Source of the DNA: Rhodoglobus sp. | GTDB taxonomy: Bacteria > Actinomycetota > Actinomycetes > Actinomycetales > Microbacteriaceae | Assembly: GCA_025464445.1 (NCBI GenBank) | Contig: JAODLY010000013.1 | Location: forward strand, 26,188 to 90,187 | Reading direction: 5' to 3' | DNA length: 64,000 nt | Shown: positions 1-64,000 of the stretch, one piece after another | How the letters are laid out: each line of letters opens with the position of its first letter | Numbering within the stretch: position 1 is the first letter of the stretch | Notes under the pieces: model-generated | Database searches by the model: none | What the model was told of the DNA's origin: nothing | Seen by the model: the letters and a program-made list of their open reading frames with translations, nothing else | Translations under genes and position numbers: made by a program

Positions 1-1697
1 TGCCCGGCCTGCGTGGAACCCATGATGAGAAAGCTCGTGACATCCCGCGGCGAATTCTCGACCGCCCCACCCCACGCCTCGAGAAACCCGGCGGTGTCGC
101 CCGCGTCGAACGCGAGCTGGGCCCAACCGACATCTCCCACCTCGTCGACCTCGAAGTCGAAGGATGTCGCGATGCCGAAGTTCGCGCCGGCCCCGCGCAT
201 CGCCCAGAACAGGTCAGCGTTCTCGGTGTCACTCGCCCGCAGCACGGATCCGTCGGCGAGCACCACCTCCACCGACCGCATGTGGTCGATGGTGAGGCCG
301 TGCTCGCGCGCGAGCCAGCCGATGCCGCCCGCAGTGGCCAGCCCGCCGACGCCGACACCGCCGTAGTCGCCGGAGCTGAGCGCCCAGCCGTGCTCGGCGA
401 GCTTCGCCGCGACATCCATCCACCTGGCTCCCGCACCGATGCGAACGAGCCGCTTGGCCTCGTCCAGAACTTCGACGGTGTCGAGATGCCCGAGGTCGAT
501 CACGATGCCCCCGTCGTTCGTCGAGCGACCGCTGATGCCATGGCCGCCGCTGCGCACCGCGAGCCTGGCGAACGGGTTGGCCTTCGCGAACGCGAGTGCA
601 TCGACGACCTGTTGCACGTCGCGCACCTGCAACACGAGCCCGGGGCTGCCGCCACGCATGTAGGTGGACTTCACCTGCCGGTACCGAAAGTCGCCCGGTT
701 CGATCGCGCCGCCGGCGAGGGACGCGGGCAGGCTGTCGTAGTCGATGCCGTCGCGGCGGCGCGCCAGGGCTGCCGCACCGCGAGTGTTCGCCTCGACGAT
801 TCCGCGATCGGCGAGCTCGGACGCGACCGCCTCCCGCAGCGCCGGCATGACTTCTTCGGCGAATCGCTGGATCACCGCGGGATCGTCGGCGGCGAGCAGC
901 AACGTGCCCACGCCGTCCTCGATCACGAGCGGCAGCAGCTGCTCGACCCACTGCGCGCTCGGGCCGACAAGCATGCCGCCGGAGGTCGCCGAGAACCGGC
1001 CGCCGACGTTGAGCAGGCGCCGGATCTCGCGGGGGTCGCGGCCGGCGTCCGCGGCGGCCTGGTCGATGGCCGCGTTGCCCGCCGCCAGTTCCCCGGGCGC
1101 CAGGTAGGCGAGGGAGGGCAGCCAGCCGTCGGCTTTCGAGCCGGTGAGCCGCAGCATCCGCGGCTTGTACGCCCCGACCCAGATCGGGATGTCGTGCGTG
1201 GGGGCCGGGCCGCGCTTGGCCCCGGCGAGCGAGTAGTACTCCCCGGCCAGGCGCAGCGGGGCGCGATCGTCGACCGCCCAGATCCCGCGGATCACGTCGA
1301 TCGCCTCCCCGAGCGCGTCGACAGCCTGCCCCGCGGTGAGTCTGCGCCCGCCCATCCCCTCGATCGCGTCCCAGAACCCGCCGGCGCCGAGCCCGAGGTC
1401 GAACCGCCCGCCCGAAAGAAGATCGAGGGATGCCGCGGCGCGCGCCACGACCGCCGGCGGCCGAAGTGGCAGGTTCAGCACGTTCGCCGACACGTGGATG
1501 CGCTCGGTGCGCGCCGCCACCCAGCTCATGAGCGTCCACGTGTCGAGAAACGCGGGCTGGTAGGGATGATCCTGGAATGTCACGAGGTCGAAGCCGAGTT
1601 GCTCGCCCAGCACGGCTCTCTGCACGGCCGCCTGCGGCGGGTCGCTAACTGGGGTGATGAACATCCCGAACTCGAGCGGGTGACCGTAGTGGGGCAT
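1..1697 (-). CDS. LLM-class flavin-dependent oxidoreductase fused to a FAD-binding (PCMH / FAD_binding_4-type) oxidoreductase domain; C-terminus runs off the window
   Basis: Hand translation of the minus strand from ATG at 1697 gives MPHYGHPLEFGMFITPVSDPPQAAVQRAVLGEQLGFDLVTFQDHPY (LLM-type N-terminus). The same frame at about 660-370 reads GLVLQVRDVQQVVDALAFAKANPFARLAVRSGGHGISGRSTNDGGIVIDLGHL...ARWMDVAAKLAEHGWALSSGDYGG (FAD_binding_4-like). It is absent from the ORF track, which is consistent with no in-window stop. Confidence 0.75.
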   Translation of the reverse strand, partial: MPHYGHPLEFGMFITPVSDPPQAAVQRAVLGEQLGFDLVTFQDHPYQPAFLDTWTLMSWVAARTERIHVSANVLNLPLRPPAVVARAAASLDLLSGGRFDLGLGAGGFWDAIEGMGGRRLTAGQAVDALGEAIDVIRGIWAVDDRAPLRLAGEYYSLAGAKRGPAPTHDIPIWVGAYKPRMLRLTGSKADGWLPSLAYLAPGELAAGNAAIDQAAADAGRDPREIRRLLNVGGRFSATSGGMLVGPSAQWVEQLLPLVIEDGVGTLLLAADDPAVIQRFAEEVMPALREAVASELADRGIVEANTRGAAALARRRDGIDYDSLPASLAGGAIEPGDFRYRQVKSTYMRGGSPGLVLQVRDVQQVVDALAFAKANPFARLAVRSGGHGISGRSTNDGGIVIDLGHLDTVEVLDEAKRLVRIGAGARWMDVAAKLAEHGWALSSGDYGGVGVGGLATAGGIGWLAREHGLTIDHMRSVEVVLADGSVLRASDTENADLFWAMRGAGANFGIATSFDFEVDEVGDVGWAQLAFDAGDTAGFLEAWGGAVENSPRDVTSFLIMGSTQAG

Positions 1698-1761
1698 GCT
1701 TCCACCTTGCCGCGCGGTGTCCGGTTTGGCAAACAGTAGGTAAGCGACTTACTATTGGTTA

Positions 1762-2148
1762 GTGAACACCCTCCTGCACGGCATCGATGACAACGAGTGC
1801 CGCCGCTTCCAATCGTCGGTCGAACTCGTGGGCAAGCGATGGAACTCGGGCATCCTGCTGGCGATCGCGCGCGACTCGACCCGGTTCTCCGAGATCCTCT
1901 CGGCCGTGACGGGGCTCTCCGACAGGCTGCTCGCGCAGCGCCTGAAAGAGCTCGAGTTCTCCGGGCTCGTCGCCAGGGAGGTCGTCGCGAGCACCCCCGT
2001 GCAGGTGCGCTACCGCCTGACCGAGCGCGGCGCCGACCTCATGGATTCGCTGCAGCCGATGGTCGAGTGGGGCCAGCGTTGGGCACGCCCCCGTGCGACC
2101 GCGACAGTGGGCCCTACCGGGCTCGAACCGATGACATCCACGGTGTAA
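1762..2148 (+). CDS. HxlR-family winged-helix transcriptional regulator
   Basis: The 128-aa ORF contains CRRFQSSVELVGKRWNSGILLAIARDSTRFSEILSAVTGLSDRLLAQRLKELEFSGLVAREV...VRYRLTERG, the typical HxlR signature. It is divergent from the oxidoreductase gene. Its last 41 nt overlap tRNA-Val on the opposite strand. Confidence 0.85.
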   Translation: MNTLLHGIDDNECRRFQSSVELVGKRWNSGILLAIARDSTRFSEILSAVTGLSDRLLAQRLKELEFSGLVAREVVASTPVQVRYRLTERGADLMDSLQPMVEWGQRWARPRATATVGPTGLEPMTSTV

Positions 2149-2180
2149 ACGTGGCGCTCTACCAACTGAGCTAAAGGCCC
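2108..2180 (-). tRNA. tRNA-Val (anticodon TAC)
   Basis: The minus strand reads GGGCCTTTAGCTCAGTTGGTAGAGCGCCACGTTTACACCGTGGATGTCATCGGTTCGAGCCCGGTAGGGCCCA. It folds as a cloverleaf with a 7-bp acceptor stem, GCTC/GAGC D stem, CCACG/CGTGG anticodon stem, TTTACAC loop and TTCGAGC T loop. CCA is not encoded. Confidence 0.95.
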
Positions 2181-2250
2181 GTCAAGCCGCATGCCACGCT
2201 CGTGGCGGTGCGGTGACGCTCGTCAATGGTACAGGCATACACTTCCGGTC

Positions 2251-2910
2251 ATGGCAGCCAATTCGACCCCGCAAATGCACTCAGAGCACCGATTTCCTGT
2301 ACTCGTTGCGACGCTGGCGGCTCTCGGGGTGTATCTCCTGCTCCCGAATTCCATCACCTTCCTCCCCTCATGGATCGTCCCGGCCGCCGGCGTGATCGTG
2401 CTCGTGCCGCTCGTGCTGGTGAACCCGCGCAGGCTCGACCGCGAGACGACATGGTCGCGCTGGATCGGGGTGGCGTTCGCGGTCGGGCTCGCGGGCATAA
2501 ACCAGGTGTACATCGTGCTCATCTTGCGGGAGTTGCTCAACGGCAAGGCGACAGGCAGCGGGGTGCTGCTCACCGCCGCCGGCGTCTGGATCACGAATGT
2601 CGCCGCATTCGCGCTCGTCTACTGGGAGATCGACAAGGGCGGCCCCATCGCCCGTCGGCTCGAAGGCCTGAAAGACGACGCCCAACAGGACTTCCGCTTT
2701 CCGCAGCAGGACAACACGATCGGCGTCGAGGGGTGGATGCCCGAGTTCTTCGACTACGCCTACTTCTCGCTGACGAACATGATGGCGTTCAGCCCGACGG
2801 ATGTGATGCCGCTCACCCAGCGCGCCAAGGGACTCATGGCCTACCAGGCCCTCACCGGATTCGTCATTCTCGCACTCGTCATTTCTCGCGCTGTCAACAT
2901 CCTGACGTGA
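2251..2910 (+). CDS. DUF1345-family integral membrane protein (copy 1 of a tandem pair)
   Basis: Motifs ITNVAAFALVYWEIDKGGP, DFRFPQQD and FFDYAYFSLTNMMAFSPTDVMPLTQRAKGLMAYQAL match DUF1345. The ORF is open from 2191. I chose the ATG at 2251 by alignment with the paralog's N-terminus, so the start is uncertain (2191, 2251 or 2275). Confidence 0.75.
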   Translation: MAANSTPQMHSEHRFPVLVATLAALGVYLLLPNSITFLPSWIVPAAGVIVLVPLVLVNPRRLDRETTWSRWIGVAFAVGLAGINQVYIVLILRELLNGKATGSGVLLTAAGVWITNVAAFALVYWEIDKGGPIARRLEGLKDDAQQDFRFPQQDNTIGVEGWMPEFFDYAYFSLTNMMAFSPTDVMPLTQRAKGLMAYQALTGFVILALVISRAVNILT

Positions 2911-2937
2911 GGTTCTTGCCCCGCATACACTCTGCAA

Positions 2938-3636
2938 GTGGTGACGAAACGGATCGAACGGGAAGCGCGCGCGGAACCCCGATGGCCGGCTGTCGCCGCC
3001 ATCCTTGTCGCACTCACGCTCTACGGTCTGCTCCCCAGCAGCTTCCTGCCTCTCCTGCGGATCAGCGTCGTGATCATCGGCCTCGCGTTGCTCATCCCGG
3101 TGGTCGCCATCAACCCGGTGAAGCTCAAGCGGCAGACCCCATGGTCGCGGCGCATTTCCGTGACCCTGACGATGCTGCTCGCCGTCGCGAATCAGGTCGC
3201 CCTCGTGCAACTCATCGTGCAGTTGCTGCAGTCCGGGTCGAAAGCGGAAGCCCCTGTGCTGCTGCTCGCAGCGGTGCAGGTTTGGTCGACGAATATCATC
3301 GTCTTCGCGCTCATCTACTGGGACCTCGACCGCGGCGGGCCGGTGACGCGTACCCAGGCAGAGCGCCGCGACCTGCCTGAAGCGGATTTCCGCTTTCCTC
3401 AGGACGAGGACTACGACACGGTCAGGGAGGTCGTGATCGGCTCATCCAAGAAGTCGGACTGGACTGCGAACTTCATCGACTACCTGTACTTCTCGCTGTC
3501 GAACTCCATGGCCTTCAGCCCGCCGGATGCCGTGCCCCTCACGAACCGCGCGAAGATCGTCGTCGGCTTCGAGGCCCTCGGCGCGTACGTGTTGCTCGTG
3601 CTCGTGATCGCCCGCGCGGTCTCGCTGCTCGGCTGA
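2938..3636 (+). CDS. DUF1345-family integral membrane protein (copy 2)
   Basis: The 232-aa ORF is collinear with copy 1, with motifs STNIIVFALIYWDLDRGGP, DFRFPQDED and FIDYLYFSLSNSMAFSPPDAVPLTNRAK. Confidence 0.8.
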   Translation: MVTKRIEREARAEPRWPAVAAILVALTLYGLLPSSFLPLLRISVVIIGLALLIPVVAINPVKLKRQTPWSRRISVTLTMLLAVANQVALVQLIVQLLQSGSKAEAPVLLLAAVQVWSTNIIVFALIYWDLDRGGPVTRTQAERRDLPEADFRFPQDEDYDTVREVVIGSSKKSDWTANFIDYLYFSLSNSMAFSPPDAVPLTNRAKIVVGFEALGAYVLLVLVIARAVSLLG

Positions 3637-3661
3637 GGCCGGCGGGCATACACTCGCCCGC

Positions 3662-4105
3662 ATGACTTCACGCACCCCGGTTTCAAATTGGCACACCGAA
3701 CACAAAGCGACCCTGACCCGCGGGCAGCGCGCCGCCGACATCATGCGCAACGGAATGGGCAGTTGGCCGTTCGTCGGTGGCTTCATCCTGTTCATGATCA
3801 TCTGGGCGATCATCAACTCGACGGCGGCCAGGTGGGACCCGTACCCGGTCATCCTGCTCAACCTGTTCCTGAGCATGCTGGCGGGTATGCAGGGCGCGAT
3901 CCTGCTCATCGCCGCGAAGCGCCAGGATGCTCTCGCGGCCGCGCTCGCCAAGCACGACTACGACACCAATGTCACGGCCAAGAAAGACATCGAGAGCCTG
4001 CTCGAGATCAACCGCAAGCAGTACGAGATCGTCTGCGAGTTGCAGGAAGTGCTGCACCGCCTCGACATCACACCCCCGAAGGGCGCGGCCCTCAAGCTGG
4101 GCTAG
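3662..4105 (+). CDS. DUF1003-family membrane protein
   Basis: The 147-aa ORF contains GSWPFVGGFILFMIIWAIINS...WDPYPVILLNLFLSMLAGMQGAILLIAAKRQD, followed by a C-terminal coiled-coil-like tail, as is typical of DUF1003. Confidence 0.8.
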   Translation: MTSRTPVSNWHTEHKATLTRGQRAADIMRNGMGSWPFVGGFILFMIIWAIINSTAARWDPYPVILLNLFLSMLAGMQGAILLIAAKRQDALAAALAKHDYDTNVTAKKDIESLLEINRKQYEIVCELQEVLHRLDITPPKGAALKLG

Positions 4106-4584
4106 ACGCGCGCGACGTGCAATTCCGCGAGAGCCGCGGTGTATTCATCGAGTGAGCGGGCCTGGCCCGGCGCCGTGACGAAACTGGCGCGGATGACGCC
4201 GTCAATATCCACGAGGAACGTGGCGCGGTTAGCGAACCCCTTCTCGTCCAGGAAGACGCCGTACTCCCTGGCCACTTCACCGTGCGGCCAGAAGTCGGCG
4301 AGCAGCGGGAAGTCGTAGCCTTCGGCGTCGGCGAACGCGCGCAGCGTCGCCTTCGAGTCGACCGAGATGCCGATGAGTTCGACACCCTCGGTCTTGAAGA
4401 GGTTGAGGTTGTCGCGTAGCTCGCACAGCTCGGTCGTGCATGTGCTGGAGAACGCCAACGGGAAGAACACGAGCGCTACCGGCTTCTTGCCGCGAAAGTC
4501 ACTGAGTCGAATGTGCTCCCCGAACTGGTTGGCCAATTCGAAGTCGGGAGCGGTGATGTCGTTTACGAGTGCCATACGAGGCAT
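4102..4584 (-). CDS. ahpE: peroxiredoxin, AhpE-like (AhpC/TSA family)
   Basis: The sequence [47 protein letters not shown] carries the peroxidatic Cys in an FPLAFSxxC context like mycobacterial AhpE. The gene is divergent from aceE, as in M. tuberculosis. The start could instead be the ATG at 4575. Confidence 0.85.
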
Positions 4585-4746
4585 TTCCTTCCGTGCCCGG
4601 ACCCACGTCTAACAGGCACGATGGGCAATCATACCCCTGCGCCGAACACCATGAAACCGACAACTAGAATCGATGGGCGTAGTAGATCGCGACAATCGCA
4701 ACCCGACGGTCGTGACCACCATCTCTCTACAAGAAAGAAGTCAGCG

Positions 4747-7473
<2,727 letters not shown>

Positions 7474-7479
7474 GTCGCG

Positions 7480-8685
7480 GTGGCGCAGAAGACCAAGGAG
7501 CAGACCCTCGCGTGGCTGCGGACGATCTCCGGCGAGCTCGCCACGGCCACGATCAAGCGGCTGGATGACACGCTGCCCTGGTACGGCAACATGCCGCCTG
7601 GGCGACGCTCCGCCGTCGGGCTCGTCGCCCAGGCCGGCATCACGAGTTTCATCAGCTGGTTCGAGGACCCGACATCCACTCCGTGGATCGCCGCCGACGT
7701 GTTCGGGGCGGCGCCGCGGGAGCTTCTGAGATCGGTGTCGCTGCAGCAGACGCTGCAACTCATCCGCATCACGGTGGAGGTCGTCGAGGAGCGCGTCAAA
7801 GACGGCGACAGCGTCTTCCGCGAGGCGATCCTGCTCTACTCCCGCGAGATCGCGTTCGCTGCTGCGGACGTCTACGCCCGCGCGGCCGAAGCGCGTGGAC
7901 TGTGGGATGCCCGCCTCGAAGCACTCGTCGTCGACTCGATCCTCTCCGGCGAGTACGACAACGAACTGCCGTCACGCATCGCGGCCCTGGGCTGGAACGG
8001 GCACGGCGAGGTGTGCGTGCTCGTCGGCACCGCGCCGAAGATGCTCGACGTCGACCAGCTGCGCCGCACCGCACGCCACCTCGACGCCGACGTGCTCATC
8101 GGGGTGCAGGGCAGCCGCCTCGTGCTCGTGATCGGCAGGGCGAGCCCCACCAAACCCGACGACCCGGCGAAGCCGGACGGCGCTGACGCCCAGGCGCCCA
8201 TGCCGTTCCTGGCCATCGCCGAGCAACTCGAGCCGGGGTTCGGGCCCGGCCACCTCGTGCTCGGCCATGAGGTGCCGAGCCTCGTCGACGCATCCAAGAG
8301 CGCCAAGGGGGCCCTGGCCGGCTTCGCCGTCGCCCGCTCCTGGCGCAACGCGCCACGGCCCACCCTCGCCGACGACCTGCTGCCCGAACGCGCATTCGCG
8401 GGCGACCCGCTGGCCCGCTCGACACTCATCAACAAGATCTACCGGCCGTTGCAGGCGCACTCCACCGACCTGCTCGCGACGCTCTGGTGCTACCTGGACA
8501 ACGGCCGCTCACTCGAGGCGACAGCGCGTGAGCTGTTCGTGCATCCCAACACCGTCCGCTACCGCCTCAAGCGGATCAGCGACGTGATCGGCTGGGATGC
8601 CACGGGCGCCCGGGAGGCGCTCATCCTGCAGTCTGCCCTCATCGTGGGCTCGATCGCCGACCCGGACTCCGCGAAGCGTCGCTGA
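7480..8685 (+). CDS. PucR-family transcriptional regulator, FasR/MabR-like (fatty-acid synthase II regulator)
   Basis: The 401-aa ORF has a C-terminal PucR HTH (ATARELFVHPNTVRYRLKRISDVIGWD). Its position immediately upstream of fabD matches Streptomyces FasR and M. tuberculosis MabR. Confidence 0.85.
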   Translation: MAQKTKEQTLAWLRTISGELATATIKRLDDTLPWYGNMPPGRRSAVGLVAQAGITSFISWFEDPTSTPWIAADVFGAAPRELLRSVSLQQTLQLIRITVEVVEERVKDGDSVFREAILLYSREIAFAAADVYARAAEARGLWDARLEALVVDSILSGEYDNELPSRIAALGWNGHGEVCVLVGTAPKMLDVDQLRRTARHLDADVLIGVQGSRLVLVIGRASPTKPDDPAKPDGADAQAPMPFLAIAEQLEPGFGPGHLVLGHEVPSLVDASKSAKGALAGFAVARSWRNAPRPTLADDLLPERAFAGDPLARSTLINKIYRPLQAHSTDLLATLWCYLDNGRSLEATARELFVHPNTVRYRLKRISDVIGWDATGAREALILQSALIVGSIADPDSAKRR

Positions 8686-8743
8686 CAGCGCGGCACGGCG
8701 CCGGCGGCCGCACGGCGCCGGTGCCGGTGCCGCCTCGCCCTCT

Positions 8744-8843
8744 CGCGCCTTTCGAAAATTCAGGACTTTGGCAAGTAACAGCCCCGTTGTGTGCTCGAAA
8801 CGCGGGGATTCATCCGGAAAGTCCTGAATTTTCGAAGGGCGCG
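8744..8843. repeat. 100-bp palindromic unit E1 of the TTTCGGAAATTCAGGACTT repeat family
   Basis: The left arm CGCGCCTTTCGAAAATTCAGGACTTT (8744-8769) and right arm AAAGTCCTGAATTTTCGAAGGGCGCG (8818-8843) are reverse complements with 1 mismatch in 26. An internal CCCCG...CGGGG hairpin is present. The same core motif recurs at 49715-49813 and 50786-50880. Confidence 0.85.
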
Positions 8844-8873
8844 TCGCTGCGGCAGCTCTGCGGGCCTCGGCCC

Positions 8874-8948
8874 AAAACGCAGGAGATGCGTACCGTGGTC
8901 GTCGAAAACGACGGGAACAGCCCGTGCGAGGGCGATCTCCTGCGTTTT
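8874..8948. promoter_or_regulatory. perfect 14-bp inverted repeat AAAACGCAGGAGAT / ATCTCCTGCGTTTT (47-nt spacer) upstream of fabD; candidate operator or leader structure
   Basis: Read directly from the sequence at 8874-8887 and 8935-8948. A nested CGTCG-AAAA-CGACG hairpin lies at about 8900-8913. The repeat is 100-175 nt upstream of the fabD start. Confidence 0.35.
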
Positions 8949-9049
8949 CGTCGGGATGCCCGTGCCTTTGAACGCATCGCACAACGATTCGAGCCGTTCT
9001 TGGGATGTCCGCCCCAGCGCGGCACGCGAATCGTTGGCAGACTAGAGCG

Positions 9050-9970
9050 GTGATCGTCATCGTCGCGCCCGGCCAGGGCTCCCAGACTCCCGGCTTCCTC
9101 GAACCCTGGCTCGCCGAGCCGGGATTCCGCGAGCACCTGGAGGCCATCTCCGACGGCGTGCAGATCGATCTCGTGGCCCATGGCACGACGAGCGACGCGG
9201 ACACCATCCGCGACACCAAGGTCGCCCAGCCGCTCATCGTCGCGGCGGGGCTGCTCACGCTGGGCGCGCTCTTCGCCGACGGCCGGCGCGAGAAGGTGGG
9301 CGGGGTCGCGGGCCACTCCGTCGGCGAGGTCACCGCCGCGGCCGCCGCCGGCATCCTCTCCGAAACCGACGCGGTGAGCTTCGTGCGCGAGCGCGGGCGG
9401 GCGATGGCGGATGCCGCGGCCCTCGAGCCCACCGGAATGTCCGCCGTCGTCGGCGGCGACGAGGCCGCCCTGCTCGAGCGTCTCGCTGAGCTCGGCCTGC
9501 AGCCCGCGAACTTCAACGGTGGAGGACAGCTCGTGGTCGCTGGCGCCCTCGACGCCCTCGCCCGACTTGCGGAGAACCCGCCCGCGGGCAGCAGGGTCAT
9601 CCCGTTGCAGGTCGCCGGCGCGTTCCACACCCGGTACATGCAGCCCGCGGTGGGCATCCTCGAGTTGTTCGCCGCCGGCCTGGAGAAACTCGACCCGACG
9701 CTGCCGATCTGGACGAACCGGGACGGGTCGCGGGTCGAAAGCGGCAGCCATTTCGTCAAGCTGATGGTCGGGCAGGTGTCCTCTCCCGTGCGGTGGGACC
9801 TCGTCATGGATTCACTCGGCGCCTCCGGCGTTACCGGTATTGTCGAGCTGGCGCCGGCCGGTGCACTCGTCGGCCTCGCCAAGCGCGGGCTGAAGGGCAT
9901 CCCGTCGGTCGCTGTGAAGACCCCTGACGACCTGGCCGCGGCATTCGCGATGATCGATGGAGACAACTGA
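9050..9970 (+). CDS. fabD: ACP S-malonyltransferase
   Basis: Motifs include VIVIVAPGQGSQTPGFLEPW and the active-site GHSVGE. The gene is followed by fabH with an ATGA-type overlap. The track ORF starts at 9005. I prefer the GTG at 9050, which gives the usual N-terminus directly before PGQGSQ. Confidence 0.9.
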   Translation: MIVIVAPGQGSQTPGFLEPWLAEPGFREHLEAISDGVQIDLVAHGTTSDADTIRDTKVAQPLIVAAGLLTLGALFADGRREKVGGVAGHSVGEVTAAAAAGILSETDAVSFVRERGRAMADAAALEPTGMSAVVGGDEAALLERLAELGLQPANFNGGGQLVVAGALDALARLAENPPAGSRVIPLQVAGAFHTRYMQPAVGILELFAAGLEKLDPTLPIWTNRDGSRVESGSHFVKLMVGQVSSPVRWDLVMDSLGASGVTGIVELAPAGALVGLAKRGLKGIPSVAVKTPDDLAAAFAMIDGDN

Positions 9971-10968
9971 TGGCCACGCTCAAGCAATCCCACGGCGTGG
10001 AGTTCACACGTATTTACAGCTATGGCGCCGCGCGCGGCGATCTCGTCGTTCCCAATGAGGATCTCATCGGGCCCATCGATTCGAGCGACGAGTGGATTCG
10101 GCAGCGCACCGGCGTGATCACCCGAACCCGGGCATCCGCCGGCATCCTCGCTGTCGACCTCGCCACGGATGCCGCCAACGAGGCGATCGCCAAGTCCGGT
10201 GTGGCCGCGGACAAGATCGATCTCGTCATCATCGCGACCATCGGCAACGTGCAGCAAACGCCGTCGATGGCGGCTGTCGTGGCCGATCGCGTGGGGGCCA
10301 ACCCCGCCGCCGCGTACGACTCGAACGCGGCGTGCGCCGGGTTCAGTTATGGCGTGACCCAGGCGGATGCCCTGATCCGAGCGGGAGCTGCCCACTACGC
10401 GCTCGTGATCGGCGCCGAGAAGCTCTCCGACGTCGTCGACCCCACCGACCGCACCATCTCGTTCCTGCTGGGCGATGGTGCCGGCGCCGTCGTGATCGGC
10501 CCGAGCGACACCCCCGGCATTTCCGCTGCTGTATGGGGTTCGGACGGTTCAAAGGCCGGCTCGGTGGGAATGAACGCGACCCTCGTCGACTTCCGGGATG
10601 GGGCTGCCGCCTGGCCCACGCTGCGCCAGGATGGCCAGACGGTGTTCCGCTGGGCGGTGTGGGAGATGGCGAAGGTCGCGAAGCAGGCGCTCGAGGTCGC
10701 GGGCATCACAGCGGATGACCTCGCGGCATTCGTGCCGCACCAGGCGAACATGCGGATCATCGACGAGCTCGCCAAGCAGCTCAAGCTGCCCGAATCCGTG
10801 ATCATCGGTCGCGACATCGAGACGACGGGCAACACGAGCGCCGCCTCGATCCCGCTCGCCACCCACCGGCTGCTGCAGGAGCATCCCGAACTCAGCGGCG
10901 GCCTGGCCCTGCAGATCGGCTTCGGCGCCGGGCTGGTGTTCGGCGCGCAGGTGGTAGTGCTCCCGTAA
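9970..10968 (+). CDS. fabH: beta-ketoacyl-ACP synthase III
   Basis: The 332-aa ORF contains the NAACAGF active-site Cys context, FVPHQANMRII and GNTSAASIPLA. Confidence 0.95.
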   Translation: MATLKQSHGVEFTRIYSYGAARGDLVVPNEDLIGPIDSSDEWIRQRTGVITRTRASAGILAVDLATDAANEAIAKSGVAADKIDLVIIATIGNVQQTPSMAAVVADRVGANPAAAYDSNAACAGFSYGVTQADALIRAGAAHYALVIGAEKLSDVVDPTDRTISFLLGDGAGAVVIGPSDTPGISAAVWGSDGSKAGSVGMNATLVDFRDGAAAWPTLRQDGQTVFRWAVWEMAKVAKQALEVAGITADDLAAFVPHQANMRIIDELAKQLKLPESVIIGRDIETTGNTSAASIPLATHRLLQEHPELSGGLALQIGFGAGLVFGAQVVVLP

Positions 10969-11010
10969 GCTGTAACACGGTCAAATCACATCCCCCAAGG
11001 AGAAAACACA

Positions 11011-11259
11011 ATGGCATTGTCCACCGAAGAAGTCCTGGCCGGCCTGGCCGAACTCATCAACGACGAAACCGGCATCGCGACCGACACAGTCGAGTTGGAC
11101 AAGTCGTTCACAGACGACCTGGACATCGACTCGATCTCGATGATGACCATCGTCGTCAACGCCGAAGAGAAGTTCGACGTGAAGATCCCCGACGAAGAGG
11201 TCAAGAACCTCAAGACAGTCGGCGACGCAGTCAGCTTCATCACCAGCGCCCAGGGCTAG
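11011..11259 (+). CDS. acpP: acyl carrier protein
   Basis: The 82-aa ORF carries the phosphopantetheine attachment motif LDIDSISMM. It lies between fabH and fabF. Confidence 0.95.
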   Translation: MALSTEEVLAGLAELINDETGIATDTVELDKSFTDDLDIDSISMMTIVVNAEEKFDVKIPDEEVKNLKTVGDAVSFITSAQG

Positions 11260-11334
11260 CTAACGAACGCCGCGGCTGGCCTGCCGGGACTTCCCGGCTG
11301 GCCGCCGCGCGCGGTCCCCTAAAGGAATGTTGAT

Positions 11335-12579
11335 ATGACCAAGAAGATCGTTGTAACAGGCATCGGCGCGACCTCACCGCTCGGCGGTACGGCCAGGGAC
11401 TCATGGGACGCGCTGCTCGCCGGCGAATCGGGGGTGCATACCCTCACGCATGACTGGGTCGCCGAACTCGACCTGCCCGTGACGTTCGCGGCGGAGGCAC
11501 GGGTGCGCCCAGACACTGTCCTCGAACGCGTCGAATACAAGCGCCTCGACCCTTCGAGCCAGTTCGCGCTCATCTCGGCGCGCGAAGCATGGGCGGATGC
11601 CGGCGCTCCCGATGTCGATCCGATACGGGTCGGCGTCGACTACTCCACGGGCATCGGCGGTCTCTGGACGCTCCTCGACGCGTGGGACACGCTCAAGGAG
11701 AAGGGACCGCGCCGCGTGCTCCCGATGACCATCCCGATGCTCATGCCCAACGCCGCCGCCGCGACGATCAGCATGTCCATTCCCTCCCGTGCATACGCGC
11801 GAACGGATGTCTCTGCCTGCGCCTCGAGCACTGAAGCGATCGCCAACGCCTACGACCACCTGCAGTCCGGTCTCGCCGACGTCGTCATCGCCGGTGGAAC
11901 GGAGGCCGTCGTGCACCCGCTGCCGATCGCGGCGTTCGCGGCCATGCAGGCGCTGTCGAAGCGCAACGACGACCCGGCAGCGGCATCCCGGCCCTACGAT
12001 GTCACGCGCGACGGTTTCGTGCTCGGCGAGGGCGCGGGCACGCTCGTGCTCGAGACCGAGGAGCACGCGCTCGCCCGTGGGGCGCGAATCTACGCCGAGC
12101 TCGCCGGCGGCTCCGTGACGAGCGACTCGTACCACATCACTGCCCCGGACCCGGAGGGCTCCGCCGCTGCACGCGCCGTGCTCGGCGCGCTCGCCCAGGC
12201 CGGCGCGACCCCCGCGGATGTGCGACACATCAACGCGCACGCCACGAGCACCCCTGTTGGCGACATCGCCGAGTACAAGGCACTGCTGCGGGTGTTCGGC
12301 GACCTGTTGCCCAACATCCCGGTGTCGGCGACGAAGGCCGCGACGGGCCACCTGCTTGGCGGCACCGGCGCGCTCGAGGCGATCTTCACGATCCTCGCTC
12401 TGCACCACCGCACGGCTCCCCCGACGATCAACCTGACATCGCAAGACCCGGAGATCCCGCTCGACGTCGTGACCTCACCGCGTGCGCTCGGCGACGGGCC
12501 GCTCCTGGCGATCAGCAACTCGTTCGGGTTCGGCGGCCACAACGCCGTCGTGGCGTTCAGGAGCTACGAGAGCAAGTAG
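11335..12579 (+). CDS. fabF: beta-ketoacyl-ACP synthase II (KasA/FabF type)
   Basis: The 414-aa ORF contains ACASSTEAI (active Cys), HATSTPVGD, GHLLGGTGALE and NSFGFGGHN. Confidence 0.95.
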   Translation: MTKKIVVTGIGATSPLGGTARDSWDALLAGESGVHTLTHDWVAELDLPVTFAAEARVRPDTVLERVEYKRLDPSSQFALISAREAWADAGAPDVDPIRVGVDYSTGIGGLWTLLDAWDTLKEKGPRRVLPMTIPMLMPNAAAATISMSIPSRAYARTDVSACASSTEAIANAYDHLQSGLADVVIAGGTEAVVHPLPIAAFAAMQALSKRNDDPAAASRPYDVTRDGFVLGEGAGTLVLETEEHALARGARIYAELAGGSVTSDSYHITAPDPEGSAAARAVLGALAQAGATPADVRHINAHATSTPVGDIAEYKALLRVFGDLLPNIPVSATKAATGHLLGGTGALEAIFTILALHHRTAPPTINLTSQDPEIPLDVVTSPRALGDGPLLAISNSFGFGGHNAVVAFRSYESK

Positions 12580-12971
12580 GGCGCGAGCCTGTCGAGGCAG
12601 TCGTTCCAGCCCTGGATGTGGCGGTCGCGATCTTCCGCGGAGCCGAAACGCTCGTGCAGGATGGTGAGGGCAGTGCCCTCGCTTGACGGCTCGAACGTGA
12701 CGGTCACGAGGGTCTCCTCCGGGTCGCCCTCCCACTGCCAGGTCTGCACGAGGCGAGCGGGCTCGTCGAGGCTCACGAACTCGCCCACGATCGCCATGCC
12801 CCTCTCGCTGGATGCGATGCGGTAACGTCCACCCACTCGCAGGTCGACCTCCGCGGTCGTCTGCCATGACTCCGGCCACATCCAGGCGGTGAGGCCTTCC
12901 GCCGTGGTGAAAGCCGCCCACACCCGCTGGGGTGGTGCCGGGATCGTCCGTTCGATGAGCAATTCGGTCAC
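12564..12971 (-). CDS. SRPBCC / AHSA1-domain protein
   Basis: The sequence VTELLIERTIPAPPQRVWAAFTTAEGLTAWMWP... is typical of the Aha1/SRPBCC family paired with ArsR regulators. I chose the GTG at 12971, preceded by GGAGGAG. It overlaps the arsR stop by 4 nt. Confidence 0.8.
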   Translation of the reverse strand: MTELLIERTIPAPPQRVWAAFTTAEGLTAWMWPESWQTTAEVDLRVGGRYRIASSERGMAIVGEFVSLDEPARLVQTWQWEGDPEETLVTVTFEPSSEGTALTILHERFGSAEDRDRHIQGWNDCLDRLAPYLLS

Positions 12972-13294
12972 GATTTCTCCTCCAGGTGTTCGATGAGCGC
13001 GTCGACGCGCGAGTTCCAGAACCGCTCGTGCCGGGCGAGCCACGACGTGGCATCGCCGAGTGCGTTCGGCACCATCGCGCAACTGCGTACGCGGCCGGTC
13101 TTGGTGGTGCGCACGATGCCAGCAGCTTCGAGCACCGCAACATGCTTGCCGACCGCCGCGAGCGTCATAGCGAACGGTTGCCCGAGTTCGCTGACCGAGA
13201 GCCCGCCGCCGGACAGGCGTTCCACCATGGCCCGGCGGGTGGGATCCGCTATCGCGGAGTACACGGCGTCGAGCCGGCTCGAACTATTTACCAT
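12968..13294 (-). CDS. ArsR/SmtB-family transcriptional regulator
   Basis: The sequence MVNSSSRLDAVYSAIADPTRRAMVERLSGGGLSVSELGQPFAMTLAAVGKHVAVLEAAGIV contains the ArsR HTH. The longer track ORF (to 13516) runs through an upstream repeat region and was trimmed. Confidence 0.85.
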   Translation of the reverse strand: MVNSSSRLDAVYSAIADPTRRAMVERLSGGGLSVSELGQPFAMTLAAVGKHVAVLEAAGIVRTTKTGRVRSCAMVPNALGDATSWLARHERFWNSRVDALIEHLEEKS

Positions 13295-13343
13295 GTGGTT
13301 TAGTATTGGGGCGGCGCGGCATCCCGTCAAGTCCGCTTTCCTC

Positions 13344-13380
13344 ATCCAGGCCTTCATGATCCAGGCCTTCATGATCCAGG
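13344..13380. repeat. 15-bp tandem repeat ATCCAGGCCTTCATG, 2.5 copies
   Basis: Read directly from the sequence. It lies 50-86 nt upstream of the arsR ATG. The last partial copy is part of an imperfect long inverted repeat (13371-13393 against 13446-13469). Confidence 0.85.
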
Positions 13381-13475
13381 AGAGGGTGTTGCCGGTGTGG
13401 AGATTGTGGCGGGATCCCCGAACATCGGCCACTGCACACCCGAGGGCAACACACCCTCCTGGATGATGAAAGCCG

Positions 13476-13643
13476 TCAGCGCACCGGCCGGCAGGAATCG
13501 TGGATGAAGCACTCACCGTCGAAGAGGTGGAGGTCGTCTTCCGTGACGAGGCGTTCCAGTTGCTCGAGGTCGATGAGCGGCGGTGCCACCGCCTCGATGA
13601 GGTCGTCGAGTTCGCGGTCGAGTGTGTTCATGTCCGTATCCAT
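13476..13643 (-). CDS. small acidic hypothetical protein (55 aa), possibly translationally coupled to the DUF3145 gene
   Basis: Hand translation gives MDTDMNTLDRELDDLIEAVAPPLIDLEQLERLVTEDDLHLFDGECFIHDSCRPVR. The ATG lies 1 nt after the DUF3145 stop (TGAcATG). Third codon positions are strongly GC-biased, as in real genes here. I recognise no homology. Confidence 0.35.
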   Translation of the reverse strand: MDTDMNTLDRELDDLIEAVAPPLIDLEQLERLVTEDDLHLFDGECFIHDSCRPVR

Positions 13644-13644
13644 G

Positions 13645-14163
13645 TCAGCCCACCTTGTGCAGCCACACGACTGCTGAGTCCTGGCTCGCGTGGCGGAATG
13701 CCTCGAGCTCGTCGTCCCATGCCTGGCCGAGCGCGAGACGTAGTTCGCGGTGCAGCTCCGTGGCGTTGGCGCCCGCGACATCCATCGCGTACCGCACCCG
13801 ATCCTCGGGGATCACGACGTTGCCCACAGTGTCGGTCTGGGCGAAGTAGATCCCGAGGTCGGGGGTGTGCATCCAGCGGCCGCCGTCAGTGCCGAGCCCG
13901 GCATCCTCCGTGACCTCGAAGCGCAGGTGCTCCCAGCCGCGCAGCGCCGATGCGAGCTTCGCGCCCGTGCCGCGCGCGCCCTCCCAGTAGAACTCGGTGC
14001 GCTGCGAGCCTTTCAGCACGGGCTGCACGTCCCAGTCGAAGTTGACGGCGCGTTCGAGCGCCCGGCCCGCCGCCCATTCGATGTGCGGGCAGAGCGCGCG
14101 AGGAGCGGAGTGCACAAACAGCACTCCGCGAGCATTTGGTGCAGTCACATGCAGTGCAGACAC
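13645..14163 (-). CDS. DUF3145-domain protein (conserved actinobacterial)
   Basis: Motifs include RGVLFVHSAPRALCPHIEWAAGRAL...FDWDVQPVLKGSQRTEFYWEG. I chose the GTG at 14163, 5 nt after GGAGG. The ORF is open to 14199. Confidence 0.85.
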   Translation of the reverse strand: MSALHVTAPNARGVLFVHSAPRALCPHIEWAAGRALERAVNFDWDVQPVLKGSQRTEFYWEGARGTGAKLASALRGWEHLRFEVTEDAGLGTDGGRWMHTPDLGIYFAQTDTVGNVVIPEDRVRYAMDVAGANATELHRELRLALGQAWDDELEAFRHASQDSAVVWLHKVG

Positions 14164-14312
14164 AACTGCCTCCGTTCCGGTTGGGTGCGACTTCCCCATC
14201 GACCCGTGGAACGAATGCGTGACCTGTGAAATTGTGCGGCGAACCGCTGGGGCAATTATGACGGATTCTCCACCCGAATGACAAGCCTGTCATTCCGCGT
14301 GTCTGGGAGCGC

Positions 14313-15986
14313 CTACTTGGCCTTGCCGTAGTCGTCGACGATCGCAATGGTCAACGGGAACTCGACGGGAATCGCGCCGAACAGGAGGGTGCCCGCCTCC
14401 GCCGCCGCCGCGCGGATCGTCTCGGCCACCCCTTCCGCCTGGGCGGAGGGGGTATGCACGACGACCTCGTCATGCAGGAAGAACACCAGGTGCGGTGCCT
14501 CGGTGAGCCAGGCGCCGTCGGCCTGCTCGTTCAGCCGTCTGCGGATGCTCGCCATCCAGCACAGCGCCCACTCCGCCGCTGTGCCCTGCACGATGAAGTT
14601 GCGCGTGAACCGACCCCACGCCCGTGCGTGTTCGCGCGCCCTGGTCGTCTCCGCCTCGGACCTGGATTCGTCGTATCCCGCCTGCAGGCCGGGCGGTGAG
14701 CTCCTGCCCAGGCGCGTCGTGACCACCTCGCCGCGTTCGCCGGCGCGCGCGGCATCCTCGACCAGTCCGATCGCCTTCGGGTACGCGCGCGCGAGCTTCG
14801 GCATGAGCCGGCCACTCTCTCCTGTCGTCGCCCCGTACATCGCCCCGAGCATCGCGATTTTCGCCTGGTCGCGGGTCTCGACCGCGCCGCTGGCGACGAT
14901 GCCCGCATAGAGGTCGCCGGCCGTGCCTGCCGCCACCATGCCGCGATCTCCCGCCATCGCCGCGAGGATGCGGGGCTCAAGTTGTGAGGCGTCGGCAACG
15001 ACGAGCTTCCAGCCTTCATCCGCGACGACCGCCCCGCGGATCTGCCTCGGCAGCTGCAGCGCTCCCCCACCGCTCGTCGCCCAGCGGCCCGTGACAACCC
15101 CACCGGGAACGTAGTCCGGTCGAAACCGCCCGTCGGCGACCCAGGTGTCGAGCCAGTGCCAGCCATTCGCGGACAGCAGCCTGGCAAGCTTCTTGTATTC
15201 GAGCAGCGGCCCGATCGCGGGATGCTTGAGCTTCTTGAGCTCCCACGACCGGGTGGAGGTCACACTGAGCCCTGCCGCCCCAAGCGCCTTCAACAAATCT
15301 GCAGGAGAATCCGGGTTCAGGTCGGGCGACTCGAGCAATTCGCGCACTTTTGCGAGAATCTCCTGCAATTTCGCAGGGCGCTCGCCCTCGACGGTGGGCC
15401 TGGGCCCCAGGATGCCGGTGAGGATCTCGTCGTGCCTGTCCGCACGCCACGGCAAACCGGCGAAACGCATTTCGGCGGCGATGAGCGCCCCCGCCGATTC
15501 GGCGGCGAGCAGCCGCCCGATCCGTCCGGGCTCCGCGGATGCCGCAACCGCCGCCCGTTGCAGGGAGTACTCGGCCAGCGGGTCGGCCTCGCCCGCGACA
15601 GGCTGTTCCTGCGTCGACGGCAATTCGAACAGCGCGCCGCCGTCATCGGGCCGCTGGAGAGTTGCGGCGGGCGCATCCCACACGCCGGGCTCCGCTTTCG
15701 CTAGGGCGGAGTCTGCCGTCAGCGCCGAGAAACGCAGGATCGCATGGCACAGCCGCAGGTCGAAGCAGCGCTCGACGCGCACGCCTTCAGCGAGCAGCGC
15801 GGGATACCAGCGGGATGTGTAGTCCCACACCCACCGCGGGCGCTGCTTCTCCTCGGCGCGCACGAAAGTGGGCAGGTCGTCCACGTATTCGATGCCCATG
15901 GAGCCGCCGGCATCGTTCAGGCGCGCCGCCATGACGCGCCCCGTACTGGCTTTGCCAGTGGAGACGCGGGCAAGAACGATGAGCAC
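14313..15986 (-). CDS. family-A DNA polymerase-like protein (the family annotated as bifunctional 3'-5' exonuclease/DNA polymerase), lacking a 5' nuclease domain
   Basis: Pol I motifs are present: A (VVADASQLEPRILA), B (RDQAKIAMLGAMYG) and C (FFLHDEVVVH). The GTG at 15986 lies 1 nt after the upstream gene's TGA. The ORF is open to 16079. Confidence 0.85.
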   Translation of the reverse strand: MLIVLARVSTGKASTGRVMAARLNDAGGSMGIEYVDDLPTFVRAEEKQRPRWVWDYTSRWYPALLAEGVRVERCFDLRLCHAILRFSALTADSALAKAEPGVWDAPAATLQRPDDGGALFELPSTQEQPVAGEADPLAEYSLQRAAVAASAEPGRIGRLLAAESAGALIAAEMRFAGLPWRADRHDEILTGILGPRPTVEGERPAKLQEILAKVRELLESPDLNPDSPADLLKALGAAGLSVTSTRSWELKKLKHPAIGPLLEYKKLARLLSANGWHWLDTWVADGRFRPDYVPGGVVTGRWATSGGGALQLPRQIRGAVVADEGWKLVVADASQLEPRILAAMAGDRGMVAAGTAGDLYAGIVASGAVETRDQAKIAMLGAMYGATTGESGRLMPKLARAYPKAIGLVEDAARAGERGEVVTTRLGRSSPPGLQAGYDESRSEAETTRAREHARAWGRFTRNFIVQGTAAEWALCWMASIRRRLNEQADGAWLTEAPHLVFFLHDEVVVHTPSAQAEGVAETIRAAAAEAGTLLFGAIPVEFPLTIAIVDDYGKAK

Positions 15987-15987
15987 T

Positions 15988-18012
15988 TCAGCCGCCGGTG
16001 GCGGCATACGCGCGCTCGACGGCGGCCCCGAGATAGGGGGCGAGCGACCTCGAGAACGATGCGCTGAGGTGGTGATCATCGAAGTAGACGATCGTGCCGC
16101 CGATCACGACGTGGCAGCTGGCGCTGTCGCACACGTACGGCAGCAGCGACAGGTAGTTGACGCCGGGCACGGCGCGCGCCGCGACGCTTTCCAGGTTGCC
16201 GTCCTGGAGGCCGTCGGTGGGCCCCGTGGCGCACGGGTCGTACTGGTTGCGGTGCAGGTCCGCACACTCCGGCGCGGGGGTCGGGCGGGTGCCGGGAGTG
16301 TCCCCCACGACGAGGACAGTTTTGCCGAGCGCGACGAGCGAGGCGAATGTCGATTCGACGTGCCGGGTGAGCGCAGCGACATCCGATTCGGATGGATGCG
16401 CTTTGGAGAGGTAGTGGATCGCGTTGCTGTGGGTTGCGAACACGACGGTGTCGATGTCCGAGCGGGAGGCGAGTTCGTGCAACACGTTCGCCGTCCAGTC
16501 GATGCAGTCCTGTCCGCCCGGCTGGCCGAGGTCGAGTGTCGAGACCGCGAGGCAGTCGGTCTTGCGCATCAGGATGATCTTCCAGTGGTGCGCGGTGCCG
16601 TACGCCTCGAATCCGGCGATGAGCGCACCCGCGTGGGAGTTGCCGACAACCGCCACCGTGTGCACGGGATTCGTGAGGTCGCCGAACTCGCACTGCGTGA
16701 CCGTGGTGCCGCGAGAACTGCAGGGCAGGGCCAGCGAGCCGCGGTCCTGCGCGGCGAACACCGTGTCCACACCGGTCATGGCGAACGGCAGCGGGCAAAC
16801 GGTGGACCCGGCGATGGCTGCCGCGCCGAAGCAGGGATCCGACAGCGACCGGGCAAGGGACTCCCGTGCCGATGCAGCTGTGGAGGCCTGCAGGACGACC
16901 CAACTGCCACCGGTCGCGAGCACTATCGCGGCAATAGTCGCGGTCGCGAACATATACGACAGTTTCGGCCGGGAGATCACGGGGCTGAGCCGTACCGGGT
17001 CTTCGACGAAACGCTTTGTCAGCCAGGCGAGACCCGTCGAAGCCGCGAGAATGCCGATCCCGGTCCACGGTGTGACGGGCCCGAGCGCGATCGCCGCAAG
17101 CACCACGAGCGGCCAGTGCCACAGGTAGATCGAATACGAGAGCCCACCGACGACCTGAAGGGGCGGGGCCGCTGCCGCCCGATTCGGCGTGAAGCGCAGC
17201 CCGCCGTCGCCCGCGGCGATGATGAGCACGGCCCCGGCCACGGGAATCGCGGCGTAGCCGCCCGGAAACGGGGTGGCGGAGGTGAACAGCACGGCGGTGG
17301 CCGCTACCAGCGCGACACCTGTCCATGAGGCCGCACCGGCCACCAGCCTGTGCCGCCGCAGCCAGGCGATGAGGCCGGGCGCCAGGGCGAGCAGCCCCCC
17401 TGCCGCGAACTCCCACGCCCTTGTACCCGTGTTGAAGTAGCCGGCGGGCGAACCGGCCTGCGTGATCGAGTAACCCAGCGACAGCACGAACACGGATGCG
17501 AGAGCGATGACGACCGTGCGCCGCCGGCGTGAGCCGAGCAGCACCGCGGCGAGCAGCAGCAGCGGCCACACGATGTAGAACTGCTCCTCGACGGAGAGCG
17601 ACCAGAAGTGCTGCACCAGCGTGGGCGTTCCGTCTGCCGCGAGGTAATCCACCGAGCTGCCCGCGAGCACCCAGTTCTCACCGTAGAGCGCACTGGCCCC
17701 GATCTCGATGGCCGTTTGCTGCCAGAGCGAACGCGGAATCAGCGCGAGCATGCCGACAAGGCACGCGAGAAGCACGACGGATGCCGCAGGCAGTAGCCGC
17801 CGGATGCGCCGCGCCCAGAATCCCGCGAGCGCGATCCGCCCGGTCCGCTCAACCTCGGAAAAAAGGTGACCGGTGATCAGGAAGCCCGAGATGACGAAGA
17901 ACACGTCGACGCCGATGTAGCCGCCGGGCAGGGCATCCGGCCAGACGTGAAACACCACGACAAGCGTCACGGCGACGGCTCGCAGAGCCTGTATCTCGGG
18001 GCGGAATCCCAT
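15988..18012 (-). CDS. acyltransferase family 3 (OafA/YrhL-like) membrane protein with C-terminal SGNH-type domain
   Basis: The 674-aa ORF starts MGFRPEIQALRAVAVTLVVVFHVWPDALPGGYIGVDVFFVISGFLITGHL. It has about 10 predicted TM segments followed by a soluble C-terminal domain. Confidence 0.9.
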   Translation of the reverse strand: MGFRPEIQALRAVAVTLVVVFHVWPDALPGGYIGVDVFFVISGFLITGHLFSEVERTGRIALAGFWARRIRRLLPAASVVLLACLVGMLALIPRSLWQQTAIEIGASALYGENWVLAGSSVDYLAADGTPTLVQHFWSLSVEEQFYIVWPLLLLAAVLLGSRRRRTVVIALASVFVLSLGYSITQAGSPAGYFNTGTRAWEFAAGGLLALAPGLIAWLRRHRLVAGAASWTGVALVAATAVLFTSATPFPGGYAAIPVAGAVLIIAAGDGGLRFTPNRAAAAPPLQVVGGLSYSIYLWHWPLVVLAAIALGPVTPWTGIGILAASTGLAWLTKRFVEDPVRLSPVISRPKLSYMFATATIAAIVLATGGSWVVLQASTAASARESLARSLSDPCFGAAAIAGSTVCPLPFAMTGVDTVFAAQDRGSLALPCSSRGTTVTQCEFGDLTNPVHTVAVVGNSHAGALIAGFEAYGTAHHWKIILMRKTDCLAVSTLDLGQPGGQDCIDWTANVLHELASRSDIDTVVFATHSNAIHYLSKAHPSESDVAALTRHVESTFASLVALGKTVLVVGDTPGTRPTPAPECADLHRNQYDPCATGPTDGLQDGNLESVAARAVPGVNYLSLLPYVCDSASCHVVIGGTIVYFDDHHLSASFSRSLAPYLGAAVERAYAATGG

Positions 18013-18077
18013 TGTCCCAAGGGTACCCGGCGTGATGGGCGCCGGGCGCCCGACGGGCGCCCGGCATCCCCGCGACG

Positions 18078-19691
<1,614 letters not shown>

Positions 19692-19713
19692 GATGTGGTT
19701 GTCCTTAGTCGTT

Positions 19714-21015
19714 TCAGTGGAATTGTGCTGTCTCGGTGCTGCCCGCGAGAGCGAGGGTTTCGCTCTCCGGGTTGAGCGCCGTGGCGATCCTGTCGAAGTA
19801 GCCGGTTCCGACCTCGCGCTGGTGGCGCGTGGCCGTGTAGCCGTCCGGTTCGGACGCGAACTCTGCCTCCTGCAGCTCGACATACGCGCTCATGTGGCGC
19901 TGGGAGTAGTCCTTGGCGAGCGTGAACATCGAATGGTTCAGCGCGTGGAAGCCGGCGAGCGTGATGAACTGGAACGCGTAACCCATGGCAGCGAGCTCAC
20001 GCTGGAAACTCGCGATCTGCGCGTCATCCAGGTGGCTCTTCCAGTTGAACGATGGCGAGCAGTTGTATGCGAGCTTCTTGCCGGGAAACTCGGAGTGGAT
20101 GCTTTCCGCGAAGGCCCGCGCAAGCGCGAGGTCGGGCTCCGAACTCTCCACCCACAGCAGGTCGGCGTACGGTGCGTACGCGTGCCCGCGGGAGAGCACG
20201 GTGTCGATGCCCGGCATCGTGCGGTAGAAGCCCTCCGTCGTGCGGTCCCCGGTCAGGAACCGCTTGTCCCGGTCATCCACGTCGCTCGTGATGAGATCTG
20301 CAGCGAGGGAGTCGGTGCGCGCCACGATGAGGGTGGGCACGCCGGCGACATCCGCGGCAAGGCGTGCGGCGTTGAGGGTGCGGACGTGCTGCCCGGTCGG
20401 GATGAGCACCTTGCCACCCATGTGCCCGCACTTCTTCTCCGACGCGAGCTGGTCTTCCCAGTGCACGCCGGCAGCGCCGGCCTCGATCATCGAAGCCATG
20501 AGTTCATAGGCGTTGAGCGGCCCGCCGAAGCCGGCTTCGGCATCCGCGATGATCGGGGCGAGCCAGTCTGTCGGCGACGGGATGCCGGTTTCGGCGTACT
20601 CGATCTGGTCGGCGCGCAGCAACGCGTTGTTGATGCGCCGCACGACTGCGGGCACGCTGTTCGCCGGGTACAGGCTCTGGTCAGGGTAAGTCTGCCCCGA
20701 GAGGTTCGCGTCGGCCGCGACCTGCCAGCCGGAGAGGTAGATCGCCTTGAGGCCCGCACGCACCTGCTGCACGGCCTGGTTGCCCGTGAGCGCGCCGAGG
20801 GCGGGCACCCAGCTCTCCTCGTGGATGAGGCGCCACAGGTTCTCCGCGCCACGCTTGGCGAGCGTGCGCTCCTCGCGCACTGACCCGCGCAGCGCGACGA
20901 CGTCATCCGCCGTGTAGTCACGCTCGATGCCGCTCCAGCGGGCATCGGTCTTCCACTCGGTTTCTAGTTCTGCCGCGGTCTGTGCCTGGTCGCCCGGGCG
21001 GGTCGTGCTGGTCAT
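19714..21015 (-). CDS. aceA: isocitrate lyase
   Basis: The ORF carries the KKCGHMGGK signature and is 433 aa from the ATG at 21015 (MTSTTRPG...). It lies upstream of aceB. Confidence 0.95.
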
Positions 21016-21149
21016 CGTCCTGTCCTCCCGAAAACTGTTGGTCGTGCTTCGACTCTGCAGGCCATGGAGTGGTTCTTCTCCCGAAGATGCGGCAGAATTA
21101 TCGCCATTCTTCTGTTTCCCGGAAGAACCCGGCGAGGGAGGGCCGCACC

Positions 21150-22622
21150 ATGGAACCGAGCGCCGCGAATGCGACACAGGATGAGAGCGTGCTCGATTCC
21201 CTCACCATCGGCCGGCGCATCCGCCAGCTGCGCTCCGACCGCGGCCTGACGCTCGACGACCTCGGCGTCGCCCTGGGCCGTGCGGCCTCCCAGGTTTCGG
21301 TCATCGAGAACGGCAAACGCGAGCTCAGGTTGGGCGAGCTGCAGAAGCTCTCGCGCATCCTCGGGGTCACGACAGACGAGCTGCTCAGCCCCGAGGCGCC
21401 ATCGCGACGTGCTGCCCTCGAGATCGCGCTCGAGCGGGCCCAGCGCGGCCCGCTCTACGCCTCACTGCCCCTGCCGTCGCTGCCGGTGCGCAAAACGTTG
21501 AGCGACGAGGCCATCGAGACGATCCTCGGCCTGCACGACGAACTGCAGCGCCTGCACCAGGAACGAGCGGCGACCCCTGAGGAGGCCAGGCGCGCGAACA
21601 CCGAACTGCGTCGGGCGATGCGCAAGCGCAACAACTACTTCGCGGAGCTCGAGTCGACGGCGAGAGGGCTGCTGGATGCCGTGGGGCATGCCGGCGGTCC
21701 GCTGTCGCAACGGGTGGCATCCGACCTCGCCACCCACCTCGGATTCACGCTGCACTATGTGCCAGACCTGCCCGGTTCCACCCGCAGCGTCACCGACCTG
21801 CGCAACGGCCGCATCTACCTTCCGGTTGGCCAGGCGGCCGGCAGCGACCCGCGGTCAACACTCCTGCAGGCGCTCGCCAGCCACGTGCTTGGCGTGACCG
21901 AGCCGAAAGACTACGCGGACTTCCTGCGGCAGCGGGTGGAGACGAACTACCTCGCGGGAGCCCTGATGGTGCCGGAGCACACTGCAGTCGCGTTCCTGCA
22001 GGCGGCGAAGGACAAGCGTGAACTCTCCGTCGAAGACCTGCGCGACGCGTTCGCCGTGAGTTACGAGACGGCGGCGCACCGGTTCACGAACCTCGCGACC
22101 CAGCACCTGGGCATCCCCGTGCACTTTCTCAAAGTGCACGAGAGCGGCACCATCTCGAAGGCCTACGAGAACGACAACGCGGCATTCCCCACGGACGCGC
22201 TTGGCGCCGTGGAGGGCCAGCTCGTCTGCCGCTTCTGGAGCGCGCGACGTGTGTTCGACGTCGCCGACCGGTTCAGCCCGTACCACCAGTACACGGACAA
22301 GCCGGGCGGAACCTACTGGTGCACCTCGCGCATCCAGTCGTCAAGTCGCGGCGACTTCTCGGTGAGTGTCGGCACGCCGTTCGCCCACGTCAAATGGTTC
22401 AGGGGCCGGGATACCGCGAACCGGGCGGTCTCGTCATGCCCGGACGAGAACTGCTGTCGCCGCCCACCCGCCGGTCTCGCCGGTCGCTGGGAGCAGCATT
22501 CGCTGCCCAGCGCCCGGATGAACAGCTCACTGCTGGCCGCGATGCCCACCGGCATGTACCCGGGCGTCGACTCCACAGAGGTGTTCGAATTCCTGGAGAA
22601 CCACGCCCCTCACTCCGGGTGA
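21150..22622 (+). CDS. XRE-family HTH regulator with ImmA/IrrE-like and DUF2083 region (RamB / short-chain acyl-CoA regulator type)
   Basis: The N-terminal HTH reads [41 protein letters not shown] and is followed by a long C-terminal domain. The gene is divergent from aceA, as ramB is next to icl in Corynebacteriales. The ATG at 21150 is preceded by GAGGGAGG. Confidence 0.85.
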
Positions 22623-23452
22623 AGCGGGCTGCCGTCCTTCTTGAGCACGGTCTTCTCGCCGGCCTCGATCGCTACGGCGAAACGGTTCTGCTTCGGCGGG
22701 AGCGGGCAGTTGAAGTTGTAGCTGAACGCGCATGGCGGCAGCACTGAGCGGTTGAAGTCCAGCTCGATCGAGCCGTCGGGTTTCGGGGCCACGAACAGGA
22801 AGCGTCCGACGCTGTAGGTGTCGACCCCGCTCGTGGCATCCGCGTAGACGAGTTGCAGCGCGCGGCCGGCCTTGAAGGCGGCGAGGTTATAGTCGACTCC
22901 GTCTTTGGTGAACGTGATCTCGCCGGGGATCACCTGCTCTTTTGTCTTGCCGTCATCCTTGAGGTGCTCGAAGCCCATAGTCGTGCCCGCCGGGTTCTCG
23001 GTGAACTTCGCGGTGATCACCCAGTCGGGGTTGTACGGGTAGGTGTCGATCGAGCCGAACTCCCGGATGCCCTCCGAGTTCGAGTCCCAGACCCGCAGCG
23101 CGTACTGCCCGTCCTCGCCCGCGATGACGAAGCCGCTCACGGTGTCGCTGAAGGCGATCTCGCTCGGGTTCGGGTCATCCTTGCCGCGAACCACGGCCGA
23201 ACCGTCAACGAGAACGCCGTCGACGACGATTCCCTCGGATGCCGCTGCCGAAACTTTCAGGCCACCCTCCGGTGCGGGCGCCCAGATGCCCGGCACACCC
23301 CAAATCGTCTGCTCGGAGTCCACCCACTGGGTGTTCACGAGTGCGAGGTTGCCCTTGGGCTGCACCACCGACTCCTCGCGTCGCGCGTGATAAGTGGCGA
23401 AGAGCTGCTCTGGGGTTGCGGTCGTCGTCGCGGTGTCGGTCATGGAATCCAT
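22610..23452 (-). CDS. DUF1684-domain protein
   Basis: The C-terminal sequence FNRSVLPPCAFSYNFNCPLPPKQNRFAVAIEAGEK is characteristic of DUF1684. The start is ambiguous (23488, 23452 or 23443). Confidence 0.8.
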   Translation of the reverse strand: MDSMTDTATTTATPEQLFATYHARREESVVQPKGNLALVNTQWVDSEQTIWGVPGIWAPAPEGGLKVSAAASEGIVVDGVLVDGSAVVRGKDDPNPSEIAFSDTVSGFVIAGEDGQYALRVWDSNSEGIREFGSIDTYPYNPDWVITAKFTENPAGTTMGFEHLKDDGKTKEQVIPGEITFTKDGVDYNLAAFKAGRALQLVYADATSGVDTYSVGRFLFVAPKPDGSIELDFNRSVLPPCAFSYNFNCPLPPKQNRFAVAIEAGEKTVLKKDGSPLHPE

Positions 23453-23515
23453 TCTGTCGGCCTCGCTGGATGCAACGCCGCGACCCACGGGAAAATGCCG
23501 AACCCCGGCAGTCGG

Positions 23516-24889
23516 CTATGACCTTGCAGTTAGCCATTTGGGGGCGCTGCTGCCCCACAGCACCGGCCCGCCGACCCAGTCCTGCGGGCCGCCGTCGTAG
23601 TGCGGCGCGGATGCCGCGCTCGTGACTTTCGTGCCGTCCGGGAGCGTGCGGGTGAGCACTGTTGGAGGCCATGGCGGGTGCGCGGCGTGGCCTCGTTCGC
23701 GCGGGGAATCGAGAAGTTCCTGCGCGATCCGGGCCAGCGAGGTCTCGATGAGCCACGATCCACCTTCGTCGATCCGCCGCCGCAGTGCCGTCGTGATGCC
23801 GGCGGCGATCAGGTACCCGGCGGCGTGGTCGAGCGCCTGTGCTGGCATCGCCCCCGGCTTCTGGCCGTCTCGCGTCTCGAGCCAGCCGATGCCGGTCGCG
23901 GCCTGCACGATGCTGTCGAAACCGCGACGGGACGAGTACGGGCCGACAGTCCCCCACGCGCTCAACCTGGCAACGATGATGCCCGGCCGACGCCGCACGA
24001 GCTCCTGCGGCGAGAGGCCGAAGCTGTCGAGTGCGCCGTCACGGTAGCCGGTGACGACGACATCCGCCTGCTTGAGCAGGGCATCCAGCGTCTTCTTGTC
24101 CGAATTGAGGTCGATGAGTGTCGAGCGCTTGCCCGTGCCGGAGTCGAGATGCTGCCAACCGATCTCCGGATACTGCGGCGGGTCCACCCGCAACACGTCG
24201 GCCCCCCAGAGCGCGAGCGTGCGCGTCGCCACCGGGCCGGCCACGACCCGCGTGAGATCGAGCACCCGGATGCCGCGCGCTGGGGCATCCACTGTCGTCT
24301 CCGGCAGCACGCCAGCCGGTGCGTCGCCGAGACGCTCAAGCCGCAGCAGTGGCTCTTTCGCGACGATGAGCCCCTGTTCGCTTGAACGCCACTGCGCCTC
24401 CGTCGCGACGGCGACAGCGACGCCGCCCTGTTCGGCGACGAGCGCGTCCACAACTATCGCGCTACGGCCGTGCAGGTGGGTGAGCAACTGGTCGGCCGTG
24501 GTCTCCTGCGGCAGATTCAACGCCCCGAGCAACCGCGCCCTGTGGTGCGGGTAGTTCGCGTGGGTTCGAAGCCAACCGTCTGCCGCCGGCCAGAAACCCG
24601 ACAGCTCGGCCCAGGCATCCACCGGTTCGCCGTCGATGCGGAAATGTCGTTCGCTCGTGACCGCCGTGACGACACGCAGCGGGTCGAGCTCCACCATCGG
24701 CACCGCCGAACCGGTGCGCCGCGCTGCGAGCAGGGCGGCAGAAAGGGATGCCACGGCTATCGCGTCGTGCACGAAGCGGCCGACAGGCAGCACCGAGTCC
24801 AGCGGCACCTCCGAGCCGCGGTCGCGCACGAGAGCGAGCGCTGACGGGTGCTCTCCCAGCGCTGCCCACGCGGCATCCATGACTCCCAC
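23516..24889 (-). CDS. CoA-transferase family III (CaiB/BaiF-like) protein with atypical architecture
   Basis: Motifs include GIRVLDLTRVVAGPVATRTLALWGADVLRVDPP and RRGFDSIVQAATG (catalytic Asp context). These motifs begin only at about residue 206 of 457. Confidence 0.8.
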   Translation of the reverse strand: MGVMDAAWAALGEHPSALALVRDRGSEVPLDSVLPVGRFVHDAIAVASLSAALLAARRTGSAVPMVELDPLRVVTAVTSERHFRIDGEPVDAWAELSGFWPAADGWLRTHANYPHHRARLLGALNLPQETTADQLLTHLHGRSAIVVDALVAEQGGVAVAVATEAQWRSSEQGLIVAKEPLLRLERLGDAPAGVLPETTVDAPARGIRVLDLTRVVAGPVATRTLALWGADVLRVDPPQYPEIGWQHLDSGTGKRSTLIDLNSDKKTLDALLKQADVVVTGYRDGALDSFGLSPQELVRRRPGIIVARLSAWGTVGPYSSRRGFDSIVQAATGIGWLETRDGQKPGAMPAQALDHAAGYLIAAGITTALRRRIDEGGSWLIETSLARIAQELLDSPRERGHAAHPPWPPTVLTRTLPDGTKVTSAASAPHYDGGPQDWVGGPVLWGSSAPKWLTARS

Positions 24890-24969
24890 GCTTTCGATCG
24901 TACGGTGCCGGTCGTCTGCCGGTCAGTCCGCGAACTAGGGTCAAAAGGCCGCGCGGACGGTCGCCGAGG

Positions 24970-25317
24970 TCAGAAGTCGTCGAGGAGCGAATCGGGCCCG
25001 TCGGGCGCCCCGATCCGCCTCAGGCTCGGCCTCACACTCGGCGGATGTTCGACGCTGTCTCGCCGCCGCTCTATCTCTTCCCTGAACGACTCGTATTCGA
25101 ACACCGAGCCCGGATCCTGGCCCGCGTCCTCGATGATGAGCTGGCTCGATGGGCCGATCAGCATCTCAACAGTGGTGCCGCCATCCCCCTGCACCACCGG
25201 AACCAGGATCGCGTCCGCCGATCCTGCCTTCGCCAATGTGGTCGCGTACTGCACGACCGAGTGGGCAATCGCATCCCCCGTAAGAACCGATCCGTTTGCG
25301 TAAAGGATTCGTTTCAT
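24970..25317 (-). CDS. hypothetical protein (115 aa)
   Basis: The sequence begins MKRILYANGSVLTGDAIAHSVVQYATTLAKAGSADAILVPVVQGDGGTTVEMLIG. The ATG at 25317 is preceded by GGTGGA, and GC3 bias is present. I cannot assign a family. Confidence 0.5.
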   Translation of the reverse strand: MKRILYANGSVLTGDAIAHSVVQYATTLAKAGSADAILVPVVQGDGGTTVEMLIGPSSQLIIEDAGQDPGSVFEYESFREEIERRRDSVEHPPSVRPSLRRIGAPDGPDSLLDDF

Positions 25318-25357
25318 ACATTCCACCATCCACGAGGATGACGGCGTTGGCAACGGG

Positions 25358-25687
25358 TTACGGCAACTGCACACCTGTGTCTTCGGGCACGCTCGACTCG
25401 TCGGTGAGCACAAGACCGCGGGTGCTGCCCGCCTCGAGCGCGAGCGCCTCCAGCCAGTTGCGATTGAGCTGCGGCGCGCGACTGCCCGAAAAATCAAAGG
25501 CAAGCGGGATGGCCGGGTCGAGCCAGATCGTGCCGCGTCCGCCGCCCTGCGCCTGGTCTTTCACCCAGGAGAACGTGAAAGACTCGCCGCGCCGGAGCTT
25601 GTTGACGATGACGACCTTGAGATGCGATAGCGCGCGATCCTCGATAGGAATCGCGTACCTGCCATCACCGTAATACAGGGTTCCCAC
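25358..25687 (-). CDS. small conserved hypothetical protein (109 aa)
   Basis: The sequence begins MGTLYYGDGRYAIPIEDRALSHLKVVIVNKLRRGESFTFSWVKDQ. The GTG at 25687 lies 6 nt after GGGAGG. It resembles a small actinobacterial protein family that I cannot name with confidence. Confidence 0.6.
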   Translation of the reverse strand: MGTLYYGDGRYAIPIEDRALSHLKVVIVNKLRRGESFTFSWVKDQAQGGGRGTIWLDPAIPLAFDFSGSRAPQLNRNWLEALALEAGSTRGLVLTDESSVPEDTGVQLP

Positions 25688-25744
25688 CCGGTGCCTCCCG
25701 ACGTCGCTCGGGACAACGGTACCAGCGTGGGCGACGCCGCTGCG

Positions 25745-25790
25745 CCCAGCTCACGCCGACGCGACCTCCCAGCTCACGCCGATGCGACCT
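25745..25790. repeat. 23-bp tandem duplication (CCCAGCTCACGCCGACGCGACCT / CCCAGCTCACGCCGATGCGACCT) covering the stop codon of the VOC gene
   Basis: Read directly from the sequence. Copy 2 (25768-25790) encodes ...EVASA-stop on the minus strand. Copy 1 (25745-25767) is the same 23-mer with one substitution, immediately downstream of the gene. Confidence 0.85.
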
Positions 25791-26385
25791 CCCAGGCGAA
25801 TCCGTCGGGGTCGGCGAACGGCCCGGCGTCGCCGTTGATCACGATCCGGTGCGACCCCGTGCCCTCGGGAGCGACCCCGGCATCCTTGGCGAGGGCTTTG
25901 CGGCCGTAGAGCCCCAGCTTGACGGCGCTGGAGGCCATCTCGAACTCGACGTACTTGCCGAAGCTCTTGCCTACGGCCAGACCGAGGTCGACGTAGAACC
26001 GCTTGCTCGCAGCGACGTCATCGGCAGCCAGCAGGACCACGATCTGGTCGACCTGGCGGGTGGCCGGGCCCGTGTCCTTCTTCGCCGACGTCGCGACCTT
26101 CCAGATCGCCCCGTCCGGGGCTTGTACGACGCCACCGACTCCCCACATCGACTTTTCGACAGGCTTCAACGTCGTGGCCCCCGCAGCGACAGCCGAGTCG
26201 ATCAGGCTGCTGACCGTCGACGGCTGCGACACGATGAGGGACACGGTAAACCCGCGGAAGCCGGTCGTCGGGGCGTCCGAGGCGCGCACGCGCACCTGGG
26301 GGCCCAACCCGAAAGCGGCGGTGTAGAAACGCTCGGCGGCTGCGGGGTCGGCCACTTCGAGGGTGATGTATTCGATGGATGTCAT
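25774..26385 (-). CDS. VOC-family (glyoxalase/bleomycin-resistance fold) protein, two-domain
   Basis: The first domain starts MTSIEYITLEVADPAAAERFYTAAFGL, and a second repeat carries VVLLAADDVAASKRFYVDLGL. The ATG is at 26385. The track extension to 26520 was trimmed. Confidence 0.8.
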   Translation of the reverse strand: MTSIEYITLEVADPAAAERFYTAAFGLGPQVRVRASDAPTTGFRGFTVSLIVSQPSTVSSLIDSAVAAGATTLKPVEKSMWGVGGVVQAPDGAIWKVATSAKKDTGPATRQVDQIVVLLAADDVAASKRFYVDLGLAVGKSFGKYVEFEMASSAVKLGLYGRKALAKDAGVAPEGTGSHRIVINGDAGPFADPDGFAWEVASA

Positions 26386-26465
26386 GGTGGTCACGCTAAT
26401 CGACGTGCAATTGCCCGCGCTTCTTGGTTCCTGCTCGATGCAGGTGCCGCGGTTCGTCGGCCATC

Positions 26466-26504
26466 TGTAGGGCGGACGGGACTTGACTCCCCTACTGAGC
26501 CGCC
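26466..26504 (-). pseudogene. truncated tRNA-Met-like fragment (5' acceptor/D-arm start fused to T-arm and 3' acceptor), same orientation as the real tRNA
   Basis: The minus strand reads GGCGGCTCAGTAGGGGAGTCAAGTCCCGTCCGCCCTACA. A 20-nt run (TCAAGTCCCGTCCGCCCTAC) is identical to the 3' part of tRNA-Met at 26654-26730. Confidence 0.5.
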
Positions 26505-26575
26505 GGCCTATTGCGGCCACTTGGCGAAGAGCTGCCCGCGGTGTCGCAATAGTCCGGACTGCTCAGCGGGGGCCC

Positions 26576-26614
26576 ACGAACGGGTTCGCGATCCGTCCGC
26601 CCTACCAAGACCCC
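26576..26614 (+). pseudogene. degenerate tRNA-Met 3'-half copy in inverted orientation
   Basis: The plus strand reads ACGGGTTCGCGATCCGTCCGCCCTACCAAGACCCC, against ACGGGTTCAAGTCCCGTCCGCCCTACCAAGACCCC for the real tRNA plus trailer. Positions 26593-26614 are the perfect reverse complement of 26647-26668. Confidence 0.55.
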
Positions 26615-26653
26615 TGGCAGGCGCTGGTGCGATGTATCGGGACCTTGGGGTCT

Positions 26654-26730
26654 TGGTAGGGCGGACGGGACTTGAACCCGTGACCGACGGATTATGAGTC
26701 CGCTGCTCTAACCAGCTGAGCTACCGCCCC
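26654..26730 (-). tRNA. tRNA-Met (anticodon CAT; elongator-like, though a lysidine-modified Ile2 cannot be excluded)
   Basis: The minus strand reads GGGGCGGTAGCTCAGCTGGTTAGAGCAGCGGACTCATAATCCGTCGGTCACGGGTTCAAGTCCCGTCCGCCCTACCA. It is 77 nt and forms a full cloverleaf with CCA encoded. The anticodon stem lacks the three G-C pairs typical of initiator tRNA. Confidence 0.93.
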
Positions 26731-26822
26731 GCGCCGGCGCGCGTGCGCTGGCGGATTCCCACGATACAGGCAGCGGCACGCGGCATCCCGCAGCACTCTG
26801 CGACACAGAAAGGTGATTCGGG

Positions 26823-28046
26823 TCAGAAGGGTGGCGGATCGGCGGTGCGGATCGCCCCGGTTGGGCTCGTCCACTGCAAGCCGGACTTCGTGCGCTCGAC
26901 CGCCCACTTGCTGTTGTGTTTCAGTCGATGGTGACTTCGGCACAGGAGGGCGAGGTTGTCGGCGCTGGTTTTTCCGCCATCCGCCCAGGCGACGGTGTGG
27001 TCGAGGTCGCAATCGTCGGCGAGACGCCCGCAACCGGGAAACTCGCAAACCTTGCCGCGCACCTGCACCCAGCATTTGAGGTCGGCGGGCGGGCGGTACG
27101 AGGTGCGATCGATGTCGAGCACGGTGCCGGTGACCGGGTGGGTGAGAATCCGCATGAATGACGGTGCGTGGGCGGCCAGCCGCCTGGCCGTCTGCGCGTC
27201 GATCGGACCATAACCGTCGAGGATGCCTGGCTCCTCCCCGCGCCCGAGAAGCGTCAGCACGGGCACGGTGACCGCGACCGCGACGCCCACCGCCGGGTTG
27301 GACGCCCCGAGCACACCGGCGAGCAGGTCACCCGCGACATCCGCCCGCAGTTGCGCGAGGGTGCGGGTCTCGTCCGGGCGGGTGGCGAGGGATGCGGCCG
27401 CCCGGTCGAGGTGCGTCATCGCACGGCGGGCGATCGTGGCCGGAAGGTACGCGCTGAGCCAGCACATGCCGTCGAGGTCGGGCTCGAGCCAGACGCGGCG
27501 TTGCTCGGCCCGACGGGCGTGGCGTTCGACGATCTGCTGCGGCTGCACCCGCTCACGGGCGTCGCGGGCGCGAGCCCGGAAGCGTGCGGGTGCGAGTGTT
27601 GCGGCCTGCTCGAGGATCTCGTTCTCAAACCGCTCCCATGACCCCGCGGGAAGTGAGGCGGCAAGGTCGGCCACGACTCCCGCGTTCGGGGTGGAGATGT
27701 CGCCGTCGCGGAACCGGGCCCACACCCGCGGTGCACGATGCAGCAGCACCTCGGCTTCGTGGGCCTGGGCGCGCACCGTCTGCTCGGCAAGACCGAGCCG
27801 CACCGCGAGATCGGCGACGGCCGCGCGCTCGGCGAAAACCACGGCATCCGAGTCGAAGGCACCGGCGATCGGCCCGACGAACACCTCGGGAAACGCCCGC
27901 GCCTCCCTCAGGGTGGCGTCGATAGCGGCGAGCTGCTCGGCGAAAGCCATGGATGCGGACCGCAGCGCCACCTCAGCCCGCGCCATGCCGAACTCGACGC
28001 GCACCTCTGCGCTGCTCGCGTCAAGGAGTGTGTCGCCTGCTTCCAT
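26823..28046 (-). CDS. DUF222 / HNH endonuclease-domain protein (13E12-repeat-type family)
   Basis: The C-terminal HNH motif reads CEFPGCGRLADDCDLDHTVAWADGGKTSADNLALLCRSHHRLKHNSKW. The N-terminal alanine-rich DUF222-like region is typical of this multi-copy actinobacterial family. Confidence 0.85.
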   Translation of the reverse strand: MEAGDTLLDASSAEVRVEFGMARAEVALRSASMAFAEQLAAIDATLREARAFPEVFVGPIAGAFDSDAVVFAERAAVADLAVRLGLAEQTVRAQAHEAEVLLHRAPRVWARFRDGDISTPNAGVVADLAASLPAGSWERFENEILEQAATLAPARFRARARDARERVQPQQIVERHARRAEQRRVWLEPDLDGMCWLSAYLPATIARRAMTHLDRAAASLATRPDETRTLAQLRADVAGDLLAGVLGASNPAVGVAVAVTVPVLTLLGRGEEPGILDGYGPIDAQTARRLAAHAPSFMRILTHPVTGTVLDIDRTSYRPPADLKCWVQVRGKVCEFPGCGRLADDCDLDHTVAWADGGKTSADNLALLCRSHHRLKHNSKWAVERTKSGLQWTSPTGAIRTADPPPF

Positions 28047-28183
28047 GCATTAAGGAAAACAGTGGCCACCGACATTCTTACCACCACTGCCCATTGGTGA
28101 AATTGCTGTTGAGAAGTCGATTTCGAGCGTGCCTGTTAGGGAGAAGACGAGCCGCGCGAGCGGGCCGGGATAATCGGCGCCAC

Positions 28184-29413
28184 CTACTCCGACGTCACCA
28201 CGAACGTGTCATGCACCGGCTCGCCCCGGTAGAGGCTCTCGAAGGTGTCGAGGGTGCGCTGGATATCGTGCGACTCCACGATCTTCAGGCTCGCCTTCTT
28301 CATTCGCTGGTATTCGTCCTCGGGCGCGGTGAGCACCCTGGTGAGCTTGTCGGCGAGGTCGTCGACGTTGCCCGGCTCGAACAGGTAGCCGTTCTCGCCG
28401 TCGTGCACGAGGTGGGGCAGCGCCATGGCATCCGCCGCGACGATGGGAAGACCGGATGCCATGGCCTCCATCGTCGAGATGCTCTGCAGTTCGGCTATCG
28501 ACGGCATCGCGAACACGCTCGCGCGGGTGAGTGCGTTGCGCAGGTACGCCTCGTCCACGAAGCCGGCGAACTTGACCCTGTCGCTCACCTTGAGCGAGAG
28601 GGCGAGCGCCTTGAGCTTGCCTTCGAGTTCGCCGCCGCCCACGATCTCGAGCCGGGCATCCAAGGTTGCATCGAGCTTCGCGAACGCCCGGATCAGCCTG
28701 TCGATCTGTTTCTCGTCGACAACCCGGCCCAGGAACACGATGAGGTTATCCGTGCGCTTGTTCATGTTCGGCGTGTAGTTGTGCGCATCGATGCCGCAGG
28801 AGATCGCGAGCACGTCTTTCACCGAGGTGTTGGCCTCGAGGTATTCGGCCGCCTTGCGGGTGGGCGTCGTGACGCGCTCGGCGAGCCTGAACGTGCGGTC
28901 GGCTGCCGCCCACGCCATGCGCACCGCCCAGCGACGCAGGAACCGCGGGATGATGAGGGTGTATTCGAGCAGATTCTCCGGCATGAAGTGGTTTGTGCCG
29001 ATGAGCCGGACACCGCGCTTGTTGCCCTCGATGGTCATGCCGCGGCCGATGACGATATGCGACTGGAAGTGCACGACATCGGGTTTGACCAGGTCGAGGA
29101 TTTTCGCGCTGTTCTGCCTGATGCGCCACGGCAGCGAGAAGCGCAGCCAGGGGTGCGGGTACCAGCGCCAGGAGTAGATGCGGTGCACGGTCATCTTCTG
29201 GCCCTCGTGCTCCTCGGTGCGAGGGCCGAGCTTGGTGTTGGAGAAGGATGGCGCGGCAATGTGCACATCGTGACCGCGCTCGGCTAGCCCTGCCGCGAGC
29301 CGTGCGATAAAGCTCGCAGCACCATTGATCTCCGGCCAGAACGTATCGGCGCCGATCAGGATGCGTAGTCGCGGCTTGCCCTCGTGAGGGGAGACTCTGG
29401 GGGCGTCAGGCAC
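28184..29413 (-). CDS. glycosyltransferase family 4 (GT-B, GT1/GT4 type)
   Basis: N-terminal ILIGADTFWPEINGAASFIARLAAGLAERGHDVHI is present. The C-terminal part carries the MPSIAELQSISTMEAMASGLPIVAAD and ENGYLFEPG motifs. Confidence 0.85.
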   Translation of the reverse strand: MPDAPRVSPHEGKPRLRILIGADTFWPEINGAASFIARLAAGLAERGHDVHIAAPSFSNTKLGPRTEEHEGQKMTVHRIYSWRWYPHPWLRFSLPWRIRQNSAKILDLVKPDVVHFQSHIVIGRGMTIEGNKRGVRLIGTNHFMPENLLEYTLIIPRFLRRWAVRMAWAAADRTFRLAERVTTPTRKAAEYLEANTSVKDVLAISCGIDAHNYTPNMNKRTDNLIVFLGRVVDEKQIDRLIRAFAKLDATLDARLEIVGGGELEGKLKALALSLKVSDRVKFAGFVDEAYLRNALTRASVFAMPSIAELQSISTMEAMASGLPIVAADAMALPHLVHDGENGYLFEPGNVDDLADKLTRVLTAPEDEYQRMKKASLKIVESHDIQRTLDTFESLYRGEPVHDTFVVTSE

Positions 29414-29428
29414 GGGTTACAACGTACC

Positions 29429-30421
29429 CTAAGGCCGCCGGGCTGAGTCCTCAGCCGCGTCCGCGAACGGGGTTTCGATGGTGAGCTGCGGGTTGTTCCT
29501 CGACAGCGAGATAACCCCCCAGATCGCGGCCGCGGCGGCGAGCACGAACGCGACGATCGCCCAGATGGGCGCCCCAGCCGCCTCACCGAGCACGACGATT
29601 CCTATCGAGACAGCCACGAGCGGGTCGATGACCGTCAGCCCGGCGACGACGATATCGGGCGGATTCGACGAATGCGCGGTCTGCACGAAGTAGGTGCCAA
29701 GCAGTCCCGCCGCGACAAGACCCCCGAGGCAGACGATCGTCAGGATGTCTGTCGCATCGATCTGGAAATCGCCGACAGCTATCGTCTTGACCCTGTCGAT
29801 GACGACTTTGGCCAGCGTCACGACGAAACCGAAGAGCACGCCTGCTGCGATGACGTAGAAGATCGGGCGAGGTTTGCGCTTGCGCATGAGCACGAACAGG
29901 GTGATGAAGACGCTCAGCACGACCACGAGAAGCACCAGCACGGTGATGAGCTGGGTGGCCGTGATCGGATGCGACTGGCCCACGAACGCCGCGATCGTCA
30001 CGAACGCGCCGACACCGAGCACACAGATGAGGATCGACCTGATGTCGACCCGATCGAGCGGCACCTTCGTGACCCGGGAGTTGACGATCGCGGTGATGAC
30101 GAGGGCAACCGCACCGAGCGGCTGCACGACGATGAGGGGCGCGAAGCTCAGGCTCGTGAGTTGCAACACGATGGCGACCGCAAGCAGCAGGGTGCCGATC
30201 ACCCACGACGGCCTGGCAACGAGCGCCCGCAACTGGCGCAGGCTGAGGCCGGTTTTCGTCTGGCCTGCGGATGCCGCGTTGACGAGCGTCACTCCGCGGT
30301 GCTGGAACTGCGTGCCGAGGGCGAGGATCACCGCAGCAACCACTGCCAACGAGATCCCGATCCAGGAGGTCGTCGGAAGATTGGTCAGCTGGTTGCTGAG
30401 GTCGTTCAGGTCCGGCGGCAC
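29429..30421 (-). CDS. DMT-superfamily (NIPA-like) integral membrane protein
   Basis: The 330-aa ORF has about 9 hydrophobic segments and an LQLTSLSFAPLIVVQPLGAVALVITAI motif reminiscent of NIPA/DMT transporters. The family call is tentative. Confidence 0.6.
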   Translation of the reverse strand: MPPDLNDLSNQLTNLPTTSWIGISLAVVAAVILALGTQFQHRGVTLVNAASAGQTKTGLSLRQLRALVARPSWVIGTLLLAVAIVLQLTSLSFAPLIVVQPLGAVALVITAIVNSRVTKVPLDRVDIRSILICVLGVGAFVTIAAFVGQSHPITATQLITVLVLLVVVLSVFITLFVLMRKRKPRPIFYVIAAGVLFGFVVTLAKVVIDRVKTIAVGDFQIDATDILTIVCLGGLVAAGLLGTYFVQTAHSSNPPDIVVAGLTVIDPLVAVSIGIVVLGEAAGAPIWAIVAFVLAAAAAIWGVISLSRNNPQLTIETPFADAAEDSARRP

Positions 30422-30461
30422 CCGTTGAATCTACCCGTTTCCGGGCCGATATTCTGGGTGA

Positions 30462-31028
30462 ATGGCCGTTCTCCCGATCCTCATCACCGGTGAACCGGTG
30501 TTGCACCACACGGCCGAGCCCGTGACAGCTTTCGACAGGACGCTCGAGCGCCTCGTGTCCGACATGTTCGAGACCATGAAGGTGGCACCGGGCGTCGGTC
30601 TCGCGGCACCGCAGGTGGGCGTGCCGTTGCGGCTCTTCGTCTACAACTGGACGGACGATGCGGAGGTGCTCCATCGCGGGGTCGCGATCAACCCACAGCT
30701 CTGGCTCAGCCCCACACCGGTCGGCGAGCCGGATGAGGATGACGAGTCGGAGGGCTGCCTTTCGTTGCCCGGCGAACGGTTTCCCCTGCGCCGCGCGCAA
30801 CTCGCGACCCTGAGGGCCGTCGACCTTGCACAGAAGCCGTTCGAGGTGAGGGCGGAAGGGTGGCTCGCCAGGATCTTCCAGCACGAATACGACCACCTCG
30901 ACGGCATCCTGTACGCCGACCGCCTCGACGCGGAGTACGCCAAGGCGGCGAAGAAGGCTGTCCGCAAGCGCAACTGGGGTGACCCGGGGCTCTCGTGGTT
31001 ACCGGGCGAAGAGCACCTGGAAGACTAG
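30462..31028 (+). CDS. def: peptide deformylase
   Basis: All three deformylase motifs are present: GVGLAAPQVG, EGCLSLPG and QHEYDHLDG. Confidence 0.95.
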   Translation: MAVLPILITGEPVLHHTAEPVTAFDRTLERLVSDMFETMKVAPGVGLAAPQVGVPLRLFVYNWTDDAEVLHRGVAINPQLWLSPTPVGEPDEDDESEGCLSLPGERFPLRRAQLATLRAVDLAQKPFEVRAEGWLARIFQHEYDHLDGILYADRLDAEYAKAAKKAVRKRNWGDPGLSWLPGEEHLED

Positions 31029-31061
31029 GCGGCTGCCCCTCAGGTGAGCAGCCGGCCCCGC

Positions 31062-31367
31062 TTAGGTAAGGAGCCGGATCAGCGCGGCGGTTGCCGCCGC
31101 GGCGATCACGACGAGGATGAACGGCACCCGCAGTGCGAGCAGCCCGGCCGCGACGACCACGGCCGGTATTCGCGCATCGATCACTATGTGCGAGCCCGCG
31201 CCGAGCGTCTGCACGACGATGAGGGCGGCGAGCAGCGCGACGGTAGTGAGGTTTGCGATGCGCGCCGGACGTGGCCGCTGCAGCACCGAAGGCGGCACCA
31301 GATAGCCGACGAGCTTGAGTGCGAACACCGCTATCGACGCGAGGATGATTACCTGCCAGGTGTTCAT
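31062..31367 (-). CDS. azlD: AzlD-family branched-chain amino acid transport protein
   Basis: The 101-aa hydrophobic protein starts MNTWQVIILASIAVFALKLVGYLVP. Its ATG overlaps the azlC stop (ATGA). Confidence 0.8.
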   Translation of the reverse strand: MNTWQVIILASIAVFALKLVGYLVPPSVLQRPRPARIANLTTVALLAALIVVQTLGAGSHIVIDARIPAVVVAAGLLALRVPFILVVIAAAATAALIRLLT

Positions 31368-32065
31368 GCGACTGGCTCTTTTCGGCCGAACCAGTTCGTC
31401 ATCCCGACGACGACCGCAACGATGGCCGCCGCGAGCACCGGGATGCCCGGCGGGAGCGTCGGCGTGAGCACCGCCGCCACGACGGCTGCCCCGACTGCCA
31501 CAGCGATCGGCTGCAGTGAGGAGAGCCTGGGCCACAGGAGCCCGAGGAATGCGGCGGCGGCAGCGGCATCCAGCCCGTATTGGCTGACGTCGCCGAGCAG
31601 GTTGCCGATCAGGGCGCCGATGAGGGTCGTGAGGTTCCAGCCGACGTAGATGATCACGCCGGTCCACCAGAAGCCGGCACGCTGGCCCTCTGGCGTGGGT
31701 TGGGCGATTGACACTGCAGTCGTCTCGTCGATCGTCCACTGGGCCGCGAGCAGGGTGCGCGGCCGCCTGCCGCCCACTACCGGTGCCATGCGGATGGCGT
31801 AGAGCGAGTTGCGCACCCCGAGCAGGGTTCCGCTCGCTATCGCGGCAAGACCGGCGGAGGCGCCGCCGGAGGCGAGCACCCCGATCACGGCGAACTGCGA
31901 GCCGCCGGAGAACATGAAGAGGCTCAGCGCGCAGGTTTGCCAGATGTCCAGGCCGGCAGTCACCGCGAGGGCGCCGAAGGAGACCCCGTACGCGGAAACG
32001 GCGAGGCCGACGGCCAGGCTCGCCCGGATCGCCGCGCTGCGCTCGGGGCTGCGTACTGTGCCCAA
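31364..32065 (-). CDS. azlC: AzlC-family branched-chain amino acid permease component
   Basis: The sequence SLAVGLAVSAYGVSFGALAVTAGLDIWQTCALSLFMFSGGSQF matches AzlC. I propose a TTG start at 32065, 8 nt after GGGAGGGAG, so the start is uncertain. The long track ORF to 32452 overlaps the SHOCT gene and was trimmed. Confidence 0.78.
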   Translation of the reverse strand: MGTVRSPERSAAIRASLAVGLAVSAYGVSFGALAVTAGLDIWQTCALSLFMFSGGSQFAVIGVLASGGASAGLAAIASGTLLGVRNSLYAIRMAPVVGGRRPRTLLAAQWTIDETTAVSIAQPTPEGQRAGFWWTGVIIYVGWNLTTLIGALIGNLLGDVSQYGLDAAAAAAFLGLLWPRLSSLQPIAVAVGAAVVAAVLTPTLPPGIPVLAAAIVAVVVGMTNWFGRKEPVA

Positions 32066-32121
32066 ACGACGAATCTCCCTCCCGGCCGGGATGGCCAGAA
32101 GGGAGACTCTATCTGTTCGCG

Positions 32122-32439
32122 CTACTTCGCTGCGGGCGGCGTGAAGCCGTTGTTGGCGCGCAGCACCTCGAGGCGGGCGCGGTACTCCTTCTCGTCGATA
32201 TCGCCCTGCGCGAAGCGCTCGGCGAGGGTCGACTCGGCGCCGCGGGCGGCACCGCCGAAGTACGGGTGGCCATAGCCGCGACCATAGCCGGGGCCCCAGC
32301 CGCCGCGGGCCCAGCGGCGACGGCCGAGGGTGGCGAACAGCACGATGAGGATGATGAAGAACAGCGGGAAGAGCAAGAAGCCGAAGCCCCAGAAGAACGG
32401 GCCGCCCACGTGGGCGGCGAGAGCGAGCGATGAGAACAC
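32122..32439 (-). CDS. SHOCT-domain small membrane protein
   Basis: The protein has an N-terminal TM segment, a Gly/Arg/Tyr-rich linker and a C-terminal AERFAQGDIDEKEYRARLEVLR (SHOCT motif). Confidence 0.75.
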   Translation of the reverse strand: MFSSLALAAHVGGPFFWGFGFLLFPLFFIILIVLFATLGRRRWARGGWGPGYGRGYGHPYFGGAARGAESTLAERFAQGDIDEKEYRARLEVLRANNGFTPPAAK

Positions 32440-32532
32440 GGTTGATATCCATTCACTAAGGGTCCTGGTTGGACCGTTAGCACAAGCCTCATCCTTTGCC
32501 CCGGCGCGGGAATCTGCCCTGCGGCTGCACCT

Positions 32533-32554
32533 GGGCTACTGCGCGGGGAGTAGC
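32533..32554. promoter_or_regulatory. candidate NarL-type response-regulator site B (GGGCTACTGCGCGGGGAGTAGC)
   Basis: It shares GGGCTACTnCnCnGGGAGTA with site A at 34538-34558. It lies between the response-regulator stop and the SHOCT start. Confidence 0.35.
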
Positions 32555-32560
32555 TGGGCG

Positions 32561-33226
32561 CTATTCCGTACGCCCTGCAGTGACAAGGCCGGTCTCGTAC
32601 GCGATCACCACGAGCTGCACACGATCACGTGCGGCCAGTTTCGACATGATGCGCGAGACGTGGGTCTTGGCGGTGAGCGGGCTCAGGAAGAGCTCCTTGC
32701 CGATCTCGTCGTTCGTGAGTCCATGGCCGACGAGGGCGAGCACCTCGCGCTCCCGCTCCGTGATCGCCGTCAGCTGCGAGGCATCCGGGGCTTCACGCAA
32801 TTCGCCCGAAATGCGTTCGAGCAGGCGTCGCGTCACCCCCGGGCTCAGCAGTGCGTCACCGGCGGCGACGACCCGCACGGCGCGGATGAACTCGACGGGC
32901 TCGGTGTCTTTCACGAGGAACCCGCTCGCCCCCGCGCGAATCGCACGCCCGACGTATTCGTCGAGCTCGAATGTCGTGACGATGACGATGTGGGTGGTGG
33001 CCAGCTCCGGCTTCGACGCGATCTGCTCCGTCGCCCAGAGACCGTCACCATCGGGCATCCGGATGTCCATCAGCACCACATCGGGACGGGTCGCCACCAC
33101 GAGCGCGACGGCTTCGGCCCCGCTGCCGGCCTCCCCAACGATCTCGATGTCCGGCTCCGCCTCGAGCAGGCTGCGGAACCCGGCGCGGATGAGCTGCTGG
33201 TCGTCCGCAATAGCCACCCGGATCAT
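32561..33226 (-). CDS. response regulator, NarL/LuxR family
   Basis: The receiver domain reads IRVAIADDQQLIRAGF...VVLMDIRMPDGDG, and the C-terminal LuxR HTH reads LTEREREVLALVGHGLTNDEIGKELFLSPLTAKTHVSRIMSKL. Confidence 0.92.
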   Translation of the reverse strand: MIRVAIADDQQLIRAGFRSLLEAEPDIEIVGEAGSGAEAVALVVATRPDVVLMDIRMPDGDGLWATEQIASKPELATTHIVIVTTFELDEYVGRAIRAGASGFLVKDTEPVEFIRAVRVVAAGDALLSPGVTRRLLERISGELREAPDASQLTAITEREREVLALVGHGLTNDEIGKELFLSPLTAKTHVSRIMSKLAARDRVQLVVIAYETGLVTAGRTE

Positions 33227-34485
33227 TCGCGCTCTCCTGCCGTTTCATGCATCGGTATCCGCGCGGTCACGCGAAGGCCACCCTCGGGGGCGCGACCGGT
33301 TTCGAGGGTGCCGCCGAGCAGTTCGGCCCGCTCGCGCATGCCCAGTAGCCCGCGACCGCCCTGTGTTTGATCCGATTGCGGGTCTTTGCCGTCGAGCCCC
33401 CGCCCGTTGTCGGCGACGTTCACCACCAGGTCGTCGCCGTCCCGCGCGATGTCGACTGTCGCCTTCGTGGCGTGCGCGTGCCTGACCACATTCGTGAGTG
33501 ACTCCTGCACGATGCGGTAGATGGCCAGCTGCACCGCCTTGGGCGCGGCATCCACGGTGTTCGACAGCGTCACCTCGACCCCCTGCGACGTGACGGATGC
33601 TGCGAGCCCCGCCAGCCGCGACAGGTCGGGCTCGGGTACCAAGGGGGCGCTCGGATCTTGCCCACCCTCCGCGCGAAGCACGCCGAGCACCGAGCGCACC
33701 TCGTCGAGGGCGGTCTTCGAGGTCTCTTTGATGTTCGCGAGGGCCTCAGCCGCCTTCTCGGGCTGCTTGTCCATGAGGTGGAGGCCGACACTTGCCTGCA
33801 CGTTGATCTGGCTCAGCGAATGCGCGAGCACGTCATGCAATTCACGGGCGATGCGCACACGCTCGGCCTGCACCTCCGACAGCTTGCGCTGGGCGAAAGC
33901 CTGGCGATACTTCTCGTAGTTCTCCCTGCGGGAACGCACAGCCTCGCCGACACCGAACACCACGAGGATGCCCAGTGTGGTGACGGCGATCCGGGCCGGA
34001 TGCCAGTCAAGGCCGAGGATCAGGCCGATCGTGACCGTGCCGATCCAGCACGCGCCCACCGAGATCCAGGCCCAGATTCGGGCGCCGCGCGCAATGGCGA
34101 GGACTATGGCGAACGCGAGTGCGACGTATGGCGGGCCCTGCGAGGCGTCGGCGAGGAAGAAGTCGACGCACGCCGCGAGTGACACGAATGCGACGACAGG
34201 GCCGGGAAAGCGGCGCACCAACAGCAGCGCGAGCGGGCCGACAAGGGCGAGGATGACGCTCAGCCACGAGGTGTTCGATGGGGACCGCACGAGCCAGTAC
34301 ATGCTCGCGGGCAGCTGGAGGATGAGCGAGACGATAACGGGGATCACGATGCGGGCGGCCCGCGACATCCTGAACGGTCGAGGCGGACGCATTGCCATCT
34401 GTTCGAGGATGCGCTCCTCACGCCACTGCTGGTCGTGCCACCGGGCGAAGCGGCCGCCAGCGCGCACGGGACCTGGGTATGGCAT
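33223..34485 (-). CDS. sensor histidine kinase (HisKA_3 type, multi-TM N-terminus)
   Basis: The H-box reads RIARELHDVLAHSLSQINVQA, and the HATPase region reads VADNGRGL...GRGLLGMRERAELLGG. It has a 4-nt overlap with the response regulator gene. Confidence 0.9.
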   Translation of the reverse strand: MPYPGPVRAGGRFARWHDQQWREERILEQMAMRPPRPFRMSRAARIVIPVIVSLILQLPASMYWLVRSPSNTSWLSVILALVGPLALLLVRRFPGPVVAFVSLAACVDFFLADASQGPPYVALAFAIVLAIARGARIWAWISVGACWIGTVTIGLILGLDWHPARIAVTTLGILVVFGVGEAVRSRRENYEKYRQAFAQRKLSEVQAERVRIARELHDVLAHSLSQINVQASVGLHLMDKQPEKAAEALANIKETSKTALDEVRSVLGVLRAEGGQDPSAPLVPEPDLSRLAGLAASVTSQGVEVTLSNTVDAAPKAVQLAIYRIVQESLTNVVRHAHATKATVDIARDGDDLVVNVADNGRGLDGKDPQSDQTQGGRGLLGMRERAELLGGTLETGRAPEGGLRVTARIPMHETAGERE

Positions 34486-34537
34486 GTTCCGATGCTAGGC
34501 CCATGCCTCTCGGGGGGCATCGGCTCGTGGGCGTGCC

Positions 34538-34558
34538 GGGGCTACTCCCCCGGGAGTA
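34538..34558. promoter_or_regulatory. candidate NarL-type 7-2-7 site A (TACTCCC-CC-GGGAGTA) upstream of the kinase gene
   Basis: Read directly from the sequence at 34543-34558, 58-73 nt upstream of the kinase start. The half-site TACTCCC matches 6 of 7 positions of the NarL heptamer consensus TACYYMT. Confidence 0.4.
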
Positions 34559-34582
34559 CAGCTGAGGGCAGAACGCGCAAGC

Positions 34583-34613
34583 AAAAAGGCCCAGACCGTG
34601 GAGGGTCTGGGCC
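34583..34613 (-). terminator. intrinsic terminator downstream of tRNA-Asn
   Basis: The minus strand reads GGCCCAGACC-CTCCAC-GGTCTGGGCC followed by TTTTT. This is a 10-bp GC-rich stem with a T tract. Confidence 0.65.
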
Positions 34614-34617
34614 TTAG

Positions 34618-34690
34618 CTCCCCGACTTGGACTCGAACCAAGAACCTACGCATTAACAGTGCGTTGCTCTGCCAATTGAGCTATCGAGGA
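34618..34690 (-). tRNA. tRNA-Asn (anticodon GTT)
   Basis: The minus strand reads TCCTCGATAGCTCAATTGGCAGAGCAACGCACTGTTAATGCGTAGGTTCTTGGTTCGAGTCCAAGTCGGGGAG. It forms a cloverleaf with the anticodon loop CTGTTAA. CCA is not encoded. Confidence 0.95.
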
Positions 34691-34738
34691 TTGCTGGAAC
34701 AGCCTAGTCACTTTACCAAAGACTGCCCCGTCGCAAAA

Positions 34739-35734
34739 TCACGCGGAGGCACGCAGCAGGTAGCTCGGCGAAGGCACAGCTATCGGGTCGGCGATCAGCA
34801 CGGGCATCCCGTCGGCGCCGAGCCTGAAGCTGGCTATCGAGCTCGAATGCTCATTCGCCACGTGCAGCACGTCCCCGTCGATGACCTGGTGCCTGGGCCA
34901 GTCGCCCTCGCTGGAGACCCAGCCGACCTGCTCGACCGATGCACCGTCGGCACCGGCGTGCAGCACCGAGATTCGCTGGCCGCCGCGCAGCCCCACGTAC
35001 ACGAAGCCACCCGGACCGAAGCTGATGCCCGCGGCGTGATCGCCTTCCACGAAGCCGGGAAGACCCGCGGATGCCACCGCACGAAGCCCCCCGTCGCGCC
35101 ACTCGAACACCAGCAACTCGCCGCCGAGCTCACCGACCACGTAGAGCAGGCCGGAGGAATGCCGCGCGATGTCCCTCGGCCCCGTGCCCGCCGCCAGCGC
35201 CACGGACGAGTGCGGCTGCAGCCGCGCCTCACTCACCGTGTGCACGTCGATCCTGTCGGCGCCGAGGTCGAGGCTGAGCAGCGCGTCGTCCGCGACCGCG
35301 AAGCTCGCGTGGGCGTGGGGTCCGTCCTGTTCCGGTCGGGGGCCGGAACCTTCGTGCTGCACGACCTGGGCGAGGCCCGCGACCGCGCCGGCGGCATCCA
35401 GGGTGACGACGCCGAGGGAGCCGTTGAAGTAGTTCGCGGCGACGAGCGCGTCTCCGGCGAAGGCGAGGTGGCAGGGCCATTTGCCGCCGGACTCCGCACC
35501 GCCGTCGCGCTCGAGGGCCCGGCCGGAGCGGCGGAATGACTCGACCCGGCCCGCGCCCTCCAGCGCGGCGTAGACGTGATCGCCCCGGCCGACAAGAAAC
35601 GACGGTGACTCGACCTCGACGACAAGCCCGGCGAGTTCGAGTGAGCCGCTGGCCGTCGTGTTCAACCGGTAGATGCCGCCGCCTGTGCCATTCATGTCGG
35701 GGCCGTAGCCGCCGACCCACCAGGTCGCGCTCAA
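34739..35734 (-). CDS. lactonase-family beta-propeller protein (6-phosphogluconolactonase-like, cycloisomerase 2 family)
   Basis: The 331-aa ORF has a repetitive beta-propeller-like pattern, starting WWVGGYGPDMNGTGGGIYRL. It is the last gene of the operon and overlaps the upstream gene by 4 nt. Confidence 0.75.
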   Translation of the reverse strand: MSATWWVGGYGPDMNGTGGGIYRLNTTASGSLELAGLVVEVESPSFLVGRGDHVYAALEGAGRVESFRRSGRALERDGGAESGGKWPCHLAFAGDALVAANYFNGSLGVVTLDAAGAVAGLAQVVQHEGSGPRPEQDGPHAHASFAVADDALLSLDLGADRIDVHTVSEARLQPHSSVALAAGTGPRDIARHSSGLLYVVGELGGELLVFEWRDGGLRAVASAGLPGFVEGDHAAGISFGPGGFVYVGLRGGQRISVLHAGADGASVEQVGWVSSEGDWPRHQVIDGDVLHVANEHSSSIASFRLGADGMPVLIADPIAVPSPSYLLRASA

Positions 35735-36738
35735 TAGCCCGCCGCCGGGTCGACGACGCCGATGAATGCCCCGTCACCGAGCAGCGCTTCAACGTTGAGC
35801 CGCAGCCGCTCGGCCAGTAGCGGTTCCACCATCTCCTGCGTGTCTGCGGCGTGCGATGTCACCAGGCAGCGCGGCGCGCTCCAGAGCGGATGCCCGTCCG
35901 GCAGTGGCTCCGGATCGGTCACGTCGAGCCCGGCTCCCGCCAGGTGGCCGGCGCCCAGGGCCGTCGCGAGCGCGGCGGAGTCCACGAGGCTGCCGCGAGC
36001 GATGTTCACGAGCGCGGCGCTCGGCTTCATCGCCGCGAGCTCCCTGGCGCCGATGAGCCTGGCCGTGGACTCGATCGCCGCGGCGGCCACGATCACGACG
36101 TCGGCATCCGGCAGCACGTCGAGCAACTCGGCAGCGGTCACCGTGCGGTCGGCACCCGGCAGGTCGCCCGGGGTGCGGCGCACGATGGTGACCGACACCT
36201 CGAACGGTGCCAGGAGGCGCATGAGCTCGACGGCGATGCCGCCTGCGCCGATTATCACGACGTTACGCCCGTACAGCGAGATTCCCTCTTTGGCGTACGC
36301 CCAGGTTCTCGACCTGCTCTTCTCCGGCAGGCCGCGCAACACCGCGAGGGTGAGGGCGAGCGCGTGTTCGGCGACCGGCTCGGAATAGGCGCCCTTCGCG
36401 CTCGTCCACACCGGCGTCTCGTCGCCGGCGAACTCGGCGAGCACCTCGGCGAAGCCGTCGACTCCCGCCCAGGGAAGCTGCACCCAGCCGATTGCGGGGT
36501 TCGCCCGCAGGATGGTGGTGAGCTCGGCAGACTCCCCGTCGGAAAGCCAGAGGATGCCGCGGGTCTGCGCCGAGAGCGGTGCGACCACTCCCCCGCCCGC
36601 CTCGATCGCCCGCACGTAGATCGCGCGCGGCTCAGGCAGGATCGCTATCGGCCCCGGCTGCGGACGGCGCGACGCGGCGACGGGCGTGCCGGTGCCCGCG
36701 AGTGGGTCCCTGTGCTGCCCGGGTGCCCTCGCTGTCAT
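35731..36738 (-). CDS. D-isomer-specific 2-hydroxyacid dehydrogenase family, NAD-binding
   Basis: The Rossmann motif VVIIGAGGIAVEL is present, followed by NIARGSLVD and a C-terminal TSHAAD. The ATG at 36738 overlaps the tfoX-like stop (ATGA). Confidence 0.85.
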   Translation of the reverse strand: MTARAPGQHRDPLAGTGTPVAASRRPQPGPIAILPEPRAIYVRAIEAGGGVVAPLSAQTRGILWLSDGESAELTTILRANPAIGWVQLPWAGVDGFAEVLAEFAGDETPVWTSAKGAYSEPVAEHALALTLAVLRGLPEKSRSRTWAYAKEGISLYGRNVVIIGAGGIAVELMRLLAPFEVSVTIVRRTPGDLPGADRTVTAAELLDVLPDADVVIVAAAAIESTARLIGARELAAMKPSAALVNIARGSLVDSAALATALGAGHLAGAGLDVTDPEPLPDGHPLWSAPRCLVTSHAADTQEMVEPLLAERLRLNVEALLGDGAFIGVVDPAAGY

Positions 36739-37097
36739 ACGCCGCCCCCGCCGGATGACGGCCGCGGCCGCTTCGCTGTCGTCTTCTTCGGCGCGGGAAC
36801 GGGCAGGGCGTCGGCCGTCGCCTGGATCGCCGTGTGCAGCCATTCGCGATGCTCGAGCAGGTCGCCCGGCACGCTGTGGTAGTCCTTCGAGCCGGGGTAC
36901 GCGGGCGCCATCACCGTGCCTTCCAACACCGCCGGGTCCACGGGCGAAGGTTTAATGAACAGGGTGTCGTCGCAGATGAAACCGACAACCTTGTTGTCGC
37001 AATAGATTCCGTACTCGCCGAACATGCGGGTAGTGCGGATGTCGAGCCCGTCGAGCTGGTCTTCGATGTAGGCGACTGTCTCTTTGCTAGTAGACAC
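36735..37097 (-). CDS. TfoX/Sxy N-terminal-domain family protein
   Basis: The sequence TVAYIEDQLDGLDIRTTRMFGEYGIYCDNKVVGFICDDTLFIK is a typical TfoX_N pattern. Confidence 0.75.
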   Translation of the reverse strand: MSTSKETVAYIEDQLDGLDIRTTRMFGEYGIYCDNKVVGFICDDTLFIKPSPVDPAVLEGTVMAPAYPGSKDYHSVPGDLLEHREWLHTAIQATADALPVPAPKKTTAKRPRPSSGGGGV

Positions 37098-37938
37098 TCT
37101 GCTCCTTGCTGATAGAAACCTGGCCGCCCTTCAGGTGATCCAGCGAGTGGGCAAGGCCCGTGACGTACGGATGCCGCGGATCCGCGAGAACCTCTTCGAC
37201 ATCCCCGATGCCGACGATCATGCCGCCATGCATGATCGCCACCCTGTCGCTGATGCGGCGCACCTCGCCGAGGTCGGCCGTGACCACAAGCGCCGAGAAG
37301 GCGTGCTCTTTCTGCATGGACACGATGATGTCGAGAATCGCGGAGCGAACTGTCACGTCGATGCCGGCAGTGGGGTCGTCGGCGATGAGCACCCGCGGCT
37401 GCAGGATCATCGCCCTCGCGATGGCTACCCGCTGCCGCTGGCCTTTGCTGAGTTCGTGCGGATACATGTTCATCATGCCGAGCGGTAACCGCACCGAGTC
37501 GACGAGTGTGGCCACCGCCTGCCCCGCTTCGTCCTGGTCGAATCGCCTGTCACGCGAGAATATCGGCTCCGCGATGTTCTCCCCGACGGTCAGGCGCGGC
37601 TCGAGATAGTCACCCGCCTCCTGTGGCAGGTATCCGACATAGAGGCTGAGCCGGCTGCGCCTGTGGTTCGAGATGCCGCGCACCCTCGTGCCCAGCACCG
37701 AGACCGAACCTCCGGTGATGCCTGGGGATGGCTCCCCCGGCAGGTCCGCCTGCAACGCGATAGCTTTCGCGAGTGTGCTCTTGCCCGACCCCGTTTCACC
37801 GACCACGGCGAGCACCTCGCCCGGGGCGATGTCGAAACTTACGCCATTGACCGCGATCGAGCGGGTCTCCGGGTTGCGGGACGGGTAGCGCAGCGAGAGG
37901 TCGCGCACGCTGACAGCAGGCAGTTGCACGTCAGTCAT
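37087..37938 (-). CDS. ABC-type ATP-binding protein with degenerate catalytic motifs (third NBD of the operon)
   Basis: Walker A GETGSGKST is intact. The signature is LSKGQ (canonical LSGGQ), Walker B is LIADDPT (canonical DEPT) and the H-loop is VVTADL (canonical xSHD/THN). Confidence 0.85.
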   Translation of the reverse strand: MTDVQLPAVSVRDLSLRYPSRNPETRSIAVNGVSFDIAPGEVLAVVGETGSGKSTLAKAIALQADLPGEPSPGITGGSVSVLGTRVRGISNHRRSRLSLYVGYLPQEAGDYLEPRLTVGENIAEPIFSRDRRFDQDEAGQAVATLVDSVRLPLGMMNMYPHELSKGQRQRVAIARAMILQPRVLIADDPTAGIDVTVRSAILDIIVSMQKEHAFSALVVTADLGEVRRISDRVAIMHGGMIVGIGDVEEVLADPRHPYVTGLAHSLDHLKGGQVSISKEQSVY

Positions 37939-39607
37939 TCTGCCGCAGCAATCTCAGCTGTTCGCGCCGCTGCGCCTGCTCGACCGGGTCGGGCACGGGT
38001 AGCGATGCCAGGAGGCGCTGGGTGTATGGATGCTTCGGGGCACCGAGCACCTCATCGCCCGTGCCCTCCTCCACGAGCCGCCCCTGCCAAAGCACGGCTA
38101 TGCGGTCGGAGAGCATGTCGACGACCGCGAGGTCGTGGCTGATGAACAGCGCAGCGAAGCCGAACTGTTTCTGCAGCTCGGCGAACAGCTCGAGCACGCG
38201 CGCCTGCACCGAGACATCGAGCGCGCTCGTCGGCTCGTCGGCGATGAGCAGGCTCGGCTCGAGCGCGAGCGAGCGGGCAAGGCTCGCGCGCTGCCGCTGG
38301 CCACCGCTCAGTTCGTGGGGATAGCGGTCGCCGTACGCGCGTGGGAGCTGCACGGCCTCGAGCAACTCGTCGGCACGAGGGCGGGCTGAGGCGGCATCCC
38401 GGGCCCTTCCGTGCACGATGAGGGGCTCTGCCACGCACTCCGCGATCGTCAGGAGCGGGTTGAAGCTCGACGCCGGGTCCTGGAACACGAAGCCGATGTC
38501 ACTGCGCACCGGCTTGAAGCTGCGCTCGCGGATGCCGAGCATCTCGTGGCCGAGCACCCGCAGCGAGCCTCCGGTGATCTTCGTGAGGCCGCCGATCGCG
38601 CGGCCGATCGTGGTCTTGCCTGAGCCGCTCTCGCCGACGAGGCCGAGCACCTCGCCGGGCGAGATGCTGAAATTCACGCTGTCGACGGCGCGGAAGCCAC
38701 TGCGCCCGAAACGACCCGGGTATTCGATGACGAGGTCGCGAGCCACGACCACGGGAGCTGCGGTGTTCGTCGTGCCCGACGCCACACGATCGGCGACGCG
38801 CGCTGCGGCCCTGGCGCCGCCGGTGCCGATGCGTGGGACCGCGGCGAGCAGCCGCTGGGTATATGGATGCTGCGGCTTTGAGAACAGCGCCTCTGCCGTG
38901 GCCTCCTCGACCACTTTGCCGTCGAACATGACCGCGACGCGGTCGGCGAGATCGGCCACGACGCCCATGTTGTGGGTGATCAGGATTATCGCGGCGCCGA
39001 ACTCGTCCCTGCAGCGCCGCAGCAGGTCGAGGATCTCGGCCTGGACCGTCACATCGAGGGCGGTCGTGGGCTCATCCGCGACGATGAGCTCCGGTTCGAG
39101 CACGAGGGCCATGGCGATCACGACGCGCTGCTTCTGCCCGCCGGAGAACTGGTGCGGGTAGTAGTCGACGCGCTTTTCCGGCTCGGGGATGCCCACCCGG
39201 CCGAGGATGTCGATCGCCTTCGCCCGCGCCGCGCCGCGACTGAGCCGCCCATGCGCGCGCAGGCCTTCGGCGATCTGCCAGCCCACCGTGAATACCGGAT
39301 TGAGGGCGGTGGACGGCTCCTGGAACACCATGGCGACATCCACCCCGCGAATCGCGCGGAGCTTCTCGGGGCTCAGCCCGATCACGTCGGTGCCGTTGAG
39401 CACTATCGCGCCGCGGGTTGTGGCCGTCTCGGGCAGCAGGCCGAGGATGGTCTTCGCCGTGACGGTCTTGCCGCTGCCGCTCTCGCCGACGATCGCGAGT
39501 ACCTCGCCGGAGTCCACGGAAAGGGTCACATCGTCGACGGCGACGACGTTGCCGCCGTCGGTCGCAAATGTGACCTCGAGATTCTCGATGTCCACGACGC
39601 GGCTCAT
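37931..39607 (-). CDS. fused double-NBD ABC transporter ATP-binding protein (DppD/DppF-type)
   Basis: Two complete cassettes are present: GESGSGKTV / FSGGQKQR / VADEPTTALD / ITHNM and GESGSGKTT / LSGGQRQR / IADEPTSALD / ISHDL. Confidence 0.92.
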   Translation of the reverse strand: MSRVVDIENLEVTFATDGGNVVAVDDVTLSVDSGEVLAIVGESGSGKTVTAKTILGLLPETATTRGAIVLNGTDVIGLSPEKLRAIRGVDVAMVFQEPSTALNPVFTVGWQIAEGLRAHGRLSRGAARAKAIDILGRVGIPEPEKRVDYYPHQFSGGQKQRVVIAMALVLEPELIVADEPTTALDVTVQAEILDLLRRCRDEFGAAIILITHNMGVVADLADRVAVMFDGKVVEEATAEALFSKPQHPYTQRLLAAVPRIGTGGARAAARVADRVASGTTNTAAPVVVARDLVIEYPGRFGRSGFRAVDSVNFSISPGEVLGLVGESGSGKTTIGRAIGGLTKITGGSLRVLGHEMLGIRERSFKPVRSDIGFVFQDPASSFNPLLTIAECVAEPLIVHGRARDAASARPRADELLEAVQLPRAYGDRYPHELSGGQRQRASLARSLALEPSLLIADEPTSALDVSVQARVLELFAELQKQFGFAALFISHDLAVVDMLSDRIAVLWQGRLVEEGTGDEVLGAPKHPYTQRLLASLPVPDPVEQAQRREQLRLLRQND

Positions 39608-40614
39608 GCCCTGCCCTCCAGTGCGTCGACCGCGAGGTCGGCGTCGAGCGGGCTGCCGCCCGGTGCGACGGATGTCACGGCGGTGGGCGACGGCAGCACG
39701 TCGGCGCGGCGACGGGTGCGCAGGCGCGGGTCAGCGAGGTCGTTGAGGCTCTCCCCGACGAGCGTGATCCCGAGCACGACGAGCACTATCGCCACACCGG
39801 GGAAGACCGACGTCCACCAGATTCCGCTCGTCACGTCGGAAATCGACCGGTTGAGGTCATAGCCCCACTCGGCGGCCGCCGTCGGCTCGATTCCGAAGCC
39901 GAGAAAGCCGAGACCGGCGAGGGTGAGCACCGCGTCTGAGCTGTTCAGCGTGAAGATGAGCGGGATGGTGCGGGTCGCGTTGCGCAGCACGTGCCGGAAC
40001 ATGATGCGGCCGGTGCTCGAGCCGATCACTTTCGCGGACTCGACGTACGCCTCCTGCTTGATCCGCAGCGTCTCGGCACGGATCACCCTGAAATACTGCG
40101 GGATGTAGACCACCGTGATCGAGATCGCCGCGGCGAAGACGCCGCCCCACAGGCTGGACTGGCCGCCCGAGATCGCGATCGCCGCGACGATCGCCAGCAG
40201 CAGGGTCGGGAAGGCGTAGACGGCGTCGGCGATGACGACGAGGGTGCGGTCGAGCCAACCGCCGATGTAGCCGGAGACCAGGCCCAGGATCACGCCCACG
40301 AAAATCGACAGGAGCACGGCGACGACGATGACCTCGAGCGCTGTCTGGCTGCCCCAGATGACCCGGGAGAGCACGTCGTATCCGCCCACAGTGGTGCCGA
40401 GCAGGTGTTTGCCGCCGGGCGGAACCTGCGCGCCGAACGTGCCGTCGGCGTCCTTCAGCTGGGAGAAGCCGTAGGGGGCGAGCAGCGGTGCGAGAACGGC
40501 GACCAGGATGAAGAATCCCGTGATCGTCACTCCCGCGATGAGCATGCCGCGTTGCAGCCCGACACTCTGCCGCAGCTGCCTGACTATGGGAAGGCGTCGC
40601 CAGAAATTGTTCAT
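39604..40614 (-). CDS. ABC transporter permease (DppC/OppC type)
   Basis: The 336-aa protein starts MNNFWRRLPIVRQLRQ... and contains VESAKVIGSSTGRIMFRHVLRN (EAA-like loop). The ATG at 40614 overlaps the upstream stop. The long track extension to 41250 was trimmed. Confidence 0.9.
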   Translation of the reverse strand: MNNFWRRLPIVRQLRQSVGLQRGMLIAGVTITGFFILVAVLAPLLAPYGFSQLKDADGTFGAQVPPGGKHLLGTTVGGYDVLSRVIWGSQTALEVIVVAVLLSIFVGVILGLVSGYIGGWLDRTLVVIADAVYAFPTLLLAIVAAIAISGGQSSLWGGVFAAAISITVVYIPQYFRVIRAETLRIKQEAYVESAKVIGSSTGRIMFRHVLRNATRTIPLIFTLNSSDAVLTLAGLGFLGFGIEPTAAAEWGYDLNRSISDVTSGIWWTSVFPGVAIVLVVLGITLVGESLNDLADPRLRTRRRADVLPSPTAVTSVAPGGSPLDADLAVDALEGRA

Positions 40615-41705
40615 CAGTACCGCACCCTCGGGTCGATGATCGCGGCGAGGATGTCGACGATGAAGTTGGTCAACGCGACGATCACCGCCAGCAGGGCCAC
40701 GATCCCCTGCACGGCCACGAAGTCGCGGGCGCTGAGGTATTCGGCGAGCTTGAACCCGAGCCCCTTCCACTCGAAGGTCGTCTCCGTGAGCACCGCGCCG
40801 CCGAGCAGCACGGCGATCTGCAGTCCGATGACCGTGATGATCGGGATGAGGGCCGGGCGGTAGGCGTGCGTGCGCACGAGACGGAACTCGCTCACGCCGC
40901 GCGAGCGCGCGGCATCCACGTAGTCCATCGAGAGAGTGCCGATGACGTTGGTGCGCACGAGGCGCAGGAAGATGCCGGCGGTGAGCAGGCCCAGGGCGAC
41001 GCCGGGCAGCACGGCGTGTGAGAGCACGTCGGCGACAGCGGTCGGCCCCAGCCGGAACGCGTCGATGAGGTAGATGCCTGTCTTGTTCTCGAGCCTGGAC
41101 ATGTTCAGTTCGGTGCGGGTGGATGCACGGCCCGCGACCGGGAGCACCTTGAGCCACACCGAGAACACCAGCTTGAGAAGCAGTCCCGCGAAGAAGACGG
41201 GAGTCGCGTAGCAGAGGATCGCGAAGACCCGCAGGATCGCATCCGGCCACTTGTCACGCAGGTATGCCGCGAGCATGCCGAGCGGGATGCCGACCACGAA
41301 CGCGACGATGAGCGCGTAGAACGTGAGCTCGAGGGTTGCACCGCCGTAGGTGAGCAAAAGTTGGGCTACGGGACGGTTGTCACTGAGCGTTGTGCCGAAG
41401 TTCCCGGTGAAGACCTGGCCGATGTACTCGAAATACTGCACGATCACCGGGCGGTCATAGCCTGCGGCATGGATGCGCTCCGCGAGTTGCGCGGGATTGA
41501 GCTTGCCGCCCAGCGACGCCGTGATCGGGTCGCCGATCGTGCGCATGAGCAGGAACACCATGGTCACGAGGATGAACACCGTCGGGATGATGAGCAGGAA
41601 CCGCACCACGATGTAGCGCACGAGGTTGTTGCCCGTCGCGCGCGGGCGCCTGCCCGGCGCGGTCGGTGCCGGGACCGGCTCTGCGGCCAGCTGTGCAGTC
41701 GTCAT
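40614..41705 (-). CDS. ABC transporter permease (DppB/OppB type)
   Basis: The 363-aa ORF contains YIVVRFLLIIPTVFILVTMVFLLMR and DYVDAARSRGVSEFRLVRTHAYRPALIPIIT. Confidence 0.9.
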   Translation of the reverse strand: MTTAQLAAEPVPAPTAPGRRPRATGNNLVRYIVVRFLLIIPTVFILVTMVFLLMRTIGDPITASLGGKLNPAQLAERIHAAGYDRPVIVQYFEYIGQVFTGNFGTTLSDNRPVAQLLLTYGGATLELTFYALIVAFVVGIPLGMLAAYLRDKWPDAILRVFAILCYATPVFFAGLLLKLVFSVWLKVLPVAGRASTRTELNMSRLENKTGIYLIDAFRLGPTAVADVLSHAVLPGVALGLLTAGIFLRLVRTNVIGTLSMDYVDAARSRGVSEFRLVRTHAYRPALIPIITVIGLQIAVLLGGAVLTETTFEWKGLGFKLAEYLSARDFVAVQGIVALLAVIVALTNFIVDILAAIIDPRVRY

Positions 41706-41812
41706 CGATGCCTATCGCGGTCTGTGCTTATCAAATCCGTAAAAAGGGGGCGACCCGCCTGACGGCAGGTCGCCCCCGATCATGCACTAGAGAAGACTCT
41801 AGCCGTGCCTGG

Positions 41813-43432
41813 TTAGCCCTTGACGAGGGTCGCGAAGCGGAACTTGAACGATCCGTCGAGCGTGGTGCCCGTCACGTTCTTGCCCGTTACCGCGATCTGT
41901 GCACCCTGCAGCAACGGCACCGTCGGAAGGTCCGCCGCGACGAGCGACTGGATCTTCTCGATGTCGCTCGTTCGGGTCGCCGGGTCCAGTTCGACGGCCT
42001 GGGCACCGATCAGGTCGGTCACCTCGGAGTTGTCGTAGTGGTTCACGAGGAAGCTGGCCGGCGTGAAGAACGGCGCCAGGTAGTTGTCAGCATCCGCGTA
42101 GTCCGGGAACCAGCCCATCTGGAACACCGGGTAGACGTCGGCAACGCGATCCTTCGAGTACTGCACCCACTCCGTGGACTGGAGGTTGACCGCGAACAGT
42201 CCGCCCTCCTCGAGCTGGCTCTTCACGAGCGCGTACTCGTCACCGGACGACTCACCGTAGTGGTCGGGGTTGTACTGGAGGTTCAGCGCGACCGGCGTCG
42301 TGATTCCGGCGTCGGCGAGCACCTGCTTGGCGGCAGCGCCATCCGGCCCGCCGTTCTTGTCGCCATAGATGCCCTTCAGGGCATCCGTTGCGCCGACGAA
42401 GCCGGCGGGAACGTAGGAGTACAGCGGCAGGTAGGTGCCCTTGTAGACCTGGTCCGCGATCGCCTGGCGGTCGACGAGATCGGCGACTGCCTGGCGCACG
42501 GCGAGGGCCTTGGCCGGGTCGGCCTCAGCTGTCGTCGCACCGAACGGCTGCGTGTTGAAGTTGAACGTGATGTAGCGGATCTCTCCACCCGGGCCGTCGG
42601 TGACGGTGACCTTGCTGTTCGTCTTCAGGTCAGCCACGTCGGTAGCCGAAAGGCTGCGGTACGCGGCGTCGATGTTGCCCTCCTGCACGTCGAGCTTGAG
42701 GTTCGAGGAGTCGGTGTAGTACTTGAGGTCGACGTTCTTCGTCTTCGCCGCGCCCAGCACACCCGCGTAGTCCGCGTTGGCCTGGAACGAGACGAGGTTG
42801 TTGAAGTCGTAGCTCGTGATGACGTACTGGCCGTCGAACGCGTTCGCCTTGACGATGGTCTCGTCAGGGGTCACGGCGTCGGGCGAGAACGAATCCTCGT
42901 CGACGATGATGCCGGCCTGGCTGGTGAGGATCTGCGGGAAGATCTGGTCGTTGGGCGCCTTCAGGTGGAAGACGACTGTCGTGTCATCCACAGCCTCGGT
43001 GCTGTCGAGGTTGTAGAGCAGCACTGACGGGCCATTCTCGTCCGCGATCTTGAGCTGGCGGTCGAAGCTGAATTTCACATCGGATGAGGTGAGCGGCTTG
43101 CCGTTCGACCACTTGAGCCCGGGCTTGAGCTTGACCGTGTAATCGGTGCCCGAAGTGAATTCGGCCGAGGCGGCGAGGTCGGGTACGACGTCGGCGCTGC
43201 CGGGCACCGAGTTGAGCAGCAGCGCGAAGACCTGGGTCTGCACTGTCAGCGAACCGTTGTCGTACGAGCCGGCCGGGTCGAGCGCCGTGACCTTGTCGGT
43301 GGTGCCGACGACGATCGAACTGGAGGCGCCGCCGCCGGTAGTACCGGCAGCGCAGCCGGCGAGTGCCAGTGCGAACACCGCGGTGCCGGCAAGCGCGCCA
43401 ATCAGGCGCTTGTTCTTGGATGCGGATGTCAT
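41813..43432 (-). CDS. ABC transporter substrate-binding lipoprotein, family 5 (peptide/nickel type)
   Basis: The lipoprotein signal is MTSASKNKRLIGALAGTAVFALALAGC. The 539-aa body is SBP_bac_5-like. Confidence 0.9.
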   Translation of the reverse strand: MTSASKNKRLIGALAGTAVFALALAGCAAGTTGGGASSSIVVGTTDKVTALDPAGSYDNGSLTVQTQVFALLLNSVPGSADVVPDLAASAEFTSGTDYTVKLKPGLKWSNGKPLTSSDVKFSFDRQLKIADENGPSVLLYNLDSTEAVDDTTVVFHLKAPNDQIFPQILTSQAGIIVDEDSFSPDAVTPDETIVKANAFDGQYVITSYDFNNLVSFQANADYAGVLGAAKTKNVDLKYYTDSSNLKLDVQEGNIDAAYRSLSATDVADLKTNSKVTVTDGPGGEIRYITFNFNTQPFGATTAEADPAKALAVRQAVADLVDRQAIADQVYKGTYLPLYSYVPAGFVGATDALKGIYGDKNGGPDGAAAKQVLADAGITTPVALNLQYNPDHYGESSGDEYALVKSQLEEGGLFAVNLQSTEWVQYSKDRVADVYPVFQMGWFPDYADADNYLAPFFTPASFLVNHYDNSEVTDLIGAQAVELDPATRTSDIEKIQSLVAADLPTVPLLQGAQIAVTGKNVTGTTLDGSFKFRFATLVKG

Positions 43433-43569
43433 ATCCGTCTACCTCTTCCTATTGGTGACAAGGAATGCTTGCGGCGCGCAGAAACGCCCCGCGCATTGCT
43501 GTTGTTCAGTAGTAACACAGAACCGAGGACGGGTCGCTATCGAGCGAGTCTCTCGCGACGGATGTTTAC

Positions 43570-43599
43570 AGTAAAGCAACAGAACCCCGCATTCGGGGT
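43570..43599 (-). terminator. possible terminator after dnaG
   Basis: The minus strand reads ACCCCG-AATG-CGGGGT followed by TCTGTTGCTTT. The stem is short and the T tract is interrupted. Confidence 0.35.
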
Positions 43600-43604
43600 A
43601 CATT

Positions 43605-45470
43605 TCAATCGGTTCGAAGCGCCCTGCGCTCGGTTTCGACGCGCACCAGGTCTCGCTGCACCTGCGCGTACTTTTCGGGCTCGGATGCCGCATCCAGTCG
43701 TTGCATCGCCCCCAGCAGGTCGCGTTTCTGGCGCAGCAGGTCGCGATCCACGATGTCTGCGGTCACGCTGCGGCAGTACACGGCGATGCGGTCTTCGCGC
43801 TCGGGGATCGGAGCGACCCCGAGCTGCTTGACGAGAGTGGAGAACGTGACGGGAACCTCGTCCGCCACCGCCGACAGCCAGCCGGGGCTGTTCCAGCGGT
43901 CGAGGCTCGTTGCGATAGCGTCACGCACGACCGCGAGGGTGTTGTCGGCGAACGCGACCTGCGAAACCCGGCGGATCATGTCCTCACCGATTTCTGCCGG
44001 ATGCTGCAGCACGGCCATGAGCGCGTCGCGTTCAAGCCGTGTGGCCGGGTCTGTCGGCAGTTTCATGAGGTCGGGCTGGTCTTCGCGCCGCGGTTGCTCA
44101 TCCTCGTGGCTGCGGTCGGGCTCCGGAGCCCGCGACACGCTTCCCCGTGCGGCCTGCACAGCCCGCTGCACCTCGCCAGGCTCCATCCCCAGCCAACCGG
44201 CGAGATTACGCACGTAGCCGACGCTGAGCGCCTGGTCGCGGATCCCCGCGACCACGGGGGCGGCCGCCCGCAGGGCGGCGACGCGGCCCTCAACGGTCTC
44301 GAGGTCGTGCTCGGCGAGCCGTCGCCGCACCATGAACTCGAACATCGGCTTGCGGCTCTTGATGAGTCGGCGCACGGCGTCGTCGCCTTTGTTCAGCCGC
44401 AGGTCGCAGGGGTCGAGCCCGTCGGGGGCTACCGCCACGAACGTTTGGGCGGCGAAGCGCTGCTCCTCCGCGAACGCGCGGCTCGCGGCCTTCTGGCCGG
44501 CCTCATCCGGGTCGAAGGTGAAAATCACCTCGCCCGTGCCCGTGGTGTCCGAGTTGTCCACGTCGCCGATCACGCGGCGCACGATCTTGATGTGGTCCAC
44601 ACCGAATGAGGTGCCGCAGGTGGCGACAGCCGTCGTGACGCCCGCGAGGTGGCAGGCCATCACATCCGTGTATCCCTCGACCACGACCACCTGGCGGCCG
44701 CGGGCGATGTCCCGCTTGGCGAGGTCGAGCCCGTAGAGCACCTGGCTCTTGTGGTACACCGGCGTCTCCGGGGTGTTGAGGTACTTCGGCCCGTTGTCGT
44801 CGTCGAGCAGCTTGCGTGCGCCGAAGCCAAGGGTCGAGCCCGTGACATCCCGGATCGGCCACACCAGCCGCCCCCTGAACCTGTCGTACACGTCGCCCCG
44901 CTCGCCCCGCCCGAGCAGGCCGGCGGTGACGAGCTCGTCCTCGGTGTAGCCGAGCGTCTTGAGGTGCTTGCCGAGCAGGCCGCCGCGCGGGGCGAATCCC
45001 ACGCCGAAGCGGTCCGCCGCCGCGAGATCGAAACCGCGTTCGCCCAGGAACTTGCGCCCCGGCTCCGCCTCCGGGGTCTTCAACTGTGCGGCGTAGTACT
45101 CGGCGGCGGACTGGTTGGCCGCGAGAATGCGCGCACGGTTGCCGTGATCGGTGGCGGCGGCGCCATCCTCGTAGTGCAGCTCGAAGCCGATGCGGGCGGC
45201 CATGCGCTCCACGGCCTCGGAGAACGACACGTGGTCCATCTTCTGCAGGAAGGTGAACACATCCCCGCCCTCGCCGCAGCCGAAGCAGTGGTAGAAACCG
45301 ACCTGCGGGCGCACGTGGAAACTGGGGCTGCGCTCCTCGTGGAACGGGCAGAGGCCCTTCATCGACCCGACGCCAGCACTCTTGAGCGAGACGTAGTCGC
45401 CGACGATGTCCGCGAGGTTGGTGCGCGACCTGACCTCGTCGATATCGCTTCGTCGGATCAGGCCAGCCAC
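43605..45470 (-). CDS. dnaG: DNA primase
   Basis: The zinc finger reads CPFHEERSPSFHVRPQVGFYHCFGCGEGGD, and the TOPRIM region reads VVVVEGYTDVMA. Confidence 0.95.
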   Translation of the reverse strand: MAGLIRRSDIDEVRSRTNLADIVGDYVSLKSAGVGSMKGLCPFHEERSPSFHVRPQVGFYHCFGCGEGGDVFTFLQKMDHVSFSEAVERMAARIGFELHYEDGAAATDHGNRARILAANQSAAEYYAAQLKTPEAEPGRKFLGERGFDLAAADRFGVGFAPRGGLLGKHLKTLGYTEDELVTAGLLGRGERGDVYDRFRGRLVWPIRDVTGSTLGFGARKLLDDDNGPKYLNTPETPVYHKSQVLYGLDLAKRDIARGRQVVVVEGYTDVMACHLAGVTTAVATCGTSFGVDHIKIVRRVIGDVDNSDTTGTGEVIFTFDPDEAGQKAASRAFAEEQRFAAQTFVAVAPDGLDPCDLRLNKGDDAVRRLIKSRKPMFEFMVRRRLAEHDLETVEGRVAALRAAAPVVAGIRDQALSVGYVRNLAGWLGMEPGEVQRAVQAARGSVSRAPEPDRSHEDEQPRREDQPDLMKLPTDPATRLERDALMAVLQHPAEIGEDMIRRVSQVAFADNTLAVVRDAIATSLDRWNSPGWLSAVADEVPVTFSTLVKQLGVAPIPEREDRIAVYCRSVTADIVDRDLLRQKRDLLGAMQRLDAASEPEKYAQVQRDLVRVETERRALRTD

Positions 45471-45534
45471 AGTGATGATTGTACGAGCCGCTGGGGACGC
45501 ATCCGGCTCGGACCGCCTGTGGGCCGAGCGCTAG

Positions 45535-46773
45535 CTAGCCCACGAGCCGCTCGTGCCAGGCCATCGCCGACTGGTCGGTGAGCGAGGCGACCTGGTCTAC
45601 GACTGCGCGCTTACGCTGGGCGTCGGTCTGCGCTGCGTTCCAGTCGGCGGTGAAGCCGGTGTCGAGGTTGGTGGGCGCACTCCAGAGCAACACGTCGGCA
45701 AGTTCGGAGAGGATGTCGCGCTGCTGCCGGTAGATCGGGCGGCGCGCGTTCGTCGACATGACGAACGCCGCCACGATGCCCTTGAGCACGGCGATCTCCG
45801 CCTGGATCTCGCGCGGGATGACGAGCGATCCCCCGAATCTCGCGAGACTGCCCCCGTACGCCTCCCGCGTCGACTTCGTCGCCGCACCCGCGAAGCGCCC
45901 GATGAGCTGGCTCGTGAGGTTCTTGAGCCTGCCGTGCGCCTCGCGGCTGCCGTCCCAGCTGTCGAGCCAGACCGGCAGGGAGTCCAGGCGGTCGAACGCG
46001 GCGATGAGCTCGTCGTGGTCCACCTCTCCCCCGATCCAGGCGAACATGCTGTTGACGAGCTCGTCGTGGTCGACGCGCGCGCCGAGAGCCGTGACATCCA
46101 CGTAGCCGTTGACTATCGCGTCCTCGAAGTCGTGCACCGAATAGCCGATGTCGTCTGACAGGTCCATGACCTGGGCTTCGATGCAGCGCTGGCGGTCAGG
46201 GGCGCCGGCGCGCAGCCACGCGAAAACCTCGGTGTCGTCGTCGTAGAAGCCGTACTTACTGCGCCCACTCGGGTCTGGCACGCCCTGCGCGCTCGGCCAG
46301 GGGTATTTGCAACTGGCATCCAGTGATGCCCGCGTGAGGTTGAGCCCGTACGACCTGCCGTCGGGTCCGAAGACCTTCGGCTCGATGCGGGTGAGCAGGC
46401 GCAGGGTCTGGGCGTTGCCCTCGAAGCCCCCGATGTCGGCCGCCCACTCGTTGAGCGCACGCTCCCCGTTGTGTCCGAACGGTGGATGCCCGAGGTCGTG
46501 CGCGAGGCAGGCGGTGTCCACTACATCCGGGTCGAGCCCAAGGCTCTCGCCGAGTTCGCGGCCGACCTGAGCCACTTCGAGGGAATGGGTGAGCCGGTTG
46601 CGGGCGAAGTCGAGCCCAGCTGTGGGCGAGAGCACCTGCGTCTTGGCGGCGAGGCGGCGCAGGGCACTGGAGTGCAGCACCCTTGCCCGGTCGCGGGCGA
46701 AGTCGCTGCGCCGGCTGGAATGCTCCTCGGGAAGCCAGCGCTCTGCATCGACCGTCGAGTAGCTATCCGCCAC
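45535..46773 (-). CDS. dgt: dGTP triphosphohydrolase-like HD-domain protein
   Basis: Motifs include FARDRARVLHSSALRRLAAKTQV, RLTHSLEVAQVGR and CLAHDLGHPPFGH. It lies downstream of dus and upstream of dnaG, as in many actinobacteria. Confidence 0.9.
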   Translation of the reverse strand: MADSYSTVDAERWLPEEHSSRRSDFARDRARVLHSSALRRLAAKTQVLSPTAGLDFARNRLTHSLEVAQVGRELGESLGLDPDVVDTACLAHDLGHPPFGHNGERALNEWAADIGGFEGNAQTLRLLTRIEPKVFGPDGRSYGLNLTRASLDASCKYPWPSAQGVPDPSGRSKYGFYDDDTEVFAWLRAGAPDRQRCIEAQVMDLSDDIGYSVHDFEDAIVNGYVDVTALGARVDHDELVNSMFAWIGGEVDHDELIAAFDRLDSLPVWLDSWDGSREAHGRLKNLTSQLIGRFAGAATKSTREAYGGSLARFGGSLVIPREIQAEIAVLKGIVAAFVMSTNARRPIYRQQRDILSELADVLLWSAPTNLDTGFTADWNAAQTDAQRKRAVVDQVASLTDQSAMAWHERLVG

Positions 46774-47917
46774 TCGTACTCAACTCGGCCTCAGTCAACT
46801 CGGCCCTGTGCGTCTCCTGCAGCTCGCGGCTGTCGAGCCAGCCATAGGGCAGCGACGGGTTCTTCGGTGTGCCGGCCCGACCGCGCTGGCCCTCCGCGTC
46901 CGCACCGGGATACGCCTGCTGCCAGTCGAGCTGGGCGAGCAGTTCGTCGAGCTGCGCGAGATCCTTCACGGTCGCGAGCGACGCACGCAGGTCGCCGCCG
47001 ACCGCGTAACCCTTGAAATACCAGGCGACATGCTTGCGGATGTCGCGGCACGCCCGATCCTCGTCTTCGAAGAACTCCACGAGCAGCTCTGCATGGCGCT
47101 TGAACGCTGTCGCCACTTCGCCCAGCGTCGGCTCGGCTTTGCGCGTTTCACCCCGAAACGCGGCAGCGAGGTCGCCGAACAACCACGGGCGGCCGAGGCA
47201 GCCACGGCCCACGACCACGCCATCGCAGCCCGTCTCGTCGACCATGCGCAGCGCGTCCTCCGCGCTCCAGATGTCGCCATTGCCGAGCACCGGCGTGCCC
47301 GTGATGGCGTTCTTGAGCTTCTCGATCGCCGACCAGTCGGCGGTGCCTGAGTAGAACTCGGCGGCGGTACGAGCGTGCAGCGCGATGCTCGCGACGCCGG
47401 CGCCTTCGGCGACCCGGCCCGCCTCGAGGTAGGTGAGGTGGTTCGAGTCGATGCCCTTGCGCATCTTGATCGTGAGCGGCACGGCGCCCGCAGCTTTCAC
47501 GGCGCCCTCGACGATGTCGCGGAACAGTCCGAGTTTCCACGGCAGGGCGGCTCCTCCGCCCTTCTTCGTGACCTTGGGCACAGGGCATCCGAAGTTCAGG
47601 TCGATGTGGTCGGCGCGGTCCTCGGCGACCAGCATGGTGACGGCTTCCGCGACCGTCTTCGGGTCGACGCCGTAGAGCTGGATGCTGCGCGGCGTCTCCG
47701 ACTCGTGGTGCCGGATGAGGCGCATGCTCTCCGGCGTGCGCTCGACGAGGGCGCGGCTCGTGATCATCTCGGAGACGTAGAGCCCGGCGCCGTACTCACG
47801 GCACAGCCGACGGAACGCGGTGTTGGTGATGCCAGCCATCGGGGCGAGCACGACGGGGACGTCGAGCGCGATGGGCCCGATGTTCAGCGTCGGCGTTCCA
47901 GCCGCGAGAATGGTCAT
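46763..47917 (-). CDS. tRNA-dihydrouridine synthase
   Basis: The sequence VVLAPMAGITNTAFRRLCREYGAGLYVSEMITSRAL...IDLNFGCPVPKV matches Dus. The protein is 384 aa from the ATG at 47917. The track extension to 48319 is antisense to the ybaK-like gene and was trimmed. Confidence 0.9.
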   Translation of the reverse strand: MTILAAGTPTLNIGPIALDVPVVLAPMAGITNTAFRRLCREYGAGLYVSEMITSRALVERTPESMRLIRHHESETPRSIQLYGVDPKTVAEAVTMLVAEDRADHIDLNFGCPVPKVTKKGGGAALPWKLGLFRDIVEGAVKAAGAVPLTIKMRKGIDSNHLTYLEAGRVAEGAGVASIALHARTAAEFYSGTADWSAIEKLKNAITGTPVLGNGDIWSAEDALRMVDETGCDGVVVGRGCLGRPWLFGDLAAAFRGETRKAEPTLGEVATAFKRHAELLVEFFEDEDRACRDIRKHVAWYFKGYAVGGDLRASLATVKDLAQLDELLAQLDWQQAYPGADAEGQRGRAGTPKNPSLPYGWLDSRELQETHRAELTEAELSTSGG

Positions 47918-47953
47918 GTGACCATTGTCCCATCCCTTTCCGGGCGAGCGCGT

Positions 47954-48394
47954 GTGGCCGCGGATGCCGCGAGCCGCGGCATCCCGATCGAGATCGTTCC
48001 ACGACCCGCCGCATCTTCGCTCGAGGAGGCCGCCGGGCTGCTCGGGGTCGCTCCTGCGACGATCGTGAAATCGCTCGTGGTCAAGCGGCACGACGGCACG
48101 TTCCTGTTCGCCCTCATCCCCGGCGATCGGCAGATCTCGTGGGCGAAGCTGCGTGCGGCGGTCGGGGTCAACAAGCTGCAACTGCCCTCCCAGGAGCTCG
48201 CACTCGAGGCGACCGGCTACGAGCGTGGCACGATCACCCCGTTCGGCAGCACGACCGCGTGGCCGGTGTTCGCCGACTCCCGGATGACCGGGCGCATCGC
48301 GATGGGCGCGGGCGAGCACGGCTACAGCGCATGGGTGGACGCGGGCGACCTCATCCGAGGCTTCGACGCGACCGTCGCGGATGTGAGCGACTGA
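47954..48394 (+). CDS. YbaK/EbsC-family aminoacyl-tRNA deacylase-like protein
   Basis: The sequence reads IVKSLVVKRHDGTFLFALIPGDRQISWAKLRAAVGVNKLQLPSQELALEATGYERGTITPFG. I chose the GTG at 47954. A GTG at 47918 is also in frame, so the start is uncertain. Confidence 0.75.
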   Translation: MAADAASRGIPIEIVPRPAASSLEEAAGLLGVAPATIVKSLVVKRHDGTFLFALIPGDRQISWAKLRAAVGVNKLQLPSQELALEATGYERGTITPFGSTTAWPVFADSRMTGRIAMGAGEHGYSAWVDAGDLIRGFDATVADVSD

Positions 48395-48831
48395 TGCTCG
48401 ACGATAACCCGTGGGTGTTCCGGCATGAGGGCAGGCTCTGGGTGAGCGAACTGCCGCGTGAGGAGATGCTGCGCCAGGTCACCGACCAACGAGCCTGGGA
48501 TGTCGCGAACGCCCGGCATGAACGCTGGGGGCTGGCCATCGCGATCGGGGCCGCCGCCGGGGTGCTGACCTTCTTCGTGCTGGGATCCCTCGCCGGCCTG
48601 CCGCCCGTCATCAACCTGTTCGTGCTCCCTGTCGGCTTCGCTGTGGGAGCGGTGCTCGGCGCGGTCGTGAACAAGCGGGTGCGCGCGGTCGCGCTGCAGA
48701 ATTCGCCACTGCCGACGCGACCCGTCATCGCGGCTATGGTGCGCATCCCGCCCGAGGTCCTGAAGAAGGCGCCGGCCGATTCGACAGCCCGCCAGCTCAT
48801 CGACTGGTCGCGGCGTGGGTTCGTGGGTTAG
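48394..48831 (+). CDS. hypothetical membrane protein (145 aa, 2 TM segments)
   Basis: The sequence starts MLDDNPWVFRHEGRLWVSELPREEML and has two hydrophobic helices. The ATG overlaps the ybaK-like stop (TGATG). Confidence 0.6.
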   Translation: MLDDNPWVFRHEGRLWVSELPREEMLRQVTDQRAWDVANARHERWGLAIAIGAAAGVLTFFVLGSLAGLPPVINLFVLPVGFAVGAVLGAVVNKRVRAVALQNSPLPTRPVIAAMVRIPPEVLKKAPADSTARQLIDWSRRGFVG

Positions 48832-48980
48832 ACGGCGTCTTCGTCGAGCCTGCGGTTGATGATCGCCTGGTTGTGGTGGTCAGGAATCTCGCAGAAGTCG
48901 CCGTCGCATACTGCCGCGTCGGCGTCGCCGAACGGGACGAGCTTCACGATCTCGATGGGCATCGTGGCTGCGCTGGTCAT
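48828..48980 (-). CDS. possible small protein (50 aa) translationally coupled to the DsbA-like gene
   Basis: Hand translation gives MTSAATMPIEIVKLVPFGDADAAVCDGDFCEIPDHHNQAIINRRLDEDAV. The ATG overlaps the upstream TGA (ATGA), and GC3 is high. The ORF is below the track's length cut-off. Confidence 0.3.
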   Translation of the reverse strand: MTSAATMPIEIVKLVPFGDADAAVCDGDFCEIPDHHNQAIINRRLDEDAV

Positions 48981-49645
48981 GACACTGCTTCTTTCTGCGC
49001 CGCCTCGTGCTCGGCGGCCACTTGTGTTAGCACGTTAGCGAACGTTGCCGCCTCCTGAGCCCCTGACACCCCGTACTTGCCGTCGATCACGAAGAATGGG
49101 ACGCCCTGGATGCCGTACTCCTGGGCGAGGGCTACATCCGCCTTGACGTCTGCCAGGAACCGATGGCTCTCGAGCGCCTCCGTCACCTCGGCGCGTTCGT
49201 AGCCGAGCTCGACAGCTATCTCGACGAGATCCGGGATGCGCCCGACGTGCTCGCCGTTGATGAAGTAGGCCTTGAGCAGCCGCTCCTTCATCTCCAACTG
49301 GCGACCCTTGCTCTTCGCGAAATGGATGAGCTCGTGCGAGATCACCGTGTTCGTCTGGTGCACGTGGTCGTAGTCGTAGTCCAGGCCGACGCTCTTGGCG
49401 ATTCCGGTCACCCGTTCGAGCATGGGGAGCACCTGCTCGAGCTGCATGCCTTTGCGTTGCGCGAGGTACTCGGCGGGCGTGCCGTCGAAGTCGACGGGGG
49501 TGTCTGGCGCGAGTTCGAAGGAGTGGTACTCGACCTCGACCGGCACACGGGAGAGACCGGCTCCGGCCTCGAACTTGCGTTTGCCGATGTAGCACCACGG
49601 GCACTGCACGTCCGACCAGATGTCTACCTTGATGGGTTCAGTCAC
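48977..49645 (-). CDS. DsbA-family (FrnE-like) thiol:disulfide oxidoreductase
   Basis: The sequence IKVDIWSDVQCPWCYIGKRKF carries the CPWC active site. I prefer the GTG at 49645 (VTEPIKVDIW...). The ORF is open to a GTG at 49669. Confidence 0.82.
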   Translation of the reverse strand: MTEPIKVDIWSDVQCPWCYIGKRKFEAGAGLSRVPVEVEYHSFELAPDTPVDFDGTPAEYLAQRKGMQLEQVLPMLERVTGIAKSVGLDYDYDHVHQTNTVISHELIHFAKSKGRQLEMKERLLKAYFINGEHVGRIPDLVEIAVELGYERAEVTEALESHRFLADVKADVALAQEYGIQGVPFFVIDGKYGVSGAQEAATFANVLTQVAAEHEAAQKEAVS

Positions 49646-49684
49646 GTAGAACCCAACACGCCGCGGCACCCCGTATTCCCTGAC

Positions 49685-49701
49685 GCGTCAACTACGCCCC
49701 G
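49685..49701. repeat. 17-bp direct repeat, left copy (GCGTCAACTACGCCCCG)
   Basis: It is identical to 50890-50906 and lies just upstream of the DsbA-like gene. Confidence 0.9.
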
Positions 49702-49714
49702 CGGCCCCTCCCTT

Positions 49715-49813
49715 TTTCGGAAATTCAGGACTTGGCCGTCGATGAGACACGGCGCGCCGCGTCCCTCCGCGGCGCGGCGCGAACAATGTGCCGTAACTCC
49801 TGAATTTCCGAAA
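49715..49813. repeat. 99-bp palindromic unit E2 of the TTTCGGAAATTCAGGACTT family
   Basis: The arms are TTTCGGAAATTCAGGACTT (49715-49733) and AACTCCTGAATTTCCGAAA (49795-49813), with 1 mismatch. An internal GCGCCGCG...CGCGGCGC hairpin is present. The unit overlaps the last ~30 codons and the stop of the DUF559 gene. Confidence 0.85.
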
Positions 49814-50681
49814 CGTGGCCGCCACGGGCAGCGATCGCGATCGCTATCCCGCGCTGCACGTCAGGCCATTCGGTGAACACCATCCGTGCGGTTGGCCGCA
49901 TGGCGTGATATCCCGCAAGGGTGATGGCCAGGTCTTTACGCCTGTCCTGCTCGAAGCGGTCGACGTGGTACTCCCTGCCATCGACCTCGAGCCCCACAAC
50001 GTCGTCAACGACAAGGTCGATGCGCTCCAGCTCACCGACGGGAACCTGGCTGACGACAGTGTGGCCGGCCAACCTGAGGCGGGTGCGCGCGAGACTCTCG
50101 GGGAGACTCTCGCACTCGGCATCCACCCAGCGCTCGGTGAAGCGCCTGCAGGCTGGAACGCGCCGCATGAGCTCGTGGAAGTCGAAGGCGTCCATGATGC
50201 CCCCGTGCAAGGCCCAGTCGAGTGCGGCGACAGCGGTTTCGAGCGACTCGTCGGTGATCACCCTGACGAACGCATCCGCGAGGGCGACCGACATATTGTC
50301 ACCACGGTCGCCCAGCTCCGGCGAGTCCCAGTGCAGCTCGACCCCCGCCTTCGTGTAGTTGCCGATCCTCCGGTGGCGGTTCCACTGGTTGCGCAGTCGT
50401 GCCGAGTTCTCGGGGACAGAAACATGCAGTGGATGCGGCCCCAACACCCAGCCGCCCGCCCGTTCGATTGCCGAGACCCCGGTCAGCCGCCCTCCCACCC
50501 GCACTGCGCGCACCCGCGGGTCGGCGGCGGGCAGGGTGGTGTACCAGCCCTGCCGCGCCCGGCTAACCCCACCCGACCGCACGGCGCGAGTCAGGTCAAG
50601 GTCGCGAGCCCCGCGGGCGACGAGCTGGCGTTTCTGGGCCATTCCACCCAGGGCATCCACCCTTGAAGCGATGTCCGTCAT
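49725..50681 (-). CDS. AbiEi_4-like wHTH plus DUF559 (Vsr-like / PD-(D/E)xK fold) domain protein
   Basis: The N-terminus reads GGMAQKRQLVARGARDLDLTRAVRSGGVSRARQGWYT. The C-terminus reads IDLVVDDVVGLEVDGREYHVDRFEQDRRKDLAITLAGYHAMR, which is DUF559-like. Confidence 0.8.
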   Translation of the reverse strand: MTDIASRVDALGGMAQKRQLVARGARDLDLTRAVRSGGVSRARQGWYTTLPAADPRVRAVRVGGRLTGVSAIERAGGWVLGPHPLHVSVPENSARLRNQWNRHRRIGNYTKAGVELHWDSPELGDRGDNMSVALADAFVRVITDESLETAVAALDWALHGGIMDAFDFHELMRRVPACRRFTERWVDAECESLPESLARTRLRLAGHTVVSQVPVGELERIDLVVDDVVGLEVDGREYHVDRFEQDRRKDLAITLAGYHAMRPTARMVFTEWPDVQRGIAIAIAARGGHVSEIQELRHIVRAAPRRDAARRVSSTAKS

Positions 50682-50785
50682 AACGGCACTCTGGGCGACT
50701 CTCGCAGCCCTCTGCGGCGCCCGCGACCTTCGCTGGATAACCGGCGCCAGAGCAGCCCTGTGTAGGCCAGGCCGAGCGCGCCGCC

Positions 50786-50880
50786 TTTCGGAAATTCAGG
50801 AACTCAGGCCGCACGCCTGCGCGTCGCCCGCCGGGTTACTGGGGGCGAGCGTGTGGGCGTTCGGAAAGTCCTGAATTTCC
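50786..50880. repeat. 95-bp palindromic unit E3 of the TTTCGGAAATTCAGGACTT family
   Basis: The arms are TTTCGGAAATTCAGGAACT (50786-50804) and AAAGTCCTGAATTTCC (50865-50880). The unit lies 105-200 nt upstream of the DUF559 start and is followed by a G9 run. Confidence 0.8.
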
Positions 50881-50889
50881 AGGGGGGGG

Positions 50890-50906
50890 GCGTCAACTAC
50901 GCCCCG
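50890..50906. repeat. 17-bp direct repeat, right copy (GCGTCAACTACGCCCCG), containing the glyQS stop codon
   Basis: It is identical to 49685-49701. On the minus strand it reads CGGGGCGTAGTTGACGC, which is ...G-A-stop of glyQS plus 7 nt. Confidence 0.9.
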
Positions 50907-52282
50907 ATGAGCTGCCCGGCGAGGTAGGCGCGCAGGCCCTCGAGCGGGATGCGCTCCTGCGCCATCGTGTCGCGCTCGCGCACCGTCACGGCGTTGTCGT
51001 CGAGCGAGTCGAAGTCGATGGTGACGCAGAACGGCGTGCCGATCTCGTCCTGTCGGCGGTAGCGGCGGCCGATCGCGCCGGCGTCGTCGAAGTCGACGTT
51101 CCAGAGCTTGCGCAGGTCGGCGGCGACTTCCTTCGCGAGGGGCGAGAGCTGGTCGTTACGGGACAGCGGGAGCACTGCCACTTTGATCGGCGAGAGCCTG
51201 CGGTCGAGCCGCAGCACGGTGCGCTTGTCGACCCCGCCCTTGGCGTTGGGGGCCTCATCCTCGGCGTACGCATCGAGAAGGAACGCCATGAGCGCACGGG
51301 TGAGGCCGAACGCGGGCTCGATGACGTAAGGGACCCAGCGCTCGTCTTTTGTCTGGTCGAAGTACGACAGGTCGGTCCCGGAGGCCTCGGAGTGGGTCTT
51401 GAGGTCGAAGTCGGTGCGGTTCGCGACGCCCATGAGCTCGCCCCACTCGCTGCCCGCGAACCGGAACCGGTACTCGATGTCGACCGTGCGCTTGGAGTAG
51501 TGCGACAGTTTTTCGGCGGGATGCTCGTAGAAGCGCAGGTTCTCGGGGTCGATACCGAGGTCGACGTACCAGCGCATCGACTCGTCTATCCAGTACTGGT
51601 GCCACTCCTCGTCGGTGCCGGGCTCGACGAAGAATTCCATCTCCATCTGCTCGAACTCGCGGGTGCGGAAGATGAAGTTGCCCGGCGTGATCTCGTTGCG
51701 GAAGCTCTTGCCGACCTGGCCGATGCCGAACGGGGGCTTGAGGCGGGATGCCCCGAGCACGTTCGCGAAGTTCACGAAGATGCCCTGGGCGGTTTCCGGC
51801 CGCAGGTAGTGCAGCCCCTCCTCGTTGTCGACGGGACCGAGGTAGGTCTTCAGCAGGCCCGAGAAGTTCTGCGGCTCGGTCCAGGCGCCGGGCTGGCCGG
51901 TGTCCGGGTCCTTGATGTCGGCGAGGCCGTTGGCCGGCGGGTGGCCGTGCTTCTCCTCGTACTGCTCGAGCAGGTGGTCGGCCCGGTAGCGCTTGTGGGT
52001 GTGCAGGGATTCGACGAGCGGGTCGGAGAACACCTCGACGTGGCCGGAGGCCTCCCACACGCGGCGCGGCAGGATGACGGCCGAGTCGATTCCGACGACA
52101 TCGTCGCGACCCTGCACGATGGTCTGCCACCACTGCTTCTTGATGTTCTCTTTGAGCGCGGTGCCGAGCGGCCCGTAGTCCCAGGCGGAGCGCGAACCGC
52201 CGTAGATCTCTCCCGACTGGAAGACGAAACCCCTGCGCTTGGCGAGGTTGATGACGGCGTCGAGATTGCTGGGGGTTGCCAC
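50897..52282 (-). CDS. glyQS: glycine--tRNA ligase (class II, homodimeric GlyQS type)
   Basis: The sequence reads [40 protein letters not shown]...[25 protein letters not shown]. The GTG at 52282 lies 5 nt after GGAGCG and gives 461 aa. The track extension to 52684 was trimmed. Confidence 0.95.
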
Positions 52283-52335
52283 GTGCGCTCCAATAGTCAG
52301 CCGAGCTGGATGCCCGGTCGGCGGTGGAGGCAAGC

Positions 52336-53379
52336 TTACCGAAGGGCCCGCACCACCGATTCCACGTCGGACTCGTTGTTCCACAGGTGAAATGACGCCC
52401 GGAGCCGCCCCGCGCGACCGGACGCGCGGATGCCGGCGGCGATGAGCCTGCCCAGGTCGCCGCCGGAGGCATCCGGCCAGCTCACGATCGCCTGGTGCTG
52501 CTGCGGGATGCCCAACGCGTCGCACAGCGCGTCGCCGAGGCCACTCGTGCGCTCCCACACCTCGGCCATGTCGAGGCCGGCGAAAAGCCCAATGGACTGT
52601 TCCGCGCCGATCCAGGCCTGCCACGCCGGGGACACATCGAACCGCCTGGCGGTCTTCGCGAGGTCCATCGACGGGCCGTAGCAACTCTGCCAGACGTCGT
52701 CACCCGCGTACCAGCCGGCCTGCAGCGGCGTGAGTAGCGCGTCGAACTCCTCGGAGAGCGTCAGGAACGCGACCCCGCGCGGGGCGCACAGCCACTTGTA
52801 GGTGTGGCACACGGTCGCGTCGAACAACGACGCGTCGACCGGGAGCACCCCGGCCGCCTGGGTCAGGTCGCAGAACGTGAACGCGCCGTGCAGCTTCGCC
52901 GTTGCGACGATCGCGGGCACATCCGCGACTACACCACTCGACGACTGCACGAGCGAGAAGGCCACCAGCCAGGTCTTCTCGGTGATCGAATCAGCTAGTG
53001 CAGCAAGCGGAACAGTGCGCAGCACAATATCTGCGCGTTGCAGGAACGGGAACACTATCGAGGAGAAATCCCCGTCGACGCTGAGCACCTCGGCGCCGGC
53101 TGGCACTGCTGCGGCAAGGAGGGATGCCATGACCGAAGTCTGGGAGCCCTGCGCAATCCGTTCGACGGGCATGCCCACGAGCGAGCCGTAGGACGCCCTG
53201 GTGCGTTCTATGCCGGCGTCGTAGCCTTGCGGGTCGCGGTCGGCACGTGCCCAGGCCGTGAGGTCCGCAGTGAGGGCGTCCACGCTCTGGCGCGGCGGGA
53301 TGCCCACGGATGCCACCGCGAGATACCCGCGCGGATCGCCGAAGCTGTCGATCGCGGCCTGGAGCGCTGGGGAAGTCAT
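52336..53379 (-). CDS. aminotransferase class V-fold PLP-dependent enzyme
   Basis: The sequence [44 protein letters not shown]...[11 protein letters not shown] carries the PLP-lysine context. The start is either the ATG at 53379 or the GTG at 53439. Confidence 0.8.
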
Positions 53380-53460
53380 TGCTCCAGCATCCCCGGCGTC
53401 ACGCGCCGCGACAAGGTGCCAATCCTGCGGCGATGGCACCCGCCGCGCAAAGACGTTGCG

Positions 53461-54516
53461 TCAGACTGCCGCGGAGAGCGCGTGTGCGCGCTCGATGATG
53501 CGCACGACCTCGAGGGCGTCCTTCGGGTCTACCGGTGCCGGAGCGCCGTCGAGGATGCTCGCGGCAACGCCAGCGTAAAAGGCCGGGTAGTCCCCCGCCT
53601 CGGTCGGCACGGGCACGAGCCCGGCCTCTGAGCCGTCGATCCCGAGCAGGCCCCAATCGGCCTGCGGAGTGACCCCATAGCCTTCGGATCCCGGCCACTG
53701 GGCGAGCTTGAGCATGGGCTCCTGGCCGTCCAGCCCGTAGACCGTGTACCCGGACTCGGAGCCGAGCACCCGGAAACGTGGGCCGCTCTGAGCTGCAGCA
53801 CGGCTCATCGTGAGATGCGAACGCACGCCGCTCGAATGCAGCAGGGAGATGAACGAGTCGTCGTCACTCACGCTTCCCTCGCGGACGATGAGCAGCTCTG
53901 CGGCCTCCACGGTTGCCGGCCCGAAAAGCTGCAGCGCCTGGTCGATGAGATGGCTGCCGAGGTCATAGCTGATGCCGGCGCCCTGCTCGATTGTCGTGGT
54001 GTCCTGCCACCGGTCGCGGTTGGCGCCGCCCCAGCGCTCGAACGTGGACTCGAACCGGTGCACGTTACCGAGCCGACCATCCGCGATGAGTTTCTTCACC
54101 GTGAGAAAGTCGCCGTCCCACCGTCGATTCTGGAACACGGCGAGAACCTTGCCGACCTCCTCGGCCTTCGCGATGAGCTTCTTGGCATCCACGACTGTCG
54201 GCACGAAGGGCTTGTCGATGACGATGCCGGCGCCGGCCTCAAGCGCCGCGAGCCCCTGCTCGAGGTGGGTGTGCGCCGGGGAGGCGAGCACGACGAGGTC
54301 GAGGTCGCCGGCACGAGCGAGCAGCTCGTCGGGCGAGCCGACGATTGTCGCTCCGGGATGCTGCGCGCTCGCCTCCGCGGCCCGCTCCGGGCTGCTCGTG
54401 GAGATGAGATCCAACCGGAACGCCGGGTTTGTCGCGATGAACGGGGCGTGGAATACGCGGCCGGAGAGGCCGAAGCCGACGATTCCGGTGCGAATGGGCT
54501 TGGTGGTGGGCATCAA
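53461..54516 (-). CDS. Gfo/Idh/MocA-family oxidoreductase
   Basis: The N-terminal Rossmann region reads IRTGIVGFGLSGRVFHAPFI and is followed by EKPF-like IDKPF. Confidence 0.85.
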   Translation of the reverse strand: MMPTTKPIRTGIVGFGLSGRVFHAPFIATNPAFRLDLISTSSPERAAEASAQHPGATIVGSPDELLARAGDLDLVVLASPAHTHLEQGLAALEAGAGIVIDKPFVPTVVDAKKLIAKAEEVGKVLAVFQNRRWDGDFLTVKKLIADGRLGNVHRFESTFERWGGANRDRWQDTTTIEQGAGISYDLGSHLIDQALQLFGPATVEAAELLIVREGSVSDDDSFISLLHSSGVRSHLTMSRAAAQSGPRFRVLGSESGYTVYGLDGQEPMLKLAQWPGSEGYGVTPQADWGLLGIDGSEAGLVPVPTEAGDYPAFYAGVAASILDGAPAPVDPKDALEVVRIIERAHALSAAV

Positions 54517-54563
54517 GACAGCCTAGCCACTGCTGGCTCTTCTCCCGGCCGCGGGGTGGGCTG

Positions 54564-55367
54564 CTACGTTCCCGGCGCGTCCACCGCGCCGCCGAAGCGC
54601 CGGTTGCGCTGGGCGTAGATCGACACAGCCTCCCAGAGCTGCTCCCTGCTGAAGTCGGGCCAAAGCGTGTCGAGAAACACCATCTCCGCATAGGCGCTCT
54701 GCCAGAGCATGAAATTGCTCGTACGCTGCTCCCCCGAACTGCGCACGAACAGGTCAACGTCGGGCAGGTCGGGTTGGTAGAGGTGCTTCTGGATGGTCTT
54801 CTCCGTGATGCCGGACGGGCGCAGCCTGCCTGCCGCGACATCCGCGGCGATCCGCTGCACGGCATCCGTGAGCTCATTGCGCCCCCCGTAGTTGACGCAC
54901 ATCGTCAGGGTGAGCACGTCATTGCCGGCGGTGAGCGTCTCGGCGAACTGCAGTTCTTTGATCACGGATGCCCACAGCCGGGGTTTGCGCCCCGCCCAAC
55001 GCACCCGCACCCCCCAATCGTTGAGCTGGTCACGACGGCGGTGCAGCACATCGCGGTTGAAGCCCATGAGAAAGCGGACCTCGTCCGGCGACCGCGACCA
55101 GTTCTCCGTGGAGAAGGCGTACACGCTGAGGTGCTTCACACCGATCTGGATCGCCCCCGCAACGACGTCGAGCAGGCTCGCCTCGCCCGCCTTGTGGCCC
55201 TCGATTCGGGTGAGCCCCTTGCCGTTCGCCCAGCGGCCGTTGCCGTCCATGACTATCGCGACGTGCCCGGGCACCGCCTTGCGCGGCAGTTCCGGCGGAT
55301 AGATGCCCGTCCAGTCGATGGGCTTGAAGTCGACTGCGTCTTTGTGGGTCTTGCTTACCGGGCTCAC
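54564..55367 (-). CDS. uppS: isoprenyl (undecaprenyl/decaprenyl) diphosphate synthase, cis-prenyltransferase
   Basis: Motifs include [26 protein letters not shown] and [18 protein letters not shown]. It overlaps recO by 4 nt. Confidence 0.93.
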
Positions 55368-56092
55368 GCCGATCGGTCCACATGTTCCAGGGAACGCAGC
55401 GCGCGCTCGAGGTGAAACTGGGTGTACGCGGCGACGACGCCGCTGGCCTGGTTGCGGGCGCGTTCCTCCGCCGCCTCCGCCTCATCCCAGCGGCCCTCGA
55501 TGAGAGCGCCGAGCAGGCCGAGCGTGTCGAGGTCGAGCCGCGGGGTACCGGGCGGCGCCACCTCGTCGCAGACCACGCCGCCCAGCTGCACGACGAAGTA
55601 GGTGTGCGGGCCGGGCGCGCCCGTGACCGCACAGTCCACGAAGCTCGGGGCCCAGCCCGCGATCGAGAGAGCGCGCAGCAGGTACGAGTCGAGCGTGAGG
55701 CTGGGGTGGTGCTCCCGGCGCGAGAGCGAACGCAGGGCACCGACAAGCAGGAGGTACTGCTGCAGGCTGCCGTCGTCATCCGTGATCTTGTCTGCCGTCT
55801 CGACCATGACGCTGCCGGCCGTGTAGCTCGCGTAGTCGTCCGCGATCTCGGCGCCGTACGAGCCGAGCGACTCTGCCTGCTGCACGATGTCGAGGCTGCG
55901 CCCGATGTAGCACTGGATGTCGGCGACCATCATCGGCTCCAGTCGCGCCCCGAAGCGGGAGGCTGTGCGTCGCACGCCCTTCGCCACCGCCCGGATCTTG
56001 CCGTGCTGGCGGCTCAGCATCGTGACGATCCTGTCTGCCTCACCCAGCTTGTGGGTGCGCAGCACAACTGCTTCGTCACGGTAGGTCGGCAC
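55364..56092 (-). CDS. recO: DNA repair protein RecO
   Basis: The sequence [39 protein letters not shown] is a typical RecO N-terminus. The gene sits upstream of uppS, which is conserved synteny. Confidence 0.93.
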
Positions 56093-56227
56093 CCATCAAG
56101 TATCCACTCCTCCACCGTCCGAGCCCGGGATGCCGCCTGTGAGTCGATCCCGCCGCACAGGCCGCAGTGATCCCCCTTGAGGTACGAATCGCCCCCAATT
56201 GGTTGGTGTTTTGGCCAGAATGGCACC

Positions 56228-56992
56228 ATGACCATCCTCGTCACGGGCGGCAGCGGCACCCTCGGAGCCCCCACCGTCGAACTCCTGCGCGCCGCGGGGG
56301 ATGAGGTGCGCATCCTCAGCCGCAAGCCCGGACCGGATCACGTGGTCGGCGACCTGAACACGGGTGACGGCCTCACCGCAGCACTCGAGGGCGTCGACAC
56401 CGTGCTGCACCTGGCGACGAGCACAGGCGCGAAGGATGTCGCGCAGTCCCAGCGCCTCGTGGACGCCTGCAACGCCACCGGCCGCGTCACCCACCTGCTG
56501 TTCATCTCGATCGTCGGGGTCGACACGGTGCCGTACTCGTACTATCGGGCGAAGTTCGAGAGCGAGAAGGTCATCGAGCGGTCGGGCATCCCGTTCACGA
56601 TCCTGCGGGCCACGCAGTTCCACGAGTTCATCGAGCTGTTCCTGCACCTGCAGCGAAAATTGCCGGTGATCTTCGGCCTCAACGTGCCCGACCAGCCGAT
56701 CGCGGCCGGCGAGGTGGCTCGGCGGCTGGTCGAGCTCGTCGATGCCGGTGCTTCCGGCCGGGTAGCCGACATCGGCGGACCGGAGCAACTACAGTTGCGC
56801 GATGCGATCGACAGCTGGCAGCTGGCGGCCGGAACACGGAAGCCGGTGTGGACGCTCCACCTGCCGCTCAAGTTGCTGAAGGCGATGCGGGCGGGACAGC
56901 ACATGACCGCTATGCCCGGCTACGGCAAGCAGACCTTCGCGCAGTTCGCCGCTCTCAAGGCGGGCAAAAGGCGCGCACCGTGGTACGAATGA
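56228..56992 (+). CDS. NAD(P)H-binding NmrA/SDR-like oxidoreductase
   Basis: The sequence starts MTILVTGGSGTLGAPTVELLRAAGDEVRILSR (Rossmann GxxGxxG). The ATG is at 56228. Confidence 0.8.
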   Translation: MTILVTGGSGTLGAPTVELLRAAGDEVRILSRKPGPDHVVGDLNTGDGLTAALEGVDTVLHLATSTGAKDVAQSQRLVDACNATGRVTHLLFISIVGVDTVPYSYYRAKFESEKVIERSGIPFTILRATQFHEFIELFLHLQRKLPVIFGLNVPDQPIAAGEVARRLVELVDAGASGRVADIGGPEQLQLRDAIDSWQLAAGTRKPVWTLHLPLKLLKAMRAGQHMTAMPGYGKQTFAQFAALKAGKRRAPWYE

Positions 56993-56995
56993 CGC

Positions 56996-57652
56996 GTGAA
57001 CGCGCTCTTCGTCATCCCGCTGTGGGCTGACCTCCTCGCGGTGGGCATCGGCGCCGCGCAGGGCGCCCTGTTCGCCGCCCAGTTCCGCGATCGTCGGCTC
57101 GACCTGCTCGGCGTCGCGATCATCGGCATCGCGACCGGCTTCGGGGGCGGCATCCTGCGCGATGTCCTGCTCTCGGAGGTGCCGGCAGCGCTCACGAGCA
57201 ACTGGTACCTGATCGTCGCGACGGCTGCAGCGCTGCTCGGGATGCTGCTGGAACGCCTCATCTCCAGGCTCGGACCTCTCGTGACTGTGCTCGACGCGCT
57301 CACGATCGGGCTGTTCGCCGCCATCGGCACGACCAAGGCCCTCGCCGCCGGGCTACCCGTCGTGCCCGCGATCTTCGTTGGGGTGCTCTCCGCGGTGGGC
57401 GGCTCGATCCTGCGCGACCTGCTGTTGAACCGCCCGATCGCGCTCATGCACGTCGGCTCGCTCTACGCCATTGCGGCTTTCGCGGGCACGATCTCGCTCG
57501 TCGCGCTGCTCTCGATCGGCCTGCCGGTGTTTCTCGCCGCTGCCATCTGTGTCGCGCTCACCTTCGGCGTGCGGGTGCTCGCCGTGCTGTTCAACTGGAC
57601 GCTGCCCGAGCAGAAAGCGATCGAGAAACTGCCGCGCATCCGGAGGCGGTAG
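56996..57652 (+). CDS. TRIC-type (UPF0126/YadS) trimeric cation channel family membrane protein
   Basis: There are two internal repeats with glycine-rich motifs: GIATGFGGGILRDVLL and GVLSAVGGSILRDLLL. Confidence 0.8.
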   Translation: MNALFVIPLWADLLAVGIGAAQGALFAAQFRDRRLDLLGVAIIGIATGFGGGILRDVLLSEVPAALTSNWYLIVATAAALLGMLLERLISRLGPLVTVLDALTIGLFAAIGTTKALAAGLPVVPAIFVGVLSAVGGSILRDLLLNRPIALMHVGSLYAIAAFAGTISLVALLSIGLPVFLAAAICVALTFGVRVLAVLFNWTLPEQKAIEKLPRIRRR

Positions 57653-57681
57653 CCGGAGGATCACCGGCACAGTCGGCGGCG

Positions 57682-60048
57682 CTAGCCGATCAGCTCTCGC
57701 GGCTCCGCACGAGCGAATTCCGCGGCATTCACCGTCACGGGCACGCTGAGCTCCAGCTTGAGCTCCAGCTCGGCGCCCGCACAACGCACCACATGTCGCC
57801 CGGTCCCGGCGGCGGTCACCGCCGTAAACGTCGCGTCGACGAGGCGTGCGGCGGCGGCATCCCGCTTCCAACTCAGCGAGACCTCGATACCGGGCCGGGC
57901 GACGAGGCCGCGCACGCTTCCGCTCGCAAACTCGGGCGGCACGGCTGGCAGCAGTTCGATATGCCCGGCGTGGCTCTGCATGAGACATTCGGCGACGGCC
58001 GTGACGAAGCCGAAGTTTCCGTCGATCGAGAACGGCGGATGCGCCGCCATGAGATTCGGGTAGAGACCGCCGACCCATGGGCCGCGGTCGACGGCCATGT
58101 CGCGGAAGAACAGCCTCATCAGGTCGCTGACCTTGCCGGGTTGCCCGAGCCGCGCCCTCATGATGAGTTTCCAGGCGAGCGACCAGCCGGTGGACTCGTC
58201 ACCGCGCAGGTCAAGTGTGCGGGAGGCCGCCGCGTGCAGCTTCTCATCGATCGGCCAATCCAACGGGTGCAGAAAATACAGCTGCGACAGGTGGCGATGC
58301 TGCGGGTCAGGGAAGTCCAGGTCTTCGAGCCACTCCTGCACCGCGCCGCTCGCGCTGATCCTCAAGCCCGGGAGGCGACGGCGAGCGGATGCCGCGGCTC
58401 GCGCCACGGCGTCACCTTCGAGCCCCAGCCTGCTCGCCATCGCGCCGACGATCTCGAACAGGTCGGCAATGGCGAGGAGGTCGTTGGTGGACGACACCGC
58501 GGACGACCCGATCACGCCGTCGGGCGTGACGAACTGGTTCTCCGGCGAGGTCGAAGGCACCGTACTGAGAGTGCCGTCGGACATCTCGACGAGCCAGGAC
58601 AGGTAGAACTCTGCCGCGCCCCGGATCGGCGCCCACGCCCGGTCGCGCACGAACCCGTCGTCGGCCCCGTGCAGGATGCGCTCCCACAGGTGTCGCACCA
58701 GCCACGCCCCCGCGAGAGGCCAGAACGACCATTTCGGGTCATGCTCGCCGAGTCCGACGGGTTGGGAGTATGCCCAGACATCCGTGTTGTGGTGGGCGAC
58801 CCAGCCGGGGGCATCGTAAAGCTGACGAGCGGTGGCCGCGCCCGTTACGGCAAGGCCGTCGATGAGATCGAACAGTGGCGGGAGGCACTCGGCGAGGTTG
58901 CCCACCTCCGCCATCCAGTAATTCATCTCGAGGTTGATGTTTGTCGTGTAGTTGGAGCTCCAGGCCGGCTGCAGCGAGTCGTTCCAGATCCCCTGCAGGT
59001 TGGCGGGCACCCCGCCCTCTCGCGATGAGCAGATCAGCAGGTACCTGCCGTAGTGGAAGAGGAGCGCTGCGAGCGCTGGGTCGGTGTCGAGGGGGTGAGG
59101 CTGTGAGGTGATTCGGTGATCCGTGGGACGGTCTGGCGATGCTCCCGTGTCGAGTTCCACGCGCGAGTACAGGCGCGCGTGGTCGACGATATGCCTGGCG
59201 TAGATCGCCGAGGCGCCCAGTTCGGCGGCCAGGGCGACGCGATCGGCAGCGCGCGCTGCCGCATCGGCCGCGTTGCCGACCGGGGTTTGCCCGATGCCGG
59301 AGAAGGTCGTCTCGGTCGCCAGATAAACGCGCACAGTGCGAGCCTCGCGCTGTACGTGCACTACGACGGCACCTTCCATCGCATCACCGGGCTCGTCGGA
59401 GTAGCGCACCGGGTGCTCGTGGATGTCGTGGCTGGGCGCCACGTCTGATGGCATGCGCAGAAGCAACGCCGCCCCCTCGTCGGTGAGCCGCTCTTCGACC
59501 ACCCGCAGGGGGCTGGACACCTCCACCGCGACGTCGATGCCGCTCGGGTCTGCCGATTCGATCTCCACTACGAGCACGCCGCTCGCGTGGCTCGTGAACG
59601 AGCGCACCACGAGGGCGTGGCCGTCGAGGTCAAATCCGGTCGTGTGGGTCGCGGTTGCGAGGTCGAGGCTGCGCCGGTAGCGGGCAATCTCCGGCTCACC
59701 AACCACGCCGCGTGGCGTCACCGTGATGGCGAGGTCGGCGAAGGGCAGATAGGTCTGGCTGTAGCGGTGCTGGATGCGCCGCAGCGCTTCGTCCGCCGCA
59801 GGGTAGTCACCGGCAGCAATGGCCGTGCGCGCCATCGCGAGCGCTTCGGCGGCCACCGCCGGCTCGATCTGCGGTGCCGCCAACTCGCTGCGCGGGCTCC
59901 CCGACCAGGCGCGACCGTCATTGAGCTGGAACCGCTCGGTGCGCGTGCCGCCGAACACCATGGCCCCGAGGATGCCGTTGCCCAGGGGAAGCGCCTCGGT
60001 CCAGGCCTCAGCGGGTCGATCGAACCACAGTTCGTGCTCGCTCGTCAC
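57682..60048 (-). CDS. glycoside hydrolase family 95 (alpha-L-fucosidase type)
   Basis: The N-terminus WFDRPAEAWTEALPLGNGILGAMVFGG is characteristic of GH95. The protein is 788 aa and is linked to a sugar ABC importer. Confidence 0.85.
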   Translation of the reverse strand: MTSEHELWFDRPAEAWTEALPLGNGILGAMVFGGTRTERFQLNDGRAWSGSPRSELAAPQIEPAVAAEALAMARTAIAAGDYPAADEALRRIQHRYSQTYLPFADLAITVTPRGVVGEPEIARYRRSLDLATATHTTGFDLDGHALVVRSFTSHASGVLVVEIESADPSGIDVAVEVSSPLRVVEERLTDEGAALLLRMPSDVAPSHDIHEHPVRYSDEPGDAMEGAVVVHVQREARTVRVYLATETTFSGIGQTPVGNAADAAARAADRVALAAELGASAIYARHIVDHARLYSRVELDTGASPDRPTDHRITSQPHPLDTDPALAALLFHYGRYLLICSSREGGVPANLQGIWNDSLQPAWSSNYTTNINLEMNYWMAEVGNLAECLPPLFDLIDGLAVTGAATARQLYDAPGWVAHHNTDVWAYSQPVGLGEHDPKWSFWPLAGAWLVRHLWERILHGADDGFVRDRAWAPIRGAAEFYLSWLVEMSDGTLSTVPSTSPENQFVTPDGVIGSSAVSSTNDLLAIADLFEIVGAMASRLGLEGDAVARAAASARRRLPGLRISASGAVQEWLEDLDFPDPQHRHLSQLYFLHPLDWPIDEKLHAAASRTLDLRGDESTGWSLAWKLIMRARLGQPGKVSDLMRLFFRDMAVDRGPWVGGLYPNLMAAHPPFSIDGNFGFVTAVAECLMQSHAGHIELLPAVPPEFASGSVRGLVARPGIEVSLSWKRDAAAARLVDATFTAVTAAGTGRHVVRCAGAELELKLELSVPVTVNAAEFARAEPRELIG

Positions 60049-60914
60049 TCCTTGGTGCTTCCGCTGGTAAGCCCGTTGACGATGAAACGCAGACCGAAGA
60101 TCACGAACAACACTGCAGGGACCGCCAGCAGCACGAGGCTCGCGTTGTAGCGGCCGTACTGTTCAGGGGACTGTCCGATCACGTTGGAATAGAGCTTCAC
60201 TGCCTGCGCGGCCGTGGCGAGATCGGGGTTGGTGAACAGCATCGATGGCCACAGGAAGTCCTGGAGCGACCAGATGAAGCACAGCACTGTCAGGTTGGCG
60301 AGCGCGGGTCGAGCCAGCGGAAGGAAGATGTTCCAGAAGATGCGGAAATGGCTCGCGCCATCCAACTGGGCCGCTTCCATCAGGGAGTCTGGGATGTTGC
60401 GCCCGTAGTTGCGCATGAGCAGCACCCCGAACGGAATCGTCAGGGCGGCCTCGGGTAGAGCGACTCCGAGATAGTTGTTGAACAGGTGGAGCTGCTGGGT
60501 GATGTGGTAAACGGGAATGAGGATGGCGGTACCCGGCACCGCGAGGAAAAGCAGCACCCCGGAGAAGGTCAGCTCCCTCCCGCGAAACTGAAGCTTGGAG
60601 AGGGCATAGCCCGCCGTCGTCGAGACGCTGACAACCAGTGCTGCGTGTCCAACCCCGATGAAGAGGCTGTTCACATAGGTCGAGAGGATCGGAACGTTGC
60701 CGATCGGATCGGTGAACAGCGTGATGTAGTTGTTGATCCCGCCGACCTCGAAGGAGCGCCTGATGAGCGCGTAGAGGGGGAACGCGAAGATCAGGCCCAT
60801 AACGATGAGCAGGCCGTAGATCACCAGGCGGTCAGCGCCGCGCGTTACCACCATCGACATCGGGTTGGCAGTGAGGATGTTCGGGCGTTTCTGCTGCTTC
60901 GCCGTCGCGGTCAT
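60045..60914 (-). CDS. carbohydrate ABC transporter permease (MalG-type)
   Basis: The 289-aa ORF has 6 TM segments and the EAA loop MEAAQLDGASHFRIFWNIFLPLARP. Confidence 0.9.
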   Translation of the reverse strand: MTATAKQQKRPNILTANPMSMVVTRGADRLVIYGLLIVMGLIFAFPLYALIRRSFEVGGINNYITLFTDPIGNVPILSTYVNSLFIGVGHAALVVSVSTTAGYALSKLQFRGRELTFSGVLLFLAVPGTAILIPVYHITQQLHLFNNYLGVALPEAALTIPFGVLLMRNYGRNIPDSLMEAAQLDGASHFRIFWNIFLPLARPALANLTVLCFIWSLQDFLWPSMLFTNPDLATAAQAVKLYSNVIGQSPEQYGRYNASLVLLAVPAVLFVIFGLRFIVNGLTSGSTKE

Positions 60915-61825
60915 CGGGAGCCCTTCCTCGTGCGGGTCGCAAACATCTGCGCGATCGAGATGATGAGCGCAATGACCAGCACAATGAGCGCGGCCGCCGC
61001 CGTGAAGCCGATGGTCTTGCCGCCGGAGTTGATGTAGCCGTACAGGTACGAGCCGACGACCTCAGTGGAGTGACCGGGGCCGCCGCCCGTCGAGAAGTAC
61101 ACCTGCTCGAGCCCCCTGAAGGATCCGAGCAGCAGCGACAGCACGACGGTGATGTGTGTCGGCGTCATCATCGGATAGATGATCGACCGCATGATGCGGA
61201 AGGTTCCGGCGCCGTCCAAGAGGGCGGCCTCGAGCGAGTCGGTAGGCAGCGCAGCGAGGTCGGCCGTGTAGTACATGATCGGCAGGCCGATGAGATAGGC
61301 GAAAAGGGTGGCGACCACCGCGAACGCCGGGCCGGGCTCGTTGAGCCAGGACTGGGCGAGCGCGCCAAGCCCGATCGAGCGCAAAGTCTCGTTGACGATC
61401 CCGAATCGCTCCTGGAACATCCCGCCGAAAACGGTGGCGACGAGGGAAACCGGGATGAGTGCCGGCAGCAGGAACACGAGATAGAACAGTTTGCGTGCGC
61501 GCACTCCCGTGGCGAGAGCGACGGCGATGAAGAAGCCGATGGTGACGGCCACAGCGATGCTTACCATCGCGAAGAGCAGGTTGTTCAGGATCGCGCGGCT
61601 GAACGCGGCGTCGCCGACAAGCATCTGGAAGTTGAGCCAGCCGACGTCGACCGCATTGCGCAGCGAGATGCCGACCTTTGTCATGCTCGTCTCACCGAGG
61701 AAGAAGATGCTGTAAATGAAATACACGGCATAGACGAGGAGCAGCGGCGAGAGGAACACGACGGCCACCCGGAGGTCCGACCTGCTCTTGCGCTTTTTGC
61801 GCGGGGCCGAGCGTTCGGTTTTCAC
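60911..61825 (-). CDS. carbohydrate ABC transporter permease (MalF-type)
   Basis: The EAA loop reads LEAALLDGAGTFRIMRSIIYPMM. The GTG at 61825 is preceded by AGGAGGAGG. The track extension to 62062 overlaps the SBP gene and was trimmed. Confidence 0.88.
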   Translation of the reverse strand: MKTERSAPRKKRKSRSDLRVAVVFLSPLLLVYAVYFIYSIFFLGETSMTKVGISLRNAVDVGWLNFQMLVGDAAFSRAILNNLLFAMVSIAVAVTIGFFIAVALATGVRARKLFYLVFLLPALIPVSLVATVFGGMFQERFGIVNETLRSIGLGALAQSWLNEPGPAFAVVATLFAYLIGLPIMYYTADLAALPTDSLEAALLDGAGTFRIMRSIIYPMMTPTHITVVLSLLLGSFRGLEQVYFSTGGGPGHSTEVVGSYLYGYINSGGKTIGFTAAAALIVLVIALIISIAQMFATRTRKGSR

Positions 61826-61931
61826 GCTGCCTCCTCCTTTTGGCGAATGATTGACGGTGCCAAGCCAGTGGGCCGCTCTCGCTGAGAGCGACCCACTGGT
61901 TCTTGCATTGGTGCGTTGCCGAAAGCAGCGG

Positions 61932-63194
61932 TTAGAAGTTGCCCGCGACCAGCTTCGCCTGGCTGTCGTCGGCCGCCTGCTGCGGCGTGATGTGGCCGAG
62001 CAGCGCTTCCTTCGTGTTCGCGCCGGCAGCGTCAGAGAACGCGCCGAGGTTGTTGCGGTCACCGTGCGGGTTGGAGAGCAGCGAGACGATGGTCGCGTAG
62101 CTCGCCTTCTGCAGGTCGGTGGTCAGCACGCCGTCAGGCAGCTGGTAGCCATCAACTGCGGGGATGCCCTTGAGCACGCTTGCCCAGATGTCAACGCCAT
62201 CGCCGGCCGCCAGGAACTGGATGAACTTCGCCGAAGCGTCCTTCTCAGCCGAGTCCTTGTTGATCGCGAGCGTTACGTCGAGGTACGAGCGGAGCGAGAC
62301 GTTCGCTGCGTCCTCGGCCGGGAACGGGATGACACCGTAGTTGCCGGTCAGGATGCGACCGGTCTCCCACGAGCCGTTGAACAGCACTGCGGCCTTGCCC
62401 TCATCGAATGCTGTCGAAGCTCCGGCGTAGTCGAGGTCGAGCGTTGCCGTGTCGAGTGTGCCGTTGTCATACAGGGCCTTGTAGTCCGTGAGCGCCTTGA
62501 CATAGGAGGGCGTGTTCCACGCACCGCCGTTGTAGCGCACGTTGTTGAAGAAATCCGGGTCGGTCTGGCCGACGATGGTTGTGGTGACCTCATCCTGGAA
62601 CCAGCCATCACCGGGCATCACCGCAGGCAGGATGCCCTTGCCCTGGGCCTTGAGAGCGTCAGAGAGCACCTTGAACTCGGCCCAGGTCTGCGGCGGCTTA
62701 ACGCCGAGTTCCCCAAGGATGTCGGCGTTGTAGATGCCGATTGCAGAACCGGTCAGGTACAGCGGCACGGCAAGCAGCTGCTTGTCGGTGAAGAGACGGC
62801 TGGTCTGTGCGACCGAGGCCGGGGTGAGAGCGCCGAGCACGGCGTCGCCGTTGCTCCAGTCGGCGACGGGGAGCAGGTACCCCTCGACCTCCTGTGCCCA
62901 GGTGGCCGGCTGAACGGAGACCACGTCGATGTCTTCTCCAGCTGAGAGCGCAAGGGCGGTCTTTGCCTTGTAGTCGGCCTGCGGCACCTCGGTGTACTTG
63001 ACGGTGATGTCGGGGTTGGCCTTTTCGAAAGCTGCGATCTCCTGGTCAACGATGTCCTGGCCCGGCGCGCCGTCCCAGCTCCAGTAATTGATCGTCACGG
63101 GACCGTCCGCCGCCGGGGCCCCTGCGCAGCCGGACATCGTGAGGCCGAGACCCACGACCACGGCGCTTGCGGCCAGTTTGCTTGAGAACTTCAT
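61932..63194 (-). CDS. sugar ABC transporter substrate-binding lipoprotein (family 1)
   Basis: The lipoprotein signal is MKFSSKLAASAVVVGLGLTMSGC. A GGAGAG RBS is present, and the 420-aa body is SBP_bac_1-like. Confidence 0.9.
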   Translation of the reverse strand: MKFSSKLAASAVVVGLGLTMSGCAGAPAADGPVTINYWSWDGAPGQDIVDQEIAAFEKANPDITVKYTEVPQADYKAKTALALSAGEDIDVVSVQPATWAQEVEGYLLPVADWSNGDAVLGALTPASVAQTSRLFTDKQLLAVPLYLTGSAIGIYNADILGELGVKPPQTWAEFKVLSDALKAQGKGILPAVMPGDGWFQDEVTTTIVGQTDPDFFNNVRYNGGAWNTPSYVKALTDYKALYDNGTLDTATLDLDYAGASTAFDEGKAAVLFNGSWETGRILTGNYGVIPFPAEDAANVSLRSYLDVTLAINKDSAEKDASAKFIQFLAAGDGVDIWASVLKGIPAVDGYQLPDGVLTTDLQKASYATIVSLLSNPHGDRNNLGAFSDAAGANTKEALLGHITPQQAADDSQAKLVAGNF

Positions 63195-63348
63195 TGTCTC
63201 TCCATCTTTTACGGTGCCGATCGGGCACGCAGTTCACTGTGTTTGATGCGGATCCAGGGATCGGGCCGACCCATGAATGTCACTTCGATCGCCTCGAGGC
63301 TCGATATAAAGAGCTGCTTGAACCGCGCTGTTCGAACGAATTGGTCCG

Positions 63349-63364
63349 ATGTTATCGATAATAT
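63349..63364. promoter_or_regulatory. candidate LacI-family operator ATGTTATCGATAATAT (core TTATCGATAA, perfect 10-bp palindrome)
   Basis: Read directly from the AT-richer divergent intergenic region between the sugar SBP gene and the LacI gene. The central CG fits LacI/GalR-type operators. Confidence 0.4.
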
Positions 63365-63481
63365 CGTAGAGAAATCAACTGGGGACCGAAAGAATGCGAC
63401 TCAACCGTCACCGAATGGCGACGCTGGAGCGCGCACGACGGTGAAGCTGGGCAGAATGGGTTCGATGATCTGGGAGCGACA

Positions 63482-64000
63482 ATGACGACAGAACACCAGG
63501 CGCGCAAGCCCGCCACCATCTACGATGTGGCGGCGCGTGCGGGAGTCTCGCACCAGACGGTGTCGCGATTGCTCCTCGGGCACGACGGCATCCGGCCGGA
63601 GACGCGCGAACGCATCCAGGTGGCGCTCGCCGAACTCGACTATCGCAAGAACGTCATGGCCAGCAACCTGCGCAATGGGCGCACCGGCATGATCTCTCTG
63701 GCCATCCCCAGCCTGAACCAGCCGTACTTCGCCGAACTCGCCCAGCACGTCATCGTCGCCGCACGCTCCATCGGGCTCACGGTGTTCGTGGAGACGACAG
63801 AGGGCGATCCGGACCGCGAGCGCGAGATCGTCTCCGGATCTCGGGCGAGCCTCGTCGACGGCATCCTCTATTCCCCGCTCGCGCTGGGCTCCGGCGATCT
63901 CGAGACCATCGACGCGGGCAGCCCGATCGTGCTGCTCGGTGACCGCATCCTGCACAGCCAGTTCGACCACGTCACCATGCCGAATGCGGGCGGCGCGAGG
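63482..64000 (+). CDS. LacI-family transcriptional regulator (3' end outside the window)
   Basis: Hand translation gives MTTEHQARKPATIYDVAARAGVSHQTVSRLLLGHDGIRPETRERIQVALAELDYRKNVMASNLR (LacI HTH), followed by a periplasmic-binding-fold region. There is no stop before the window end. Confidence 0.88.
   Translation, partial: MTTEHQARKPATIYDVAARAGVSHQTVSRLLLGHDGIRPETRERIQVALAELDYRKNVMASNLRNGRTGMISLAIPSLNQPYFAELAQHVIVAARSIGLTVFVETTEGDPDREREIVSGSRASLVDGILYSPLALGSGDLETIDAGSPIVLLGDRILHSQFDHVTMPNAGGAR

Follow-up and report, generated by a model that had tools for sequence, protein, structure and literature searches.

The 64,000-nt stretch of Rhodoglobus sp. DNA analysed here (the window) contains, between glyQS and a dsbA-like gene, a 1.19-kb segment in which a nuclease gene is bracketed by two hairpin units, with one copy of a 17-nt repeat at either border. 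The features of the locus, in the direction in which its genes are read, are as follows.

50897-52282, minus strand: glyQS (glycyl-tRNA synthetase), upstream neighbour; start inferred from 461-aa orthologues
50890-50906, plus strand: right copy of the 17-nt direct repeat, made up of the final codons of glyQS with their TAG stop and the next 7 nt
50786-50883, no strand: hairpin unit R, between glyQS (11 nt past its stop) and the 5' end of the nuclease gene
50756-50766, minus strand: leader motif CCTACACAGGG (consensus CTCCACAG), lying after the 5' unit and before the start codon
49725-50681, minus strand: CDS for a 318-aa protein with an AbiEi-like wHTH and a Vsr/DUF559-type PD-(D/E)xK nuclease domain (ORF, alignment and structure)
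49715-49813, no strand: hairpin unit L, into which the 3' end of the nuclease ORF extends
49685-49701, plus strand: left copy of the 17-nt direct repeat, upstream of dsbA
48977-49669, minus strand: DsbA-like oxidoreductase gene, downstream neighbour; its product has a 100%-identical match assigned to a Rhodoglobus sp. MAG

An earlier note on this DNA had described a lone wHTH-DUF559 gene with no transposase, integrase or recombinase beside it, and this is what we found: the wHTH-nuclease is the only ORF product of the segment, and its gene is present once in the window. The window protein gave only a sub-threshold Pfam match, to the MTES_1575 nuclease family, and none in PADLOC; across family members Pfam recovered MTES_1575, AbiEi_4 and DUF559, the last above the cut-off in a Mycetocola paralogue. 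In Foldseek searches with an AlphaFold model (pLDDT 82.6), the N-terminal ~190 aa resembled the AbiEi antitoxin fold (6y8q) and the C-terminal ~100 aa the DUF559/Vsr-like nucleases 3hrl and 3r3p. The conserved protein spans about residues 1-285, and the final ~33 codons are read-through of unit L; among 120 close homologues, 99 have C-terminal tails with the GNSG, PEFP and EIQE peptides into which the arm sequences translate.

Residues D222, H239, D246, K249, E195 and Q212 are invariant in an alignment with 26 homologues, and D222, E232, D/N234, H239 and D246 are conserved in the nuclease family. The spacing of D222, D/N234, H239 and D246 is that of D196, N208, H213 and D222 in I-Bth0305I (PMC3239194). 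The catalytic D/E/K residues, which the earlier note had proposed to compare with Vsr/DUF559 structures, are intact, and both the fold and the Asp/His/Asp set are present; the nuclease domain is thus apparently active, judging from its residues. Purifying selection acts on the gene (dN/dS 0.11-0.15). The wider AbiEi_4-DUF559 family comprises 1629 clusters at 50% identity (E <= 1e-3). No phage homologues of the nuclease were found and the one plasmid match, from Tsukamurella, was weak and pseudogene-like; since matches of the units to viral contigs were also attributable to chance, a phage or plasmid origin was rejected.

Hairpin units, the nuclease clades that they bracket and their dispersal

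The ends of the segment had been described in the earlier note as inverted termini. Complementarity is indeed 100% over the outermost 15 nt (49719-49733 and 50866-50880); however, these are not the two ends of one element, as there are four arms rather than two and each presumed terminus is a complete hairpin unit of ~100 bp. Unit R has the arms TTCGGAAATTCAGGA (50787-50801) and TCCTGAATTTCC (50869-50880) and folds with -80.5 kcal/mol (z = -7.6); unit L has the arms TTTCGGAAATTCAGGACTT and AACTCCTGAATTTCCGAAA, and both belong to the 87-nt size class. Units are ~95-110 bp long, with arms conserved over 14-16 nt (YTTCGGAAATTCAGGA) and a variable interior. Their lengths fall into classes of 75-77, 86-89 and 97 nt, in steps of ~10.5-11 nt, with no conservation of the interior sequence.

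The palindrome is under constraint. Arm variants always match on the two sides of a unit, and the arm covariation score is 0.279, compared with 0.136 in shuffles (0 of 500 reached the observed value) and at most 0.121 in slid controls; inner stems pair at 60-71% of positions versus the 41-43% expected. The window has no Rfam match that reaches a gathering threshold, a search of the units at E <= 1 yielded nothing meaningful, neither canonical terminator features nor a consensus promoter were found at units, and the strand asymmetry of G-T versus A-C mismatches that is expected under RNA-level selection is absent (96 versus 79). On these grounds an RNA element or terminator was rejected. The length classes at the helical period fit duplex-DNA binding better than hairpin recognition, and the units could therefore, judging from their lengths, be purely regulatory or architectural sites.

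Three paralogous nuclease clades occupy three loci, and each is bracketed on both sides by an arm sequence specific to the clade. Clade 1, at the glyQS locus, has TTCGGAAATTCAGGA arms; clade 2, beside an MFS transporter gene in Mycetocola (35% identity), has CTCCAAATTCAGGAG or CAAATTCAGCA arms together with tandem half-sites; and clade 3, at the dapD-gltA locus in three lineages, has CCAGAAATGCAGGAG arms. Each clade is locus-faithful across genera. Chance cannot explain matched, clade-specific arms on both sides of the gene in three clades, at three loci and across genera. The proposal in the earlier note that the protein recognises its ends thus gains comparative support from the clade-specific arms, which suggest such recognition at all three loci, and its fallback, a gene lying between two MITE-like units, gives a correct account of the anatomy. 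The leader motif CTCCACAG lies 25-45 nt past the 5' unit at nearly all loci of all three clades, and is possibly a promoter or operator element.

Further copies of the termini, for which the earlier note had suggested a search, do exist: a third unit lies in the window and dozens more are intergenic in related Microbacteriaceae. The hairpins of the window outside the cassette are the following.

8744-8843, no strand: unit A, a solo hairpin of the 76-nt class with arms TTTCGAAAATTCAGGACTTT, in the spacer that separates fabD from the gene of a PucR-like regulator
8874-8948, no strand: second hairpin of the PucR-fabD spacer, of a different arm type (AAAACGCAGGAGAT / ATCTCCTGCGTTTT)
13364-13474, no strand: a further long hairpin, built on a CCAGGAG core (GGCCTTCATGATCCAGGAGAGGGTGTTGCC and its complement), which may belong to the same superfamily

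Unit A, 41 kb from the cassette, has no nuclease gene nearby, and among the matches listed in a genome scan, units without the gene were present at no fewer than about 54 Microbacteriaceae loci; solo units of the AAATGCAGGAG type also occur. Positions are mostly intergenic (49 between same-direction genes, 20 convergent, 11 divergent), sometimes in tandem or mosaic clusters (loci L117, L098 and L073). Presence of the units is polymorphic. Of 80 related metagenome loci, ~40 have an empty PucR-fabD spacer and others have units of various arm types there, and two 95% identical loci (L139 and L140) differ by a ~163-nt indel carrying a unit; no clear target duplication was seen at solo-unit indels. 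Unit interiors are mostly unrelated within one genome, unlike those of young REPIN populations, and related full-length copies were seen on separate contigs of one Conyzicola MAG (L012 and L058).

Units also bracket unrelated genes, namely an alpha/beta hydrolase gene (the L162 clade) and glyQS itself (L005), so that bracketing in itself is not a specific feature. In the PucR-fabD spacer, the ~1-kb segments flanked by units carry the hydrolase gene as cargo and no nuclease paralogue, and the 8-nt duplication (GCAAGCGC) around the unit-hydrolase-unit cassette of L162 was set aside as a chance match, its sister loci being without it. An origin of solo units as deletion derivatives of cassettes was likewise rejected: outer arms are more alike than within-unit arms in the window, though not in L005. 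Low-GC matches of the genome scan were chance inverted repeats, except for an unrelated Kiritimatiellia repeat family.

These observations bear on the possibility that nuclease and hairpins are unrelated or have only a regulatory link, the former being a housekeeping repair or defence nuclease and the latter generic REP-like terminators, insulators or operators moved by another enzyme or by replication slippage. The bracketing of other genes, the preference for positions downstream of genes, the length classes about one helical turn apart, which suggest duplex binding sites, and the conserved leader motif, which points to ordinary transcriptional control, would all suit this account, as would the fact that AbiEi-type domains are classical autorepressors (PMC7319586). 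However, it leaves the matched, clade-specific arms of three clades without a cause, while other unit positions turn over between 95%-identical relatives, and neither canonical terminator features nor the mismatch asymmetry is seen. We consider it unlikely. Its autoregulatory part is compatible with the reading that we prefer, a repeat family with a cognate nuclease.

History of the cassette and of the 17-nt repeat

The order glyQS, unit, nuclease gene, unit, dsbA is syntenic in 18 genomes (Rhodoglobus-like, Salinibacterium, Glaciihabitans, Parafrigoribacterium and Lacisediminihabitans genomes and MAGs). All 18 have a unit at the position equivalent to unit R, and both units were detected in at least 16; identity of the nuclease protein at this locus declines from 97% to 52-64% across genera. 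Thus, the 1.19-kb segment is an old, conserved chromosomal cassette consisting of a hairpin unit, the nuclease gene and a second hairpin unit.

The recent mobile insertion with target-site duplication proposed in the earlier note does not agree with a cassette carried by 18 genomes and kept under purifying selection, nor with a 17-mer private to the window. Among the findings named there as counting against mobility were a gene present at this position in relatives with no empty site and a lack of other copies of the termini. The first of these is what the 18 genomes show, whereas other copies of the termini exist. A metagenome scan for the reconstructed empty glyQS-dsbA junction (GGGGCGTAGTTGACGCGTCAGGG) gave no match, which, for an exact-pattern scan, is a weak negative; empty sites do exist for solo units, unlike for the cassette. 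Of the attributes of a transposon or MITE with target-site duplication, neither a flanking duplication at independent copies, nor empty cassette sites, nor an encoded transposase, integrase or recombinase was recovered. Between the window and the related locus L126, the nuclease gene has a dS of 0.89, against 0.31 for dsbA, and the divergent tract coincides with the cassette borders; going by this divergence, the cassette has a history that differs from that of its flanks.

The 17-mer GCGTCAACTACGCCCCG occurs exactly twice in the window, as reported before, with no third copy even when 2 mismatches are allowed, and a chance match is as improbable as the earlier note had judged (0 of 100 shuffles gave two matches). 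The placement given there is likewise correct: the right copy covers the last codons and stop of glyQS on the minus strand (...LIGA*) and the left copy ends 16 nt before the dsbA start. Both are also present on an independent Logan contig (L001). Relatives have CGGGCGGAAGTTGACGC at the position of the left copy, and at three loci (L124, which is ~96% identical, L002 and L126) the cassette is present but its junctions do not match. We compared the glyQS 3' end of each genome with its own and with other genomes' dsbA-proximal spacers. In this self-versus-cross test no flanking duplication was recovered in 16 other genomes and the window alone stood out, which led us to reject an old target duplication common to all genomes. 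The repeat is best explained as a scar that a recent rearrangement left at the borders of the cassette in this lineage alone; it would have arisen by re-insertion or short-patch conversion, and would not be the footprint of the original insertion.

A site-specific selfish cassette, homing-endonuclease-like or Tn7-like, would read the same junction differently. The conserved glyQS 3' end would be its safe harbour, entered through a 17-bp staggered cut before the cassette became fixed in the clade, and the solo units would be MITE-like and mobilised in trans. The perfect flanking duplication containing the glyQS stop is what such an element would leave, and the junctions of relatives keep the functional half (GGGGCGTAG at glyQS, TTGACGC before dsbA) with the other half decayed, the pattern of an older duplication; however, this similarity is weak (6-7 of 10 positions, p about 0.01, in genomes that are not independent), and the 16 other genomes have no flanking duplication. 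Further points in its favour are allelic replacement in L126, as indicated by a divergent tract the size of the cassette and a threefold excess of dS, the likeness of the C-terminal domain to the homing endonuclease I-Bth0305I, and the three different loci at which cassettes occur in different clades. Against this stand the lack of an empty glyQS-dsbA site in the 18 genomes and in the exact-pattern metagenome scan, the fidelity of clades to their loci across genera, which makes inheritance look vertical, strong purifying selection with no homing-type degeneration cycle seen, and the want of phage homologues and of more than one weak plasmid match. This scenario appears to us quite improbable, somewhat more so than a purely regulatory link. 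That the 17-mer and the apparent insertion are assembly or chance artefacts with no biological link can be dismissed almost entirely: although the DNA comes from a metagenome-assembled genome, and units are frequent break points of short contigs (L125 and L127 stop immediately upstream of dsbA), the shuffles gave no second 17-mer, the Logan contig spans both copies, and the cassette architecture recurs in isolate genomes.

A probable repeat family with a cognate nuclease, and its relation to known systems

The reading that we prefer, and regard as probable, is that the units form a REP/REPIN-like repeat family whose cognate enzyme is a vertically inherited wHTH-nuclease, the whole being an analogue of RAYT-REPIN built on a PD-(D/E)xK enzyme. 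From the clade-specific arms we infer that the nuclease protein binds the units; that it also cleaves at them and mobilises them is speculative. The wHTH module would recognise the arm sequence of cognate units, and binding at the bracketing units would probably autoregulate the gene, by analogy with AbiEi proteins, which bind inverted repeats in their own promoters (PMC7319586). The nuclease domain might then nick or cut at or near bound units, and repair of the breaks could lead to local duplication, loss, allelic replacement and occasional spread of units. As with RAYT-REPIN, a single-copy, vertically inherited enzyme would thus maintain its own repeat population, with a PD-(D/E)xK nuclease in the place of the HUH transposase. 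To our knowledge, PD-(D/E)xK nucleases have no strand-transfer activity, and any copying mechanism would therefore have to be indirect.

A wider and more tentative proposal, which we put forward as a possibility rather than an expectation, is that of a second, RAYT-independent REPIN-like symbiosis, in which AbiEi-wHTH/Vsr-like nucleases of Microbacteriaceae, and perhaps some among the many multi-copy DUF559 proteins of Actinomycetota, would each recognise and cut a cognate hairpin and so maintain, diversify and spread the repeats and drive gene exchange at the level of cassettes where the repeats lie. No prior description was found in the literature on DUF559 with repeats, on AbiEi with DUF559, on REPIN/RAYT in Actinobacteria or on REP in Microbacteriaceae. 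We know of REP/REPIN sequences with a dedicated single-copy enzyme only for HUH (RAYT) transposases, mainly in Proteobacteria. If correct, a PD-(D/E)xK pairing in Actinomycetota would mean that long-lived partnerships of repeat and enzyme evolved more than once, would give a function to the widespread, orphan AbiEi_4-DUF559 architecture, and would account for the way in which Microbacteriaceae assemblies break again and again and for the hypervariable spacers of these genomes. The three arm types would also offer natural pairs of a DNA-binding module and a ~15-nt site for specificity studies.

The multi-copy DUF559 and AbiEi_4-DUF559 proteins of Actinomycetota share the domain architecture of the nuclease, and within this wider family each clade described here is an orthologue group that keeps to its locus and has cognate hairpins on either side. 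The two-domain fold over the N-terminal ~190 aa is that of AbiEi antitoxins of the type IV AbiE system (6y8q; PMC7319586), whose binding to own-promoter inverted repeats is a plausible parallel for arm recognition and autoregulation; unlike in type IV AbiE, the locus has no AbiEii (DUF1814) toxin gene, its neighbours being glyQS and dsbA, and the AbiEi-like region is fused to a nuclease. I-Bth0305I and the EDxHD Vsr-like homing endonucleases (PMC3239194; 3r3p) likewise combine an N-terminal HTH-type region with a C-terminal Vsr-like catalytic domain, with matching spacing of the active-site Asp, Asn/Asp, His and Asp. However, the present nuclease has an AbiEi-like N-terminal module and does not reside in an intron, intein or phage, and, unlike those endonucleases, it occupies fixed chromosomal loci under purifying selection, uniformly across the clade and with no empty allele found.

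Among repeat families, enterobacterial REP/BIME clusters and MITEs (for example, Correia elements) resemble the units as short intergenic hairpin repeats, mostly downstream of genes, with occasional tandem or mosaic clusters of alternating types and with presence or absence varying between relatives. The units differ in belonging to another sequence family with no Rfam match, in the lack of a clear target-site duplication at solo units, and in arms of only 14-16 nt with a free interior. The closest parallel is provided by REP-associated tyrosine transposases and their REP doublets, that is, RAYT-REPIN (Bertels & Rainey, PMC3116915, PMC5581495). In both, a locus-faithful, seemingly vertically inherited gene under purifying selection is bracketed by cognate palindromic repeats (at least 16 of 18 clade-1 loci here, as well as clades 2 and 3), the repeats are also dispersed intergenically as inverted doublets with a spacer, and different enzyme clades pair with different repeat types (here, three with three). 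Unlike in RAYT-REPIN, the host is an actinomycete (Actinomycetota), the action of the enzyme on the repeats is putative, and the unit interiors are mostly unconserved, with lengths in classes about 10.5 nt apart. Moreover, the enzyme is a wHTH-PD-(D/E)xK (Vsr/DUF559) nuclease rather than an HUH/Y1 IS200/IS605-like transposase, which makes the present system an analogue of RAYT-REPIN and not a member of it.

Hairpin units and the 17-nt repeat between glyQS and dsbA

The outermost 15 nt at the two ends of the segment between the 17-nt repeats are perfectly complementary, in keeping with the inverted ends that the earlier note had described when it proposed a mobile insertion at the 3' end of glyQS. 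However, the motif GGAAATTCAGGA occurs four times within this segment and twice more at 8754-8833, showing that each 'terminus' is a full hairpin unit. Thus, what had been read as the two ends of one element are two complete units, and a third is present elsewhere in the window.

Features of the window (17-mer, GCGTCAACTACGCCCCG)
8744-8843, unit A, hairpin unit in the PucR-like regulator gene/fabD spacer, without a nearby nuclease gene
8874-8948, second hairpin in the same spacer, arms AAAACGCAGGAGAT
49685-49701, left copy of the 17-mer, ending 16 nt upstream of the DsbA-like gene
49715-49813, unit L, hairpin unit
49725-50681, minus strand, wHTH-nuclease gene
50786-50883, unit R, hairpin unit
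50890-50906, right copy of the 17-mer, spanning, as read on the minus strand, the final codons of glyQS (protein C-terminus ...YLAGQLIGA), its TAG stop and a further 7 nt

Units L, R and A fold well beyond shuffles (z -5.0 to -7.8, plus strand). We consider it very probable that both 'termini' belong to a dispersed REP-like family and that the cassette (unit R, nuclease gene, unit L) is ancient. Two further inverted repeats were noted in the window. A 111-nt hairpin at 13364-13474, with 30-nt arms containing GATCCAGGAGAG, may belong to a CAGGAG-core hairpin superfamily. A 35-nt inverted repeat at 26580-26681 (89% complementary), the right arm of which is the 3' part of a tRNA gene (26657-26730, minus strand), forms an inverted partial tRNA copy beside that gene, which could be an old integration scar or a terminator.

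The order glyQS-unit-nuclease-unit-dsbA is conserved, together with the ybaK-like, dus, dGTPase and dnaG genes that come next, in the related loci L124 (~96% nucleotide identity), L002 (91% protein identity) and L126, in marine actinobacterium PHSC20C1 and in Glaciihabitans sp. UYNi722; a DsbA 100% identical to that of the window is named as from a Rhodoglobus sp. MAG. By tblastn across all fetched loci, glyQS-unit-nuclease-unit-dsbA was found in 18 genomes, including Salinibacterium amurskyense, S. sp. G-O1 and NG253, Parafrigoribacterium mesophilum, P. humi, Lacisediminihabitans and several MAGs, and at least 16 of these genomes showed both bracketing units; most relatives compared are MAGs or metagenome contigs. 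Nuclease identity at the cross-genus loci is 52-64%. The search for empty sites suggested in the earlier note returned no glyQS adjoining dsbA without the nuclease gene among the fetched loci, and the reconstructed empty junction had no match in metagenomes, a weak negative given that the scan was for the exact pattern. As estimated from dN/dS (0.11-0.15, versus 0.03-0.10 for dsbA), the nuclease gene is under purifying selection. This distribution, the absence of an empty site, the selection on the gene and the private nature of the 17-nt repeat (see below) argue against a recent mobile insertion.

The direct duplication itself is genuine: the window holds two exact copies and no third with up to 2 mismatches, two copies appeared in 0/100 dinucleotide shuffles of the sequence, and one independently assembled Logan contig (1437 bp) spans both. 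The site next to dsbA is (C)GGGCGGAAGTTGACGCGTCAGGG in L124, L002 and L126 (GGGCAACAAG... in the last of these), and each of the three has its own sequence past the glyQS stop (CCCGGC, TTCCGCC, CGCC). In self-versus-cross alignment of the junctions of 17 genomes, the window scores 17 and each other genome 5.5-9, within the cross-genome range. The nearest relative of the window, L124, has the non-matching state in common with L002, so the perfect repeat, judging from these alignments, must be private to the lineage of the window and young. It arose either by re-insertion of the cassette with a 17-nt staggered duplication or by short-patch conversion between already similar sites. Of each junction, the relatives retain only the functional half: glyQS codons at one, the dsbA leader at the other. 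This would be the look expected of an older, decayed duplication, the likeness being weak (6-7/10 positions) and the genomes non-independent.

The cassette diverges more than its surroundings. When the window is compared with L126, the nuclease gene has a dS of 0.89 and dsbA one of 0.31, and the 5' unit (upstream of the nuclease gene) and leader are only 59-71% identical between the pairs window/L124 and L002/L126, against 86-98% for the flanks. That the divergent tract stops at the borders of the cassette, together with the raised dS, indicates allelic replacement at the level of the cassette, which has a history of its own.

A dispersed unit family in Microbacteriaceae

Scanning species-representative genomes for AAATTCAGGA-N45-75-TCCTGAATTT yielded at least 118 stretches. 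Approximately 75 of the matches listed are from high-GC Microbacteriaceae, namely, Salinibacterium, Rhodoglobus, Parafrigoribacterium, Conyzicola, Glaciihabitans, Lacisediminihabitans, Homoserinimonas, Mycetocola, Marisediminicola, Galbitalea and a Cryobacterium MAG. The search for further copies of the termini, suggested earlier, thus brought out, besides the third unit in the window, ~54 solo-unit loci among the matches listed, against only 21 loci with the nuclease gene. Low-GC matches were rejected as chance inverted repeats, apart from an unrelated MITE-like family in Kiritimatiellia MAGs (L007, L011, L024, L028, L030, L093; GGGTTTGAAATTCAGGAAAC ... GTTTCCTGAATTTCAAATGCCG, ~80-92 nt), which has a conserved AT-rich interior and the same 10-mer core as the Microbacteriaceae units.

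The arms are conserved across 14-16 nt (YTTCGGAAATTCAGGA) and the interiors are largely unrelated. Nevertheless, unit lengths fall into sharp clusters of 75-77, 86-89 and 97 nt, a step of about one helical turn, with no conservation of interior sequence. Arm variants always change on both sides (AAACTCAGGA, AAACGCAGGA, AAATGCAGGA, AAATGAAGGA and AAACGAAGGA, each with its exact partner). The covariation score (132 units, arms plus 8 nt on each side) was 0.279 versus 0.136 for shuffles (equalled in 0/500), and slid registers gave no more than 0.121; the core 10-mer had been preselected as complementary, leaving the outer and inner columns as the free test. The 4-7 positions just inside the arms are paired in 60-71% of units versus 41-43% expected, and the interiors are modestly more structured than shuffles (mean z -1.0 versus -0.06 in control segments). 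An RNA element was rejected given the lack of an Rfam match and the balance of G-T and A-C mismatches (96 versus 79 on the co-directional strand), which gives no hint of selection at the RNA level. The units contain no consensus promoter or terminator.

Units are mostly intergenic (49 between same-direction, 20 between convergent and 11 between divergent genes, by a crude GC3-based heuristic for gene calls), and some are duplicated in tandem or grouped into mosaics in which arm types alternate (L073, L098, L117, L012). Short-read contigs often end at or beside units (L125, L127, L001, L218 and many 1-3-kb contigs), and the hairpin repeats appear to break assemblies.

Gain and loss were followed in 80 metagenome loci encoding PucR-like relatives (85-94% identity). 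In ~40 of the 80, the spacer before fabD is 75-200 nt long and lacks a unit; others carry one or two units of differing arm types, the type at a given position sometimes varying between genomes 92-93% identical, and in one clade the spacer holds a unit, an alpha/beta-hydrolase gene and a unit (L162 3834-4682). L140 and L139, with flanks 95% identical, differ by a ~163-nt indel carrying a unit, at which no convincing target duplication was found. This variation and the indel show that solo units are gained and lost as discrete pieces, in contrast to the units that bracket the nuclease gene, retained from genus to genus. The PucR-like/fabD spacer is a hot spot (window 8686-9049; L136-L215), ranging from 75 nt to 2.3 kb among relatives and containing nothing, units of at least five arm types, the unit-flanked hydrolase or other inserted genes without units (L197, L200, L213, L215).

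The nuclease and its arm types

The sole Pfam match of the ORF at 49725-50681 is a sub-threshold hit to the MTES_1575 nuclease family, and an NCBIfam search returned no match. In an AlphaFold model built from 27 homologues (pLDDT 82.6), the N-terminal ~190 residues match the AbiEi antitoxin structure 6y8q (E = 3e-5) and the C-terminal ~100 match the DUF559/Vsr-like nucleases 3hrl and 3r3p. With MTES_1575 matched in 25/27 family members, AbiEi_4 in 7/27 and DUF559 in 5/27, the original wHTH-DUF559 assignment holds. The catalytic residues, which it had been proposed to check, are conserved: D222, H239, D246, K249, E195 and Q212 are invariant, E232 is almost so, and the Salinibacterium clade has Asn at D234. 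D222-D/N234-H239-D246 are spaced like D196-N208-H213-D222 of I-Bth0305I, the second active-site position of which is naturally Asn (PMC3239194), and the active site looks intact. The wider family comprises 1629 clusters at 50% identity (E <= 1e-3). One homologue (L090 3279-4128, MAG CAVWNJ010000005) gives two overlapping alignments, each in another frame, and is probably frameshifted, as a pseudogene or through assembly error.

The conserved protein stops near residue 285, and the codons that follow are translated unit L. Arm-derived peptides (GNSG, PEFP, EIQE) are found in the C-terminal tails of 99/120 close homologues, the first sign of the hairpin travelling with the nuclease gene across genera. 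The tail of protein P0066 contains a GQGNS repeat, scored by Pfam as Pentapeptide_2, which is the translation of arms arrayed in tandem.

Because units also flank the alpha/beta-hydrolase gene and, in L005, glyQS itself, bracketing alone is non-specific. The observation that we regard as decisive for a link between gene and units, from sequence comparison, is the correspondence between nuclease clade and arm type.

Paralogous nuclease clades, their loci and bracketing arms
Clade 1: glyQS-dsbA; 18 genomes of several genera; arms TTCGGAAATTCAGGA
Clade 2: after a riboflavin operon and an MFS transporter gene; Mycetocola sp. CAN_C7 and two further assemblies; arms CTCCAAATTCAGGAG or CAAATTCAGCA
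Clade 3: dapD-gltA; a Lacisediminihabitans MAG, Protaetiibacter intestinalis and a Micrococcales MAG; arms CCCAAATGCAGGAG or CCAGAAATGCAGGAG

The clade 2 nuclease (35% identity) scores above the Pfam cut-off for DUF559, and its bracketing units share the interior GACACGCCG...CGGCGTGTC. Clade 3, ~39-41% identical to clade 2, has one unit upstream and one or two downstream of the gene, and solo units with its arms AAATGCAGGAG occur in other spacers. Upstream of the clade 2 gene are two to four tandem half-sites, single-arm arrays with a 19-nt period beside the 5' unit (L096 6778-6852, L216 3768-3797, L217 3777-3810). Clade 1 bracketing units are nearly always of the 86-88 nt class and those of clades 2 and 3 of the 75-77 class. 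In nearly all loci of the three clades, CTCCACAG lies 25-45 nt past the 5' unit and may be a promoter or operator element. It was located between the 5' unit and the start codon in the window (50756-50766, minus strand) and in the leaders of L096, L216, L217, L219, L220 and L222, often with a second TCCAC box ~25-30 nt later. We consider functional coupling of nuclease gene and units likely.

Proposed mechanism and comparison with known systems

With unit anatomy, synteny, dispersal, presence/absence polymorphism, arm covariation, clade-arm correspondence, purifying selection and intact catalytic residues established, a mechanism can be sketched. The AbiEi-like module would bind the unit arms, as suggested by the helical-period spacing classes, which fit a protein bridging two half-sites on duplex DNA, and by AbiEi proteins, which bind to inverted repeats found in their own promoters (PMC7319586). 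By occupying the bracketing units, the protein would probably autoregulate the nuclease gene. More speculatively, the nuclease would nick at bound units, and break repair might yield local duplications, losses, cassette replacement and occasional unit spread. That the nuclease drives unit dynamics is, in our estimate, rather doubtful; we know of no PD-(D/E)xK nuclease able to transpose DNA alone.

An AbiE toxin-antitoxin pair is dismissed since the AbiEii partner gene is absent. A homing endonuclease is disfavored by the lack of an empty allele, by uniform presence across the clade and by the searches for homologues, which found none in phages and one weak match only in plasmids. The segment lacks a transposase, as the earlier note had stated, and on this, as well as on the lack of recurrent target duplication, the transposon reading fails. 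Full-text literature searches found no earlier description of the nuclease-hairpin association, which is apparently new. The closest likeness is with REP-associated transposases and REP doublets (RAYT-REPIN), whose link rests on a locus-faithful, seemingly vertical gene flanked by its own, also dispersed, repeat type (PMC3116915, PMC5581495); the nuclease gene has the same properties. However, the nuclease is not an HUH transposase, and therefore the nuclease-unit system, by analogy, works like RAYT-REPIN but is not a member.
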